Positions 1 to 64,000 of a stretch of DNA of 64,000 bases are shown piece after piece (the first letter of the stretch is position 1; every line of letters starts with the position of its first letter). This DNA is from Longimicrobiales bacterium (GTDB lineage Bacteria; Gemmatimonadota; Gemmatimonadetes; Longimicrobiales; Gaopeijiaceae), in the NCBI GenBank assembly GCA_965249725.1, contig CBDFMQ010000002.1, positions 2,896,750 through 2,960,749 on the forward strand. Direction: 5' to 3'. The translations under genes and the position numbers were made by a program. Under the pieces are notes generated by a model, which saw nothing but the letters and a program-made list of their open reading frames with translations, was not told the origin of the DNA and ran no database searches.

Positions 1-1
1 C

Positions 2-703
2 ATGATGCCCGCGATCTCCGCGGTCGAGCGAGGATTCCCCATCGCGCCTCCACGATCACCACGCCGATCCAACCCGACCCCCGACTCCGTGATTCAGCCC
101 GAGGAGATGATCCGGATCGGCAAGGAGCACGGGGTGCCGGTCATGGTCGACATGGCATCCGACCTGCCCCCATGGGAGAATGTGCACCGGTTCATCGATC
201 TCGGCGCAGACCTCGTGGTCATCAGCGGTGGTAAGGGCATCCTCGGGCCTCAGTCCACGGGAATCCTGGCGGGCCGGGCCGACCTCATCCGGGCGGCGCG
301 GATGCAGAACGCCCCGAACGACTACATCGGGCGTGGGTTCAAGGTGGGCAAGGAGGAGATCATCGCGCTCGTCGTTGCGTTGGAACGAGCGGTCACCCTG
401 GATCAGGACGCCGAGATCGCTGGCTGGAACGATCGGGCCCAGTGGGTGGCGGACCAACTACAGGATATTCCCGGAGTCGACGCCCGGTACGAGATGAACA
501 ACGGGGGCTACGCCGACGTGGATCTCACCCTGGACGAATCGGTGGTCGGGATGGACGCCCGCGAACTCAAGAGCCGGCTCAAAGAGGGCTCGCCCAGCAT
601 CGTCTACGACGGGGCCACCGTCCGGACACGGCAGCTGCGTTCCGGTGAGGAACAGTTGGTGGCTCGACGGCTCAGAGAGGTGCTTTCGGGAGCGAGTTCG
701 TAA
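2..703 (+). CDS. PLP-dependent SelA/DgaE-family enzyme (C-terminal part; N-terminus uncertain at window edge)
   Basis: VMVDMASD and ISGGKGILGPQSTGILAGR PLP-lysine motif; IGRGFKVGKEEI. Confidence 0.75.
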   Translation: MMPAISAVERGFPIAPPRSPRRSNPTPDSVIQPEEMIRIGKEHGVPVMVDMASDLPPWENVHRFIDLGADLVVISGGKGILGPQSTGILAGRADLIRAARMQNAPNDYIGRGFKVGKEEIIALVVALERAVTLDQDAEIAGWNDRAQWVADQLQDIPGVDARYEMNNGGYADVDLTLDESVVGMDARELKSRLKEGSPSIVYDGATVRTRQLRSGEEQLVARRLREVLSGASS

Positions 704-758
704 TCCGCCGGTGAGCTCCTGGCTCGTCGGGGCGCCGTCGCTTACGCCTCCAACACAT

Positions 759-1883
759 TCATGGACTGTCGGCGGCATTCTCCGTGGACTGGTCCGCCAC
801 GGACGCTTCAAACGCCTCGCGCACACGCCCGACGTAGCGTAGGAACCCCGGCAGCTGCTCGACCCTCAGTGCCTGCGGGCCGTCACAGAGGGCGACCTCT
901 CTATGCGGGTGAAAGTCGACGAGGACGCTGGACGCTCCGGCGATCACACCCTGCCCCGCCGCGTGGAACACATCGGGAATCCCGTCCACCGCCTCATCCA
1001 CTGATCCGACGCTATGCGACGGGTCGACGCACACGGGAAGTCTCGTCTTGCGGCGCGCGACCGGCACATGGGCGAAGTCCACCAGGTTGCGGTGTGGGTC
1101 GCCGAGATGCGTCTTCACCCCCCGCAGGCAAAAGATGATGCGCGGGTTGCCCTCACTGGCGATGTACTCGCAGGCGTTGAGCGACTCCTCGAGCGTGATA
1201 CCCATCCCCCTCTTGAAGAGCACGGGAAAGCGTTCCTGCTGGCCGACCACCTTCAGCAGCTCGAAGTTCTGCGCGTTGCGCGTGCCTACCTGAAGCACCA
1301 CCCCCGTTGGATCGCCGGCGTCCGCCAAGGCCTCGTTGATCTCGTCGATCTGGCGCCCGTCCGTCACCTCCATCGCCACCGCCCGCATGCCGTACTGTCC
1401 GGCCAGTTCGAAGACATAAGGGAGGCAGTCCTTGCCAAGCCCCTGGAAGTCGTACGGGTTGGTCCGCGGCTTGTAGGCACCCATTCGGGTGGTGACGAGG
1501 CCCTCGCGCTGAAGAGCCGCCATCATGAGCTCCACATGCTCTCTCGTATCAACCGCGCACAGGCCCGCGAAGATCGTCAGCTGCTCGTCGCTGAACTGAA
1601 CCCCGTTGTACTCGAACCCAGCGGTCTCCGTGGCATGGTGTCGTCCGATCAACCGATAGCGGGTAGAGACCCGCACCACCCGCAGGACGCCCGGGATCTC
1701 CGCGAACTGCTGGGTCGGCACTCCTCTCGTGGGGCCGACCAGGTGGATCTCGGTGAACGTGTGCCCGGTGCCGCTGTGTGAGTACGGTCGGGTCTCGATG
1801 CCTTCGAACCGGTCGGCCACCTGGACCACCGTGCGGACAATGGCCTCTTGGTCCTCCCAGTCCGGGTGGAGCACGATGATCAT
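759..1883 (-). CDS. aroF: 3-deoxy-7-phosphoheptulonate (DAHP) synthase, type I-beta
   Basis: AGLCAVD, MGAYKPRTNPYDFQG, QVGTRNAQNFELL, VDPSHS, CDGPQAL motifs; N-terminal regulatory domain. Confidence 0.9.
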   Translation of the reverse strand: MIIVLHPDWEDQEAIVRTVVQVADRFEGIETRPYSHSGTGHTFTEIHLVGPTRGVPTQQFAEIPGVLRVVRVSTRYRLIGRHHATETAGFEYNGVQFSDEQLTIFAGLCAVDTREHVELMMAALQREGLVTTRMGAYKPRTNPYDFQGLGKDCLPYVFELAGQYGMRAVAMEVTDGRQIDEINEALADAGDPTGVVLQVGTRNAQNFELLKVVGQQERFPVLFKRGMGITLEESLNACEYIASEGNPRIIFCLRGVKTHLGDPHRNLVDFAHVPVARRKTRLPVCVDPSHSVGSVDEAVDGIPDVFHAAGQGVIAGASSVLVDFHPHREVALCDGPQALRVEQLPGFLRYVGRVREAFEASVADQSTENAADSP

Positions 1884-1970
1884 ACGAAGTTCCTGTTACA
1901 GGGTTCGGACGGGTAGCGCGTGAAATACGACTAGAGGAAGGTAAGGTGTCTCCCCGCTCCGTCGAGTGAT

Positions 1971-2141
1971 TTAATCGTGGTACCCAGTTCGCTCGACCGG
2001 GTGAAACATGATCTCTATCGGGAGAATCGTCACCGCGGCGAGTATGTTGAAGAAGTCGTGGACGGTGGCAGCCGCGAATGCCCGCTCGAATTCTGCCGCG
2101 CGAGTCACATGCCCGACGGACACGATGGTGGGGTGGGTCAC
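1971..2141 (-). pseudogene. Fragment of Na+/phosphate cotransporter (NptA-like)
   Basis: Manual translation VTHPTIVSVGHVTRAAEFERAFAAATVHDFFNILAAVTILPIEIMFHPVER resembles the conserved EF.RAF..ATVHDFFN motif; only 56 codons. Confidence 0.7.
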
Positions 2142-2428
2142 GCGGCAACCGTCATCGGCACTCCGTCACGCTGGGACCGTTCTCAATAGAGGTGTCTGGG
2201 CTGTCTTATGACTCTGCTCCGTATCAGATCCGACCGGCGGATCAAGATGTCGGCCCTGGATGTCACCCGCGAGCACATCGCCCTGCTGGTCCCAGGGGTG
2301 AAGGGGCGCCACCGCACCTTGCTCCCGCATTAGTGGTGCGCCATCCTGACTTCGGATCACGGCCTCGCGTCCATGATTCGGAGTACCGCTCCCGCGCTGT
2401 ACAACAGGTCACCACCCGGAGGATCTTC

Positions 2429-4048
2429 ATGCGTCGCCCATCAGTGTCCCTCCTCGCCCTAGTGTCCCTACTGGCCGTCGGACTCATGGTCACCCCGAGG
2501 CTATCCGCGCAGGAAGTCGATTCGCGGCTCGAGGACCTCAAGGAAGAGGTCCTCGAGAAGGTACAGGGCCAGGCCAAGCTCGTTCAGGAGATCGTCGACC
2601 ACCTGTTCTCCTTCGGTGAACTGGGCATGCAGGAGTTCGAGACACAGCGGTATCTCACGGGAATACTCGAGGAGAATGGCTTCGAGATCGAGTTGGGGGT
2701 GGCCGGCATGCCTAGCGCCTGGACGGCGCGCTGGGGCTCGGGTAGTCCGGTAATCGCGTTGGGGTCCGACGTGGACGGGATTCCCCAGTCCAACCAGAAG
2801 CCCGGCGTGGGTTACCGCGAGGCCATCCTCTCGATGGCACCGGGACACGGGGAGGGCCACAACTCCGGCCAGGCCGTGAACATCGTCGCGGCGTTGGCCG
2901 TGAAGGAGATCATGGAGCGGGAGGGCATCTCGGGTACGCTCCTGATCTGGCCGGGCATCGCTGAGGAGCAGTTGGGCTCGAAGGCCTACTTCGTGAGGGA
3001 CGGCGTGTTCGACGGAGTGGACGTCAACCTCTTCACGCACGTGAGTTCGAGCTTCGGCATGACCTGGGGACAGAGCGGGGGCAACGCGCTGATCTCCGCT
3101 CAGTTCAGCTTCACGGGCGCGACCGCCCACTCGGCCGGTTCGCCCTGGCGAGGTCGCTCCGCGCTCGACGCGGTCATGCTGATGGCGCAGGCGTGGGAGT
3201 TCAAGCGCGAGCACCTCCGTCCAGCCGCGCGCTCGCACTACATCATCGTCGAGGGTTGCGATCAGCCGAACGTGGTGCCTCAGCAGGCGAAGATCTGGTT
3301 CTACTTCCGAGAGAAGAACTACGAGCTGACCAAGGAGCAGTACGATGCTGCGATCTTGATGGCCGAGGGCGCGGCACTCATGACCGGTACCGAAATCGAC
3401 ACCATCCAAATCGTGGGATCGGCCTGGAGCCGCCACTTCAGCAAGCCAGTGGCGGAGGCTACCTACGCGAACATTCAGCGAGTCGGGCTGCCCGAATGGG
3501 ACGAATCAGACGCCCAACTGGCGAACGCGCTACAGACCGAGTTGGGAGTGGAGGTCCGAGGGCTCCCCGATTCGATCGGCGAGCTCCGAGGTCCGGTCGA
3601 TCTCTCCCAATCGCTGGGCGGCGGCTCAGACGACATCGGAGACGTGTCCTGGAATATGCCTACGGTCACCCTGCGCTACCCCGCCAACATCCCCGGCGGG
3701 CCGGGTCACAACTGGGCCAACGGCATCGCCATGGCCACGCCCATCGCCCACAAGGGGTCGTTGGCTGGGGCCAAGGTTCAGGCGCTCACGCTGCTGGACC
3801 TGATGCTGAATCCGGCGATCGTGACCGATGCTTGGGCCTACTTCAACGACGTCCAGACCGCGGAGGAGGAGTACATCCCCTTCATCTCGGAAACCGACGA
3901 ACCGGCCATCTTCCTGAACGAAGACATCATGGCGAGGTGGCGGCCGCTGATGCGGGAGTACTACTACGACGCGTCCCGATTCGACACGTACCTGGAGCAG
4001 TTGGGCATCGAGTATCCGACGGTGAAGGCGAAGCCGATCACGGAGTGA
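2429..4048 (+). CDS. Secreted M20 amidohydrolase (AbgB-like)
   Basis: Signal peptide; ELGMQEFET, GHGEGHNS, AEEQ, GGSDDIGDVSW; ATG 2429 after GGAGGA. Confidence 0.85.
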   Translation: MRRPSVSLLALVSLLAVGLMVTPRLSAQEVDSRLEDLKEEVLEKVQGQAKLVQEIVDHLFSFGELGMQEFETQRYLTGILEENGFEIELGVAGMPSAWTARWGSGSPVIALGSDVDGIPQSNQKPGVGYREAILSMAPGHGEGHNSGQAVNIVAALAVKEIMEREGISGTLLIWPGIAEEQLGSKAYFVRDGVFDGVDVNLFTHVSSSFGMTWGQSGGNALISAQFSFTGATAHSAGSPWRGRSALDAVMLMAQAWEFKREHLRPAARSHYIIVEGCDQPNVVPQQAKIWFYFREKNYELTKEQYDAAILMAEGAALMTGTEIDTIQIVGSAWSRHFSKPVAEATYANIQRVGLPEWDESDAQLANALQTELGVEVRGLPDSIGELRGPVDLSQSLGGGSDDIGDVSWNMPTVTLRYPANIPGGPGHNWANGIAMATPIAHKGSLAGAKVQALTLLDLMLNPAIVTDAWAYFNDVQTAEEEYIPFISETDEPAIFLNEDIMARWRPLMREYYYDASRFDTYLEQLGIEYPTVKAKPITE

Positions 4049-4103
4049 GCGCAGGGTAGGACCCTGCGGCGAGAGCGCGGACGCTCACCGACGGCGAGAT
4101 CGG

Positions 4104-4913
4104 CTACCAGCGCCTGACCGTCCACTCCCGTGCCAATCGCTGGGCCTCCGCGATCTGATCGGGAGTCATGCGCTCCGCGATCGCATCTCGGTTCCTCGAT
4201 GCGATCCGACTTCCTTGAGCCGCGGATAGGTCGTACCACATGTACGCGTAGACCCGGTCTCGAGGTACGCCCTCACCGTTCTCGTACAGCACACCCAGAT
4301 TCGACTGAGCCGACCGGTACCCCTGCTCCGCCGAGAGCCGGTACAAACGGGCCGCCTGGAAGTCGTCCTCAGGCACACCTTCGCCGGCGTCGTACATGGC
4401 CCCGAGGTTGTACTGAGCACGGGCGAAGCCTTGCTCCGCCGACAGTTGGTACCAGCGGATCGCCTCGGTGTTGTCCTCGGGCAGACCTTCACCGCGATCG
4501 TACTTGACCCCGAGGTTGTACTGGCCTTGGGCATGCCCCTGCTCGGCGGCCAACCGATACCAGCGCACGGCCTCGACATCGTCCTTGGGCACCCCCTCGG
4601 CCTTATCGTACATCAGTCCGAGGTTCGTTTGGGCGGGGGCGAAGCCTTGGTCCGCGGCCTTCCGATACCACCCGACCGCTTGGGCATCGTCCTCCGGCAC
4701 GCCGTCTCCGTTGTCGTAGCGAATGCCGAGGGTGTTCTGGGCGGGAGCGTTCCCGACAATGCCGCACGTTAGCAGAATATCCATCGGCCAGTCGGGCGTC
4801 GCGTTCACGCACGGCTCCGGAGGGTCTTGGCTCGAGGCGCCCTGAGGAACGATGAAGACGAGTCCAAGTATGCCCAAAGACCACAAGCAGAGTGCGCCTG
4901 CGCGATTGATCAT
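4104..4913 (-). CDS. Secreted Sel1-like repeat protein
   Basis: Five AQxNLGxxYxxGxGVPxDxxxAxxWYxxAAxQG repeats; signal peptide. Confidence 0.92.
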   Translation of the reverse strand: MINRAGALCLWSLGILGLVFIVPQGASSQDPPEPCVNATPDWPMDILLTCGIVGNAPAQNTLGIRYDNGDGVPEDDAQAVGWYRKAADQGFAPAQTNLGLMYDKAEGVPKDDVEAVRWYRLAAEQGHAQGQYNLGVKYDRGEGLPEDNTEAIRWYQLSAEQGFARAQYNLGAMYDAGEGVPEDDFQAARLYRLSAEQGYRSAQSNLGVLYENGEGVPRDRVYAYMWYDLSAAQGSRIASRNRDAIAERMTPDQIAEAQRLAREWTVRRW

Positions 4914-5024
4914 CGGTGTACTACCCTTGAAATCCGGATGCTCCTAATGGTACTGCCATAACCGTTTTCGAGCACATTCGGCGGATTCCGCTTCTAGCCG
5001 GGTGGTACCTCGGGACGGGGGTCG

Positions 5025-5405
5025 CTAACAGGGCGCATACATAGCCAGGCTCTCGATCTCCTCCATCACCTGAGACAGCAGGTCGCCGGGCTCCTGCTCG
5101 TCCCGGTTCTCCAGCCAGGTCCCGCAACGCTCTCCATCCAGCAGCTCGCCCTGATACCGGATCCGCCCGTTCGAGAAGTACACCGTCATCTCACCGTTCC
5201 AGCGCCCATTCTCCAGAAATCCGCTGAACTGGATGGCATCAGGGTCATCCTCGAACGGCTTGAAGACACTCCCGCTGAAGGGCTCCATCGTTTCCTGATC
5301 GAAGTACACGCTGTCCTGCAGGACGAGCTGTGCGATGTCGCTCGGCGGGCCGGCGCAGCCGAGGGAAAACGCGACGAGAACGACGAGGAAGTTCCGCAGA
5401 CTCAC
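5025..5405 (-). CDS. Lipoprotein with MORN/YwqK-like repeat
   Basis: Lipobox SLGC; NGRWNGEMTVYFSNGRIRYQGELLDGERCGTW. Confidence 0.6.
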   Translation of the reverse strand: MSLRNFLVVLVAFSLGCAGPPSDIAQLVLQDSVYFDQETMEPFSGSVFKPFEDDPDAIQFSGFLENGRWNGEMTVYFSNGRIRYQGELLDGERCGTWLENRDEQEPGDLLSQVMEEIESLAMYAPC

Positions 5406-5499
5406 GGTTTAACCACCCATTCCATGACGTTTCCCACCCCTTCACCACCCCCTAACTTGGCAGATCACTTCGTCCCATATGCAATAGGAAGATAGAGCC

Positions 5500-8400
5500 A
5501 TGTTCGCCAATCGGTTCCTCCTGTTTGTTTCGGTGCCTGTCGCCCTCGGCACTCTCCTGGCTTCGCACCCAACCGACCTCTCCGCCCAGCAGCCCACGGC
5601 CACCACCGTGGTCCTCGATTCGGCGTTCCTGGCCGGCTACCGATGGCGCAACCTCGGTCCCGACCGTGGAGGGCGGTCCATCGCGGTAAGCGGTGTGATC
5701 GGCCGGCCCGACGAGGGCTACTTCGGCGCGGTGGGCGGCGGTCTCTGGAAGACCATCGACGGTGGCGAGAACTGGGGTTCGGTCACCGACTTCCAGATCA
5801 CATCGGCGTCCGTAGGCGCGGTGGCGGTGAGCGAGACCAACCCCGACCTCGTCTTCATCGGCACGGGCGAGACCTGCATACGCGGAAATATCATGCCGGG
5901 GGACGGCGTGTACCGAAGCACCGATGCGGGTGATACCTGGGAGCATGTGGGCTTCAGGGAGTCCCACGGGATTTCGAAGGTCCGCATCCACCCCACCAAT
6001 CCGGACATCGTGTACGTCGCCTCGTTCGGTAAGTACAGCGCGCCCAGCGAGGAGCGCGGGGTGTTCAAGAGCACCGACGGGGGAGACAGCTGGGAGCGCG
6101 TTCTCTTCCGCAACGACGAGACGGGCGCCATCGACCTCGTGATCGATCGCAACGACCCGGACGTCTTGTACGCCTCGCTGTGGGAGGCGTACCGCAAGGA
6201 ATACCAGATGTCTTCCGGCGGTCCAGGCAGCGGAATGTTCAAGAGCACGGACGGCGGGGATACCTGGACGGAGATCACCCGCAACCCGGGCATGCCCCAG
6301 GAGGGTCTCGTGGGCCGCATCGGCCTCGCGGTGTCCAGCGCGAACTCGAACCGCGTGTACTCGTTGTTCGAGAACGACGACGGCGGCCTGTTCCGGAGCG
6401 ACGACGCGGGAGAGACGTGGGAGCTCGTGAACGACAACCGGGCCATCCGCCAGCGCGCCTTCTACTACACGCACGTCTTCGCCGATCACCAGGACGAAGA
6501 TGTGGTCTACATGCAGAACACGTCGCTCTTCCGCTCCGAGGACGGCGGCGAGACGTACGAGACCATCAACAACGGGACCCACGGGGACTTCCACGACTTC
6601 TGGATCGATCCGGACGACCCGACGCACCTGATCGTCGGCAACGACGGCGGTGGGGCCGTAAGCACCAACACCGGCGACAAGTGGACCGACCAGGAGTTCT
6701 CTACCTCGCAGTTCTACCACGCCGTCACCACGGCCCACGTGCCCTTCCACGTCTGCGGATCCCAGCAGGACAACAGCACGCTGTGCCTGCCGTCGACCTG
6801 GAACGCCGGTCGGTACGGCTTCAGCGCCGCGGGACCCGGGCGAGGCACCCCGCCGGCCAGCATCACCGAGGGATCGATGAACGTGGCCTACCGCGCGGGC
6901 GGCGGTGAGCCGGGCTACATCGCGCCGGACCCGAAGGACCTCAACATCTTCTTCTCCGGGACGAACAACGGGCGCTACGTCGACAAGTTCAATCGCAGCC
7001 TCGGGACGTCTCGTGAAGTAAACCCCTACCCGTGGTTCTACTCGGGAGAGCCGGCGGCCGATCTGGTCGAGCGCTGGCAGTGGACGTTCCCGATCCTGTT
7101 CTCGCCGATCGACCCCAACACGCTGTACACGTCGTCCCAGCGCCTGTGGCGGACGACGAACGGTGGCAGGACCTGGGACGCCCTTAGCGGCGATCTCACC
7201 CGTGCCGACCCGATGACCCTGCAGCACTCCGGCGGACCCATCACGGGAGACATGAACGGACCCGAGGTCTACGCGACCATCTTCGCAGTCGGACCGGGCC
7301 GCGTGGATATCGACGTCATCTGGACCGGCTCCGACGACGGCCTGGTCCACGTCACGGCCGACGGCGGCGCGAACTGGACCAACGTCACCCCGCCGGACAT
7401 GCCCGACTTCGGCCGCGTGAGCCAGATCGACGCGTCGCCCTTCGGTGCCGGTGGCGCCTACGTGTCCGTGCGTCGCCCGCTTCTCGACGACTTCTCTCCG
7501 TACATCTGGAAGACCAACGATTACGGTCGCACGTGGACCAAGATCGTTTATGGCATCCGCGAGGACGCCTACGTCCACGCGGTTCGTGCCGACCCGAACC
7601 GTGAGGGACTCCTTTATGCGGGCACGCAGCACGGCGTATACGTCTCGTATGACGACGGCGCCCACTGGCAGGAGCTGAACCCCAACCTGCCCGACATCCC
7701 GGTCGTGGACGTGATCGCAGAGCAGAACGAGTTGGTGATCGGGACGCACGGGCGGGGCTTCTGGGTGCTCGATAACGCCGCACCCATCCGGCAGGCCGCG
7801 CCGAACATGACGTCCGAGGCGATGACGTTGTTCGAACCGTCCGTCGCCTATCGATCCGCCAACGGCGTGACACTGAGTTGGTGGTTCAGCGAGGCGCCAG
7901 AGACGGCCTTGCTGGAGATCCTGGACGCGTCAGGTGACGTGATCCGGACCTTCGAGCCGGAGGTGGAGCGCGCCGACAGCACGGAGGAGCGAGACCGCTG
8001 GGCTCCGCCCACGATGCCCACCGAGGCCGGGCTGAACTTCGTACAGTGGAACCTGCAGACCACTCCGGCCGTGACGTTCCCCGGCATGATCCTGTGGGGT
8101 GTGCGCAACTTGGCTCCTGTGGCGCCTCCGGGGCAGTACACGGTGCGTTTGAGCGCTGACGGTCGGACTCAGACGGCTCCGCTATCCATTCAGCGCCACC
8201 CGTGGATCACCGACGTCACCGACGCAGACCTTCAGTCGCAGTACGTGTTCGGTCGTCGCGTTCGAGACAAGGTGAACGAGGCCAATGAGGCGGTCATCGC
8301 CATCCGGCGGGTGAAGGCGCAGTTGGACGATCGGCTGGAGCAGTCGGACGACGGACGACTGGCGGAGGCGGGCGAGACGCTGACCACCAACGCATCGGAG

Positions 8401-8697
8401 GTGGAAGCGAACATCTACCAGGTTAGAAACCGGAGCGGGCAGGACCCCCTGAACTTTCCCATCAAGGTGAACAACCGGCTCGCGAACCTGTTGTCCATGT
8501 CCGAGCGGGGGGATGGGCAGCCCATGAACAACATGGAAGAGATCTTCCAGATTCTCGTGGACGAACTGCGGGGGTATACGGACCGCCTGGAAGAAGTCTG
8601 GGAGACGGATCTCGAAGACGTGAACCGGGAGCTGGAGCGCCTGGGACTGGAGCCGCTCGATCCGCGGGACGAGGGAACGCAGCTGATCTCGGAGTAG
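5500..8697 (+). CDS. Secreted BNR/Asp-box repeat (VPS10/sialidase-like) glycosyl hydrolase
   Basis: WRNLGPDRGGRS and many SxDGGxTW Asp-box repeats; 1065 aa. Confidence 0.88.
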   Translation: MFANRFLLFVSVPVALGTLLASHPTDLSAQQPTATTVVLDSAFLAGYRWRNLGPDRGGRSIAVSGVIGRPDEGYFGAVGGGLWKTIDGGENWGSVTDFQITSASVGAVAVSETNPDLVFIGTGETCIRGNIMPGDGVYRSTDAGDTWEHVGFRESHGISKVRIHPTNPDIVYVASFGKYSAPSEERGVFKSTDGGDSWERVLFRNDETGAIDLVIDRNDPDVLYASLWEAYRKEYQMSSGGPGSGMFKSTDGGDTWTEITRNPGMPQEGLVGRIGLAVSSANSNRVYSLFENDDGGLFRSDDAGETWELVNDNRAIRQRAFYYTHVFADHQDEDVVYMQNTSLFRSEDGGETYETINNGTHGDFHDFWIDPDDPTHLIVGNDGGGAVSTNTGDKWTDQEFSTSQFYHAVTTAHVPFHVCGSQQDNSTLCLPSTWNAGRYGFSAAGPGRGTPPASITEGSMNVAYRAGGGEPGYIAPDPKDLNIFFSGTNNGRYVDKFNRSLGTSREVNPYPWFYSGEPAADLVERWQWTFPILFSPIDPNTLYTSSQRLWRTTNGGRTWDALSGDLTRADPMTLQHSGGPITGDMNGPEVYATIFAVGPGRVDIDVIWTGSDDGLVHVTADGGANWTNVTPPDMPDFGRVSQIDASPFGAGGAYVSVRRPLLDDFSPYIWKTNDYGRTWTKIVYGIREDAYVHAVRADPNREGLLYAGTQHGVYVSYDDGAHWQELNPNLPDIPVVDVIAEQNELVIGTHGRGFWVLDNAAPIRQAAPNMTSEAMTLFEPSVAYRSANGVTLSWWFSEAPETALLEILDASGDVIRTFEPEVERADSTEERDRWAPPTMPTEAGLNFVQWNLQTTPAVTFPGMILWGVRNLAPVAPPGQYTVRLSADGRTQTAPLSIQRHPWITDVTDADLQSQYVFGRRVRDKVNEANEAVIAIRRVKAQLDDRLEQSDDGRLAEAGETLTTNASEVEANIYQVRNRSGQDPLNFPIKVNNRLANLLSMSERGDGQPMNNMEEIFQILVDELRGYTDRLEEVWETDLEDVNRELERLGLEPLDPRDEGTQLISE

Positions 8698-8748
8698 TCG
8701 ACGAGGAGTCGCTCCCCTCGAACCCCGGTGGGGTGCGGAGGGGAGCCT

Positions 8749-9774
8749 CTACCGGGGTGCGACGATCATCGGTTGAACGCTGAACCGGTCGGGATCTTCC
8801 GCCGACACCGTGATCAACACCCAATGCATGAAGGGATGACCGAACGTCTCGACCCGGGTCAGGTTCGTGGTCATCTCGCCCGTCACGTTGTTCGAGAACG
8901 GCTTGTCGACCGTGTATGTGTGCGAATCACCGTGCATCACGAGTACTGGTCCGTCGAACGCGTCGGCCTCGTCGCGTAGGGTCTCCAGGAACTCGGAATA
9001 GGCCGGACGCGCCTCCCCCCGTTTGAAACTGTCCCATCCCGGGTTGGCATGTATCACCACCACGACGCTCTCTAGTCCCTCCGCTCGAGCCGTCTCGAAC
9101 GACTGCCGCATCCAGGTGATGTCGGCCGCGTTCCGCTCGACGAATTCGGCCCTGGGATCGGCCTCCGACCCGAGGTTGTTTCCACCGCCTACCACATGGA
9201 GCGTGAGGTAGAGGTCGTCGCGGAAGCGCCAACGGGTGTTCTCTCGGAATCTCTCGAATCCGGCGCTGTCGCTCTGCCGTTCCAGCGGGAGCTTACGGCC
9301 GCCGAGAGATTCGCCTCCCTGGGTAAAGACCTCGCGGAGCGCCTCAAGCTGCTCCATCGGATCCAGGCCCGCCCTGTCGCACTCGAGCCATTCGTTGTCA
9401 CCAAACGTGAGAAAGACAGGATGGCGAAGTGCTTCGAACTCGGCGTAACGAGCGGCATAGACCGAATCCGCACAGACGAGTGAGCTGTTGAGATCACCCA
9501 CGTGAACGACGAATTCCACGTCGGCCGCATCGATCTCCTGCAGCACCGCCGCGTACTGCGCGGCCACGAACTCGGGGGGGAGGGGCGCAGTGGGCGACGC
9601 GTAGTAGGGCATGTCGCCGACCAAGGCAAACTGGTAGATGCTGGGCGCTTCGACAGGGGGCCCCTCGGCCGGCACGCATGAAGCGCATGCGAGAACGATG
9701 ACGATCCCGAGGATAGGCGGCTGGACGCGGCGGGCGCGCTCCGCCGCCGCGAAGTCAACGTGCCAATCAAACAT
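8749..9774 (-). CDS. Metallophosphoesterase-family lipoprotein
   Basis: GDMPY, HVGD, GDNEW, HGDSH motifs. Confidence 0.75.
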   Translation of the reverse strand: MFDWHVDFAAAERARRVQPPILGIVIVLACASCVPAEGPPVEAPSIYQFALVGDMPYYASPTAPLPPEFVAAQYAAVLQEIDAADVEFVVHVGDLNSSLVCADSVYAARYAEFEALRHPVFLTFGDNEWLECDRAGLDPMEQLEALREVFTQGGESLGGRKLPLERQSDSAGFERFRENTRWRFRDDLYLTLHVVGGGNNLGSEADPRAEFVERNAADITWMRQSFETARAEGLESVVVVIHANPGWDSFKRGEARPAYSEFLETLRDEADAFDGPVLVMHGDSHTYTVDKPFSNNVTGEMTTNLTRVETFGHPFMHWVLITVSAEDPDRFSVQPMIVAPR

Positions 9775-10082
9775 GGAGTCTCCCTATTCGTCGGTCAGCC
9801 TCTTCGCGAGAGGGCCCGTCGGTGAATTGAGGTCTAACTCCATGCTCATGCAACGGCGGCGCGCCGTTTCACGGAACGGCCCAGGACGTTCCAAGAGCGG
9901 TTTCATGAAACGCCGAACCGGCCGGAGACCGCCTCTCTACCAGCCCTAAGTCGTTCGAGGACAATGTGTTCAGCTCCAAGAGCTCCGGTGCTCCAATCCG
10001 GAACGAGGATTGCATTGAGCGAGTGCATTCGAAGGTTCGGGCATCCGGCTCGGACCCGTACCGCGTGTTCAGGAGGAGTCCC

Positions 10083-10910
10083 ATGCGCCGGATATGTACT
10101 GCTCTGATGTTGCTCGCCACCGCCGCCTGTCTGGACCAGGAAGCCGCCCCAACGGCTCCAGAGTTCGACGTCGCACTGTCAGTGTCAGGAAAGGGCGGTT
10201 CCGCGACGTACGAGGTTACGGTCACCAACGACACGGGCGGCCAACCCTTCACCCCCCCACTGGCTGTGACACACCGAAAGTCACTCGTTGTGTTCGAGGT
10301 GGGCGAGGCGGCGAGCCTCGGAGTCCAGGAGATTGCCGAGAATGGGAATCTCGGCCCGCTCGAAGCGGCCTTGACCGGACACAAGCACGTCTCGGACCTC
10401 GTGATCGCACTCGGATCGCCGCCCCCGATACTTCCAGGGACTTCACGCACATTTACGATCACGGCAGGCAAGGGGGCCAAGTATCTGTCGTTCGTCTCGA
10501 TGTTGATCTGCACGAACGACGGCTTTACCGGCCTCGACGCGGTACGACTGCCCAAAGACGGCGATGACACCTCTGTGTACATGACCATGGCGTATGACGC
10601 GGGCACCGAGATCAACACCGAAGACTTCGACGACATGGTTCCGCCCTGCGACCCCTTGACCGGTGGCCCGGGCGGTAGCGGCACCGGCACCAGCAACCCT
10701 GCGCTCGCAGAGAACGGCGTCATCCACATGCACGGCGGCATTCAGGGCGGGAATGATCTGAGCCCGTCGATTCACGGATGGACCGGTCCCGTCGCAACCG
10801 TGTCGATCACGCGGGTCGATAAGAGCGACAAGAGTGCCAAGAGCGGGAAGAGCGGGAAGAGCGGGAAGAGCGGGAAGAGCGATAAGAGCAAGAAGAGCAA
10901 GAAGGGCTGA
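10083..10910 (+). CDS. Spondin_N domain lipoprotein with Lys/Ser/Gly-rich basic tail
   Basis: Lipobox TAAC; GQPFTPP, AENGN, SMLICTNDGFTG, YDAGTEINTE; AGGAGG RBS. Confidence 0.85.
   Translation: MRRICTALMLLATAACLDQEAAPTAPEFDVALSVSGKGGSATYEVTVTNDTGGQPFTPPLAVTHRKSLVVFEVGEAASLGVQEIAENGNLGPLEAALTGHKHVSDLVIALGSPPPILPGTSRTFTITAGKGAKYLSFVSMLICTNDGFTGLDAVRLPKDGDDTSVYMTMAYDAGTEINTEDFDDMVPPCDPLTGGPGGSGTGTSNPALAENGVIHMHGGIQGGNDLSPSIHGWTGPVATVSITRVDKSDKSAKSGKSGKSGKSGKSDKSKKSKKG
10821..10904 (+). repeat. 9-bp coding tandem repeat (AAGAGCGGG-like) encoding KSG/KSD/KSK
   Basis: aagagcgac aagagtgcc (aagagcggg)x4 aagagcgat aagagcaag aagagcaag. Confidence 0.9.
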
Positions 10911-11123
10911 CGCTAGCCCGAGCTTCGAACTCGCTCCACACCGGGGCGGTCGGTCCTGGGGGGGGCCGGCCGTACCCGTTCGCGGAGAGGCAGCGGACGC
11001 GTTGCGCCGAAGGGGGTAGCGGGGGGGGGTACTGGCACCAATCCAACGGCCGGGAAACCGAAGCCAGAGCCGTGTACGAGCGCACCCAGTCGGGGCGCGC
11101 CGGTCAGTGGGCGGCGTTCGGGT

Positions 11124-12470
11124 TCATCGCGGCGGAGGCGGAGCTGGGGCGGATGGGTGCGTGATCCCCTCGAGTCGTTCTACGAAGTCATTAAGTAGAG
11201 CTTGGCTCTGCCGGCTGTCGAGGGCAAAGGCATCGTAGTGGAGGGTGAGGCGAAGCGCCCCGGCGTAGGTGTGGGCGGCGAGCGTGATGTTGGTCTCGGG
11301 CCGGATCGGGGGCAGGAAGTCGACGCACTCCAGAGTGGTTGAGCCGAGGCATGTTTTTCCATCTTCGTTGCTCAACGGACTCTGGTCGAAGAGGCGTCCC
11401 GCGTTGGACAGCACGGCCGTGGCCTGACATTGACGTGCCCGAACCATGGTTGATAGGCCACCGACGAACCGTCCCAGAGCCACGCTGTGGAGAAAAGCCA
11501 AGCCCAGTTTGTTTCGCCTGATCCTCCGCATCTCACGATGAATGCCCTGTAAGAAACCAGGGCTATCGTCTACATGACTGGCCCGACGATTGAGGAACGC
11601 TAGGCTCATATGATTGATCGCGGAGACGGAACCGGCGGGGCGAAAACCGACGGCCACGCAAACACGTATCCACGGCGACGTTGCCCTCTCCGGCGGTGGC
11701 TGGCGCGCGCCTATGGTTGAATACAGGGTGTGAATAAGGAGGTCGTTGAGGGAGACTCCTCGGGTGCCGGCGGCAGCCCGTAGGGAGGCGGTCTCCTGGG
11801 CGTTGAACTGCCAGTTGAGCGACCGCGGGTAGAGTGGGCCGGGTGACGCCTCGTCATCGGCAGGGCCGGACGTAGTCAGCGCGTGTGGCGTACGCATCAG
11901 GTAGTGGAGCACGCCATTCCAGGCTCGGACTTGTCTCAGGCTCGCCCACCAAAACTGTGCACGCGTCAAGCCGACGCGATGGCGTTGACGCAGGCGTGAG
12001 TTGTCGCGAACGGGTGCTGGTGGGGTGGGCAGTTCCGGCGAGGCAAGGGCGTAGTGGACGAGTAGGTCTTCTGCGAAGCGTAAGACACCGAGACCGTCAG
12101 AGGCCGCATGATGGGCTTGTAGGACAAGATCTGTGTGCTGCCCGTCACCGCAGGTATAGACGCGTACTCCCGGTTCGCTACACACGTCGAGCGGACGCAG
12201 GTTCGGTAGTTCGGGACCCGGCGTTGTCGCGAGTTTTTGTACATGGATCGGTGCGGGGCTCGGTATCCAGTACCAGTGGCGAGCTCGCTGTTGTGCTATA
12301 CAGGTGAGGAGAGGATGATCGCGGAGGGCCGTTTGCAGAGCAGCCTCCAGTATATCCGGATCGAGTGCACCGGAGAAACGCAATCGCACAAACCCGTTCA
12401 TGGGATAGACTGGCCCGTGATCGACCAGCATGTACTGCTCGAACGGTACGAGACGCAGCGGTCGGGTCAT
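11124..12470 (-). CDS. Stand-alone condensation-domain / CoA-dependent acyltransferase
   Basis: HHxxxDG motif (HHAASDG); GVSLNDLL; AVLSNAG. Confidence 0.7.
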   Translation of the reverse strand: MTRPLRLVPFEQYMLVDHGPVYPMNGFVRLRFSGALDPDILEAALQTALRDHPLLTCIAQQRARHWYWIPSPAPIHVQKLATTPGPELPNLRPLDVCSEPGVRVYTCGDGQHTDLVLQAHHAASDGLGVLRFAEDLLVHYALASPELPTPPAPVRDNSRLRQRHRVGLTRAQFWWASLRQVRAWNGVLHYLMRTPHALTTSGPADDEASPGPLYPRSLNWQFNAQETASLRAAAGTRGVSLNDLLIHTLYSTIGARQPPPERATSPWIRVCVAVGFRPAGSVSAINHMSLAFLNRRASHVDDSPGFLQGIHREMRRIRRNKLGLAFLHSVALGRFVGGLSTMVRARQCQATAVLSNAGRLFDQSPLSNEDGKTCLGSTTLECVDFLPPIRPETNITLAAHTYAGALRLTLHYDAFALDSRQSQALLNDFVERLEGITHPSAPAPPPPR

Positions 12471-12722
12471 GGCTTCAATCTTCCGACCACGGTCGATCTA
12501 GTTGCTGCTTGCTGGCGCGAACGCCGCGACGAGACCGCGGAAGACGGCGATCGCGTAGGAGTAGCGTGGCGGCCGGCTCATTGGGATCTCCTGCGGGATG
12601 ATGATCGTCGCCTAACGGCTCGAGGCTCTGCTCAACGGCCAATGTGGTGACCGCGAGCGAAGCGCGCGAATGACCTATATTGCTCGACCGGAAACGTCGG
12701 ACCCTAGCAACCCACCTGTTCA

Positions 12723-13400
12723 ATGAAACGCCTGACACTGCTCGATACTGCCCAGGTTCCCGGGGACGGAGGAGAGATCGGCCTCTACCAGCTCGGCGAC
12801 GACTACATCATCAAGGTCGCGGGCGGCCAGGACCTGATGAGCACTCGTACACACGGGTCCGCCGACGCGCTGGCCGAGATCGCGTGCACCGAGATTGTGG
12901 ATCGAGCCAACGCACGTGCCCTGATCGGCGGTCTGGGGATGGGGTTCACCTTGGCGACGGCGCTGCGCCACCTCGGCCCCGATGCCTACGTGGTCGTCGC
13001 CGAACTGGTGCCGGCGGTGGTCGAGTGGAATCGCGGCCCGCCGGGAGAGCACTCCGGGCACCCTCTCCGGGATGAACGCGTCACCGTCCGCGAGGCAGAC
13101 GTCGGTGTCGTGCTGAGGGAGGCGCCCGCGGCTTGGGATGCCATCATGTTGGATGTGGATAATGGCCCGGAGGGTTTGACCAAGAACGACAATGATTGGC
13201 TCTACTCCGGGGCCGGGCTTCATGCCACCTACCAGGCCCTTCGACCCGAGGGCGTGCTCACCGTGTGGTCGGCCCACTCGGACAAGGGCTTCACGAAGCG
13301 GCTACGGAAGGTCGGATTCGAAGCGGAGGAGGTCGTCGTGCGCGCACACGGCGGAAAGGGCTCGCGGCATGTCATCTGGAAGGCGCGAAGAGGAAGGTAG
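12723..13400 (+). CDS. Spermidine synthase-like SAM-dependent methyltransferase
   Basis: [21 protein letters not shown]. Confidence 0.8.
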
Positions 13401-13467
13401 CTGGAGGCGCCCACCTGCCGGCCCAACCGTCACTCTCCCCGCCCACCGCATTCGAGTACCTTGGGGC

Positions 13468-15054
13468 ATGGAGCCTCACGCCGCCGCAGAATCCACCGCC
13501 ACCCCCCTCGGCGTCCTCCGCGACGTGTTCGGCTACGAGAACTTCCGACCCGGTCAGCTCGAGGTCATCGAGGCCGTCATGGCAGGCCGCGACTGCATTG
13601 CGCTTATGCCAACCGGAGCGGGTAAATCCCTGACCTTCCAGGTACCGGCTCGGATGATGGACGGCACAGTGCTCGTGGTGTCTCCGCTGATCTCCCTCAT
13701 GAAGGACCAGGTGGATGCACTCGTCGACCTCGGCTTTCGCGCTGCGGCGATCAACTCGTCGTTAGAACCCGGCGAACGTGAGCGGAGACTCCAGGCACTC
13801 CGGGCCGGAGAGTACGAGTTGGTCTACCTGGCTCCCGAGCGACTCGACGGCCGCCTGAGTCGGGAAGCCGGGAACTGGCCTCTCTCGCTGCTCGTCGTGG
13901 ACGAAGCTCACTGCATCAGCCAGTGGGGCCATGACTTCAGGCCGTCGTACCGGCGGCTGCAGCGACTGCGGACGGCGCTCCCGAACACGCCCGTCCTGGC
14001 ACTCACGGCCACCGCCACCAACGACGTGGCTCGCGACATCATCCGCCAACTCGAGATGACCAAGCCCGCTGGCTTCAAGGGCTCGTTCTTCCGATCCAAC
14101 CTGAACATCTACTGCAGAAAGAAGGGCACCGGACCCACGCGACAGGAGATCGCGGGGCTGATCAAGGCGCGGTCCGGCCAGAGTGGCATCCTGTACTGTG
14201 CCTCTCGAAAGGCGGTCGATCAGATGACCGACTTCCTGTGTGATCTGGGCGTGCGGGCCCTACCCTACCACGCCGGAATGGAGGCGGAGGAGCGATCGAC
14301 CAACCAAGAAGCCTTCGCCAAGGACGACGCCGACGTGATCGTCGCGACCATCGCCTTCGGCATGGGCATCGACAAGTCCAACGTGCGCTTCGTCATCCAT
14401 CGGGACATGCCGAAGGATGTAGAGTCTTGGTATCAGGAGATGGGCCGCGCGGGGCGGGACGGTCTGGAGAGCGACTGCTTTCTCTTCTACTCATGGGCCG
14501 ACGTGAAGCAGCAGGAGCGCTTCCTGAGCGACATCGATGATCCCGATCTCTATTGGGCGAAGGCCGAAGCGACCAAGGCCCTCTTCCGGCTTGTGGAGAA
14601 CGGAGGATGTCGCCACCAGAAGATCCTCACACATCTCAGCGAGGAGATCAGTCCGTGCGACGTGTCTTGTGACTGGTGCACGGGAATCAAGGCCGAGGAT
14701 CTGGCGGCGGAAGGCATAATGGCCGTCGAGGCAGGGGGCCAGACTATGTCCCGAGCCGGCCCCCGGTCCGGCTCCACGCGTTCCCGCTCACGACAGACCG
14801 CCGATCGGGTCGCAGAACCCGGTCCGCTATCCGATGAGGCAGAGGCCCTGTTTCAATCGCTGAGGGACCTCCGCAAGTCGATCGCGGACCGTCAGGGAGT
14901 GCCGGCCTACATCGTGTTCAGCGACAAGACCCTGCGCGCCATGGCCGAAGCGCGCCCGTCCACTCCGGGGGAGCTCCTGGCCGTCTCGGGCGTGGGACCG
15001 CTCAAGCTCGAGCGGTACGGCGAAGCCTTCCTGGACGCGGTGAGCGAATCCTAG
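13468..15054 (+). CDS. recQ: RecQ-family ATP-dependent DNA helicase with HRDC domain
   Basis: [61 protein letters not shown]. Confidence 0.92.
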
Positions 15055-15091
15055 GAACGGGCTCCGCAGGGGTGATGAACGCACCCTCCGG

Positions 15092-15583
15092 CTAGTGAGC
15101 CGGTCCTTCGTCATCAGCTGACGGGCCGTAGATCGCCGGCACCTTGCTGCCCATGGGGCGCAGGTACGTGCTCAACTGGCCACGGTGATGGATCGCGTCC
15201 AGGAGCATCATCCAGGCCAACTGCATACGCGGGCCCTCCATGATCTCGTGCTCCCCGACGAAGAACTTGGCGGGGCTCATCCAAGCCTCCTCGTCGATAT
15301 CGCCGAGCCGCGTGATCACTTCCCCGAAGGTCTGGTCCATGGTCGCGACCGCTTCTTCGATCGTCTCGAAGGGCACCTGATTGCGGTGATGGATGGCACC
15401 GTCGTCGAGCAACTCGATCAGGTCCTGATTGTGGCCGATCAGGTGCCCGATCAGGTCCTCCGCGCTACGCGCCTTTGGTTCCGGGCGGTAACCACGTCCC
15501 TCTTCGGGGACGGCATTCACAACGTTGCAGAAGAGCCCGCGCTCGTGTTCCAGGATGCCCTTCAAGAAAGCGGGTGCGCTCAT
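15092..15583 (-). CDS. DinB-family protein
   Basis: HHRGQLSTYLRPMGSKVPAIYGPSAD. Confidence 0.85.
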   Translation of the reverse strand: MSAPAFLKGILEHERGLFCNVVNAVPEEGRGYRPEPKARSAEDLIGHLIGHNQDLIELLDDGAIHHRNQVPFETIEEAVATMDQTFGEVITRLGDIDEEAWMSPAKFFVGEHEIMEGPRMQLAWMMLLDAIHHRGQLSTYLRPMGSKVPAIYGPSADDEGPAH

Positions 15584-15697
15584 CGAGAATCACCTCTGTT
15601 TGATGTCAGCGATTTGGGAGGGAACGTAATCTGAGCACTCCCCGCCGAGTACGCGAGTAGTGCTATTCGCCTCCTCTCCGGGACCGCTCCGCAGCCC

Positions 15698-17050
<1,353 letters not shown>

Positions 17051-17245
17051 GTGATGTTATCCGGTTAATAGGCGCACGGCAGGCCGGCCGGAGTATCCGG
17101 CTCGATAAGCGGGCGCAGTGTGTTGAGCTAGTGTTGCCCCAGGAACCGAGGGCTCAAGGTGGGGATGTCACTGCAGGAAGGTAGTGGCAACATCTGTTTC
17201 CACCCACCCCCTACCTACCTCATAGGCACCCGAACGCGAATACGG

Positions 17246-18970
17246 TTACCCCCTCGGCACTTCGAGCGTCCGCCGTATCGTGCCGGCCTTCTCGGACTCG
17301 ACGACGATCGTCGCATGGGCCTGCTGGGTCTCGTCCAGCACCCTCACCGTCCACGCGACGGACCGCGGATCAATCCCGCCACCACGAGTTCCCGGCAGTA
17401 CTCCCAGCGACACCGTCGGTTCACCCGAGATCAGTTCGGCGTTCACCAACTCCAGCGTCGCGCGCACCGGCTGGGCGATGCCGAGCTCCTCGGCGGCGTG
17501 CACCGTAGCGGTGGCCATCCAACCCACATTGGCCACACTCGCCTCGACACGAAGTCCGGCACCCGACGGCGTGATGTGAGCGTTCTGGATCGCGACCTGC
17601 GGCGTCTTCTCGGCGAAGGTCAGCACCCATCGCACGTTTCGGTCTATCTCGTCCGCCATCAACCGCGGCGGGGGGCTCGCCGTGGACCAGCGATCCCATC
17701 CGCCCAACTCGACGCGGCCCAGCTCCGGATGTTGGTAGGGATACCAGGAGACGAACCCGGTGCCGCCGAGTACCTCGTCGTTCCAGGCGAAGAGGGCGTC
17801 CTGCCCCTCGCCGATGGCGTGCGCCCACATCTCGGTCGTGATCGCGAGCACCCCGAACTCCTTGGACGCCCAGTCGTTGAACACTCCGTGCCCGGGGCTC
17901 ATCAGGTCCACGATGGCCTTCTTCTCGTAGGCGAAGTTCTGGTAGCCGGTAATGGCCACACCGTCCTCGGCAAGCGCTCGGTACGCATCGAGGTCGGCGT
18001 CGGGAAAGTCCCAATCCTGATCCGCGAGCGTGGGGAAGCGGAGGATCAGGCCACCGCTGGTATGGAAGGTATGGATGGCCGCGATGTTCGGACGCTCGGT
18101 GATGTACGCCACCAGGGCGTGCGTCTCGGGTTCGGACAGAGGAAATGGGCCTGATGCGAACTGAGCCGCGCTCCAGTTGGCGGGGAAGTTCCGGTTCAGA
18201 TCGACTCCGCCAACCCGGTCCTCGTTGAATCGACCGTCGCCATCGTCGTCGACGCCTTCTCGCATCACCTGATAGCGGGGACCCTCGACGGGGGCGGGAT
18301 TTCCGCCGGCCACGTCACGTACCCGGACCATGCGACGCGGATCAGACGAGTGCACGACCCAGTCGCCCTCGTCATCCGGCACCCGCATCTGCAGGATGCG
18401 ACCGTCACGGTCCAGGTCCTCGGGAGGATCTTCGTCCAGCAGGCCGTCCCCATCCTCGTCGATGGGCCTCACGTTCCAGCGATGGTTCTCGGGCGTGTCG
18501 ACAGAGATCGCACGTCCGTCGGGGTTCACGATGGGAACGACGTAGAAGGCTCGGCTGTCCACGAGGTCCGTCAGCTGGGCGTCGCTGCCATGACCCGACA
18601 GGATCCGGTCGAGAAACGCGAGCGCTCCTTCCCCGCCCAGCACCTCGCCACCATGGATGTTGCCGTCCACGTAGAACCCCGGCTTCTCGGACGCGGGCCC
18701 AGTTGCCGGGTTGTTCACATCCACCGCCCAAATCGGGCGTCCCTCGCGGCTCTGGCCGATCACATGGAGCGTCACGAGCTCGGGGTAGCGACCAGCGAGC
18801 GCCTCGACGTAGGTGCCGATCTCGTCGAGGGAGTGGTAGTGACCGAAGCGGATCAGCCCGGTGGCCTGAGCGTTGGCGGGGGTGGGAATGAGGAGGAGGA
18901 CGACCACCGCGAGCAGTGCCGTCGCGAAGGGCAGCGCGATCGCGGGCGATGAGTGAGGAAATCGGCGCAT
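17246..18970 (-). CDS. Secreted M14 zinc carboxypeptidase
   Basis: GNIHGGE, NPDG, DLNRNFP, SEPET, HTSGG. Confidence 0.9.
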   Translation of the reverse strand: MRRFPHSSPAIALPFATALLAVVVLLLIPTPANAQATGLIRFGHYHSLDEIGTYVEALAGRYPELVTLHVIGQSREGRPIWAVDVNNPATGPASEKPGFYVDGNIHGGEVLGGEGALAFLDRILSGHGSDAQLTDLVDSRAFYVVPIVNPDGRAISVDTPENHRWNVRPIDEDGDGLLDEDPPEDLDRDGRILQMRVPDDEGDWVVHSSDPRRMVRVRDVAGGNPAPVEGPRYQVMREGVDDDGDGRFNEDRVGGVDLNRNFPANWSAAQFASGPFPLSEPETHALVAYITERPNIAAIHTFHTSGGLILRFPTLADQDWDFPDADLDAYRALAEDGVAITGYQNFAYEKKAIVDLMSPGHGVFNDWASKEFGVLAITTEMWAHAIGEGQDALFAWNDEVLGGTGFVSWYPYQHPELGRVELGGWDRWSTASPPPRLMADEIDRNVRWVLTFAEKTPQVAIQNAHITPSGAGLRVEASVANVGWMATATVHAAEELGIAQPVRATLELVNAELISGEPTVSLGVLPGTRGGGIDPRSVAWTVRVLDETQQAHATIVVESEKAGTIRRTLEVPRG

Positions 18971-19225
18971 TCTAGGCGGGCTCCTTAAAGAGCGTCAGTA
19001 GCATCTTGAACGGACCTTCCCCGTGCAGGGACAGCACCGGGCTGGTAGTCGATGGTCTCGGCGAGCAGAGTGGGCTGATCGATCGGGTTGTCCATGGTGC
19101 CGGTTTTTCTAAGGCTCGATTGAATGAGAGGGCGCCGCGCCCTAACATTCGGTCATCGGCCGGCGACGACAACGCCATCGATGAGATTACGTACTCCGAC
19201 GAGCGCCAACCAATCGAAGGTGAGC

Positions 19226-19456
19226 ATGAACCTGCCGGAAAAGGTCTACACCGAAAAAGACGTGACGCGCGCCCGCAACAGAGGGCAGTTGTTGGGGTGG
19301 GTGCAGGGCGGCACGATCGTGATCTCCGGAGCCATCGTCCTCAACCTTCTGGGTTGGATTCCGGCGGTCTTGGCGGTGGGCGCCATCGGATACGGCGGGT
19401 ACAAGGTCTTCCGGTGGATGTCGAAGCCGTCTGCGGACGACAGCGCGGACTCCTGA
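19226..19456 (+). CDS. Small membrane protein
   Basis: 76 aa with two hydrophobic segments; AAGGTG upstream of ATG. Confidence 0.6.
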   Translation: MNLPEKVYTEKDVTRARNRGQLLGWVQGGTIVISGAIVLNLLGWIPAVLAVGAIGYGGYKVFRWMSKPSADDSADS

Positions 19457-19565
19457 ACCCGCTACGCCCGCCCGCTAGCCGGGGCCTCCCGCGCAACCTT
19501 ACGAGACGGTTCACCGTCTAAAGATGTGCAACTGACAAGAGTCGTACGGCCGTGGAGGACGAAAG

Positions 19566-19787
19566 ATGTTCGAGTTGATCACCGAAGCGCTAAGCACCTA
19601 CTTCAACGTTGTCACCGCCTTCTGGCAGGGCATGTCGCGTGGCGGAGGCATACAGCTGCTTCTGTTTGGGCTCGCCCTCTGGTGGCTGTTCGGCGGACGG
19701 ATTCGATGCCGGTGCGGCTGCGGCCACTGCGGATGCTGGTGCGGCCGCTGCAAGTGCGACGAAGTGCGCGTCGAGGACGAGGACTAG
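19566..19787 (+). CDS. Small membrane-anchored Cys-rich protein
   Basis: GGAGGA RBS; TM helix followed by CRCGCGHCGCWCGRCKC. Confidence 0.65.
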   Translation: MFELITEALSTYFNVVTAFWQGMSRGGGIQLLLFGLALWWLFGGRIRCRCGCGHCGCWCGRCKCDEVRVEDED

Positions 19788-19793
19788 CCTCCG

Positions 19794-21206
19794 TTAGTGC
19801 ACCAGGTGCAGGTCCGTCTGTCGCCTCAACGACCAGCGCATCTCCCCCTCAGCCGTGACCTCGGCCTCCTCCTCCAGGGCCATCCGCACGCGTTGACCGT
19901 CCCACTCGGGGACCGGAGTCGTGACCTGTAGCTCGGTCGAGAACCACATGCTGGGGATTACGGGCGGATCCCCTCGCCCCGGGACACCGTTCTGGTAGTC
20001 CCAGAGGCCGATCAGGGGGCCCGCGCCGTGGCCGTGGTCTCCGATGGGGTGGGTGTACATGGTCCCGTCCAGATCTTCGATCCGCATGGTGTTGAGAACC
20101 GACGCGAGGATCTCGTTGCCCGATCGTCCGACCTTCGTCTCTTCGAGCAGAATGTCCTGAAGACGGTTCGCGTTGGAGAGCGCCTTCTGAAGGCCTGCGG
20201 GCGCAGCGGACTCCCCGTCTAGCAGTACGTAAGCCATGTGCTGTGTGTCGGTGGTCATGCCCATGTTGACGATACCGAAGTCACAGTGCAGCACGTCACC
20301 GCGCTGGATGATCGGTGCGATCGAGTCTCCCATCTCCACCCCACGGCGCTGGATCGAGACCGACGGCTGAAACCAGGATCCGAGGCCCAGATCGTGCACG
20401 CGCTGACGCATCCACCACACCACGTCCTCCGTAGTCGTCTTGCCCGGTTCGATGACGACGTTGGAGAAAGCCGTGCCGATGATCTCGTGCACGATGGCCT
20501 GCATGTGGCGATAGGTCGGGGTCATGCCCGGAACGCGCATGGCGAGATAGTCGAGGGCTAGAAGAGGTTCACGGACGACCCGTCCGGCGAGGTCGCCCAG
20601 CGACTCCTCCATCTGCTCCCATTCACCCGCGGTCAGCCCGTCGGAGAAGTTGATGTCGTGCGAGATGTTCACGGCGATCCGCTGGGGATCGCGCTCCCGC
20701 ACCATGCGGGCGAAGAGGTCCCACTGGTCCTTCCCCCACAACTCGGCGGGCCGTCCATCGGCCGACAGCACGGTGGCCCGTACCGCCTCGTAGACTCCAC
20801 CCTGCTAGTTGCCACCCAACGCCAACCGCTCGACGCCCTCCTCCGGTCCCCGGTCGTAGAAGATGTAGATGGTGCGACGGCGCGCCGCGAAGGTGGTCGC
20901 CGATACGAGGGCCTTGAAGACCGGATCCTCGTTGTACTCGCGCATCGTCACGACCCACATGTCCACGCCATGCTTCCGCATCAACAAGGGGAGGTTCGTC
21001 TCGAGCCGTTCCTGCAGCCACGTCTGCTGGACCCGGGCCTGCTCGCGGAGCGTACCGAACGGCCGCGTCGAATCGTAGTCACGGGCCTGGGCCCCGAGCG
21101 GGGTCGGGCCGAGTAGGAGGATCGCTCCCAGTAGAGTCGATCCTAGTAGGGCCGACGCCAGGGTGACGGTCGAGCGGCGGAGGCTGGGGCTGAGCGAAAT
21201 ATCCAT
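19794..21206 (-). pseudogene. M24 (Xaa-Pro aminopeptidase-like) gene interrupted by one in-frame TAG at 20805-20807
   Basis: Track ORFs 20805..21341 and 19794..20771 share a frame; HCDFG, TDTQH, HPIGDHGHGAG motifs. Confidence 0.8.
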
Positions 21207-21249
21207 TCGTATCGTCTTTCCTGTAGGCTGGTCCGGTATTGAGCGACGG

Positions 21250-21699
21250 CTAGAACGGTGCTCCCTGACACGCACGCACGATCTCATCCACCTCGAGTAT
21301 GCTCGGTCGCGAAGGACCCTCGAGCCAGAGGTCCATGGCACGATCGAGGTTGGGGTCCGTCATGTCACGTCGGTGGGCGAGCCCCAGTGTCAACTCCAGC
21401 ACCTCTCGCTCGGCTCGCTCTTTCAGTTCGAGACGCACAACCTCCTGAACGATAGGAAGGCCGCTCGAGGGCTGGCCGGCGCTCCGTCGCGAGTCGCGGG
21501 CGCCCAGAAGGTCGCGGCGGTCCTCCTGGTCGCCGTAGAACTCGAAGCCGAGCTCGACGAGCCTCTCCTTCGCACACGAAATGGACCGGAGGTCTCCGTC
21601 AGCCCGTACCTCGTACGGCATGGGCGCTTGGAGCCCGCGGGGGTAGCAGGCAGTCGCCAAGGGGACTGCCGTGGCCAGGAGAACCCATCGCATCGGCAT
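21250..21699 (-). CDS. Hypothetical lipoprotein
   Basis: Lipobox ATAC; plausible frame. Confidence 0.5.
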   Translation of the reverse strand: MPMRWVLLATAVPLATACYPRGLQAPMPYEVRADGDLRSISCAKERLVELGFEFYGDQEDRRDLLGARDSRRSAGQPSSGLPIVQEVVRLELKERAEREVLELTLGLAHRRDMTDPNLDRAMDLWLEGPSRPSILEVDEIVRACQGAPF

Positions 21700-21790
21700 G
21701 TATTACTCTACACGAGGCCGGAATCGGGGTGCCACGCCGGTATGCGCTCGCACGCCTGATCGGGGGCCCAGATTGCGACCCGATGTCACA

Positions 21791-24310
21791 TCACTCGTAC
21801 CTCAGCGCCACCATCGGATCGACTCTCGAAGCGCGATGCGCCGGTAGGTAGCCTGCCCCGAAAGCCACGAGGCTCAACACCACCGCAACGACACCCATGA
21901 CAACCGGATCGTTGCCCTCGAGCCCGAAGAGCAGGGATTCGGCGGCCCGCCCCAGGAAGAAGGCTGCCACCAGACCGACGACGCCACCTATGACGGTCAT
22001 CTTGGCGACTTGGCGAAGCACCAACCCCCGAACCCGTCCGCGGTCCGCGCCCAGTGCCACGCGCAGCCCGATCTCACGCGTGCGTTGCGAGACCGTGTAG
22101 GCCAGGACCCCGTAGAGCCCCACTGCGGCGAGGATCGTCGCTAGTACGGCGAAAGCGGCTGACAGTGTGCTGATAAGACGGTCGAGCATCACGTTCTCTT
22201 TGGCGGTCTGTTCGAGCGTCTTGAGGTCCTCGACCGGGAGATTCGGATCGATACCCTTGATGACCCCTCCGACCGCATCAAGGGTCTGAGACGGCTCGAC
22301 CTGAGTACGCATGTAGAATGTCATGGATCCGACGTAATCGTCCTGACGATAGGGCAGGAAGAAGAGCGGTGGCACGTCACGTTTCACCTCGGCGTAGCGT
22401 GCGTCCTGGACCACCCCGACGATGCGACGTGTCAACTCGGCGTCCCCGCCGGCGGTGCTCATGAACGTGCCGACGGTCTCACGAGCATCGAGTCCGAACT
22501 TGCGCGCGAAGGCCTCGTTCACGATCGCGACCTCTTCCGCTTCCATATTGTCGGCGACCGTGAACTCACGGCCGGCGAGCAGCGGCATCCCCAGCGTCGC
22601 GAAGTATCCGGGGCCGATCATGTTCATGCGAGAGTTGGAGTCGATGTCGGGCCCCGACTCGAAGCCATCCACGGCCACGTCGGTGCCCCAGTTGTTGCCG
22701 TTGAGAATCGGGACGATCGCGCCGGAGGCGCCCGAAACACCAGGTAGGGCTGCCAGCTCCTGCTCGAGCGTCTCGTACAGTGCGAGCGACCGCTCACGCT
22801 CGTATCCGTTCAGCTCGGGCGAGATCGCGAACGTCGCCACGTTGCTCGGGTTCATTCCCAGGTCTACTCGGCTCACGTTCGTGAGGCTCTTGAGAAACAG
22901 ACCCGCTCCGACCAGAAGCGCCATGGAGAGCGCGATCTGTGCCGTGACCAACGCGCCACGGAAGCGCGCAGCCGCCCTGTGTCCCGAAGGCTGGCCGGCG
23001 TTGCTTTTCAAAGCGGTGACCAGGTCCGGCCGCGTGCTGTGCAGGGCCGGATAGAGCCCAAACAGAACTCCGGTCCCGATGGCCAGCGCCCCGGCGAACA
23101 GGACCACACCAGTACTCAGGGACGGTGTGAAGGCGGCCGCGGTCTCGGGTGGCAGAAGCGTAGCGATGACCCCGAGCGTCCATTGCGCGACGAGCAGGCT
23201 GGCGAGCCCCCCGAGAACGGCGAGGACGAGTGACTCAGTGAGCAGTTGTCTCAGCATCTGTGAACGACTGGCGCCGATCGAAGCGCGGACCGCCATCTCG
23301 GACCCTCGGTTGGCTCCCCGTGCCAACAGGAGGTTGGCGATATTCGCACAGGCGATGAGCAGCACCACACCCGTGATTCCGAAGAGGAGGGTCATAGGCC
23401 TTTCCACATCGCTGTGCATGGTGCTCTGCCCGCGGGAGCCCGGCTGGAGCACCAGATCCTTAGCCAAGAACCGCTCCATGGTCTGGGCGCTCATACCCTC
23501 CTGAAGCGGGGCTTCGACCTCGGCGAGGATCCCCTTAAAAACCGTGGTCATCTCGGAGCGGGCCTGCTCGAGCGTCACGCCGGGCGCGAGTCGCGCGAAT
23601 AGATACGCCCAATAGTTCCTGCGATTCTCCCAGGCGTCCCACCACGGACTCATTCCCGTGCGCATCGTTAGGGGCACGTAGACGTCGACTGTGACACCGA
23701 GCGTGGTGCCCTTGAAGCCCGGTGGGGCCACCCCGACGACCGTCATGGACTGTCCGTTGATGATGATCGTGCTGTTGAGCACCGCCGGATCCAGGCCGAG
23801 TTGGTTCTGCCAATAGTCGTAGCCGAGCACGGTGACATGGTGCTCACCGATGGTCACGTCGTCCGCCGGCCCGAGTAGGCGCCCCAACGCTGGACTCAGG
23901 CCGAGAAGCGCGAAGTACGATCCCGAGACCAGCATCCCGCTGCCGCTCACCGTCTGGTCGGCAGCGGCCAGGTTCGTCCCGAACTGCCGATGCGCTGCCA
24001 CGCCGCTGAAGGTAGTCGACACCTCCGCGAGGTCGTTGAACATCGGATAGCTGAAGACCGCCTCGCAGTTCCCCGCCTGCCCGCAGGACTGCGAGCCCGG
24101 GTTGGGGCCGGGCGCGGAGAGGTTGACCAGACGCTCGGGCTCCTGCACAGGAAGAGCCTGTAACAGCATCTGATCAAAGAGCGAGAAGATCGCAGCGTTC
24201 GCTCCGATGCCGAGCGCAAGGGACAGGATCGCGACAGCCGTGACGAACGGCGTCTTGGTGAGCGTACGAACCGTGAATTTGAAGGCTGACACCTGCGTCT
24301 CCGGTCTCAA
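21791..24310 (-). CDS. ABC permease, duplicated MacB/FtsX type
   Basis: LALGIGANAAIFS, LLIACANIANLLLAR, QRTREIGLRVALGA, RVDPMVALRYE. Confidence 0.92.
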   Translation of the reverse strand: MRPETQVSAFKFTVRTLTKTPFVTAVAILSLALGIGANAAIFSLFDQMLLQALPVQEPERLVNLSAPGPNPGSQSCGQAGNCEAVFSYPMFNDLAEVSTTFSGVAAHRQFGTNLAAADQTVSGSGMLVSGSYFALLGLSPALGRLLGPADDVTIGEHHVTVLGYDYWQNQLGLDPAVLNSTIIINGQSMTVVGVAPPGFKGTTLGVTVDVYVPLTMRTGMSPWWDAWENRRNYWAYLFARLAPGVTLEQARSEMTTVFKGILAEVEAPLQEGMSAQTMERFLAKDLVLQPGSRGQSTMHSDVERPMTLLFGITGVVLLIACANIANLLLARGANRGSEMAVRASIGASRSQMLRQLLTESLVLAVLGGLASLLVAQWTLGVIATLLPPETAAAFTPSLSTGVVLFAGALAIGTGVLFGLYPALHSTRPDLVTALKSNAGQPSGHRAAARFRGALVTAQIALSMALLVGAGLFLKSLTNVSRVDLGMNPSNVATFAISPELNGYERERSLALYETLEQELAALPGVSGASGAIVPILNGNNWGTDVAVDGFESGPDIDSNSRMNMIGPGYFATLGMPLLAGREFTVADNMEAEEVAIVNEAFARKFGLDARETVGTFMSTAGGDAELTRRIVGVVQDARYAEVKRDVPPLFFLPYRQDDYVGSMTFYMRTQVEPSQTLDAVGGVIKGIDPNLPVEDLKTLEQTAKENVMLDRLISTLSAAFAVLATILAAVGLYGVLAYTVSQRTREIGLRVALGADRGRVRGLVLRQVAKMTVIGGVVGLVAAFFLGRAAESLLFGLEGNDPVVMGVVAVVLSLVAFGAGYLPAHRASRVDPMVALRYE

Positions 24311-24611
24311 TTGATTCCCACGGCCGGGCCGAATCGGGCCGACCGTCCAGCGTTCGGATCGGACCAGAAGTTAGACGGGTGTATGGGCCATGAGGTTGCG
24401 ACGCACGTGTGGATGGTGCTCCGGTGAAGTGGAGCGGTGGTTCTCCGATCGGACAGAATCGCACCTCGGCGACGCAGGGGAAGCCTCGCGGTTGACAGGC
24501 AATATTTGCCCATTCATTGTTAATTTCCCTCCAGCCGTACCATGGTGGCCGGTTTGGTCCAGGTGGTACGCCCTTGTCCTGAAAATACGGATGATCAGGT
24601 GGAATCTCTCG

Positions 24612-25994
24612 ATGTTGTCTGAGCTAACGCCCTACAGCCACGATCCCGTGCGAGGTCGGTTGGCGCCCAAGTTGGCGCGCCTCATGGAGGCGGCCGGCGC
24701 CGATCACTGTACTCTGGTCTGGCGCGACGCTGCACACCCGACGGAGTTCCACCCCTACCTCACACTTGGGGTCGGTGGAGCCGCGAAGCTAAGGGATCTT
24801 CCGCTCGAGCTGGAGCAGACCGCGCGGCGGGAGAGCGTCACGGGGCGACTCCGAAGCGGCCAGACCCGAGCCAACAAGTGTGCGGGCATGTTCGTGGCCG
24901 AGCACGGCGACAGATCGTGGCTGCTGGTCCTCCAATCCCGTGATCGGCTCGGCGTCGGCCGTGAAGTCGGACGCGAGGTGGAGGTCGCGCTCTGGGGTGC
25001 GATCTGGGCGGTGACGCGTCCGCGTCACCTGGAGCCGACGGGCCGCCTGGATGCCAGGGACCTACTCAGCGAGGCCGAGGCGGCGGAAGACGAATCGGCG
25101 TTCGAAGATGCTCTGAGTCGGTACGATCGGGCCCACGAGGTCTCGCTCGCCACCGGAGACTCGGAAGGCGTGATCCTCTCCTCGTGGTATAAGGGACGAG
25201 CGCTCCGGAAGCTCGCCCGGTGGGACGAGGCGATGTCCTGGTATACCCGAGCGCGTGAAATGGCGATCGGAGCGGGCAATCCGGGCCTGGTCGCGTCGGC
25301 GACGGTCGGTCTGGCCAACGTGCGCCTCCACAAGGGTGCTCTCGCCGAGGCGAGGGATCTATATCAAGAGGCTGTGCGAGTTGGGCAGGAGGCGGGCAAC
25401 GAGCAGGCAGTAGCTCAGGGGTACTTCGGTCTGATGTGGGTGCACGGGGAGGAGCAAGACTGGCCGTCCGCCACACGAGTCGGATGGCAGGCCTACACCG
25501 CCGCCCGCGGACTCCCGGACGAGTGGGACATACTGGTGGCGCTCGGAGGCTGCTTTCGAATGTCGGGCCGGATGGATGAAGCCAGGTCCTGCAATCTAGT
25601 GGCGATGCATGCCGCGCCAATGCCCGAGACGCGCCAGCTCGCCACCTGTAATCTGGCCGTGATCTCGGCGCTAGAGGGTGACGAGCAGTCGTACGAAGGC
25701 TTCAGTGCACAGATCGACGCAGACAAGATGTCTGCGAGGGGAAGAGTCGAGGTCCTCATGGAACGCGGCCAGGCGCTTTGCGCTCTCGGCCGGGATGACG
25801 AGGGTCGTCAGGCACTCAGGACTGCACTTCGCCAGGCCGAGGACCTGAAATTCGGCAAGCTCGTCTTCGATATCGAGTGCTCTCTCGAGCTGGATAGCCC
25901 GTGGGAGCCCCTTGTGGGTCCGAATCCCACTCTCCGAGATGCCGAAGATGTCGAGATCCGGACCCAGCTGGAGTTGATGGCCTCCGAGGTCTAG
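24612..25994 (+). CDS. Cytoplasmic TPR-repeat protein (start uncertain)
   Basis: Successive TPR-like helices such as WDEAMSWYTRAREMA and LAEARDLYQEAV; no signal peptide. Confidence 0.75.
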   Translation: MLSELTPYSHDPVRGRLAPKLARLMEAAGADHCTLVWRDAAHPTEFHPYLTLGVGGAAKLRDLPLELEQTARRESVTGRLRSGQTRANKCAGMFVAEHGDRSWLLVLQSRDRLGVGREVGREVEVALWGAIWAVTRPRHLEPTGRLDARDLLSEAEAAEDESAFEDALSRYDRAHEVSLATGDSEGVILSSWYKGRALRKLARWDEAMSWYTRAREMAIGAGNPGLVASATVGLANVRLHKGALAEARDLYQEAVRVGQEAGNEQAVAQGYFGLMWVHGEEQDWPSATRVGWQAYTAARGLPDEWDILVALGGCFRMSGRMDEARSCNLVAMHAAPMPETRQLATCNLAVISALEGDEQSYEGFSAQIDADKMSARGRVEVLMERGQALCALGRDDEGRQALRTALRQAEDLKFGKLVFDIECSLELDSPWEPLVGPNPTLRDAEDVEIRTQLELMASEV

Positions 25995-26001
25995 TCAGTC
26001 C

Positions 26002-26139
26002 CTAGGGGCAAGTCCAACCGTTCGGCGTCGGCCAGGGGGGATCACACTCCCACGCGGGGTCGACAGGTGTGGTGTTGCACGCGGTCGTCGACAGGCCAGC
26101 AACAACCAGGAACATCAGTACGGCGATCAGCTTCTTCAT
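26002..26139 (-). CDS. 45-aa secreted (lipo)peptide not in the ORF track
   Basis: GGAGG RBS; MKKLIAVLMFLVVAGLSTTACNTTPVDPAWECDPPWPTPNGWTCP*. Confidence 0.75.
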   Translation of the reverse strand: MKKLIAVLMFLVVAGLSTTACNTTPVDPAWECDPPWPTPNGWTCP

Positions 26140-26256
26140 CCTGTGCCTCCTCGAACACGAGGTGAACGGCCGTCATGGTGAGTCCACCACGGCCAGGCAC
26201 AAGATGGAGCTATTAAAACACAATAAACAGGATATATTGCAGGTTTTTAGCTTGAG

Positions 26257-26883
26257 CTAACTATCTGGCGTATCTTGCCGAGCCAACTCCACGAGCGGAT
26301 CTATGCTCAATCCCAGATCCGCGAGGGTCACGGGGTCCGCCGATTCCGCGTCGTACCCCGCGGCTCGTTTGTAGGCGAGCCACGCGATCTCGTCGTCGTA
26401 CCGCATCAGTCCCAAGGATCTGAGGGCACAGGCCGCGTCGTCCGTAATGGCGATCCACCCCTGGTGTGGGTAGTCCACGGTGAAGGCCGAATCCTGCCGC
26501 CACTCCTCGGCGAAGGAGATGAGTCCTTCGCTCAGGGGCGGTAGCTCCCCGGCTTCCGTCGCAGCCGCGGTTCGCCTCTGTTCATGCAGCCTGAGGAATC
26601 GCTCAATCTTGGCGCGGGACGCCGAGTTGGGGCCTCTTTGAGGCCATTGCCCCTGTCGGTATTGGCGGACGGTCTCGTGGTTGAGCTCGCAGAGTCGCTC
26701 CACCTCCAGGTCACTGTAGTCGGCGATGGCCCCGAGGAATCGTCGCCGCAGAGACTCCGGGTCATGGGGTGTACCAGGTGAGGCCTGAATGGACTCATCA
26801 CCTAACACAATCTGCCGAATGGCGGTGAGCTTGCGCTCCGCCTCAGTCTCCGATCGTCGAGCACCGTTCGCGTCATCGCTCAT
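26257..26883 (-). CDS. Hypothetical protein with XRE-like HTH
   Basis: SDLEVERLCELNHETVRQYRQG resembles an HTH; GAGG RBS. Confidence 0.55.
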   Translation of the reverse strand: MSDDANGARRSETEAERKLTAIRQIVLGDESIQASPGTPHDPESLRRRFLGAIADYSDLEVERLCELNHETVRQYRQGQWPQRGPNSASRAKIERFLRLHEQRRTAAATEAGELPPLSEGLISFAEEWRQDSAFTVDYPHQGWIAITDDAACALRSLGLMRYDDEIAWLAYKRAAGYDAESADPVTLADLGLSIDPLVELARQDTPDS

Positions 26884-27085
26884 GAGTGCCTCTCATCTCA
26901 GATCACGGGGCCTAGTGGGCCCCATTGTGCACAAGCGGGGGCGGCAGGATCGTGGCCGCGTGACCCTGCAGGTCAATCTATACCCAAGGCCCTCTTATTT
27001 GCACAATAATTGCATGGAACGCACCGACCACGTAACCTGGAGAATGGCCCCCGTGCCAACGAGGCGTAGGTCCAGGAGCGATGCG

Positions 27086-27502
27086 ATGGACGACAAGACG
27101 ACGATTCTGGTGATCGAAGACAACAAGGATCACCAGCATCTGATCAAGCTGGTCCTGGCGAAGGGGCTGCCTCTCGCCCGCGTCGATTGCACCACCGGGG
27201 GTGAGGATGCACAGAGCTATCTGCTCGAGCGGGACCCGCCATCGCTGATCGTCCTCGACCACTGGCTGCCCGGGATGAGCGGCATCGATCTTCTCAAGTG
27301 GCTCGCCTCCCAAGAGCAACTGGCGGACATTCCAGTCATCATGTTCACGAGTTCCCAAGACGCCAGACACGCCCAGCAAGCCTATGCGCTGGGCGTGCGC
27401 CGGTACCTCGTGAAGCCCAATGACTTCAAGGAACTGGTCGGCGAGATCAAGGACACGCTGGACCATTGGGTCGACCCCGAGGTCGGCTCCGCCGAAGCGT
27501 AG
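27086..27502 (+). CDS. Single-domain response regulator (receiver)
   Basis: ILVIEDN, LIVLDHWLPGMSG, VIMFTSS, YLVKP. Confidence 0.9.
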   Translation: MDDKTTILVIEDNKDHQHLIKLVLAKGLPLARVDCTTGGEDAQSYLLERDPPSLIVLDHWLPGMSGIDLLKWLASQEQLADIPVIMFTSSQDARHAQQAYALGVRRYLVKPNDFKELVGEIKDTLDHWVDPEVGSAEA

Positions 27503-27553
27503 GTCGCCGGCAGGAAGTCCACTCCGACCAATCAGCGACGATGGCACGCGGAA

Positions 27554-29188
27554 TCACGACTGGGGCGGCGTCCCCTTTCGTGGAACACGCTCATCACTCA
27601 TCGCCGCGTGGTACACGAAGGTGGCCATGATGACCGCATTCTTCATCAGGTCCTCGACGGGGATGGTATCGAAGAAGTCCATGTTGGTGTGACCACCGGT
27701 GCCACCCACGCGGGCCTGCAAGAACTGGAAGCCCGGAAGGCCCACCGCGTTGAATGGAACGTGGTCCGTACTCCCACGACTCTGCACCGAGATCGTGTTC
27801 AGCCCCATGTCCCGCAGGGGCTCCATCCACGCCGCGAAGGTCTGCCGAACATGCTCGTTGCCCTCGAGGAAGATCCCCCGGTACACGCCGGGTCCGTAGT
27901 CCTGGTTGAAGTACACGGAGAACTTCTCGTAGTCGGAAGTGATCCCCACGCCGGGGTCACCGGGATCTCCGAAGTGCTCCTTCACGTAGGCACGCGATCC
28001 CCATAGGCCCTGCTCCTCACCGGACCACAGCGCGATACGGATCGTGCGCCTGGGCTGAGCACCGACCGCCTTGAGGATGCGCATGGCCTCGAGCATGACG
28101 GCCACCCCGGAGGTGTTGTCACTCGCGTTGGGACTGGCGTGCCACGTGTCGAAGTGCGCACCGAGCATCACCACCTCGTCGGCGAGGTCGCCGCCCCGGA
28201 TCTCACCCACCACGTTGTTCGCCTCGCTGACCCGCTCTCCGTGGGTGTTACGGACCTCGACTTCGATTTCGACCGGTATGTCCCGCTTGAGGATGCGGTA
28301 CATGCGGTTGTAGTGCTCGGGCGTGACGGCAACGACCGGTACCGAAGAGAGCGTTACGTCGCGCGCCCAACGATCGATCTTGGCGCCGGGCCGTGCGAAG
28401 CCTCGAACCGCACCCGGCCAACCACTCCGCGACTCGAGGACGACCGCCACACCCTCGGCCACATAGAACAGCAGGCGCTCCTCCGCCGTGAGGATGTTCG
28501 GATTGCGCGGGGGATCGGGATAGAGCCTTGAGAAATGATCGTCCGGGCTCGCGGCCGGAAGCACCACGTCCTCCTCCAACGCACGAAGCTCGTCGTCGGT
28601 GCGTCGAGGCGTGCCATTGGCGATCCGCTCCAGATCGATCCGAGGCGGCGGACTGCTGAGCACGGCCAGTCCGCGCAGCCGGCCGCGGTAGCGTTCGAGA
28701 TCCTGCCGCGTCTGCACGTCGGCGATCACGACCTCGAGCCGCTGCTTCCCGTCGGTACTCGGCGTGTGGGCGATCGGGTAGCCGACCATGGGCGTGTAGT
28801 CCGGCTCCATGAGGTGCAAGGAGACGTACTCGTTGTCCCAGCTCACGCCGTAGTCCATGAACGGCTCGCGCGCCGTGTTGACGAGTCCGATCTCCCTCAT
28901 CTCACCCAGCACCCAGTCCTGCGCCCGATCCATGTCACGAGAATTCGTGAGACGGGCGCCCAGAACGTCGGTCATGTAAGAGAACGTGTTCGGAAGCTGT
29001 GAGCGCTGGAGTCCTTCTTCACGAATGCGGGCGACCATGGCGAAATCGACTGGCGTGACACCGCCGGCCTGGCCAACGCCCGCTCTGGACTGGGCCGCCA
29101 GGTGGGACCATTCGAACGGAGCTGCGGCAATCGCGAAGACGGCGATCAGGCCGGCACCGACCACCAGTGTGCGGACAGAGTTCTTCAT
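27554..29188 (-). CDS. Secreted M28 peptidase
   Basis: GAHFDTW, ASDNTSGV, SGEEQGLWGS, STDH. Confidence 0.88.
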   Translation of the reverse strand: MKNSVRTLVVGAGLIAVFAIAAAPFEWSHLAAQSRAGVGQAGGVTPVDFAMVARIREEGLQRSQLPNTFSYMTDVLGARLTNSRDMDRAQDWVLGEMREIGLVNTAREPFMDYGVSWDNEYVSLHLMEPDYTPMVGYPIAHTPSTDGKQRLEVVIADVQTRQDLERYRGRLRGLAVLSSPPPRIDLERIANGTPRRTDDELRALEEDVVLPAASPDDHFSRLYPDPPRNPNILTAEERLLFYVAEGVAVVLESRSGWPGAVRGFARPGAKIDRWARDVTLSSVPVVAVTPEHYNRMYRILKRDIPVEIEVEVRNTHGERVSEANNVVGEIRGGDLADEVVMLGAHFDTWHASPNASDNTSGVAVMLEAMRILKAVGAQPRRTIRIALWSGEEQGLWGSRAYVKEHFGDPGDPGVGITSDYEKFSVYFNQDYGPGVYRGIFLEGNEHVRQTFAAWMEPLRDMGLNTISVQSRGSTDHVPFNAVGLPGFQFLQARVGGTGGHTNMDFFDTIPVEDLMKNAVIMATFVYHAAMSDERVPRKGTPPQS

Positions 29189-29240
29189 CGTGAATCGCCT
29201 CGTGTTCTGTAGATGTGCTCTTCGAACATGTGCTCTCCCA

Positions 29241-30488
29241 CTAGGCGCTGTTGAGCGCCGCGGCGAGCCGGTCGACGTCCTCATTGGTGTTGTAGATCGC
29301 CGGTGACACGCGCACCCGGCTCTCCGACAGGCCCACCACCACCCCGGCCGTTGCCAGGGGCTCTTCGAGGCGCGGAGCATGCGGCACGCGGAAGGTGACG
29401 ATAGGGGCGATGTCGGCGTGATGCGAGATGGAGGGATAGCGGTCCGGATCGACACTCTCGAGCAACCGGGCATTCAGAGCGACCGAATGGGCCTGCAGCG
29501 CCTCCACCCCGATCGAGGTGACGAACTTCAGGCCCTCGTAGAGCGCCGCATATCCGATATAGCTGGGATGCCCCGGCTCGTACCGGCTCGCGTCTTGGGG
29601 TAGGCTGATTCTGATGGGCGTCTCACCCGGCTCCGCCGCGTCAGTCCAGGGCTCGTAACGCAACTGGGCCCGTCCGGGAAACGTATTGTCCACCAAGGCG
29701 CTCCCCTGCCGGTTGCTGCGAACATAGAGGAAGCCCGAGCCGTGGGTCCCATAGAGCCACTTGTATCCGTTGCAGGCCGCGAAATCGACCCCGCTCGCAG
29801 AGAGGTCGAGGGGTACGATGCCGGCCGACTGGATGATGTCTGCGTACAGCAGGGCACCGTGTGCATGCGCGATGTCGGCCAACGCTCGGAGATCGGCCAC
29901 GTGCCCGTTGATGTTCGATACGTGGCTGACGGCAATCAGACGGGTGTCGTCGTCCACCAAAGTGGCGATCACTTCGGACCGCACCTGCCAGTCGACGGCC
30001 CGCGCCACACGCACGTCCCAGCCTGCTCTCCTCAGCCCCTCGTAGTTGTGTAGAGAGCCGGCGAAGTGGAGATCGTCGGTCACGATATTGCCCTCAGGGA
30101 GGCCCACGAGCCGATCGAGAATCAACTGCTCTCCCGCCTTCGTGTTGTTGACGAGGGCGATCTCCCCAGGCTCGGCACCCACCAGATCGCCGAACAGGAT
30201 CTTGATCTCGGACATGACCTCGGAGAAGTAGGCGGCCTCAGGACCGCCCGGCCCCTTCTGCCAGAACTCCATGAAACGACGTGCTCCGTCGGCGGCAAAG
30301 TCGCCCATCGGAGTGCCACCCGCGCCGTTCAGGAACCGCTGGTCCCTGAGCCGAGGGAATCGGTCGCGGACGGACGCCTGGGCCGCCTCGTGCGATAGCG
30401 CCCACGACTCGGTGGCCAGCAGTCCACTCACTTGGGCGCCTCCGACGAGCCCGAGCGCCATGAAATCTCGACGATCCATCATCCTCAT
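29241..30488 (-). CDS. Tat-exported class V aminotransferase / cysteine desulfurase-like protein
   Basis: DRRDFM Tat motif; ADIIQSAG, GYKWLYG, RVSPAIYN. Confidence 0.85.
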   Translation of the reverse strand: MRMMDRRDFMALGLVGGAQVSGLLATESWALSHEAAQASVRDRFPRLRDQRFLNGAGGTPMGDFAADGARRFMEFWQKGPGGPEAAYFSEVMSEIKILFGDLVGAEPGEIALVNNTKAGEQLILDRLVGLPEGNIVTDDLHFAGSLHNYEGLRRAGWDVRVARAVDWQVRSEVIATLVDDDTRLIAVSHVSNINGHVADLRALADIAHAHGALLYADIIQSAGIVPLDLSASGVDFAACNGYKWLYGTHGSGFLYVRSNRQGSALVDNTFPGRAQLRYEPWTDAAEPGETPIRISLPQDASRYEPGHPSYIGYAALYEGLKFVTSIGVEALQAHSVALNARLLESVDPDRYPSISHHADIAPIVTFRVPHAPRLEEPLATAGVVVGLSESRVRVSPAIYNTNEDVDRLAAALNSA

Positions 30489-30556
30489 TCCTCCCTGCCA
30501 ATCATTGATTCCGGCATCTTCCCGGTCGGTCCGGCATGACCAAGGTCACGTGCGGT

Positions 30557-31825
30557 TCATCGACCGTAGCGGTCGTACGGCACCAGCCGTCCCCCCGCCT
30601 GAATCCGCGCGGAGGTCTCCTCCATGCCTCGCATCGCCCGCAGCAGGTTCAGACCGGCGATCTGCTTGAGCTCATCCTCGGTGTAGCCTCGGCGGAGAAG
30701 CTCGGCGAACAACACCGGATACGTTGTGAGGTCCTCCAGGCCTACCGCCATCGCGTCGGGGGCGTCCGTGTAGTAGTCCGAACCGATCCCGATGTGATCC
30801 ACGCCTGATACGTCCCGGATGTTGTCGATATGGTTCGCGACGTCGGCCACTGTTCCCCTCGGCTTCGGGTTCCGAGTGTCCCAATCCGCGAGGCGTCGGT
30901 CGATCTCGGCCGCGTCATTCAGTTCCGCCCGGAGGCGCTCGGCTTCGGCGAGCCGATCCGCCACCCAAGCGGGGGCGTCGGGAGCGACGAAATCCGCGAT
31001 GAAGTTGACCATCACCACACCGCCGTTGGCGGGCATCAAGGCAAGCACGTCATCCGGGACGTTGCGCGGGTGGGGGTTCAAGGCCCGGGAGCTCGAGTGC
31101 GAGAAGATCACGGGCGCCTCCGTGACCCGCAGCGCGTCCTTCATCGCCTCGGCACTGACATGCGAAATGTCGATGAACATGCCGATCCGGTTCATCTCTC
31201 TCACGATCTCTTCGCCCAACTCACTGAGTCCGTTGTGGATGGGGTAGTCCGTCGTGGCATCGGCCCAATCGTTGGTCGCGCTGTGCGTGAGCGTCATATA
31301 GCGGACGCCCAGTTGGTGGAACATCCGCAGAGCAGACAGGGAGTTCTGGATCGCGTGGCCACCCTCGAACCCGATGAGCGATGCGATGCGCCCCTCCCCA
31401 TGGATGCGCTCGATGTCATCCGCAGTGGTGGCGAACTCGAGGTCGTCCGGGTATCGCTCCACGATGCGGTGGACCATATCGATGGAGCGGAGCGCGTGCC
31501 GGAGCGATGCGCCCGTCCGCATCGAATCGACGGCGACGTAGGCGGACCAGAACTGCGCGCCCACTTGTCCCTGTCTCAGACGTGGAATGTCGGCCGAGAG
31601 GCGCGGCGCGGTCTCGTTCAGATCGACTCGACCCGCGTCGCCCGCGAGCACTTCCTGGATGCTGTACACCAGGTCGTTGTGCGTGTCGATGAGGGGGACT
31701 TCTGCGAGGAGCGCCCTCGCAGTGGCGAGCAGCGCGGGGTCCGGTGGATCCCAACGCTCCTGGGCCCACACATCGGAGCCGGTCACGCCAGACAATACGA
31801 GAGCGAGGAGAACCATACGTAGCAT
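30557..31825 (-). CDS. Membrane dipeptidase (M19)
   Basis: IDTHND, GAQFWS, EGGH, YMTLTH, DISHVS, FSHS, GIGSDY. Confidence 0.92.
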   Translation of the reverse strand: MLRMVLLALVLSGVTGSDVWAQERWDPPDPALLATARALLAEVPLIDTHNDLVYSIQEVLAGDAGRVDLNETAPRLSADIPRLRQGQVGAQFWSAYVAVDSMRTGASLRHALRSIDMVHRIVERYPDDLEFATTADDIERIHGEGRIASLIGFEGGHAIQNSLSALRMFHQLGVRYMTLTHSATNDWADATTDYPIHNGLSELGEEIVREMNRIGMFIDISHVSAEAMKDALRVTEAPVIFSHSSSRALNPHPRNVPDDVLALMPANGGVVMVNFIADFVAPDAPAWVADRLAEAERLRAELNDAAEIDRRLADWDTRNPKPRGTVADVANHIDNIRDVSGVDHIGIGSDYYTDAPDAMAVGLEDLTTYPVLFAELLRRGYTEDELKQIAGLNLLRAMRGMEETSARIQAGGRLVPYDRYGR

Positions 31826-32030
31826 GCCGACCTCCAATGCCGAGAACAGGGCTGGTCGGGGATAGTCCTCCTGATGCGATCCGGTGTCAAACGGGGAACC
31901 GAGTCGGAGAAGCGGATGACTGAGCAGACGCATCTTGGACCCCAAATATCGATCGTCTGAGCCGGCTCCGTCGGAGGGCGTCCGGGTCAACCGCGCTGGC
32001 GCACCACCGCGGTCTCTCCCATAGTGGCGC

Positions 32031-33080
32031 ATGATGCTCGATCATCCGCGGATCCTGTCATTAGCCACCGCCCACCCCTCTCACGTTCTCGATCAAGGGC
32101 AGGTGGCACAGGCCGCGGGAGGGCTCTTCTCCAACGATTTTTCTGACTTCAGCCGTCTGGCACCCATCTTCGAGCATGCCGGCATCGAGACACGCCATTC
32201 CTGTGTGCCGCTCGAGTGGTACCTCGAACCGCACGACTTCGCCGAGAGGAACCGGATCTACCTCGAGAATGCCGTCGATCTCCTGGAGCGGGTCACCGTG
32301 GACTGCCTGGGTGAAGCAGGACTGGACGCCACCGAGATCGACATGATTGTCACCGTGTCCAGCTCGGGCATCGCAACGCCAAGCCTGGACGCACTCCTCA
32401 TGGCCCGGATGCCCTTTCGGCGAGATATCGGCCGCCTACCGATCTTCGGCCTCGGCTGCGCAGGCGGCGTCTTGGGGATGTCCAGGGCCGCGGCACTCTC
32501 ACAGGCCAATCCCGGATCCCGCATCCTGTTCCTGGTGGTGGAGCTGTGCGGCCTCACCTTCCGCCATGGCGACCGCTCCAAGAGCAATGTCGTGGCGACG
32601 TCGCTCTTCGGTGACGGAGCTGGGGGAGCCATCCTCTCGAGTGAGGGCGATGGACCTGCCATGACGGGTTGGGGCGAGCACTGCTTTCCCGAATCGTTGG
32701 ACGTGATGGGTTGGGACGTGAGCAACGACGGGCTGTCGGTGCTGTTCTCACGGCACATCCCGACCATCGTTCGAGACGAGATGGGGCCCGTCGCGCGCGC
32801 CTTTCTCGAGAGCCACGGTCTCGCCCTCGAGGACGTTTCCAGGTTCGTCTGTCACCCGGGCGGCGCGAAGGTCATCGACGCGCTCGAAGAGATCTTCGAA
32901 TTACACGAAGGCGGGCTCACCGACAGCCGGGCGGTTCTGCGCGATCACGGCAACATGTCGGCCGCCACGGTCATGTTCGTGCTCGAGCACGCGCTGAACG
33001 ATGGGGCCCGGGGACACCTTCTGCTGTCTTCTCTGGGCCCTGGCTTCACGGCCGCATTCGCGCTCGTTGATGCTCCCTGA
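32031..33080 (+). CDS. Type III polyketide synthase
   Basis: GLGCAGG (Cys), LFGDGA, HPGG (His), HGNMS (Asn), GPGF. Confidence 0.93.
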   Translation: MMLDHPRILSLATAHPSHVLDQGQVAQAAGGLFSNDFSDFSRLAPIFEHAGIETRHSCVPLEWYLEPHDFAERNRIYLENAVDLLERVTVDCLGEAGLDATEIDMIVTVSSSGIATPSLDALLMARMPFRRDIGRLPIFGLGCAGGVLGMSRAAALSQANPGSRILFLVVELCGLTFRHGDRSKSNVVATSLFGDGAGGAILSSEGDGPAMTGWGEHCFPESLDVMGWDVSNDGLSVLFSRHIPTIVRDEMGPVARAFLESHGLALEDVSRFVCHPGGAKVIDALEEIFELHEGGLTDSRAVLRDHGNMSAATVMFVLEHALNDGARGHLLLSSLGPGFTAAFALVDAP

Positions 33081-33082
33081 CC

Positions 33083-33580
33083 GTGGGCGTCGTTGAATGG
33101 ACCGTTGCGGTCGTAGGACTCCAACGCCTGGCCGAGCTGGGTTGGTCGCGGAGTAACGAGCAGGCACTCTTCGCCCGTGGTGCGGTCGAGGTCGGTGCCC
33201 GGCACTACCCATTCATTGTCCTACTCCACACGGGGTGGCTGCTCGCCATCCTCGGGTTCGCTCCGAGGAGCGGGGTGCACACCACATTGCTCGCCGCGTT
33301 CGTGGTCCTCCAGGTGCTGCGTCTGTGGATCATCACCACGCTGGGACCGTATTGGACGACGCGGGTGCTCACGGTGGCCGATGCCCCTCGGGTACGCCGC
33401 GGACCCTACCGATGGCTCGATCATCCCAACTACTGGGTCGTAGTGGGCGAGATCGCGCTGCTGCCGGCCGCCTTCGGCGCCTACACCATCGCCGTCGTCT
33501 TTTCGGTGCTGAACGCCATCCTGCTCCTACATCGCATTCGAGTAGAGGAGAAGGCACTGGAAGAGCGCCGGGAGGAGTAG
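33083..33580 (+). CDS. Isoprenylcysteine carboxyl methyltransferase family (BpsB/SrsB-like)
   Basis: QRLAEL, GPYRWLDHPNY, RIRVEEKAL; directly follows the PKS. Confidence 0.9.
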   Translation: MGVVEWTVAVVGLQRLAELGWSRSNEQALFARGAVEVGARHYPFIVLLHTGWLLAILGFAPRSGVHTTLLAAFVVLQVLRLWIITTLGPYWTTRVLTVADAPRVRRGPYRWLDHPNYWVVVGEIALLPAAFGAYTIAVVFSVLNAILLLHRIRVEEKALEERREE

Positions 33581-33619
33581 GGCGGGGGCGGCAGATGGCT
33601 TGAGGAGAATCCGCCCCAC

Positions 33620-33865
33620 TTACAGACCGATCCCCGAGATGTTGCTCGCCACCAGCGTGAAGATCTGGCCCTCTCCGGCGATCATCTCCAGGCGGGTCGT
33701 GAACTCGTCACCGTCGCTCTGAGAGAAAGTGACGCGGATGATCGTGCTGCCTGATTCGTAGGACAGGAAGGACCCTGATGCCAGCGGGGCCTCCTCCACG
33801 GAGGAGCGCATCCAGAGAAGCGCCGCTGCTATCACGAGCACGACGCCGAGGATCTTGGGATTCAT
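33620..33865 (-). CDS. Small hypothetical membrane-anchored protein (possibly a remnant)
   Basis: N-terminal hydrophobic helix; coupled to upstream gene. Confidence 0.4.
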   Translation of the reverse strand: MNPKILGVVLVIAAALLWMRSSVEEAPLASGSFLSYESGSTIIRVTFSQSDGDEFTTRLEMIAGEGQIFTLVASNISGIGL

Positions 33866-33868
33866 GGG

Positions 33869-34333
33869 CTACTTCCCTCCCGGGCAGGGCCTGCGTGCGT
33901 AGCGAACCGCGAAGGCCGGCTCGGACGCGGTGGCCTCCGCATACACGTTCGCGACCAGTGAGTCCGGCGGTACGCGTACGTATTCGATAGCCTGTGGGAA
34001 GTCGTGCTCGGGGTTCTCGAATCGCACGACATCGGGGGACGCACCCGTGGCCCCGAAGTCCGCAGGGTTCTGCCCCGACGGGTGGGCGGAATAGGTGAGG
34101 GTGCCGTCCTTCGTGTGGAGAACCACGAGCTCGTATCCGCGGGCGGAGCCGTCCCGCACGCTCCGCGACATCGCCACCATCATACCCCCTCGGGGCTCCA
34201 TCCAGACCTCGTCCTGACGAGCGCTACCGCTCTCGGCCACCCAGCAGCCGGCCAGCCATGAGGCGACCTCCACGTCGGCTTGAGCGTGGGCGACGATTGG
34301 CCAGGCGACACTCGCCAGAAGCGCCGCCGACAT
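33869..34333 (-). CDS. Secreted DUF6265-like protein (start uncertain)
   Basis: WLAGCW, EVWMEPRGG, FENPEHDFPQAIEY. Confidence 0.7.
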   Translation of the reverse strand: MSAALLASVAWPIVAHAQADVEVASWLAGCWVAESGSARQDEVWMEPRGGMMVAMSRSVRDGSARGYELVVLHTKDGTLTYSAHPSGQNPADFGATGASPDVVRFENPEHDFPQAIEYVRVPPDSLVANVYAEATASEPAFAVRYARRPCPGGK

Positions 34334-34476
34334 GTACGCGAGGAATCGGGACAAGTGAACTCTCGAACGAGGGTGGCAGAGGGTCCTAGGCGTCACGCTC
34401 ACGATAGACCCCCGGCACGATCTCGCAACACCCTCCTCTAGCTTCCACACGACTCACCAACCCATTACCCTCAAGC

Positions 34477-35777
34477 GTGCTCAAACGCTTCCGTGTCGCC
34501 CTCAGAGCCCTCCGCCACCGCAACCTGCGCCTCTTCTTCGCCGGGCAGGGGGTTTCGCTGGTGGGCAGCTGGATGCAGCACGTGGCGATCAGCTGGCTCG
34601 TCTACGAACTGACAGGGTCCGCGCTGATGCTCGGGCTCATCGCCTTCGCGAACCAGTTCCCGATCTTCCTCGTCGCTCCTCTCGCGGGAGCCCTGGGCGA
34701 TCGCTGGAGTCGCTACCGCATGGTAGTCGTGGCCCAGATCGCGGCCATGCTGCAGGCCGTGGTGCTCGCCACTCTGGTGCTGTCCGGCACCATCGAGGTA
34801 TGGCACCTCGTGGCGCTTTCGGCGGTAGCCGGTGTCATCAGTGGGGTGGACATTCCGGTCCGGCAGGCCCTCCTGGTGCGTCTCGTCCGGGGGCAAGAGG
34901 ACCTCCCCAACGCCATCGCCCTCAACTCGTCGATGTTCAATGCCGCGCGCCTGGTCGGTCCAGCCGTGGCGGGGGTGCTCATCGGATGGGTGGGCGAAGG
35001 GCCGATCTTCGTCATCAACGCGGTGAGCTACCTGTGTGTATTGGGGCGCTCGCCGCGGTCCGACTCACGGAAGAGCCCAGTGCGTCGGCGGGCCCCGTCC
35101 TACAGAACATCGCCAGGGGGTTCGTCTACGCCTTTCGATTCCAGCCGATTCGCGACCTGCTCACGCTCCTGACCCTGGTCTCCCTCGTGGGCGTCCCGTA
35201 TGCGGTGCTGCTCCCCGTCTTCGCCAGGGACATCTTGGGCGGCGGGGCGAGCACGTTGGGACTCCTCACCTCGTGCGCGGGCTTCGGCGCCGTGGTCGGT
35301 GCGCTCGCGTTGGCCTCACGCAACACGGTGGTGGGCCTAGGGCGCCTCATCGTGCGAGCCGCGGTTCTGTTCGGCCTAAGCCTGACAGCGTTCGCCTACA
35401 GTGAAGTCCTCTGGTTGTCCTGTGCCCTTCTGGTAACCAGTGGGTTTGCCGTGATGGTCGTGACCGCCTCCATCAACACCATGCTCCAGACCCTCGTGGA
35501 GGATGGAATGCGTGGCCGAGTCATGAGCCTCTACACCATGGCGTTCATCGGAATGTCCCCGGTGGGCAGTCTGGCAGGCGGCGCCATCGCCGCCCGTGTC
35601 GGAGCCCCGCTCGCCGTCGCATTGGGCGGTATAGCGTGCCTGGCGTTGGCGGTTTGGTTCGGACGTCGGCTCGCTCCGCTCCGGGAGATCGTGTACCCGG
35701 TCTACGAGCGCATGGGCATCCTGCCCGAGGTGGCTCGGGGCCTACACACGGCGACGACGTTCCGGCCGAAGAACTAG
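34477..35777 (+). pseudogene. MFS transporter with a single frameshift near 35043-35046
   Basis: ALRHRNLRLFFAGQ..NAIALNS in one frame, MRGRVMSLY in another; one extra G in the GGGG run would restore the frame. Confidence 0.8.
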
Positions 35778-35778
35778 A

Positions 35779-37812
35779 CTACGGCAGCGCCAACGCCGCC
35801 AGCATGTTCGGAATCTGCACCACGACGTGCTGCTTGCCGTTGTGCATGAACGTGCTCAGGCCGTAACGGGGACTGCCCGGCAACTCGACCTGCGCGAGCC
35901 GCTCCCCCGTCGCCTTGTCCACGGCGTACAGGTAAGGCGTTTGGTCACTGCCGTGACCCGTGTACATGAGCAGCGTCTTGGTCACGAGCTGCGCGGCCTG
36001 ACGCCCCGTGCCGGTGTTGGGGATGTCGATTCCCGCTAGCGCCGGGTTGTTCTTCACGAGATTCGGCGTGTCGCCAACCGGGATCCACCAGAGATGTTCG
36101 CCCGTGTTCATGTCGATCGCCGTGATCTTGCTGTACGGCGGCTTGAAGATCGGCATGCCTCGGATGCGACCGAATCTGGCGGAACCGCCTACCGCGTACT
36201 TGTTGATCGTGGTCCCCGTGGGAACGCCAGTGTCGCCGTCCACCTCCTCGCCCGGAACCATGATCCGAGACGAACAGCCCTTCTGAGACGTCACGTAGAG
36301 GATGCCCGTCTCCGGGTCCGCCGCGGGAGTGCCGTCGATGTTCGTTCCGCCGACGTCTCCGGGGCACCAAACTGCGGCGGTCTTGCCGAGATCGTTGTCA
36401 CGGTGGAGCGGTGGAGTGAAGAGCGGTCCGTAGTGATAGTCCTCGAGGAGCGCGAGTGCCTCGGCCCTGAGCTCAGGTGTGAAGTCGATGAGGTCGTCGT
36501 CAGTGAGCCCCTGCAGGTCGTACGCGGCCGGCTTGGTCGGATGCGGCTGCGTGGGAGACAATGCCTCACCTGGCATGAGAGCCGGCGGTGCCGGCCTCTC
36601 CTCGATGGGCCAAATGGGCTCACCCGTCTCGCGGTTGAACGCGTAGGCATAGGCCTGCTTGGTTACCTGCACGACGGCCGGGATATCCACGCCGTCCACG
36701 GTCACATCCATGAGGACGGGTACCTGAGGCGTGTCGTAGTTCCAGATGTCGTGGTGGATCAGCTGGTAGTGCCATACCCGCTCACCGGTCTTCACGTCCA
36801 AGGCGATCAGGCTGGTGCTGAACAGGTTGTCACCCGGACGGAAACCACCCCAGAAGTCGGCGGTCGCCCCGTTTGTGGGGATGTAGACGATGCCGCGCTC
36901 ATAGTCGGCCGAAAGCGGAGCCCACGACGAGATGTCGCCGGTCCACTCCCAAGCGTCGTTCTCCCAGGTCTCGTGTCCGACCTCACCCGGGCCGGGGAGT
37001 ACGTCGAACTTCCAGAGGTGCTCACCGGTCCTGGCGTCGTAGGCCAAGATGTCGCCGGGCACCATCTCTTGGCGGGTCTGGTTGTACCCCTGCTCGGCCG
37101 AGTTGCCCACGATGATCACGTCGTTGACAACGATGGCCGGCGAGGAGCTCGTGATGTAGCCCTTCTCGAGCGGAATACCCTCGGCTACGTCGTACTCGTG
37201 CCCCAGATCGGCGAGGAGATCGACGGTGCCGGCCTCAGGGAAGCCGTCGATCGGAATGGCGCCACCGAAGCCTTCGATCGGCTCGCCCGTGTCGGCGTCC
37301 AAGGCGTGCAGGAAGAACGAGGGAGTCACGACGTAGATCACGTCCCGCCCATCGATCTTCGCGTAGGCGACGCCCTTACCGTGGTTCTTCCGCATGGAGT
37401 ACTCCCACCGGAAGGTGGGGGGCTCCACGAAGGTCCAGATCGTCTCGCCCGTGTCGGCGTCGATCGCGACCACGTGCCGGCGCTCACCGGCCACGCTAAT
37501 CAGCTTGCCATTCACGTAGATGGGGGTAGCCCGTGCGTTCACGTTGGGTAGCTCGGAGCCGTCCCACGTCCACGCCATCTGGAGATCGGCGAAGTTCTCC
37601 GCGTTGATCTGATCGAGGGGCGAGTACCGTTGACCTTGAGCGTTGCCCGAGATGTAGACCCAGTCCCCTTCGTGGGGAGATCCCTGTGGCTCCTGCATGT
37701 CGGTCCCACACCCCGCTGCCACCAGGGCACCGAGCGAGAGAACCAGCCAGGATCCAGCCGGCTGCGACTGCGAGGAACGAGCCTCTCTACTCATGTGAAC
37801 TTCTCCACTCAT
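35779..37812 (-). CDS. PQQ-dependent (glucose dehydrogenase-like) lipoprotein
   Basis: RYSPLDQIN, WHYQLIHHDIWNYD, KPPYSKITAIDMNTGE. Confidence 0.88.
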   Translation of the reverse strand: MSGEVHMSREARSSQSQPAGSWLVLSLGALVAAGCGTDMQEPQGSPHEGDWVYISGNAQGQRYSPLDQINAENFADLQMAWTWDGSELPNVNARATPIYVNGKLISVAGERRHVVAIDADTGETIWTFVEPPTFRWEYSMRKNHGKGVAYAKIDGRDVIYVVTPSFFLHALDADTGEPIEGFGGAIPIDGFPEAGTVDLLADLGHEYDVAEGIPLEKGYITSSSPAIVVNDVIIVGNSAEQGYNQTRQEMVPGDILAYDARTGEHLWKFDVLPGPGEVGHETWENDAWEWTGDISSWAPLSADYERGIVYIPTNGATADFWGGFRPGDNLFSTSLIALDVKTGERVWHYQLIHHDIWNYDTPQVPVLMDVTVDGVDIPAVVQVTKQAYAYAFNRETGEPIWPIEERPAPPALMPGEALSPTQPHPTKPAAYDLQGLTDDDLIDFTPELRAEALALLEDYHYGPLFTPPLHRDNDLGKTAAVWCPGDVGGTNIDGTPAADPETGILYVTSQKGCSSRIMVPGEEVDGDTGVPTGTTINKYAVGGSARFGRIRGMPIFKPPYSKITAIDMNTGEHLWWIPVGDTPNLVKNNPALAGIDIPNTGTGRQAAQLVTKTLLMYTGHGSDQTPYLYAVDKATGERLAQVELPGSPRYGLSTFMHNGKQHVVVQIPNMLAALALP

Positions 37813-38051
37813 GGGACGCTGAGACTGCCTTGGCGCAACGTGCTACTCGCACGCGCGTCGTGCTCTGACACGCATATGGCGGGGTGCGGATAATGGGCCA
37901 GGTCGACCCGGTCGCGCCAGAGTAATGGCCCGCGCATCCGGAGTCGTACGCATGCCGGTGCGCCGTCGCCTGGAGAGGTCTGGGAACCTGCGGGGCGCAC
38001 ACTCCATTCATAGGGCACGGCGATGCCGAAAACCGCTTACCGGACTCAGAC

Positions 38052-38414
38052 ATGATCTTCAAGAAGAAGGAAAACGTGGAGGCGCCGATCCTCCACGCCA
38101 CCGACCAGGACTTCGACACCATCATTTCGGCAGAGCCGGGGGTCACGGTCGTGGATTTCTGGGCCGAGTGGTGCGGCCCATGCCGCATGATGGGCCCCAT
38201 CCTTGACGAAGTCGCGACGGAGCAGGCCGAGCGGGGGGTCCGGGTCGTGAAGGTCAACACAGACGTGGCCACCGAAACCGCCCAACGGTTCAGCATCCGG
38301 TCCATCCCGACGCTGATCTTCTTCAAGGACGGTGAGCCCGAGTTCGAGATGGTGGGGTTGGTGCCGAAGCCGGTGCTGCAGCGGGAGATCGACGGGTTGG
38401 TGGGCGCCGGATGA
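38052..38414 (+). CDS. trxA: Thioredoxin
   Basis: DFWAEWCGPC, IRSIPT. Confidence 0.95.
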   Translation: MIFKKKENVEAPILHATDQDFDTIISAEPGVTVVDFWAEWCGPCRMMGPILDEVATEQAERGVRVVKVNTDVATETAQRFSIRSIPTLIFFKDGEPEFEMVGLVPKPVLQREIDGLVGAG

Positions 38415-38430
38415 CCGGCCTGGCGGACCG

Positions 38431-41115
38431 CTAGTTGCCCGGCCGCTCAGCGAGTTCCTCAGTGAAATTCTGCACGAGGATCAACTCGGTCGTGGCCTCG
38501 TTCCCACCGACCCTACGGAGCATCAGGAAGCGTGAGTCGTCCGGGGCCACGTCGTAGAGGGCGTATTGCTCCGTTTGGCGGAACATGATGTCGGCCCCCA
38601 TCTCGAACAGCACGGTTCTTTCACTCACTGTGGGCGTCGGTCCCATCTGGATCTGCGCCGCCACCATCTCGTCGTCGGCGTTGACATAGAAGAGCTCTCG
38701 TCCGCTGTGGGCCCACTTGGGCATTACGCCGCCCCCGGTCGAGACCGTCCACTTGCCCGCCTCGGTGTCAGGGAAGGGACGCAGGTAGATCTCGTTTTGG
38801 CCGGTTTCGTCAGACTCGTACGCGAGCCAACGTCCATCGGGAGAGAGGGCGATAGCCTTCTCGTCGAAGGGAGTCACCACGAGGGGCTGGGCCACCGAGT
38901 CCGTTCCGATTCGCATCCCAACCACATCCCTGCCACCCGCCACGGTTGTGGTACCTCCGGTTCGCGACAGGAGCCATCCACCGTCCTGAGTATAGTCCAC
39001 CTCCCAGAGCTGCAAATCATGCTCCATCAGCTTCTCGGCGTCTCCAGTGCCGCTCGCTCGTTTGGAGTACACGGCGGAGATCGCGTCCCCCCGACGGGAC
39101 AGAAACGTCACTGCTGATCCGTCCGGCGTCCACCGGGGCCGCACGTCCCACTCCTGGTCGAAGGTCAAGCGAGAAAGGGGTCCTGCAGGCAGCTGCTTGA
39201 TCCAGATGTCGTAGTTGCCGTCGTCCAGGATCGTAACCGCGAGCTGCATTCCGTCGGGCGAGAGGTCCAGACCGCGGTTGTTCGTCCCGGGATCGAAGGA
39301 CCAGTCCGGATCGATGACCGTCTCCTGCCCCTGCCGCGTGACCCAGATCGCCTCGTATCTTATGTTGCCGGGTATTCCAGAGCTGTATACCAATGCTCCG
39401 CTCAGCGAGGCGGAGTAGAAGGCGAGCCTCCCCAGCCGTGGGCGCAACCCCTCGGCTACTGGAGTCGGGGTACCGGTGAAATCCAGCCGCTCCACATCGA
39501 ACGGAGCGGCCATCAGGGTCGTGCCTTCCACCGTCGTGAATAGAAGCCGTCCCGCGCTGTAGCGTGGGAAGAGTCCCGACGTCAGGACCCGGACCTCGCC
39601 CGTCTTGAAGTCCACCGACTCGATCCGTGGGTCTCCACCCTCTGTCGCATCATTGACCTGATATACGGCGCCGGCGCCGCCTGGGGGCACTTCGGCCCAC
39701 AGGTGGGCCCCACCCCCGGAGGCCTCGTCCATCTCGCTAAGGACTTCGGAGGCCCCACCCGCCGAGGGAACTCGACTCAGCCCGCTCTCACGGTTGGTGT
39801 AGTAGATCCAGTCCCCGTCTGGGCCCCACCGCAGGCAGCAGCCTGAATCGACAAGAGTTCGTGAGACGCCTCCCATGACCGGCACGACCCGAATCGAGCC
39901 ACCCTGCCGAAAGGCCACTTCCTGGCCATCGGGAGATACCGCAGGGTAATCGCGGCCTTCCGAGTCCCGGATGGGTGTCGCCTCCAGCGCATCCCAACGC
40001 CTCGTCCAGAGTTGTTTCGAACCTTCGGCCCCACCCGGCCCTTCGTATACGATCAGCGAGCCGTCGCGGGACATATCGAACGTCCCGAAGCCCGTGAGCT
40101 CCTGGTCCACGGGCAGGTGGACTGAAACCCGGGTGACCGGCAAGGGCGGCTGGGGGCGAAGGAACAGTCCGGCGGATATCCCTGCGAATAGCACCGTAGT
40201 GGCAGCAAGCCCCGCGGCGATGCGCTTCCAGAGCCCGGCACCTGCAACCGACTCGGCCGTCTCGGGCTCGCCGTATCGGAAGTGCGGGTCGGTCAGCGCC
40301 TTGCTGAACTCCTGTGCCGTGGTGAACCGATCCGCCGGAAGCTTCTCCAGCGCCTTCCGGATGGCCGCGTCCACATTGGCCGGAATCGAGGAACGTTGCT
40401 CCATCGGGGCGATCGGGGCTCCAGCGATGATCTTGCCCAACACCGCCTGGGCGGTGTTACCCAAGTAAGGCGGCTCACCCACGAGCATCTCGTAGAGCAC
40501 GCACGCCAGGGCGTAGGTGTCCGTCGCGGCCCCCAACATCTGGTCCCCGGTCGCCTGCTCCGGACTCATGTAGTAGGGGGTGCCCACGCTGAGTCCGGTC
40601 TCTGTCAGGCGGCTTCCCCCGGCCGCACCCACCGCCAGGGCGATGCCGAAGTCCGCAACGACCGGCTCGCCGTCCTGGAGCAGGATGTTGGCGGGCTTGA
40701 TGTCACGATGCACCACCTTGTTGCGGTGCGCATAATCCAAGGCGTTCGCAACCGCTGTGGCGATCCGGACTGCCTCGTCCACGGGAAGCTGTTTCTCCCG
40801 GTCGATCAGCTGCCTGAGCGTCTCGTCCTCCACATACGGCATCACGTAGTAGAGGAACGAATCCGCTTCGCCTGAGTCGTGGAGCGGCAGAATGTGGGGA
40901 TGCTGCAGGTTGGCCGTAACCTGGATCTCGGTCAGGAACCGATCCGCACCAACCACCGCCGCCAACTCCGGCTTCAGAACCTTTAGTGCGACCTTGCGAC
41001 TGTGCTTGAGGTCCTGGGCCAGGTAGACGGTGGCCATGCCGCCTTCGCCCACCTCACGATCGATCGCGTATCGATCCTGAAGGGCTGCGGTTAAACGGGG
41101 GAGCAGGTCGTCCAT
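38431..41115 (-). CDS. Ser/Thr protein kinase with TolB/PD40 beta-propeller repeats
   Basis: GEGGMATVY, HRDIKPAN, DFG, GTPYYMSPEQ; SPDG repeats. Confidence 0.92.
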   Translation of the reverse strand: MDDLLPRLTAALQDRYAIDREVGEGGMATVYLAQDLKHSRKVALKVLKPELAAVVGADRFLTEIQVTANLQHPHILPLHDSGEADSFLYYVMPYVEDETLRQLIDREKQLPVDEAVRIATAVANALDYAHRNKVVHRDIKPANILLQDGEPVVADFGIALAVGAAGGSRLTETGLSVGTPYYMSPEQATGDQMLGAATDTYALACVLYEMLVGEPPYLGNTAQAVLGKIIAGAPIAPMEQRSSIPANVDAAIRKALEKLPADRFTTAQEFSKALTDPHFRYGEPETAESVAGAGLWKRIAAGLAATTVLFAGISAGLFLRPQPPLPVTRVSVHLPVDQELTGFGTFDMSRDGSLIVYEGPGGAEGSKQLWTRRWDALEATPIRDSEGRDYPAVSPDGQEVAFRQGGSIRVVPVMGGVSRTLVDSGCCLRWGPDGDWIYYTNRESGLSRVPSAGGASEVLSEMDEASGGGAHLWAEVPPGGAGAVYQVNDATEGGDPRIESVDFKTGEVRVLTSGLFPRYSAGRLLFTTVEGTTLMAAPFDVERLDFTGTPTPVAEGLRPRLGRLAFYSASLSGALVYSSGIPGNIRYEAIWVTRQGQETVIDPDWSFDPGTNNRGLDLSPDGMQLAVTILDDGNYDIWIKQLPAGPLSRLTFDQEWDVRPRWTPDGSAVTFLSRRGDAISAVYSKRASGTGDAEKLMEHDLQLWEVDYTQDGGWLLSRTGGTTTVAGGRDVVGMRIGTDSVAQPLVVTPFDEKAIALSPDGRWLAYESDETGQNEIYLRPFPDTEAGKWTVSTGGGVMPKWAHSGRELFYVNADDEMVAAQIQMGPTPTVSERTVLFEMGADIMFRQTEQYALYDVAPDDSRFLMLRRVGGNEATTELILVQNFTEELAERPGN

Positions 41116-41330
41116 GGCGGACAAGATGCGCCTCCAGCAACGAGAGCCACAAGGATGCCACGGACCGAGTCGGCCGGATCGCGCCCAAGCCGGGGCGCGT
41201 CTCCGGGAGGCACAAACGCCCTCAGGGACTCCCCAACCACTCCGGCAGATCCCGCGGCTCCGGCCGGCGCCCATACAGCACATCGTCTCCCACGATCGCC
41301 ATCAGCCGTTTGGAGCATCAGCGGCTTCCC

Positions 41331-41807
41331 CTACCTGAGAGGATCCGGACACTCTCCCTGATGCCGAGTGTCGGAGAGTTGTGTGACCTTCCAGCCATCC
41401 ACGTCGAGGAGAAGCTCGATGGAGTTGATGCCGCAGTGGCTGATCTCACCATTCGCATAGAACGTGTAGGGAGCCCACACCGACGCCATATTCCCGTCCA
41501 CCTGCACTTCGACGTCGTAGATCCGCTCGTCCCAATTCCCTTCAGATCCGCCGATCGCGTTGATCCAGCCGTCGACTGCCTGACCACGGATGTTGGCTGG
41601 ACCGTTCCGCGAGTCGATGACCGCGAACCGCGCCTCTGCAGCGAAGACGTCCCGGACCATCTGTGAGTTCGCGGTACGCATGCCCACGAATATCTGATCC
41701 ACGGCGGCCCTCACCTCGGGCTCTTGCCCGGCCAGACCTGTGGTGGCCCCCAGCAAGAGTGCGGCGGCACACACGCTGCTCTTCACGCTCAATCTCGATC
41801 TGCCCAT
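41331..41807 (-). CDS. Secreted NTF2-like protein
   Basis: DERIYDVEVQVDGNMASVWAPYTFY..SHCGINS. Confidence 0.75.
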   Translation of the reverse strand: MGRSRLSVKSSVCAAALLLGATTGLAGQEPEVRAAVDQIFVGMRTANSQMVRDVFAAEARFAVIDSRNGPANIRGQAVDGWINAIGGSEGNWDERIYDVEVQVDGNMASVWAPYTFYANGEISHCGINSIELLLDVDGWKVTQLSDTRHQGECPDPLR

Positions 41808-41905
41808 TTCCCCCGACCTCCAGCGTCTGTGACAATCTGTGATCGTCACAAGATTAGGTTCGCACGATCGGGGGGGCCAGCGGCGTCAATCCGACGCGGA
41901 ACGGA

Positions 41906-42592
41906 TCAGTAGTAGAAGCCGAACCCGGCCCCGGAGAGTCGTCGTACCCACAGGGGCCTGGTTCGGCATAGGTACTGGAAGTAGACGTAAAAGCCCCCGA
42001 GTAGCGGCACCCCCACGGTAGCGAGTCCCAGGTACCCCAACAGCACCCGTGGGCGCCACATGGGCTCGTCCAGGTTGAGCCGACCCGGAAGCAGGTACTG
42101 CGTCACGTTGAATGCGACCATGAGCGAGCAGAACTGCTTCGTGTACCACCCCAGGCTTTGGGGCATGACGTCGAAGATCAGCACGTATCGATCACCATCG
42201 CTGTGGTTGTATGCGCCGTGCCAATGTCCGTCGCAAAAGGCTAACACCCTACCCTCTTCCCAGGACACGACCTCACCGCCGACGTGAAGCGCGGTGACCG
42301 GAGCCGCGGCAGGCACATCGATTCCCAAGTGGCACCTTATGTAGCTAGTCGATTCGCCCGCATGAGGCTTCACTTCCGAATGGGCTCCCAACTTCGACAG
42401 GTTGCACATGAACACGTTCGGTATCTGCGATACGACAGCGGCGGTTCGCGGGAGCACGCCGGGGTTGACCGTGCCATAACTCAGCAGGTTGAGCGTCTTC
42501 CACGTCGGGCTCAGGGACAACACGGTGTTGTTGTACGCCGTACTGAATTCCTTGGCTTCGGCATCGCCATCGGCCGCGACGAAGGCCCGGTT
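41906..42592 (-). pseudogene. Asp/Asn beta-hydroxylase-family dioxygenase, 5'-truncated at the prophage boundary
   Basis: PHAGES..IRCHLGI, WEEG..FCD..WHGAYN..RYVLIFD; frame stays open upstream to TAG at 42593-42595 with no convincing start or RBS. Confidence 0.65.
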
Positions 42593-42656
42593 CTACCACA
42601 ATCTAGCAAATACAACACTCTGTGGCCTGGCTTATGGCAAACCGTTGTTTTAGGTG

Positions 42657-43907
42657 TCACCCCTGGATCCTCCTTTCGATGTACTGAACGGCGGCCCGGT
42701 AGGTGTCGGGAATGAGGTGGGCGTAGGTGTCCTCGACGACCTTGGTCGTGTCACCTAGCAGGGTGGCGATCACATTGAGCGGAACGCCGTCCTGGGCCAG
42801 CCATGAGGCATAGGTGTGACGGCCACTGTGTAAGGTGAGCCCGTCGCCTTCCCTTCCGTACTTGATCCCGGCCAGCTCGAAGGCGTCCTGGGTCCAGCGA
42901 GCCGAGGTGCCGGCCGTCACAGGCTGGTCCCCGCGATGAGGGCTCACAATCAAGTACCGCTCCCCGGCATACCCTCTGCGGATGTGATCTTCGATGATCG
43001 TGACGAGGCTCTCGGTGATCGGTACGTCCCTTTCACCACGCCGCGTCTTCGGCCTCCAGGAGTAAACATCCTTTCGGGACTGTACCCGGATCAGTGGTTC
43101 GCTGCCATCTAGAAGGACATCAACGCCAGTCCTTAGATGTAGTATCTCGCCTTGGCGCAGGCCCGCGAGGAACGCAATCGCGATCATGGCGCGGTGTGGG
43201 GTCCCAATCATGCTACGATCCAGGTCCGCCCACTCCGGCGGAGTCAGGAACACGGCCCGCGTGGGCCGGATCTCGGGCATGTCGATGCCCTTCCAGGGGT
43301 TGCTACGGATCGCGGGCTGTACGTTGCGGCGAGCGAGCAGATCGGCCTCCTCGTCCATGACCATGCTCCAGAGTGCCCCGCACACGACCTGGCAAGCCCC
43401 TTGGCTGGCAGGTGCCCACGGACGCCCCGCTGTGCTTGCTTTCGGGCCGTGCAGGTACGCGCGCGCCTCGTCGACCGTCAGCTCTTCCATAGGGAAGTCC
43501 GGGCCGACGTCTCTCTCAAGGTGCCCGAGAACGGTCCGATACTTCTTGATGGTGGCCCTGCCGCGTGTGGCCTCTTTGAGCATCAGGAACCTCTCGACGG
43601 CCGGCCCGAGCCTAGGCGAATCAGAGCCCATGCGCCGCAGCTTGGTGGCGTCGCCGTTACGTAGCGCGGCCTGAGCGTCGGTGATGTGCATGTCGCCACG
43701 GCGGATCGCCTCAAGCACGTTCCAGTCGCCACGATCCATGAGCTGAGTCAAAACGGTATGGCGCTCGGTGGCCACATCCCGATCGCCGGTCCTGAGCGAG
43801 ATCGCCAGGCGGCCGCCGTTGAACCGCGAGTGCCTACGGTCGAAGTAGGCGCGGCCAGCTCGCCATACGAGGCCCTTGGGGGCACGTGAGCGCTTTCTAG
43901 GACTCAC
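42657..43907 (-). CDS. int: Tyrosine recombinase / phage integrase
   Basis: AGLRQGE (R), PKT (K), HSGRHTYASW (HxxR), LLGD, TYAH (Y). Confidence 0.93.
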   Translation of the reverse strand: MSPRKRSRAPKGLVWRAGRAYFDRRHSRFNGGRLAISLRTGDRDVATERHTVLTQLMDRGDWNVLEAIRRGDMHITDAQAALRNGDATKLRRMGSDSPRLGPAVERFLMLKEATRGRATIKKYRTVLGHLERDVGPDFPMEELTVDEARAYLHGPKASTAGRPWAPASQGACQVVCGALWSMVMDEEADLLARRNVQPAIRSNPWKGIDMPEIRPTRAVFLTPPEWADLDRSMIGTPHRAMIAIAFLAGLRQGEILHLRTGVDVLLDGSEPLIRVQSRKDVYSWRPKTRRGERDVPITESLVTIIEDHIRRGYAGERYLIVSPHRGDQPVTAGTSARWTQDAFELAGIKYGREGDGLTLHSGRHTYASWLAQDGVPLNVIATLLGDTTKVVEDTYAHLIPDTYRAAVQYIERRIQG

Positions 43908-44142
43908 TGCCCACCAGCTCCTCACACTCTTGGACGAAGCGATCGACAGCCTTCGGCGAGATTCGGTAGCGTGCCTTGCCAGAGCGCGACACGTTCAGCA
44001 CCCCCGGAGACTTCAGGTGGCCTTCGTGGATCATCTTGAGGACGAAGCCGGTGGACATTCCGCCGATGCGCTCTGCCGCCTGTTTCGGGGAGAGCCAGTT
44101 GTACTCGGCCTCGTACTGCTCTGGGGTTTTCGTTCTGCTCAC
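43897..44142 (-). CDS. xis: Excisionase-like HTH protein
   Basis: WLSPKQAAERIG..MIHEGHL..YRIS; overlaps the integrase start. Confidence 0.75.
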   Translation of the reverse strand: MSRTKTPEQYEAEYNWLSPKQAAERIGGMSTGFVLKMIHEGHLKSPGVLNVSRSGKARYRISPKAVDRFVQECEELVGSES

Positions 44143-44143
44143 C

Positions 44144-45061
44144 TCACCACGCCTCTACGGCTTCAGTGGCCCAGGGAGTTCGGGCGCACGACCCGCTGCC
44201 CCGCTCCACCATCCGCCGGAACAAAAGGACCGCGCTGTCTTGCAGTGCGCGTTTCGTGGGCTCCAGCGCGGCCCCGGCAGCGGCCCCGGCAGCGGCCCCG
44301 GCAGCGTCCCCGGCGGCGGCCCTGGCGACGGCCCAGGCAGCGGCCCCGGCAGCGTCCCAGGCAGCGGCCCCGGCAGCGTCCCAGGCAGCGGCCCAGGCGG
44401 CGGCCCCGGCGGCCCCGGCGGCGGCCCCGGCGGCGGCCCTGGTGGCGTCCACGGCGGCGGCCCTGGCGGCGGCCCAGGCAGCGGCCCCGGCAGCGTCCCC
44501 GGCAGCGTCCCAGGCAGCGTCCCAGGCAGCGGCCCAGGCAGCGTCCCCGGCAGCGGCCCAGGCAGCGGCCCAGGCGGCGGCCCCGGCGGCCCCGGCGGCG
44601 ACCCCGTCCGATCTGCGAACAGCTCCTAACCTCCCTCGCGCAGCATCGAGCGTTTCCATGTTTACGATCTCGGGGAGCGACTCCAGTCCCTCAGCGTCCG
44701 TGTCCAGGCGGGCCAGCCGCAGCCATGCGGGCGTATAGGTACGGACGATCCAATCCATCGCCATGAAGCCGCGAGCCTCGACCTGGCCATCGCTCGCCGT
44801 GCCGACGAGCGCCGGGATGAGTGGCTTCAGCCGCCCTCGTCGCTCGACGTCCAGACGGTCGTTGAGGTCGCGCCCGAACGCGCCGAGCACCGGGCAGACG
44901 CATTTCGGTTCATCGCTGTGCGGCTCGCGCGCCAGCCAGGCGACGGCCTCCATGAGGCACACGCCTTCGTCCGGGCCCTGGTGCGATCCATTTTCCAGCC
45001 TCAGGCGCCCGAACTCCTCCGCGCTCCGCCAGAACCACGGTTCGCTACGTGTCTCTTCCAT
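44144..45061 (-). CDS. Phage protein with Cys/His N-terminal domain and Ala-rich tetrapeptide repeats
   Basis: GSHQGPDEGVCLMEAVAW..HSDEPKCVCPVL followed by (AA[W/G/R][A/D])n. Confidence 0.8.
   Translation of the reverse strand: MEETRSEPWFWRSAEEFGRLRLENGSHQGPDEGVCLMEAVAWLAREPHSDEPKCVCPVLGAFGRDLNDRLDVERRGRLKPLIPALVGTASDGQVEARGFMAMDWIVRTYTPAWLRLARLDTDAEGLESLPEIVNMETLDAARGRLGAVRRSDGVAAGAAGAAAWAAAWAAAGDAAWAAAWDAAWDAAGDAAGAAAWAAARAAAVDATRAAAGAAAGAAGAAAWAAAWDAAGAAAWDAAGAAAWAVARAAAGDAAGAAAGAAAGAALEPTKRALQDSAVLLFRRMVERGSGSCARTPWATEAVEAW
44268..44600. repeat. Degenerate 12-bp coding tandem repeat
   Basis: Units such as gcggccccggca / gcgtcccaggca / gcggcccaggca over ~330 bp. Confidence 0.9.
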
Positions 45062-45064
45062 GAC

Positions 45065-45560
45065 TTAAGCTCCCTTTGTGTCTTGTTCGTCGTCGTCCCA
45101 ATCGAACGGGTCCACGCTTTTCATCGCCCAGTGCGCTGCGACCAGCAGAGCGAAACCGAGGACCACCACAGCGAGCCCGAGCCAGCTCATTGGTCTAGCT
45201 CCACCACGGCCTCAGGGCCGCCCACGCGCAGCGCATGGACAAGCTCGCGCCGCTTCGATTCGATGTCGTCGAGCCGCGTGAACGAGGTGTCCACACACGT
45301 CTGAGCGAGGTCGCGGAACCCCACCGCGCTTTCGGCCAGGCGAGCGTTGTGTACCTCGGCCCTCCACCAGCCGATGGCCGTGAAGAGCAGGCCCAAGAGC
45401 AGCAGGAACCGTTTCAGCGCTTCGACGTCGATCATCGGTGGTGCGCCTCCTGGGTCTCGGACTCCTCGTCTTCTTCGCTGGCCTCGAACCACGCGAGCCC
45501 GGCGAGCAGCGCAAGGCACGGCACCACCACGTCGAGCGCTATCCACTGGGCGGCGGTCAT
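45065..45560 (-). CDS. Three tandem small membrane proteins (45065-45190, 45187-45435, 45432-45560)
   Basis: MSWLGLAVVVLGFALLVAAHW.., MIDVEALKRFLLLLGLLF.., MTAAQWIALDVVVPCLALLAG..; ATGA overlaps. Confidence 0.6.
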
Positions 45561-45907
45561 TGGCCTGTCCTCACGACCCAGACGGCGCACCGCCGTCCGG
45601 TATGCGGAGAATTTCTACGGTGCCCGGAGTCGCGGATCATGCCGAGCTTCACGAGCTCGTTACGGCGGGCGCATACGCTCTGGCGCAGCATCGACAGGCC
45701 GCCTTCTATCTCCGCGTCGGTGGCCCCAGCGTCGCCCCGTGCCAGGATGTAGCCGTAGACCTCGGCCCGCTTGGTCGGCGCACATTCAGCTGCGCTCCGT
45801 GCCGCCTCGCGCGACGTGTCGGAGCCCTTCTGGTGCGGGGGCAGCCCTCCGTAGGGCTGCCGCTCATCGAGGAAGAGCGGCAGGCCCGTCAGTTCGGCCG
45901 GCCTCAC
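45557..45907 (-). CDS. Phage winged-HTH protein
   Basis: DTSREAA, GATDAEI, SVCARRNELVKLG..DSG.RR. Confidence 0.7.
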   Translation of the reverse strand: MRPAELTGLPLFLDERQPYGGLPPHQKGSDTSREAARSAAECAPTKRAEVYGYILARGDAGATDAEIEGGLSMLRQSVCARRNELVKLGMIRDSGHRRNSPHTGRRCAVWVVRTGQ

Positions 45908-47040
45908 ACCGGCCTCGGGATGGAGTGTTCTGCCCGCAGAGGTACTGCCACAAAGACCACCGGGTCGCCGTCTACGGGTTCGATGCGTATCGGCCTAGTG
46001 GCTTCGCTCAATTTTTCGCTCAATCTCAGGATCATGCGTCCACTGACACTGCGCGCGATCTGGCGCAGATACACAGCGTTGACAGCGAACGTGATGTCTC
46101 CCTGAACGTCGGCGGCGAGCGTCTCCTCGTATCCGCCCCTGTCTGTGGAGTCCGAGCGGAAGAGCGCCCTACCGTCGTAGAGATCGACCTGAAGCCGGAA
46201 GAAATCCTCGCGCATGACGGAAACAGCCAGCCCACAGGCTCTGGCAACGGATGTCGCTTCCAGCTCGGCGCTGACCGGGCAATCGGCGGCGTCAGGGGTC
46301 ACACGATCGAGGTCGGGATACTTCCCTTCCTTTTGCGATACCCGAAGCGTCTCGTACCCAGCGGCGAAATCGGCCCAGCGGCGATCCCAGCGAAAGCGTA
46401 CATCCTTATCGCCCGCGCGCTTGGCCAATGCCGCCAGCAGAGGCGCGTCCTGTCGCGCAATCATCAGGGACAGCCCGGCGGGCGCCTCGATCCGTGAGTC
46501 GTACCGGCCGAGCACGTGGCCGCTCGTGGCTTCGACTGTGAGGTGCCCTTCGCGCTCCCGAAAATGCACACAGGCGAGGAGCGGGCGGGCGACGCCCTCG
46601 GTGGACGCGGCCCAGGTGGTCCGGTCCAGCGCGTCGCGTAGTACGGATGCCGGCACCTCCACCTCTCCCGCCGACTCGATGTCCCCGAACAGAGGCCAGT
46701 CGCTAACCGATAGCGTGGGCAGGGTCACCGAGGCGGAACCGCCGCGCGCCGTGCGTGGCCCTTCACCGTTTCCAGACAACTCGATCGTCTCGCCGGATGC
46801 GTGCTCGGCGAGCGCCAACAGGCCGTCGGGCCGGATCAACATCCGGCCTTCCTCGCACACGTCGCACTCGACCTGCACAGAGCCCCAACGCTGCAGGTCC
46901 GTGGCCTGGAGCTCCAACCCGTCCTCGCGGGCCGCAACATGGATCATGTCCAGCACCGGCAAAACGGAGCGGGACGCCTGGACCTTGGAAACAGTGGCCA
47001 GTGCGGTGCGCAACGCCTTGGCTTCGACGGTTGCTTTCAC
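45904..47040 (-). CDS. dnaN: Phage-encoded DNA polymerase III beta sliding clamp homologue
   Basis: LPVL..LQATDL, RPLLACVHF, EGKYPDLDRV, FAVNAVYL; 378 aa. Confidence 0.85.
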   Translation of the reverse strand: MKATVEAKALRTALATVSKVQASRSVLPVLDMIHVAAREDGLELQATDLQRWGSVQVECDVCEEGRMLIRPDGLLALAEHASGETIELSGNGEGPRTARGGSASVTLPTLSVSDWPLFGDIESAGEVEVPASVLRDALDRTTWAASTEGVARPLLACVHFREREGHLTVEATSGHVLGRYDSRIEAPAGLSLMIARQDAPLLAALAKRAGDKDVRFRWDRRWADFAAGYETLRVSQKEGKYPDLDRVTPDAADCPVSAELEATSVARACGLAVSVMREDFFRLQVDLYDGRALFRSDSTDRGGYEETLAADVQGDITFAVNAVYLRQIARSVSGRMILRLSEKLSEATRPIRIEPVDGDPVVFVAVPLRAEHSIPRPV

Positions 47041-47303
47041 GTGGCCAGCTCCTCTTCATGGATCGCCAGCGCGAGGCGTTCCAGCTTGGCAAGCTCGGCG
47101 ACCATACTCTCGATGTCGGCGCCCAGCCGGAACCGCTCGTCCTCGTCGTCATTCGCCCTGCGTCTTTTGGCCTCAAGCCGAGCAATTGTGCTCCGACACG
47201 AACGCAGCTCGCCGAACACCCGCGCTCGCCCCTCGCCGGGCGGCGGGATCTTGGGCGCCGCGCCTGTGCCAGCCTGTGTCTCCGTGGACGGCTCCATGCT
47301 CAT
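47037..47303 (-). CDS. Hypothetical coiled-coil phage protein
   Basis: Stop overlaps the clamp start; coiled-coil-like sequence. Confidence 0.5.
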   Translation of the reverse strand: MSMEPSTETQAGTGAAPKIPPPGEGRARVFGELRSCRSTIARLEAKRRRANDDEDERFRLGADIESMVAELAKLERLALAIHEEELAT

Positions 47304-47410
47304 CGCCGGGCGAGTGCGTTGGCGTGCTGGATGGCGCTGTGGTCCCAGTCGAGCCGGGCCTCGATCGCCCAGTACTCGTGACGGGCCAGCTCGCGCTCCT
47401 CGTTCTGCAT

Positions 47411-48148
47411 CTAGTGGCCCTCCACCTGGGCGGTCGGCCGGGTGTGGTGATCCCCGAGCGGCAGTTCGCCGTCGTCGGTAGGCTCGGGCTCGGCTTGTTC
47501 CAACTCTTCGGCCTCGATCACCTCCGGTGGATCGCCACCGTCGAGCTGCTCGGCGAGCGCGGCCTTCCGGTCGGCGATCGAGGGGCCGATGTCCTCGGCT
47601 TCCTCGGCTGTGTGAAGCCCTACCGCGAGTTCCGGGCAGTGCGTCCGGGACCAGAATGCGGCGGCACGGTAACGCAGCATCTGCTCCGGCATCGTCTTCC
47701 ACTTCGAGCCGTTCTTCGTCGCCCAGCCCTCCGCCTTCGCCATCCCGACCGTGACCAGTGTTCCGATCAGCTCCTCGCCATCCCCTAGGTCCACCGCCAC
47801 GGCTCGGCAGCCCCATGAGTCCTCGCCCTCCGTGCCCTCGAAGCGGAAGCGCAGGGGAGAGAAGCGCCCCGAACGGTTCACGGCAGCGATCAGGAACTGA
47901 GCGCTCCAGCTCGGACGGCCGTTGATGATGTGAAGGTTCTGCATCACGGCCAGGACCGGGACCTGAGTGCGCTGGGCCATCTCCATCGCCACAAGCACGT
48001 TCGAGGCATTGTCCCGGTAGTCGCTCGGGATGATCGAACTCTCCGATAGCGCCTTGGCCTTGCGAGCTACCAGATCCCAGCCCTCTTCCGTGTCGGTCGA
48101 TAGGATTCCGGGCTCGGTGCGAGTCAGCGCAGTTCCGTTGCTAGACAT
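47411..48148 (-). CDS. RecT-like ssDNA annealing protein
   Basis: VMQNLHIINGRPSWSAQF, WKTMPEQMLRYRAAAFW; adjacent to exonuclease. Confidence 0.75.
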   Translation of the reverse strand: MSSNGTALTRTEPGILSTDTEEGWDLVARKAKALSESSIIPSDYRDNASNVLVAMEMAQRTQVPVLAVMQNLHIINGRPSWSAQFLIAAVNRSGRFSPLRFRFEGTEGEDSWGCRAVAVDLGDGEELIGTLVTVGMAKAEGWATKNGSKWKTMPEQMLRYRAAAFWSRTHCPELAVGLHTAEEAEDIGPSIADRKAALAEQLDGGDPPEVIEAEELEQAEPEPTDDGELPLGDHHTRPTAQVEGH

Positions 48149-49037
48149 CGGTGTCCTCCTCGTTGCGGGTGGCCCATCCAGGTAGGCGCAGCGTCAGGAA
48201 CTCGTCGCCGTAGCCCGGCCAGTAGTCCTCGGCTTCGCAGTACTTGAAGTGATCGAGAAGCCGCGTGACCTCGTCGCTCGTGATGCGCAGATCATCCTCG
48301 TCGATGAGGTAGCAGGCCACCGAGTAGGGTGGAGCCGATTCGACGGTGACCAGCGCGGACGCCGTGCACTCGGTGCCGAGAGCCGCCAGTCCACGCCGAT
48401 AGAATGCCTCCCTGCGGTGGTAGCCACGCCGCGCGGCATCCGAGCCGAATACCCACGGTGAAGCGTCGCGCGTGCTCTTGAGGTTCACCGACAGGTTGGC
48501 ACGCTCGACCAACCGATCGGGCCGGATCTTGCAAAGCACCCCGGTCTCGGGGTCCTCAAAGACGCCCGTGACCTCCAATTCGCCACGGCCCTCGAACAGG
48601 CTGCCGGATCGTGGGTGCCTTAGCACCGCATCTCGCATGCCGAGCACCGATGCGTAGTCGGCCTCCGCGAGCACCGCGATCGTCGGATCATCCGGCGCTT
48701 CGCCCTTGCCTGGGTCGTGGGACTTGCAGAAGCTCTGGCCGTCCCGGTAGACCGAGCCCTGGTATGCGCAGCGCTCTCCGTCCTTCCTCTTCCCCTCGCA
48801 CCGGCCCAGCGTCACGTAACGGCCCTCGAACGTCTCGGGCTCCAGGATCGCCAGGTGTAGCGCTGTGCCCCGCTCTAGCGCCGGGGTCGCGCTGCGTGGC
48901 GCCTGGAGCGTGTAGCGGTAATGCTCGGGGCACCGCCTGAATTCTTCCAGCAACGACGCGCTCATCGCCGGGAGCGCCAAGTAGTCGGACAGCGCTAGGT
49001 CGCGCGTCCATCCTGGGTTAAGGGTTGCCGTTGTCAT
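48141..49037 (-). CDS. RecE/exonuclease VIII-like PD-(D/E)XK nuclease (DUF3799-like)
   Basis: MSASLL, GTALHLAILEP, CKIRPD, NLKST, YHRREAFY, WPGY. Confidence 0.85.
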   Translation of the reverse strand: MTTATLNPGWTRDLALSDYLALPAMSASLLEEFRRCPEHYRYTLQAPRSATPALERGTALHLAILEPETFEGRYVTLGRCEGKRKDGERCAYQGSVYRDGQSFCKSHDPGKGEAPDDPTIAVLAEADYASVLGMRDAVLRHPRSGSLFEGRGELEVTGVFEDPETGVLCKIRPDRLVERANLSVNLKSTRDASPWVFGSDAARRGYHRREAFYRRGLAALGTECTASALVTVESAPPYSVACYLIDEDDLRITSDEVTRLLDHFKYCEAEDYWPGYGDEFLTLRLPGWATRNEEDTDV

Positions 49038-49076
49038 CGTTTCCCTCCTATCTTCCGGTTGTGGGTTGTTGGATCG

Positions 49077-49125
49077 AACGCCCCGGGACTGGTTTGGTCG
49101 CCTGCCCGGGGCGTTTCGTTTTATT
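49077..49125 (+). terminator. GC-rich hairpin with T-rich tail on the + strand
   Basis: aacgccccggg (49077-49087) pairs with cccggggcgtt (49105-49115), then tcgttttatt. Confidence 0.6.
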
Positions 49126-49172
49126 CCCGCGTCCGCTCATGACCACACCTTGCGGGTACAATCAGACATCGG

Positions 49173-49403
49173 ATGACGACCTTTCGGATTCGTGACATGG
49201 ATGATCGCCTGCTTGAGTATTCAATGGCGACCATGAAAGACGGCCTCGCAGAATTTGCCTTACTGAGATTTCGGACCCCTCACGGATGGCAAACTTTCGT
49301 GGCCACTGAAACACACCTGAGAGAATTGGCTGCGGCTCTGCTGAAGCTGGCATCTGTCACGACTCCTGATGATCTGGAGCCGCCAAGCTCCCTAGATCCC
49401 TAG
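49173..49403 (+). CDS. Small hypothetical protein antisense to the early operon
   Basis: 76-aa ORF; TACAAT -10-like hexamer just upstream. Confidence 0.5.
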   Translation: MTTFRIRDMDDRLLEYSMATMKDGLAEFALLRFRTPHGWQTFVATETHLRELAAALLKLASVTTPDDLEPPSSLDP

Positions 49404-49955
49404 GGGGCCGGCGGCAGGTTCGCGGACCTTCATTTCGGTACTGCCCTCCCACACCTTGCGGACCGCACTCACGGGGCTGGCCGCCCGGTAGTAGCTGTCC
49501 TGACGATGAGCGTACTCTGCTGCGAGCTCTGCCCCGGACTTGCCGGTGGGGTCGACTTGCGTCCCGTCCCGCACCATCCACTCGAAATCGCACAGGTAGC
49601 ACGTGTGCTCGGTGTGGCCGTCCTCGTAGTCCTCGTAGAGCACGGGCAGGCAGAGCTTCGAGCACTCGCGGCACTCGCGCAGGCCCTTGCGGTCGGTGAA
49701 GTCCTGGGCGAGATCGGCGCGCATGGTCTCCGGCCGCTCCTCGCCCTGCCGGTCGATGTAGACGACATCGACGCACGTCTCACACGCCGGCAGATCGTCC
49801 GGCACACGCCCGTCCATGCCGCCCGCAGGCACCAGGCCTATCCGCTTGCGAAGCGAATGCGCGTCCTCGCCGAGCATCTCCGCTCGTGCTTCCTCGCCAT
49901 CGTCCCACGCCATCTCCGACGCCGCCTCCAATTCCCTGAGTTCCTTGACGCTCAT
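49392..49955 (-). CDS. Phage protein with CxxC zinc-finger motifs
   Basis: CETC, CRECSKLC, CYLC. Confidence 0.6.
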   Translation of the reverse strand: MSVKELRELEAASEMAWDDGEEARAEMLGEDAHSLRKRIGLVPAGGMDGRVPDDLPACETCVDVVYIDRQGEERPETMRADLAQDFTDRKGLRECRECSKLCLPVLYEDYEDGHTEHTCYLCDFEWMVRDGTQVDPTGKSGAELAAEYAHRQDSYYRAASPVSAVRKVWEGSTEMKVREPAAGPLGI

Positions 49956-50218
49956 CTGCCTTACCCCCTCGCTTCTGGTGCATGAACCTCGGTGCGCTTC
50001 ACCCCGCCACCTCCTCGGCTCCCTCACCCGCCGTGACATTAATCCTCGGCGTTGAAGGCCTCCATTCGGTCTAGCCTGCTGCTGCTCGCTCATCGCCGAC
50101 CTCTCTCTGGCTTCCCCTCGCCCGCCAGCACCCGCTCGCGCATGGACGGGAAGGCTCCCCCGCCGATACGATCAGCGTCGCCAAACAACCGATCAGCCAT
50201 CAACAAAGGAGCCTCCCC

Positions 50219-50431
50219 ATGTCCACGGATTTCTCGACAAAACTTGTCACCGTCTTGGCCCGTACTTTGCACAACAGAGGCATCATCGACTTTCGTGAGG
50301 ACTATCTACTCGGGGTTGGGACGATTGCCCTCGCCGCAAAAACCTCCGGGAACAACGCCGAAGCCGAGCGATTGCTCGATTACATAAGCAGCTGCCGGAC
50401 GGCGTTCGAGCAGGGGGATGGTCCAGCATGA
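50219..50431 (+). CDS. Small hypothetical protein antisense to the early operon
   Basis: AAGGAG RBS; 70-aa ORF. Confidence 0.5.
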   Translation: MSTDFSTKLVTVLARTLHNRGIIDFREDYLLGVGTIALAAKTSGNNAEAERLLDYISSCRTAFEQGDGPA

Positions 50432-50536
50432 AGTAGCGTTGCCAAAAGATCTCATCGCTGCCGGTGACGGCGGGACGTTCCCGGATCGCTCGGGGCACTT
50501 CCTCGCGCACGATCTCCCGGACACGCTGCTCGTCCA

Positions 50537-50764
50537 TCACGCGCCCCCCGCCAGCACACGCTCGCGCGCCTCGTTCGCCGCCTTCTCGGCCGCTTCCAGC
50601 CTGTCGAGCGTCGCGTTGAGCCGAGCCTCGAAACCCTCGGGGGGCTTCCGGAGCCCGCGCAGATAGCGGCTCAAGAGGGAGCGGTCGATCCCCATCTCCA
50701 GGGCTACGCGCTCCTGGGGAATGCCCAGGCGGGCAAGGCGGATCTTGATATGGATGCTGTCCAT
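50537..50764 (-). CDS. Cro-like XRE HTH regulator
   Basis: IPQERVALEMGIDRSLLSRYLRG; divergent from cI. Confidence 0.85.
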   Translation of the reverse strand: MDSIHIKIRLARLGIPQERVALEMGIDRSLLSRYLRGLRKPPEGFEARLNATLDRLEAAEKAANEARERVLAGGA

Positions 50765-50827
50765 GTGAGATAGATACATGGATGCCATCCATGTGTCAAC
50801 CCACGGGGTGACCGATATATTGATGAC
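50748..50827. promoter_or_regulatory. Divergent promoters and operators of the lysis/lysogeny switch
   Basis: Perfect palindrome ACATGGATG-C-CATCCATGT (50776-50794); second imperfect site at 50748-50766; minus strand TTGACA-N17-TATCTA; plus strand GTGTCA-N17-TATATT. Confidence 0.8.
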
Positions 50828-51631
50828 ATGCTTGGCGTGCGTTTGGCGGAGTCTCGGAAACGAGCGGGGTGGTCCCAGCATCAGTTGGCTATTGAGCTGG
50901 GGGGGCGCTACGACCAGTCCGTCATCTCAGCGGTTGAGAACAAGCGGTCCTCGTTGCGACTCACAGGCGCGGTGAAGGCTGCTCAGGTCCTCGACGTCTC
51001 GCTCGACTATCTCCTCGGCCTCACCGACGACCCGGCCCCGGTGGACGACCGAGTCCTCCAGGAGGCGCGTAAGCGCGAGGAGCTGGAAGCCGAGCTACGG
51101 CAGACCCAGGCGGAGCGTGACCACCTGCGGACGCAGGTCGCCGCTGCGGGCAAGTCCTTGCCGCACAGCCCGCTGCAGATAGTACCAGGTGGCCTTGCGG
51201 ACGACGAGGCGCGAGAGCATCCAAGGCTCCGGATGGTCCCCGAGCTGGATGTCGAAGCGGCAGCGGGTACGGGAGCCTACGTCGAACAAGAGCCGATCGT
51301 CGGCCATCTTGCGTTTCGCGAAGAGTGGCTGGCTCGCACGTGCGTCAACCCCGAGGAGTGCAGAACCATCCGGGTACAGGGTAGCTCGATGGAGCCGACC
51401 CTAGGGGCTGGGTCGCGCATCTTGGTAGACCCGCAGCGCACGCGCCGTCTCCGTGACCGCATCTTCGTCGTGGGGACCGCAGAGGGTTTGCTCGTCAAGC
51501 GGCTGACCCGAGACGGCGGCTACTGGCTGCTCGTCAGCGACAATGAGGACCAGGAGGCGTATCCGCCGATCCCGTGGCCGGAGGGAGCGGTAGTGAGAGG
51601 CCAGGTCATGTGGACCGGGAGGATGCTGTGA
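50828..51631 (+). CDS. cI: CI-like repressor (XRE HTH + S24 peptidase)
   Basis: WSQHQLA..SAVEN HTH; AAAG cleavage site; GSSMEPT (Ser); LVKRL (Lys). Confidence 0.93.
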   Translation: MLGVRLAESRKRAGWSQHQLAIELGGRYDQSVISAVENKRSSLRLTGAVKAAQVLDVSLDYLLGLTDDPAPVDDRVLQEARKREELEAELRQTQAERDHLRTQVAAAGKSLPHSPLQIVPGGLADDEAREHPRLRMVPELDVEAAAGTGAYVEQEPIVGHLAFREEWLARTCVNPEECRTIRVQGSSMEPTLGAGSRILVDPQRTRRLRDRIFVVGTAEGLLVKRLTRDGGYWLLVSDNEDQEAYPPIPWPEGAVVRGQVMWTGRML

Positions 51632-52506
51632 GTCGCGCGAGTCTGGTGGACACACACGGAGTAAAGGGGGGGAGCATCGAAGCCAAGTGTCCACGCACCG
51701 CCCTCATCTACGATTTCGACGGCACGCTTTGCAAGGGCAACCTGCAAGAACACAGCTTCATTCCCGATGTGCAAATGACGAGGGACCAGTTCTGGGAGGA
51801 GGTGAAGAGCCGTACGAAAAAGGACGATGCAGACGAGATCCTCGTGTATATGCACTTCATGATCGAAAAGGTGAAGGAGAAAAAAATCGGTGTCTCCCGT
51901 GCAGAAATTTGCCAACACGGTGAGGACGCCCCTCTCTTTCCCGGGTTGGAGAACTGGTTTAATCGAATCAACGTGTTTGCCTGCAAAGAGGGCCTTGGTC
52001 TGGAGCACTATATCATTTCATCTGGCCTGCATGAGATGATCGAAGGCTGCTCGATCTGCGGCCAGTTCTCTCATATATTCGCATCGAAATTCACCTACGA
52101 CCAAGATGGCCATGCCAGCTGGCCGGCCGTCGCGATCAACTACACAACCAAGACGCAATACCTATTCCGGATCAACAAAGGGATTAGGAACCACTGGGAT
52201 AATGACGCTGTCAATAAGTACACACCGGAGAACCAACGTCCAATTCCTTTTGAACGGATGATCTTCATTGGCGATGGCCAAACGGATATTCCCACGATGA
52301 AGATGCTGACCCACAAAGGTGGCCACTCTATTGCCGTCTACGACCCGAACAGTGACCACGACACGATCCACGAACTCCTTTCGGCCAGCCGGGTGGATTT
52401 CGTCGCACCTGCTGATTACAAGAAAGGAGAGCAACTGGACATCATCGTGAAGGGGCTCTTGGGACGGATCAAGAACGACCTAGACGAGAAGAGGAGACAT
52501 GAGTGA
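51628..52506 (+). CDS. HAD-superfamily hydrolase (cargo)
   Basis: YDFDGTL, ISSG, KTQYLFRINKG, IGDGQTDIP; GTG overlaps the cI stop; lower GC. Confidence 0.88.
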   Translation: MSRASLVDTHGVKGGSIEAKCPRTALIYDFDGTLCKGNLQEHSFIPDVQMTRDQFWEEVKSRTKKDDADEILVYMHFMIEKVKEKKIGVSRAEICQHGEDAPLFPGLENWFNRINVFACKEGLGLEHYIISSGLHEMIEGCSICGQFSHIFASKFTYDQDGHASWPAVAINYTTKTQYLFRINKGIRNHWDNDAVNKYTPENQRPIPFERMIFIGDGQTDIPTMKMLTHKGGHSIAVYDPNSDHDTIHELLSASRVDFVAPADYKKGEQLDIIVKGLLGRIKNDLDEKRRHE

Positions 52507-52678
52507 CAACAGTTAGGTCCCGGAAGTCTCTTCTTCTATTGCGGCAGGGGGGGTGCTCAAGCCACGCGGCGAGGTCATGTGGACCGGGAAGATGTTGTGA
52601 CCATCCAGGTGAGGCTGAGGATCGTCTTCTGTGGCATCCCCGAGATCGTAAGAACACTCCTCTTCTCCTGGAGATTCC

Positions 52679-53467
52679 ATGCTTCGACTTAGCAGCTTCT
52701 TAGCAGTTCCACTTGTGCTTGTGGCGTGCTCGCCAACCGTCGATGGATCTTCAGACGAGTCGTTCGAGGCATCCCTTGAAAGGGTTCGGCAAGCGCTGCC
52801 CGAGGCTCAACTCGCCGCTTTCGATACGGCGGTGATAACGGTTGGTCTGGGTGACCTTTCCCTGCTAGAAGCAGGATTCGCTGAGGCCGCGAGCCCCGGG
52901 CAACTCAGCCGAACGGTCCGTGAGCGCATGGATGGAAAGACCGCAGCCGATGTGTTCGCCATGTCCGACTCCATTGTGGCGGAGAGGAGAGAGAGAGCCC
53001 GCGAAGCTGCGCTGGAGGAGATCGAAGAACTCGAGGTCAAGAAGGCTGCTTCGGAAGCTGCCACTGTTGAGCTGGCCAAGTTCGAGGTGGTCCGTGCTCG
53101 GTTCTACCAGGAGGAGGGTGTTTTCGGAAGCGAACCCAAGATCGGGCTCACACTTCGGAACGGTACCGCGTCAGCCGTATCTCGAGCCTACTTCCGCGGG
53201 CAGGTCGTGAGCGCAGGTCGCGCGGTACCGTGGATCGACGAAGAGTTTAATTTCTCTCTGCCCGGCGGGATCGAGCCAGGAGAACCCGGCGACTGGACGC
53301 TATCCCCGAATACCTTCAGCGAGTGGGGGAATGAAACACCTGATGACGCCATCTTTATCGCAACAGTTATCAGGATCGATGGACCGGATGGAGAGGCGCT
53401 CTTCGACATGGACTTCGACAACCAGGATCAAGAGCGACTAGATGTGCTGATTCGTGAGTGGCGGTGA
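52679..53467 (+). CDS. Lipoprotein, DUF6694-like (cargo)
   Basis: Lipobox LVAC; PTVDGSSDESFEASLERVRQAL. Confidence 0.65.
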   Translation: MLRLSSFLAVPLVLVACSPTVDGSSDESFEASLERVRQALPEAQLAAFDTAVITVGLGDLSLLEAGFAEAASPGQLSRTVRERMDGKTAADVFAMSDSIVAERRERAREAALEEIEELEVKKAASEAATVELAKFEVVRARFYQEEGVFGSEPKIGLTLRNGTASAVSRAYFRGQVVSAGRAVPWIDEEFNFSLPGGIEPGEPGDWTLSPNTFSEWGNETPDDAIFIATVIRIDGPDGEALFDMDFDNQDQERLDVLIREWR

Positions 53468-53565
53468 GATCAACTAGCTCCCGAACCATGGGCCGCATGG
53501 TCTGGTGGGCGCACACGGATTGAGGGTGAGATGAGGGATCAGGTGATGTGGACGGGGGGGAGGCT

Positions 53566-54528
53566 GTGATCGAGCAGAACAGGAGCATGAATGATGGAGG
53601 GGTAGAGCTTTCTGGTGAAGAGGAATCTTGCGGGATCTGCGGTAACCCTGAGGACATGGGGGATCACGCGGAGTGTCGAGCGGTTCTCTGTGAGATGAAA
53701 GACATCAAACCTCCAAGGCAAGACGAACAGGACTGCCACTACATTGCCGACCCCAATAATGCCCATATCAACACCTCGGATTTTGAGAGTTGGCTGAAGG
53801 CCACGGTCTCTCCCAGTGTGGAGAATACTGATTGGCGACCCATCATCTATACAGAGATCGTGCGTCTCATCTCTTACCGTCGTCCAAGTGAACCGGCTGA
53901 TAACACCCTGATATGTAGGTACTTCACGCCCGCCAACTTCGTCCGATTCATTGGGCAGAAGGCCCTTCATTTTGCCACAGCCACAGCGTTCGAAGATCGG
54001 TTGGATTGTTTATTGCCGGACGACTATGATCTCTGTGTCCAGGCATTCCTACAGGACCAAGGCACTGATGACGCTGGCCTCTGGAAAGAGTACGTAGATA
54101 AGATGCGGGCGCGATGGGTCGTCTCCTGCTGGACCGAGTTGGACGAGCCTTACCATGACCATCTGCTTTCGCACAAATATACTGGGGGGGATTTTGGGAT
54201 CGGAATCACGATCCGATACCATAAGCTGAGAGATCACCTTGAGAGGTCCTACCAGCAGGGACTTTATCCTGACGCGAATGATTTTACTTGCGGCAAGGTT
54301 GAATATATTAGGGGTGGAAACGACCAGGGATTACGGCATCCACCCTTCAACAAGAGACGAATATTCAAGAGCGAAAGGGAGATCAGGTTCGTTTTTCGTA
54401 CGAAGACCGAAGTGCCCGGAATAGGCGCTGGTATTGCTGAATTGAAACAGTGCTTCGGACTTCGATTTTCGCCGGATGTACCGGCTGACTACGTGTGTTC
54501 TGTACGTAAGGTGTGGAAGAAATTTTAG
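53566..54528 (+). CDS. DUF2971-like protein (cargo; start uncertain)
   Basis: LHFATATAFED, VSCWT, KRRIFKSEREIRF; low GC; GTG overlaps the stop of a type A repeat. Confidence 0.6.
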   Translation: MIEQNRSMNDGGVELSGEEESCGICGNPEDMGDHAECRAVLCEMKDIKPPRQDEQDCHYIADPNNAHINTSDFESWLKATVSPSVENTDWRPIIYTEIVRLISYRRPSEPADNTLICRYFTPANFVRFIGQKALHFATATAFEDRLDCLLPDDYDLCVQAFLQDQGTDDAGLWKEYVDKMRARWVVSCWTELDEPYHDHLLSHKYTGGDFGIGITIRYHKLRDHLERSYQQGLYPDANDFTCGKVEYIRGGNDQGLRHPPFNKRRIFKSEREIRFVFRTKTEVPGIGAGIAELKQCFGLRFSPDVPADYVCSVRKVWKKF

Positions 54529-54932
54529 GGACCACGCTTGAACTACTGAAGCAGTGCGATAGTGCCGATCAGGAGCACACGCAGGGCGTGGAGGGCGCCT
54601 CTTCCCCATGAACCACCTCTACTACGGGGATAAGATCGATGTGATGACGTGCCGCGCCAAAGGACGCAGAGCAGCTGGGGCTCGAGCCTCGAGGAGTGGA
54701 CGACGAGACCCACCCGCCTATCCCATGGCCCGAGGACGCCATTCTGCGCGGCGAGGTGATGTGGTCTGGACAGTCGATGCGACGATCAAGGTGAGGCGAG
54801 GATCGCCCGGGGTGCTGGGCCGCGTCGTCTGGTGGGGGCACACGGACACGGGGTGAGGGCTCGCCTCCCGCGTTACCCACGAGTCTTTTTCTGGTTCTTC
54901 GTAACAAGTCACTACGCAGTGGAGGTGATCCA

Positions 54933-55319
54933 ATGACGAAGCTCGCCTTTCTAACCACCGCCCTCCTTTTTCTCCCCGGGTGCTATCACGCGACGATCGA
55001 GACTGGTCGTATGCCGTCCCCCCAGCAGGTTGATGTTCCGTGGGCCCACTCCTTCCTCGCCGGACTCGTGCCACCAGGAGTCGTGGATGTCGAGGAGGAG
55101 TGCAGCAGCGGTGTGGCCCGTGTCGAGACCCAGCGTTCGTTCCTGAACCAGCTCGCCGCCGCTGTAACGTTTGGCCTCTATGCGCCGATGCACATCACGG
55201 TCACCTGTGCGTCCGATGAGGAAGAAGAGCAGCAATCTGCTCTCCCCATGGTTCGGACCGAGAACGAGGTGGCTGCGGCTCTCCGGTCAGGGGAACCCTT
55301 TTTCCTGCCGGTCGAGTGA
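54933..55319 (+). CDS. Bor/Iss-family lipoprotein (cargo)
   Basis: Lipobox LPGC; HSFLAGL, C..GVARVETQRSFLN, TFGLYAP...VTC; GGAGGT RBS. Confidence 0.8.
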   Translation: MTKLAFLTTALLFLPGCYHATIETGRMPSPQQVDVPWAHSFLAGLVPPGVVDVEEECSSGVARVETQRSFLNQLAAAVTFGLYAPMHITVTCASDEEEEQQSALPMVRTENEVAAALRSGEPFFLPVE

Positions 55320-55771
55320 TTTATTCGGGGCGGCCGTGAGTGTCCAGGCTAAAGCGTGTGCGGAGGAGTACGCAGGGTTCAACCGGTGGATGGAAGCCCG
55401 TCACGCGGCGAAGAGCGAGAAGGCGACGGCGACGGGGGGAAGGGGCTAGGATCCTAGGCCGCGTCGTCTGGTGGGCGCACACGGTTCGGCCCCGGGGAGT
55501 CCTTGCACATTCTTCCCCCTCGATCTAGGTGGAGAAACCGGCAACGAGGACGAGCTGCGGGGCCAGGTCATGTGGACTGGGAAGATGCTGTGAGCCCAGC
55601 GGTGAACGAATGACAGGTCTGGGGGAGCACGAGACCGCGGCGGCATCCGGCGTATCGGTACATGCGGGACGGAGATGGGGACGGGGTGGTGCGTGAGAGG
55701 GCGTTCGAAGGGGGGAGAGCACCACCCGATTGCCCAGTGACTTGCCAGTCCGTCGCGGAGAGGTGGCTTTG

Positions 55772-56332
55772 ATGGATGTCGTCCTTGGCTTCGTGCTCGG
55801 GCAGGTTACCAGCTTCGCGAAGCTGGGGTGGAAGTGGTGGATGCGCCCTCGACTCACGATCGAAGCACCCGGTCATGTGCTTAGGGAGGAACCCTTGGCG
55901 AGACACCCTAGCGGTCAGAGCAATCCTTCCGTGGTGTACGGATTCCACATTCGCAACACTGGACGTGAGGTTGCGACGGGGATTCGCGTCCAGCTCACGA
56001 AGATCGAAACCCGGTACAAGGCGGACGAGGGTGAGCCTACGTGCATTTCACGATGCACCTACGATCTCGGCTTAGAAGGCGGAGGCAGTGAAGCGACGCT
56101 CGTCCCGGCGGCAGCAACCGCAGTTAGATTGGGGTCCTGGGAGAGAGAGCACGACGTAATAATCCCGGAGATCTCGGGGGGATTGCCGCAGTACTACCTG
56201 GAGGTCTGCGAGCAGGCAACCGAATGCCGGTTTACGGTCGTCGTCTTTGACGATAGGTCACACCACAAAGAACAGACTCTGACATTCCGTCGGTGCCTTC
56301 CTCCGGAGGAAGGCTGGTCGTGCGAGCCATGA
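55772..56332 (+). CDS. Hypothetical protein with N-terminal hydrophobic segment (cargo)
   Basis: GGAGAGG RBS; WMRPRLTIE..HIRNTGREVA. Confidence 0.6.
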   Translation: MDVVLGFVLGQVTSFAKLGWKWWMRPRLTIEAPGHVLREEPLARHPSGQSNPSVVYGFHIRNTGREVATGIRVQLTKIETRYKADEGEPTCISRCTYDLGLEGGGSEATLVPAAATAVRLGSWEREHDVIIPEISGGLPQYYLEVCEQATECRFTVVVFDDRSHHKEQTLTFRRCLPPEEGWSCEP

Positions 56333-56396
56333 CAGCGGCCCTCTGCTTCGACGACCCCATGAACCGCCTCTACTACGGGGATAAGCTCGACACAAC

Positions 56397-56714
56397 GTGA
56401 CCGACGCATACCTCACGGCGGCCAAGGGTATTCTGTCTGAGGCTGAACGGAGCGAGGTCGTGAAGATAGTTGCCGGGAACCCCCAGTCGGGCGTTTCGCT
56501 CGGAGGGGGTATCCGGAAAATGCGGATGGCCCGATCAGGGCGCGGGAAGAGCGGTGGTGCGCGTGTGGTCTTCCTGTTTTCCGGTGACGACATTCCCGTG
56601 TTCTTGCTCACCGTCTTTGCCAAGAATGAGAAAACAAGTCTGAGCGCTAGGGAACGAGCTGAGCTGATCGCTGCGGCAAAGCAGATAGTAATGGATTACC
56701 GGAGGCTAAAATGA
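56397..56714 (+). CDS. RelE/HigB-family toxin
   Basis: GGIRKMRMARSGRGKSGGARVVF..LLTVFAKNEK. Confidence 0.9.
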   Translation: MTDAYLTAAKGILSEAERSEVVKIVAGNPQSGVSLGGGIRKMRMARSGRGKSGGARVVFLFSGDDIPVFLLTVFAKNEKTSLSARERAELIAAAKQIVMDYRRLK

Positions 56715-57073
56715 GCGGTGCATTCGAGAAGGTTATGGCTGGGCTCGCGGATACCCGCGCGTACTTGGACGGAGAGCGCGACGGCTTTGAGGTGTATGAA
56801 GTTGAGGTGCCCGAGCCTGATACTGTGGCGATCCGAAGAAAGACGGGACTGACGCAACCCGAGTTTTCGAGAACCATCGGTGTGCCTTTAGGCACTCTCA
56901 AGAATTGGGAGCAGGGTCGTCGGCGCCCGGGTGGTGCGGCACGTGTGCTTCTTGCGCTCATCGACAAGAGGCCGTCGATAGTTCAGGAAGAACTCGGACT
57001 GGTAGCCCGCCCCGTTAACGACTCGCGATCACATACCCAACCGCGAACACGCCAGCGTATTTCACCGCACTGA
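56711..57073 (+). CDS. HigA-like HTH antitoxin
   Basis: IRRKTGLTQPEFS..TLKNWEQGRRRPGGAARVLL; ATGA overlap with the toxin. Confidence 0.9.
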   Translation: MSGAFEKVMAGLADTRAYLDGERDGFEVYEVEVPEPDTVAIRRKTGLTQPEFSRTIGVPLGTLKNWEQGRRRPGGAARVLLALIDKRPSIVQEELGLVARPVNDSRSHTQPRTRQRISPH

Positions 57074-57179
57074 CGAGATGACCCGTCCACCTCGTGTCGT
57101 TCGGCTGTAGCGCGACCTGTAGGCGAGCCTCGTAGTCCTGGATCACCTGGTCCTGGGTGGCGACCACAGGGCGTGCGCT
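57015..57179 (-). pseudogene. Orphan diverged copy of the 3' end of late gene 57971..58600
   Basis: Translates ..TRWTGHLVSAVKYAGVFAVGYVIASR* versus native ..RSWTDPLVSALKYAGVFTAGYALASR*. Confidence 0.88.
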
Positions 57180-57182
57180 GGT

Positions 57183-57632
57183 CTAGAACGCGAGCGTGAA
57201 GAAGTTCGTCGTCCCGTTGTAGATGAGAACGCAGTTGGCGAGAATGTCACGCCCGATTAGTGCCTGTATCCCCTGGATACTCAGCTTGGAGGAGAGCACT
57301 GGTACCGTCGGATGTACCAGCGGATGGTGGTGGCTTCTTGCCCCTGGGATCGCGATCCCTACATCGTATTGTTCGAGAAACTCTGGCTCATCTCGATCCG
57401 ACGCCACGTGAGCCGGAACCTCGGCGGTCGGGCTTAGACTGAGGGCCTGGAGAATCGACGGATCGACACACGTGCAGCTCGCCCCAGTGTCCACCAGGGC
57501 CCGGATCGGCTGAGGGCTCGGCACTGGCTGACCGGCTTCCTCCAGAGCTTTTCGGCGCGCTTCGCTAACGATGATGGTCACACTCAAGACGGGGCCGCCT
57601 GCTGCATCTAGCTGTAGCGTGAAGTGCGACAC
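57183..57632 (-). CDS. Retropepsin-like aspartyl protease (cargo)
   Basis: ALVDTGAS and LIGRDIL motifs. Confidence 0.85.
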   Translation of the reverse strand: MSHFTLQLDAAGGPVLSVTIIVSEARRKALEEAGQPVPSPQPIRALVDTGASCTCVDPSILQALSLSPTAEVPAHVASDRDEPEFLEQYDVGIAIPGARSHHHPLVHPTVPVLSSKLSIQGIQALIGRDILANCVLIYNGTTNFFTLAF

Positions 57633-57638
57633 CCCGGG

Positions 57639-57875
57639 TCAACCGACCGAGGGAGCCACCAGGCGGGTGACGAATTGAACCATTTCAACCCTCTGGACCC
57701 TCTTCACGAAGAAGGGATCTAGGCCAAACTTCTTGTAGCCCTGATTGATGGCATCAGCGTAGGTGTCGAAGAAGTCCACCACGTCGGAGTCCTTGATGAG
57801 TACATACTTGCCCTCATGCTCTGTCCATTCGGACAAGTTTTCCTCGTAGGTCTGCTTTTCTGTTTCCAACGACAT
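57639..57875 (-). CDS. Small DUF5678-like partner of the aspartyl protease
   Basis: HEGKYVLIKDSDVVDFFDTYADAINQGYKKFG..PFFVK. Confidence 0.65.
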   Translation of the reverse strand: MSLETEKQTYEENLSEWTEHEGKYVLIKDSDVVDFFDTYADAINQGYKKFGLDPFFVKRVQRVEMVQFVTRLVAPSVG

Positions 57876-57970
57876 GGGCGGCGGCCCTCCAGATCACTGA
57901 ACACCGGGATCAGTCGTACATGAATAACCCCATTCGGTTCCTCACGCACGCAGAATTCAGGCCGCCACCC

Positions 57971-58600
57971 TCACCGGCTCGCCAGCGCATAGCCCGCGGT
58001 GAACACGCCGGCATACTTGAGGGCACTGACGAGGGGGTCGGTCCAGCTTCGCTGGTTCTGAGCGGTCCGTGCGGCGAGGGCCGCCTGGGCTTCTTCGAGC
58101 GCCACGGCCTGGGCGTCGCTGAGCCTCACGGCATCGATGTGCCTGGAGCGCCAGAGCACTGTCATGGAGTCCGCCGTAGTGAGCTGAACCCGTAGCGCAG
58201 CCACAACGGAGCGGTGCGCCTCACGCTCCCCTTCGATCTGAGCTTCCAGCTGATCGACAAGCCTGGGCGACGGTGCGGCCCTGAGCGAGTCGAGCGTGAG
58301 GGCGACCTGAGCCTCGGCCTGTCGGGCAGATTCTGACGCGGCCTGCTCGATCCTCTGGTTCTTTTCGCGCTCGGAGGCGAGTTCGCGTTCGATCTGAGCG
58401 GCGAGCGAGTCGCGCTGGACGCTATGGGCCCTGAGGCTATCGACGATGTCCAGCGAGTGCTCTAGGCGTTGCTGGGCGGCCTCGGCGAGCGCCCGAGCGG
58501 CGGCGGCTTCCTCGATCCCCGTACGCCACGAGACAAAGAGCGTCAGGGTCGCGGCCGCGAGCGCTCCAACGGCGACGAGCCTCCAGTGAGGGAGGAGCAT
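57971..58600 (-). CDS. Membrane-anchored coiled-coil protein (spanin/Rz-like), last late gene
   Basis: N-terminal TM, long coiled coil, hydrophobic C-terminus; follows the putative endolysin. Confidence 0.55.
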   Translation of the reverse strand: MLLPHWRLVAVGALAAATLTLFVSWRTGIEEAAAARALAEAAQQRLEHSLDIVDSLRAHSVQRDSLAAQIERELASEREKNQRIEQAASESARQAEAQVALTLDSLRAAPSPRLVDQLEAQIEGEREAHRSVVAALRVQLTTADSMTVLWRSRHIDAVRLSDAQAVALEEAQAALAARTAQNQRSWTDPLVSALKYAGVFTAGYALASR

Positions 58601-59055
58601 CAGGTGACCACTTTGTTTCTGAGCTCGATGTCGAGTTCGCCGAGCACAGCGGCCTCGGCCATCGGCGGATAGACCCTGCGGTAGGCGTCACCCGAACGGA
58701 GCACCTCGAACTCTCCGTCCGGCAGTACGGCGGGCACTTCGCCGAGCAGGATGCAACCCGCCGTGTCGTCGTCGTCGTTGCCGCAGTGGATCAGGATGTG
58801 CTCGAAGCCGGGCACCGAGCGCAGCCACAGCATGCCCTTGTGGATGTCGGGGAACCGTCGTTCGTAGCGCTCATGGAAGCCGCCCACGGTGCGGAGCGCG
58901 ACGTTGTAGACGCCAGCCGGGATGCGCGTCTCGGCCTTCTTCTTGGTCGGCCGCCATTCGTCCTCGAGCGTGAAGGCGCGTCGGGCACCCGGCACCCGGA
59001 TTCGACCGAGCGAGCTGTCCTCACCGTGCGCGTAGCGTTCGACGACGACCCTCAC
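58600..59055 (-). CDS. DUF5675-like putative endolysin
   Basis: FTLED, TRIPAGVY, VPGFEHILIHCGN...TAGCILLG. Confidence 0.75.
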   Translation of the reverse strand: MRVVVERYAHGEDSSLGRIRVPGARRAFTLEDEWRPTKKKAETRIPAGVYNVALRTVGGFHERYERRFPDIHKGMLWLRSVPGFEHILIHCGNDDDDTAGCILLGEVPAVLPDGEFEVLRSGDAYRRVYPPMAEAAVLGELDIELRNKVVT

Positions 59056-59327
59056 GTGCCGGGTCCCCTGCCGATCTGCCCGAGCCGCATGCCGAGATAG
59101 GGCAGCACGGTGATGAACGCGAAGTCGCGACCCCAGTCGAGCCAACCCTCGACTCTTGGCCATACCTCGGTCGTCTGATCGCCAAGAGTCGCCCAGACGA
59201 TCCAGGCTCCGACACCGGCCCATGCGGCCGTGAGCATCCCGGCGAAGAAGCAGGGCAGCGTGCGCGAGAAGGACAGCTTGCCCTGGGGCTCACCGTTCAC
59301 CGGAGGTTCACGCAGTATCCCGGTCAC
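59052..59327 (-). CDS. Putative holin
   Basis: 91 aa, two TM-like segments, directly upstream of the lysin. Confidence 0.5.
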   Translation of the reverse strand: MTGILREPPVNGEPQGKLSFSRTLPCFFAGMLTAAWAGVGAWIVWATLGDQTTEVWPRVEGWLDWGRDFAFITVLPYLGMRLGQIGRGPGT

Positions 59328-59698
59328 CGCGGCCTCAGTGCGGGCCCGAGTTCGCAGTCCTCGGGGAAGCGGTCGCAGAACAGCCGGTAGATCATCGGCT
59401 GCAGCTCGTCGATCGTGCCCTCGAGCCCGCCCACGCGGATGCGCAGCTCGTCACGATCCGAGCGGCTCATCAGGCTCTCGCCTTCGAGCACTTCGATCCG
59501 GTCCTCGATCGGGTCGATACGGTCGAACGACTGCCAGCGCTCACCGAGCGCGGCCCAGGTGAGGTTGCCGAGCACGAAGACGCCGCCGATCACTGTGAGC
59601 GCCTTCCAGTTCTGATCGAGCACGGCCGGCCACATGGCCGCGACCCAGTGGACTGGCTGCTCTCCCAGATGAGTGATTGTCTCGAGTGGCGTTGTCAT
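59324..59698 (-). CDS. Phage membrane / coiled-coil protein
   Basis: One TM plus coiled coil; GTGA overlap. Confidence 0.55.
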   Translation of the reverse strand: MTTPLETITHLGEQPVHWVAAMWPAVLDQNWKALTVIGGVFVLGNLTWAALGERWQSFDRIDPIEDRIEVLEGESLMSRSDRDELRIRVGGLEGTIDELQPMIYRLFCDRFPEDCELGPALRPR

Positions 59699-59714
59699 GG
59701 ATCGCTAGCTCTGC

Positions 59715-60563
59715 TCATGAGAGAGTGATTCCGAAGTGTGCGAGTCCCGCGGTTCCCTGATGGACTCCGCGGTCCCAGGCGAGCCGCCGGATCGTGTTGG
59801 TGCCAACCTCCGTCCCGTCATCGCGGGCATTGAGTGCAGCGGTTTCGTCGTTCCATTCGGAAGGCACCGACCGCGCGGCGGCACCCGCGAGGAAGGGCGC
59901 TCCCGTAAGCCGGGTCCCGCCCACCCAACCATCGAGAAAGACGTCGAGGTTGCCATTGTCGCGCTCGACGCCCGCCAAGAGGATCACCTCGTCGTCGAGC
60001 GAGATGTCGCTCTGCGCGTAGGCCGTGTCCGGCGTGATGAGTTGGCCGGAGGCGTGGTTGAGCGCCGCCTGATAGATCTGGTTGCCCGTGCTGCCCTTCA
60101 CGATCTCGAACGACGGGGCTGTAGCGTCGGACGCTCCGCTCTGGCCGAAGTTGAACAACGCGATAGTGCTTCCGTCCTCGCTGATCGTGCCGCCCTCAAC
60201 GAAGCGAACGAGCACGGTGAACCCGTCGGTGCCGATCATCTGGGCGGGCGTCCAGGGCCAGCTGTCCATCACCGCGTACTCGGTCTCGGACGCAGCCAAG
60301 AGTAGGCCGTTCGAGTCGAGGCGTGGAAACCCCGGCGGCAGGGTGACGTCCACGCCATTGTCGGCTGTGACGGCGGCGGCCCCGGAGCGTACGACCCGCA
60401 GGAGATGGTTCGTCCGGCTCCGGATTCGGATCTTGTCGTCGTCGTCCGGGTCGCCGTCGAGGCCGATCCATTCCGGGCCGATGAACCCGAAGTCATGCGC
60501 CCGGAAATCGAACGGGAGTGGGGGCCGGTGAGCAGTACGGCGGGCCAGTGCGGGGGAAGTCAT
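59715..60563 (-). CDS. Putative tail-associated beta-sandwich protein
   Basis: Position after tail genes; beta-rich composition. Confidence 0.5.
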   Translation of the reverse strand: MTSPALARRTAHRPPLPFDFRAHDFGFIGPEWIGLDGDPDDDDKIRIRSRTNHLLRVVRSGAAAVTADNGVDVTLPPGFPRLDSNGLLLAASETEYAVMDSWPWTPAQMIGTDGFTVLVRFVEGGTISEDGSTIALFNFGQSGASDATAPSFEIVKGSTGNQIYQAALNHASGQLITPDTAYAQSDISLDDEVILLAGVERDNGNLDVFLDGWVGGTRLTGAPFLAGAAARSVPSEWNDETAALNARDDGTEVGTNTIRRLAWDRGVHQGTAGLAHFGITLS

Positions 60564-60564
60564 G

Positions 60565-61385
60565 CTAGCTCCAGTTGGCCTTATAGTACGCCACACTCGT
60601 GTGGTTGGAGATGATTCGTCCGGCTTTGAACCGGGCCATGGGCACCAGTGATTCGGTCCCGAAAGACGGGTCGAAGACAGGCCACGACCCGGACGAGTAG
60701 ACGTCACCGGTAACGTCGCTACGCTCTCCGGTCGCGACCCGCTCGATCACACGCCGCGTAGCGGAATCGACCTCCCACCAGCCGCCGGTTGCGACGGTGC
60801 CCGACAACGTGAGTTCTTGCTCCACGGTGCAGTCCGGCCGCGCAACCTCAAGGACGGGGTCCACGACCGGGCCAGGGATGAATATCCGGGGCTCGGACGG
60901 CGCGGTCCCCAAGCCCTGTAGATCCGTCCACGTGTCCGCGCTCAACCCTACTGAGCTGAGCGCCTTCGCGTGGGCAACACCGGCGGGCACCAGGAATACC
61001 AGCGTGACCCTGGCCGGACCGGCGGTCCACGCCACGCTCTTCCAGCGCGGATCGATCACGGTATCCTGCAGGAGGCCCCAGAAGACCCGATCGGTGCTCG
61101 TGCCGAGCTCGATCTCTGTCAGACCCGGGCGCCGGACCCATCCCAACAAGTCGTCGGAGTCGTTCTTGACGGACTGTGATGTCGGTACTGGTGCGCAATG
61201 CTAGCGGGATAACAATCCGGCGCGGAACGCCCGTAGATACTTGGTCGGGAGACACGCCCACGCGGCCCGGCAGGCCCGCCAACTCTCGTCCGGAGGTGGG
61301 CGTTCCAAGCGACACACCTTCTATCAGCGCACAGCTGAGCTCGCCGATGTCCGCGGCCATTGAGTTTGATATAGAAGTCGAGCAT
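60565..61385 (-). pseudogene. Putative distal tail (Dit-like) gene with two apparent +1 frameshifts
   Basis: MLDFYIKLNG / DIGELSCAL..VRQERL / DDLLGWVRR..YYKANWS in three frames; span 821 nt = 273 codons + 2. Confidence 0.55.
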
Positions 61386-63928
61386 CAGGTGATCCGCTCG
61401 ACGTCGATAGGCGTGCTCGAACTGAGCTGCGAGGCCGAGACCTCGACGGCACGATAGTACCCTGTGCCCCTCGGGGGAGCGCTCGACACACGCTGGCCGG
61501 TCTCGTGCACGAAGAGGGCGCTCTCGACGGCCCGCCGGCCGGTCAGGGTCTCGGCTACGCTCTCCAGTTCGACCTCCGAGCGCAGCGAGTCCGGCGACCA
61601 CTTGATGCCCATGATTCGGAAGCGGCCATTGATCCCCAGAGCCGGGGAGTCGATATGGACCCTGGAGCCGATCTGCGTTCGGATCATTTCCGGGGAGAGC
61701 TTGAGTTGATCCGCGAGCTCGAGCAGCGAGCAGGTGTAGCGGGCGCGCCACCTCTTTCGGCGCCCTAGCTCGAGGTTGGCCAGCTGGATGCCCACTGCGG
61801 CCTCGGGCACCAGATTGGAGCCAGAGGCAACATCAACACCGACGTAGAGACTCGCCGAGAGGATGTAGAGGCAGTAGTAATAGGAAGCGTCTCCTGGCCG
61901 AAATCGCAGATGATATTCGCCACTCTCTGCGATGGCCAGCGGTCCCAGGATGAGCCGCTCGTCCGTGGTTTCGCCCGGAGACGTCGCTGTCCAGTTCGTT
62001 GCCTCTATCGAGGCGGCGCTCGAGTTGCCGCGGTAGAGGGATAGCCGCGGAAGCGTCGACCATCCGGACGAGCGGGGTTTCGCCGCCATCGCCGAGAAGT
62101 GGAGGTGAGCGTAAAGGCTCGCGCTCGTGCGCGGCGCCAGCCGGACGGACGGCAGGATCAGCTCGGCCTGCTGATGGTCCGCCAGTACCGCCGGGATATG
62201 GCTCAAGGCGGCCATGCTTATAGTTGGACGGTAGATTCGGGTGCCCTCCGGAGTCAGCGAGGACGTATTCGTCAGGTGGCGGAACCGCCGCACCGTCAGG
62301 GTTCCGGCCTCGTCCGCGGTCGCGGGCGCCAGGACCCAAAACGGGTAGTCGTAGGAGTTATCGCCGGAAAGCGAGTAGATCAGGTCGCCGGGCTCGACGT
62401 GCGTGCCGGCCGGTAGGCCCATAACCTCGGACGACCCGTAGCCGGTCGGGCGGGATGCGCTGGTTACGTAGGCGCGCGTCTGCGTGTCGCGACGCAGGAC
62501 GATCGGCATCGGACTGGCCGAGGTGTCGTCGCGGCGCCATGGGCTCGGCATCCCCGGGTGGACCAAATGGCCGCTGTCCCGGTTCGCCGCGACCGAACTG
62601 GGGTTCGCGCTGAGCGTAAAGGCTCGCCTCGTGTCGCCGTCGCTGGACGGGTCGTCTCCAGAAAGGACGTAGTAGCTGAAGGTCTCCTGAGGTGAGCTGG
62701 TCTTGTGGGCCAAGACGAGCGCGCCTTCGGTCGCTGCGAACAGGGCATCGTGGTCCTCGGCGTCGGCTTGAGTGGTGAGCCGGTTATCGCTGAGCTTTTC
62801 GCGTGTCCTGATGCCGATCACGCTTTGCGCGTCCTCCCACTCAACGAGGCCGGCACGCTCGAGCGGCGACCGCGAGAAGAACGGAAGCCGCGACCCGACG
62901 GCGACGCGGCCGTAGGTGCCGATCGCGGCCGGCGACGATACCTCGAGTTGGTCCGCGCTGGCGGAGTCCGCGACGAAGCGGACCTCGTCGTTCACGGCGA
63001 ACGAGGAGCCTCCGGACGTCAGCGTGAGCTCCTGCGGAGTGCCCGAGGCCGTGATCTCGTGGGCGGAGCCGTCTGTCGCCTCGAGGTAGGCGCCCACCCA
63101 CTGGCCGTTCTCGGCTACCGGACCGTCACCGCCGATCATCGAATGGGGTGCCAGAGTGATCGTGTTTCCGCTGACGGCCGTCACGACCCAAAGCGCCTGA
63201 CTTATGTCGGCTGGCGCGCCGGACTCCAAGACGCCGATCGGTCGTAGGACCGTCGCCATATCCTCGCGGTCCATCTGGCGCCTGAGCGTCAGGAGGTTGA
63301 GCCCCTCGCCGACGCCAGCAACGTCCGCGTCCGCCCCGAGCTCGGCGCCCACGTCGAGGCGGTAGACGCTGTTCGCCGAGTCACGGCGCAACCGCCATTC
63401 GTGGCGCAGCTGCACGGCTAGTGCGACGATGACGGCCTGGGGGGTGACGCCCTCCCACGAGTGGCGGAGCCGCGTGTCGCTCTCGACCGTTCCGAGCTCG
63501 ATCCAGGTCACGTCACGCCGCCGCAGGAACGGTCGCACGAACGTCCACCAGAAATTGCGGAAGCTCATGCCGCCGTCCGGGCCGCCGAGGTTGACGTGCG
63601 ACATGCCGTCCGAAGACAGCCAGTCCAGCACACCGGCGTCGCGGAGCACCGTGTGGATGGGGTCGCACTGGAATACGGCCAGCTCGGACCTCAGCGTATC
63701 GCGACGCTGCGAGACCCAGAACTCGTGCACCCGGCCCCGCGCCTCGAGCGACACGACGCGGCCGGGCATCGCGTCGTCGATCCAGTGCTCCGAGCGCAGC
63801 GCACGGAAGGTCAGAGCGCCGGGGATCTGGCCAACCTGTTCGGCCAGGGAGCCGACCTCGACGTCCGCAACCGTCAGCACCCTGGAGCTTGAGACGAACT
63901 CCGGGGCCGATCTCAGCGTAATCCTCAT
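61385..63928 (-). CDS. Phage tail tip / baseplate hub-like protein
   Basis: 847 aa; EGLNLLTLRRQMD..ATVLRPIG and IGSRVHIDSPALGINGRFRIMGI; position in tail module. Confidence 0.65.
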   Translation of the reverse strand: MRITLRSAPEFVSSSRVLTVADVEVGSLAEQVGQIPGALTFRALRSEHWIDDAMPGRVVSLEARGRVHEFWVSQRRDTLRSELAVFQCDPIHTVLRDAGVLDWLSSDGMSHVNLGGPDGGMSFRNFWWTFVRPFLRRRDVTWIELGTVESDTRLRHSWEGVTPQAVIVALAVQLRHEWRLRRDSANSVYRLDVGAELGADADVAGVGEGLNLLTLRRQMDREDMATVLRPIGVLESGAPADISQALWVVTAVSGNTITLAPHSMIGGDGPVAENGQWVGAYLEATDGSAHEITASGTPQELTLTSGGSSFAVNDEVRFVADSASADQLEVSSPAAIGTYGRVAVGSRLPFFSRSPLERAGLVEWEDAQSVIGIRTREKLSDNRLTTQADAEDHDALFAATEGALVLAHKTSSPQETFSYYVLSGDDPSSDGDTRRAFTLSANPSSVAANRDSGHLVHPGMPSPWRRDDTSASPMPIVLRRDTQTRAYVTSASRPTGYGSSEVMGLPAGTHVEPGDLIYSLSGDNSYDYPFWVLAPATADEAGTLTVRRFRHLTNTSSLTPEGTRIYRPTISMAALSHIPAVLADHQQAELILPSVRLAPRTSASLYAHLHFSAMAAKPRSSGWSTLPRLSLYRGNSSAASIEATNWTATSPGETTDERLILGPLAIAESGEYHLRFRPGDASYYYCLYILSASLYVGVDVASGSNLVPEAAVGIQLANLELGRRKRWRARYTCSLLELADQLKLSPEMIRTQIGSRVHIDSPALGINGRFRIMGIKWSPDSLRSEVELESVAETLTGRRAVESALFVHETGQRVSSAPPRGTGYYRAVEVSASQLSSSTPIDVERIT

Positions 63929-64000
63929 TTGCCGTAGTCGCCGCCGCGGCCCCCGACGACACGCTCCGTCCGCCGCTGGGCCAGCCCGAACTCGCTGTCC
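63925..64000 (-). CDS. C-terminal end of upstream tail gene (possibly tape measure), partial
   Basis: ..DSEFGLAQRRTERVVGGRGGDYGK* with ATGA overlap. Confidence 0.35.
   Translation of the reverse strand, partial: DSEFGLAQRRTERVVGGRGGDYGK

Follow-up and report, generated by a model that had tools for sequence, protein, structure and literature searches.

Relics of repressor-gene ends punctuate an accessory gene array behind a prophage cI gene

The cI repressor gene of a prophage in the 64-kb window (the whole stretch of DNA analysed) is followed by six cargo units, all co-oriented with it. Between them lie short sequences that once formed the 3′ ends of repressor genes, from two or more immunity lineages, and are now dead. 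We call these stumps. In our reading, to which we assign a probability of about 0.7, the region behind cI is a slot for accessory and defence genes of temperate phages and the stumps are recombination scars reused as short homology. The scars are best read as sitting at the left edge of a cI-adjacent hotspot of mosaicism that is already known. The type-B repeat, the stumps of methyltransferase and Excalibur-domain genes, the spread over many genomes and the apparently mobile units of tail plus cargo are new here.

Organization of the array

The repressor, its control region and the recombination genes of the prophage are as follows, with coordinates referring to the window.

42657–43925, minus strand: tyrosine integrase at the left prophage end, about 7 kb from the array (Pfam Phage_integrase, E 9.8e-15)
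47411–48148, minus strand: RecT-like single-strand annealing protein (phrog_561, E 2.5e-74; weak Pfam RecT match)
48141–49037, minus strand: RecE-like (exonuclease VIII) PD-(D/E)XK exonuclease (phrog_412, E 8.5e-65; Pfam DUF3799, E 4.5e-25)
50537–50881, minus strand: divergent cro-like HTH gene (Pfam HTH_3)
50793–50821, plus strand: the only sigma-70-like match preceding cI, placed where a maintenance promoter would lie (consensus match only)
50828–51631, plus strand: resident cI repressor (Pfam HTH_3 and Peptidase_S24), tail at 51596–51631

The tail of the resident cI is named type A and that of a second cI lineage type B. Stumps and cargo genes then follow.

51632–51664, plus strand: type-B cI stump, directly behind the cI stop
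51694–52506, plus strand: cargo 1, HAD-fold protein with a strong match (E 2e-112) to PDC-S34, a candidate defence family in PADLOC; frame open from 51574, start uncertain
52548–52625, plus strand: type-A stump, core 52565–52600, with about 25 nt of conserved post-stop sequence
52679–53467, plus strand: cargo 2, DUF6694 lipoprotein (phrog_7468)
53480–53530, plus strand: type-B stump, 47/51 identical to the intact type-B cI end of locus L026
53531–53569, plus strand: type-A stump abutting the preceding type-B stump, core 53534–53569
53587–54528, plus strand: cargo 3, phrog_34615 (unknown function); frame open from 53548
54604–54646, plus strand: 5′ stump from a gene for an N6/N4 DNA methyltransferase
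54699–54805, plus strand: long type-A stump, core 54699–54794, 27 aa aligned, stop lost, with a conserved segment past the stop position
54812–54858, plus strand: type-B stump
54933–55319, plus strand: cargo 4, Bor-like outer-membrane lipoprotein (Pfam Lambda_Bor, E 2.1e-18; phrog_260)
55445–55489, plus strand: type-B stump, stop lost
55555–55593, plus strand: type-A stump, core 55558–55593
55627–55700, plus strand: 3′ stump of a GmrSD_C/Excalibur-domain gene; the sister prophage on contig C1 carries this gene intact
55730–56332, plus strand: cargo 5, 200-aa protein without a family match among Pfam, PADLOC and PHROG profiles
56355–56391, plus strand: second 5′ stump of the methyltransferase gene
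56397–57073, plus strand: cargo 6, RelE/HigB-like toxin (56397–56714) and HTH antitoxin (56711–57073)

The initial annotation had recorded four copies of the cI tail beyond the resident one. These are present where it placed them on direct inspection, they form with the resident tail a single five-copy direct-repeat family (D1), and tblastn recovers them too. Their significance against shuffled sequence is likewise borne out, since a 28-mer of the tail, allowing up to three mismatches, matches at three places in the window and in none of 100 shuffles. The type-B repeat is a second family that the initial annotation had missed; its 19-mer core matches four times (51641, 53500, 54827 and 55466) against 0.03 expected. 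The full methyltransferase gene is found at L026, where it stands after a B tail.

The order first proposed for the genes, from cI through HAD, lipoprotein, cargo 3, Bor and a hypothetical protein to RelE/HigA, is correct. The label ‘DUF2971-like’ for cargo 3 is not reproduced, as Pfam gives no match at E ≤ 0.01 and the gene otherwise matches only phrog_34615 and, weakly, PDC-S31. Across the arrays the cargo comprises a PDC-S34 candidate defence gene, restriction-modification, AbiU2, toxin-antitoxin pairs and Bor, and is of predicted defence or accessory type.

Parentage and decay of the stumps

Where do the tails come from? The genome itself carries three full-length cI genes and one cI fragment. 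Two further prophages in it, on contigs C1 and C2, have cI genes with intact type-B ends, and the C1 prophage has more B stumps behind its own cI. Intact genes of both tail types thus occur in this genome, as they do in others, and several stumps are 92–100% identical to intact cI ends from other genomes. The proposal that the tails derive from functional repressors of related phages, and not from local duplication, is upheld by these parents.

Codon changes separate the stumps from the living genes. Comparison of intact tails with each other gives 50 synonymous and 5 non-synonymous differences for type A and 14 and 0 for type B (64/5 in total). Stumps compared with the nearest intact tail give 20/23 for type A and 17/23 for type B (37/46 in total), and the four A stumps of the window by themselves 4/12; the set of nearest intact references is small, which makes these counts and the stump boundaries approximate. 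The earlier statement that tail differences are mostly synonymous is therefore true of intact tails and not of the stumps. The stop codon is lost in 7 of 13 B stumps and one A stump has an internal stop. The lost stops, the internal stop and the shift in codon changes mark the stumps as non-coding and dead, and their origin and decay are demonstrated at the level of sequence.

Occurrence in other genomes

Of 34 cI loci (8 genomes, two phyla), 18 are followed by one or more stumps in the same orientation, anchored at the C-terminal end of cI; the other 16 have none. The survey of the 34 loci yielded 30 stumps of 11–63 aa, one complete second cI, lying 0.8 kb behind the first at L018, and one weak antisense match. 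No cI stump was found upstream of the gene at any of the 34 loci (upstream flanks were searched in two sets of 17 loci). Thirty of the 31 fragments are thus no longer than 63 aa, of about 250 possible. The lengths are spread over the 11–63 aa range instead of being fixed, which implies that there is no defined site.

In the only sample holding the region, contig depth is approximately 850 on tails as opposed to 3–20 on cargo, and the contigs show seven different continuations after the cI stop. The tails are repeats common to many phages in that sample and break short-read contigs, so one might suspect an assembly artefact in which prophages of different strains were fused at the cI ends they share. 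We find this scarcely credible. The same architecture recurs at the 18 loci of 8 genomes, several of them on chromosome-sized contigs, and the window itself is in a 2.96-Mb contig of a three-contig genome. Short-read contigs from the sample independently span unit 1 from tail through cargo to tail (51602–52575) with no differences, and cover cargo 3.

Arrays share cassettes. An A stump, the first cargo and the next stump of L020 match the intact cI end and first cargo of L188, in another genome, with 96% identity over 546 nt. The cI end of L017 and the 69 nt following it match, at 97.7%, stumps that lie 2 kb inside the array of L188. A unit of A tail plus lipoprotein occurs in five arrays at offsets from +481 to +2665. 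In L020 the first cargo is flanked by a 75/76-nt direct repeat of stacked B and A tails. In all three cases examined, the left edge of a tail marks the start of the block shared between arrays. The expectation that other arrays would hold units of tail plus cargo in a different order, or with an intact cI immediately ahead, is borne out. Wide occurrence, cassette sharing and direct tail repeats around a cassette are in this way demonstrated.

How the array may have formed

The slot would be transcribed together with the repressor in the lysogen. Cargo lying directly behind the cI of one phage would join the slot of another together with the last 30–190 nt of that cI; a stump would also remain after replacement of cI if the joint lay close to where the old gene ends. 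Every stump would then be a patch of homology to intact cI ends and to the stumps of related phages. Unequal homologous exchange could add, remove, duplicate or reorder units of tail plus cargo, leaving the resident repressor intact, and would probably be catalysed by the phage RecT/RecE-like pair or by host RecA. That homology drives the exchange, which enzyme catalyses it and that the cargo is read from the cI promoter are what we infer. Against this mechanism we note the 16 cI loci that lack a stump, the variable stump lengths, the methyltransferase 5′ stump, present twice, and the Excalibur-domain 3′ stump. Such stumps of genes other than cI imply that joins or deletions without tail homology shaped the array too.

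The initial annotation offered a stricter account, in which free circular units of tail plus cargo enter the cI 3′ end by a single crossover, restoring the repressor and displacing older units downstream, so that the order of the units records when each was acquired. In L020 the cI-proximal cassette lies between perfect tail repeats, the remnant expected of such an insertion, and the stump and cargo unit of L020 stands directly behind an intact cI in L188. Mini-circles do form between repeated regulatory cassettes in T4-type phages, according to the accessible part of PMC2839356. We nevertheless judge this account unlikely. At seven junctions (the window, L018, L020, L190, L192, L197 and phage lambda) the cI stop is followed immediately by stacked tails with no cargo among them, a pattern at odds with insertion always into the resident cI end and better fitted by replacement of the immunity gene or exchange from tail to tail. 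A strict chronology is not supported by the GC content of the cargo, which is not ordered along the array, or by the single cassette found at five offsets; the stumps of non-cI genes also speak against it. In the contigs of the one sample no circle junction is distinguishable from the arrangements of other phages, since every tail-to-tail or ‘goes back’ joint can be attributed to another phage, resident or co-occurring, and one such joint is that of the C1 prophage.

A second alternative is that illegitimate recombination and deletional trimming alone built the array, as in classical moron accretion, and that the stumps are passive debris with no later role. Stumps of other genes, fragment lengths graded from 11 to 63 aa, stop losses and non-synonymous decay would all follow, and the complete second cI of L018 could be a starting state. 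This too seems improbable to us in view of the perfect 75/76-nt repeat flanking a cassette, the shared blocks that begin at the left edge of a tail, the restriction of 30 of 31 fragments to 63 aa or less and the 92–100% identity of several stumps with intact cI ends elsewhere. Homologous reuse of the scars is the reading we prefer on these grounds.

Could the tails instead be kept as working elements, in coupled translation initiation, in RNA processing or termination, or as folded attC-like sites? In 3 or 4 of 13 type-A tails, including the junction of cI with the HAD gene and the stump before cargo 3, a start overlaps the tail's stop in frame with a long ORF, a proportion close to the frame chance. 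The folding of six tail regions is no stronger than that of shuffled sequences (z −0.46 to +0.98), Rfam gives no match, and promoter matches (3 against 2.4) and terminator matches (5 against 4.6) are at background in a scan that covers sigma-70-type promoters and simple terminators only. The four tail types differ in sequence and many stumps have lost their stop codon. We consider such a role very unlikely.

The preferred reading can be extended. The last 30–100 nt of cI might be a portable, integrase-free docking sequence, with stumps kept young by exchange or by selection for exchangeability, and the RecT/RecE-like pair and the stumps together might be a homology-based counterpart of the integron. 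We put this forward tentatively and with some doubt. If it were true, heteroimmune phages would trade defence cassettes and immunity genes with an intact repressor always restored.

Comparison with known systems

A literature search found no named system of this kind, though close analogues exist. In phage lambda (NC_001416, approximately 37193–37226, minus strand) the sequence immediately after the cI stop shows a short in-frame relic similar to the end of a different repressor type and to the type-B tail of the window. Similarity of HK544, VT1-Sakai and mEpX1 to lambda ends where the relic ends. Contexts diverge at the scar in lambda relatives, as they do in the seven continuations behind the cI stop and at block boundaries in the arrays. 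The scars of the arrays include non-coding fragments, co-oriented with cI and downstream of it, that match the 3′ end of a repressor of another immunity type. Lambda has one relic, whereas the window has up to eight stumps of two lineages across a six-unit array. The lambda-type 30-aa cI tail occurs once only in 234 of 234 lambdoid records bearing it, in a search to which stumps shorter than about 20 aa are invisible. Our literature search found no paper describing the relic between cI and rexA. The post-cI region of lambdoid phages is described as a hotspot of mosaic diversity in the available portion of PMC8585504, which cites Degnan et al. 2007.

In the PeSL cassettes of T4-type phages, homologous recombination at short repeats, which separate the non-essential genes of a hyperplastic region, brings about insertion, deletion and replacement with no dedicated integrase (Arbiol et al. 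2010, PMC2839356, in the part accessible). The arrays are similar in that repeats flank non-essential genes, units are shared at different positions and tail repeats surround a cassette. PeSL are, in that portion of the paper, functional units of promoter and terminator for which mini-circles were shown, whereas the cI stumps are dead gene ends, with promoter, terminator and fold signals at background by consensus scan and by folding against shuffles. PeSL regulatory cassettes of T4-type phages are reportedly also treated by Comeau et al. in 2014.

The array resembles an integron, by analogy only, in having co-oriented single-gene units, most of them putatively promoterless, behind a gene with a candidate promoter, and a repeated element between units. 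One sigma-70-like site lies ahead of cI and the consensus scan finds no excess of such sites in the array. Integrons use an IntI-type integrase with attI and attC; the array has neither, and its repeats are homologous to the end of a coding gene. No IntI-type integrase was found among the array genes or those adjoining cI, the sole Phage_integrase gene being that at 42657–43925, and no inverted repeats coincide with tails among the 25 longest pairs. The absence of integrase and attC sites stated in the initial annotation is confirmed, and with no attC-like fold either, a dedicated integron-like mechanism finds no support. Morons carry their own promoter and terminator for each gene, and here matches to sigma-70-type promoters and simple terminators, the only classes scanned, stay at background. 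Tandem accretion of integrative elements at tRNA or protein genes also produces stumps between blocks of cargo, since every arrival leaves a copy of the target 3′ end; there the elements all come with an integrase and an att site of their own. The array differs in that none of the six window units has an integrase.

Phage Rad52-like recombinases, including the RecT type, recombine short, diverged sequences that prophages and temperate phages share (De Paepe et al. 2014, PMC3945230, as far as the text available goes). This relaxed recombination offers an enzymology, and the window phage carries RecT-like and RecE-like genes; the same portion of that paper deals with mosaic replacement between two flanking homologies and not with gene-end stumps or array growth. 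Variable anti-phage cargo at a fixed temperate-phage slot is described for the P2/P4 hotspots (PMC9122126), and BstA has a slot directly downstream of the repressor, presumably sharing its promoter (PMC8585504). In the accessible parts of both papers recombination is proposed for these hotspots without sequence footprints, whereas the window array preserves them.

Significance

How accessory and defence genes come to occupy the fixed slots of a temperate phage usually has to be inferred with no footprints to go by. In these arrays the footprints survive, and every junction appears to be labelled with the immunity type of the phage from which the neighbouring gene came. The labelled units can be traced between genomes of two phyla, and the arrays provide sequence evidence for linker-mediated modular exchange. 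Whether acquisition at the cI-adjacent hotspot is homologous or illegitimate becomes answerable by breakpoint statistics or a simple recombination assay. Stumps behind repressors offer a practical flag for new defence genes. More broadly, they may record how related phages of soil bacteria stack such genes, and swap them through recombination where the repressor gene ends.

Gene content of the prophage and its array

The window carries a prophage with the following features.

42657-43925, prophage integrase
47411-49037, RecT-like and RecE-like genes
50537-51631, divergent cro-like gene and cI
50828-51631, cI, with HTH_3 and Peptidase_S24 domains
approximately 57.2 kb onwards, minus strand, late and lysis genes

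Behind cI the co-oriented cargo genes of the array (51596-57073) follow the order given by the initial annotation: HAD, a DUF6694 lipoprotein, a protein of unknown function, Bor, a second protein of unknown function and a RelE/HigB-like toxin with an HTH antitoxin. The label 'DUF2971-like', placed on one cargo gene, was not reproduced by family searches. The HAD gene matches the PADLOC candidate defence family PDC-S34 (E 2e-112). Over the arrays compared, cargo comprises three restriction-modification sets, AbiU2, ParE/HTH, HicAB, a GmrSD_C nuclease, a Sel1-repeat protein, Bor-like and other lipoproteins and IS elements, and is of the kind typical of slots expressed in the lysogen. Transposase or IS genes lie within three arrays (cI locus L013, which is the array on contig C1 of the window's genome, 8673-9962; L017, 14051-17421; L023, 12531-13721), hence transposition also remodels post-cI slots.

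Two types of repressor tail

Four extra copies of the last 11-30 codons of cI (type-A tails) had been proposed, and all are found at the positions assigned to them, on the same strand as cI. A 28-mer of the tail, with up to three mismatches, matches at three places in the window and gave a match in none of 100 shuffled sequences. The first three type-A tails (51596, 52565 and 53534) are separated by two successive spacings of exactly 969 nt; the units inside them (HAD, lipoprotein) are unrelated to each other and the equality is probably coincidental.

A second repeat, overlooked by the initial annotation, has a 19-mer core with four matches in the window against 0.03 expected. Its copies lie directly behind the cI stop and adjoining three of the four type-A tails. 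This repeat is how the repressor genes of another lineage (type B) end at the 3′ side. Besides the resident cI, the window's genome has two full-length cI genes that share 49% and 47% identity with it; both end in a type-B tail, with the nucleotide match running a few bases beyond the stop. The C1 prophage and the window prophage have almost the same flanks (late genes, 94% over 1.5 kb) but the C1 cI is type B, and the C1 cargo (a Sel1-repeat protein, a GmrSD_C/Excalibur protein, a 351-residue protein, an IS and HicAB) is separated by one type-A and two type-B stumps, that is, dead copies of gene ends. On contig C2 of the same genome there is a lone type-A stump (L015, 9640-9675, minus strand), approximately 22 kb from the C2 cI and in the opposite orientation.

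In an alignment (A3) of 17 type-B tails, intact and stump, from two phyla, a 16-nt core is nearly invariant, third codon positions included, with four differences among 13 stumps. Codon bias combined with the youth of the stumps may be responsible; alternatively there may be constraint at the nucleotide level. A Chi-like appearance of the type-B core was discounted because two tryptophan codons force it.

Distribution of stumps

Near-full-length relatives of cI occur at 13 loci among assembled genome contigs, in MAGs of Bryobacterales, Vicinamibacterales, Terriglobia and Longimicrobiales. No close relative appeared in a metagenome contig collection (four loci, matching only 38-40 residues of the N-terminal HTH) or a viral contig collection (79 loci, each either limited to the N-terminus or no more than 29% identical). 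Within the window's class (301 genomes) a resident-type cI was detected at E ≤ 1e-20 in two, one of them the window's own.

Adding the remaining cI genes of five such genomes, two loci of genome G141 and the three of the window's genome gave a set of 34 loci. Of these, 18 have one or more downstream fragments in the orientation of cI that are anchored at its C-terminus (E ≤ 0.01), amounting to 30 stumps of 11-63 residues and one complete second cI (locus L018); the laxer thresholds of small per-locus searches raise the stump count to about 50. No fragment was found upstream at the 34 loci and only one weak match was antisense. There are at least four tail types, and in the window, L018, L020, L190, L192 and L197 the stop of an intact cI is immediately followed by a stump of a different type. 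L018 (10001-12252) presents two complete tandem cI genes with different tail types, separated by 0.8 kb in which two stumps lie and followed by ParE/HTH genes; it may represent a starting state for stump formation. Five near-identical cI loci on small contigs of one genome (L199-L203, G302) share one tail type and have no stumps; they could be an element present in several copies, or an unresolved one.

Are the stumps functional? Codon statistics were taken from reference-based alignments. Intact tails compared with one another show 50 synonymous and 5 non-synonymous changes for type A, and 14 and 0 for type B. Stumps compared with the nearest intact tail show 20 and 23 for type A, and 17 and 23 for type B; the stop codon is gone in 7 of 13 type-B stumps and one type-A stump has an internal stop. 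The non-synonymous changes and lost stops identify the stumps as relics of once-functional genes in which decay has begun. The tails displayed no RNA fold above background and no Rfam match, and a promoter and terminator scan gave no signal over background. Translational coupling, through a start codon overlapping the tail stop, was considered and rejected; a long ORF shares the frame of such a start in only 3-4 of 13 cases, about the level of chance.

Sharing of units between arrays and their probable exchange

Units of tail plus cargo recur in different contexts. Over 546 nt, the first unit of L020 (type-A stump, cargo 1 and next stump) shares 96% identity with the intact cI end and first cargo of L188, in a different genome. 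The intact cI end of L017, taken with the next 69 nt, has a copy (97.7%) in the L188 array, 2 kb in. A type-A tail with a gene for a 68-residue lipoprotein is present in five arrays, preceded by differing cargo and at offsets of +481, +1472, +1526, +2516 and +2665 relative to the cI stop. In three cases inspected the left edge of the tail is the start of the block common to the arrays. In L020 a direct repeat (75/76 nt) of stacked type-B and type-A tails flanks cargo 1. The same array has the lipoprotein cassette twice, truncated after about 130 nt (11409-11540) and complete without a tail (13391-13674), which points to internal insertion or unequal exchange.

Assembled contigs from four sequencing runs of one sample hold the region. 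Depth is maximal on the tails, seven different sequences continue beyond the cI stop, and one contig joins a type-B tail to the methyltransferase start. We caution that these junctions may all belong to other phages; tail-to-tail joints are inseparable from arrangements in other phages, so the contigs show common junctions and nothing on excision or circles. The GC content of the cargo is not monotonic along the array, an observation that is not decisive as a test of the proposed chronology.

We consider it probable, at roughly 0.72, that the stumps are recombination scars, marking the left edge of a mosaic slot adjacent to cI and later serving as short stretches of homology in unequal exchange. 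To form the first scars, an illegitimate join would have been needed, or tandem cI genes as in L018 followed by deletion. That joins and deletions of this type do occur is evident from stumps of other genes in the window: two 5′ stumps of an N6/N4 methyltransferase gene, complete behind a type-B tail in locus L026, and a 3′ stump of an Excalibur-domain gene, intact in the C1 array. Units would later be gained, lost and reordered through the tails, and such exchange would account for the perfect tail repeats, for where the blocks begin and for the stacking of tails after immunity swaps. We infer the responsible enzyme, as we do co-transcription and any selection for stump retention; the likely agent would be the RecT/RecE-like pair of the phage. 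RecT-type phage recombinases act on short, diverged homology, according to PMC3945230.

Comparison with known systems

The slot behind cI is itself already known, and the region is called a hotspot of mosaic diversity in the section of PMC8585504 that cites Degnan 2007. Phage lambda (NC_001416, locus L187) has a single fossil tail behind cI, read in the sequence at about 37193-37226, at which the similarity of three lambda relatives to lambda stops. Its peptide is similar to that of the type-B tail in the soil-bacterial phages studied here, a sequence likeness that suggests a type-B-like repressor tail is very widespread. Among 234 lambdoid phage records the lambda-type tail occurs at one place each, in a search insensitive to short stumps. 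The nearest mechanistic analogue is the PeSL cassettes of T4-type phages (PMC2839356), but those are functional promoter-terminator units, unlike repressor stumps. Of the integron-like character proposed initially, the co-orientation stands; neither an adjoining IntI-type integrase nor attC-like sites were found. A search of the openly readable literature yielded no description of multi-lineage arrays of repressor stumps. The stump array is not a new class of system; it is a real and informative feature, widespread in this phage group.
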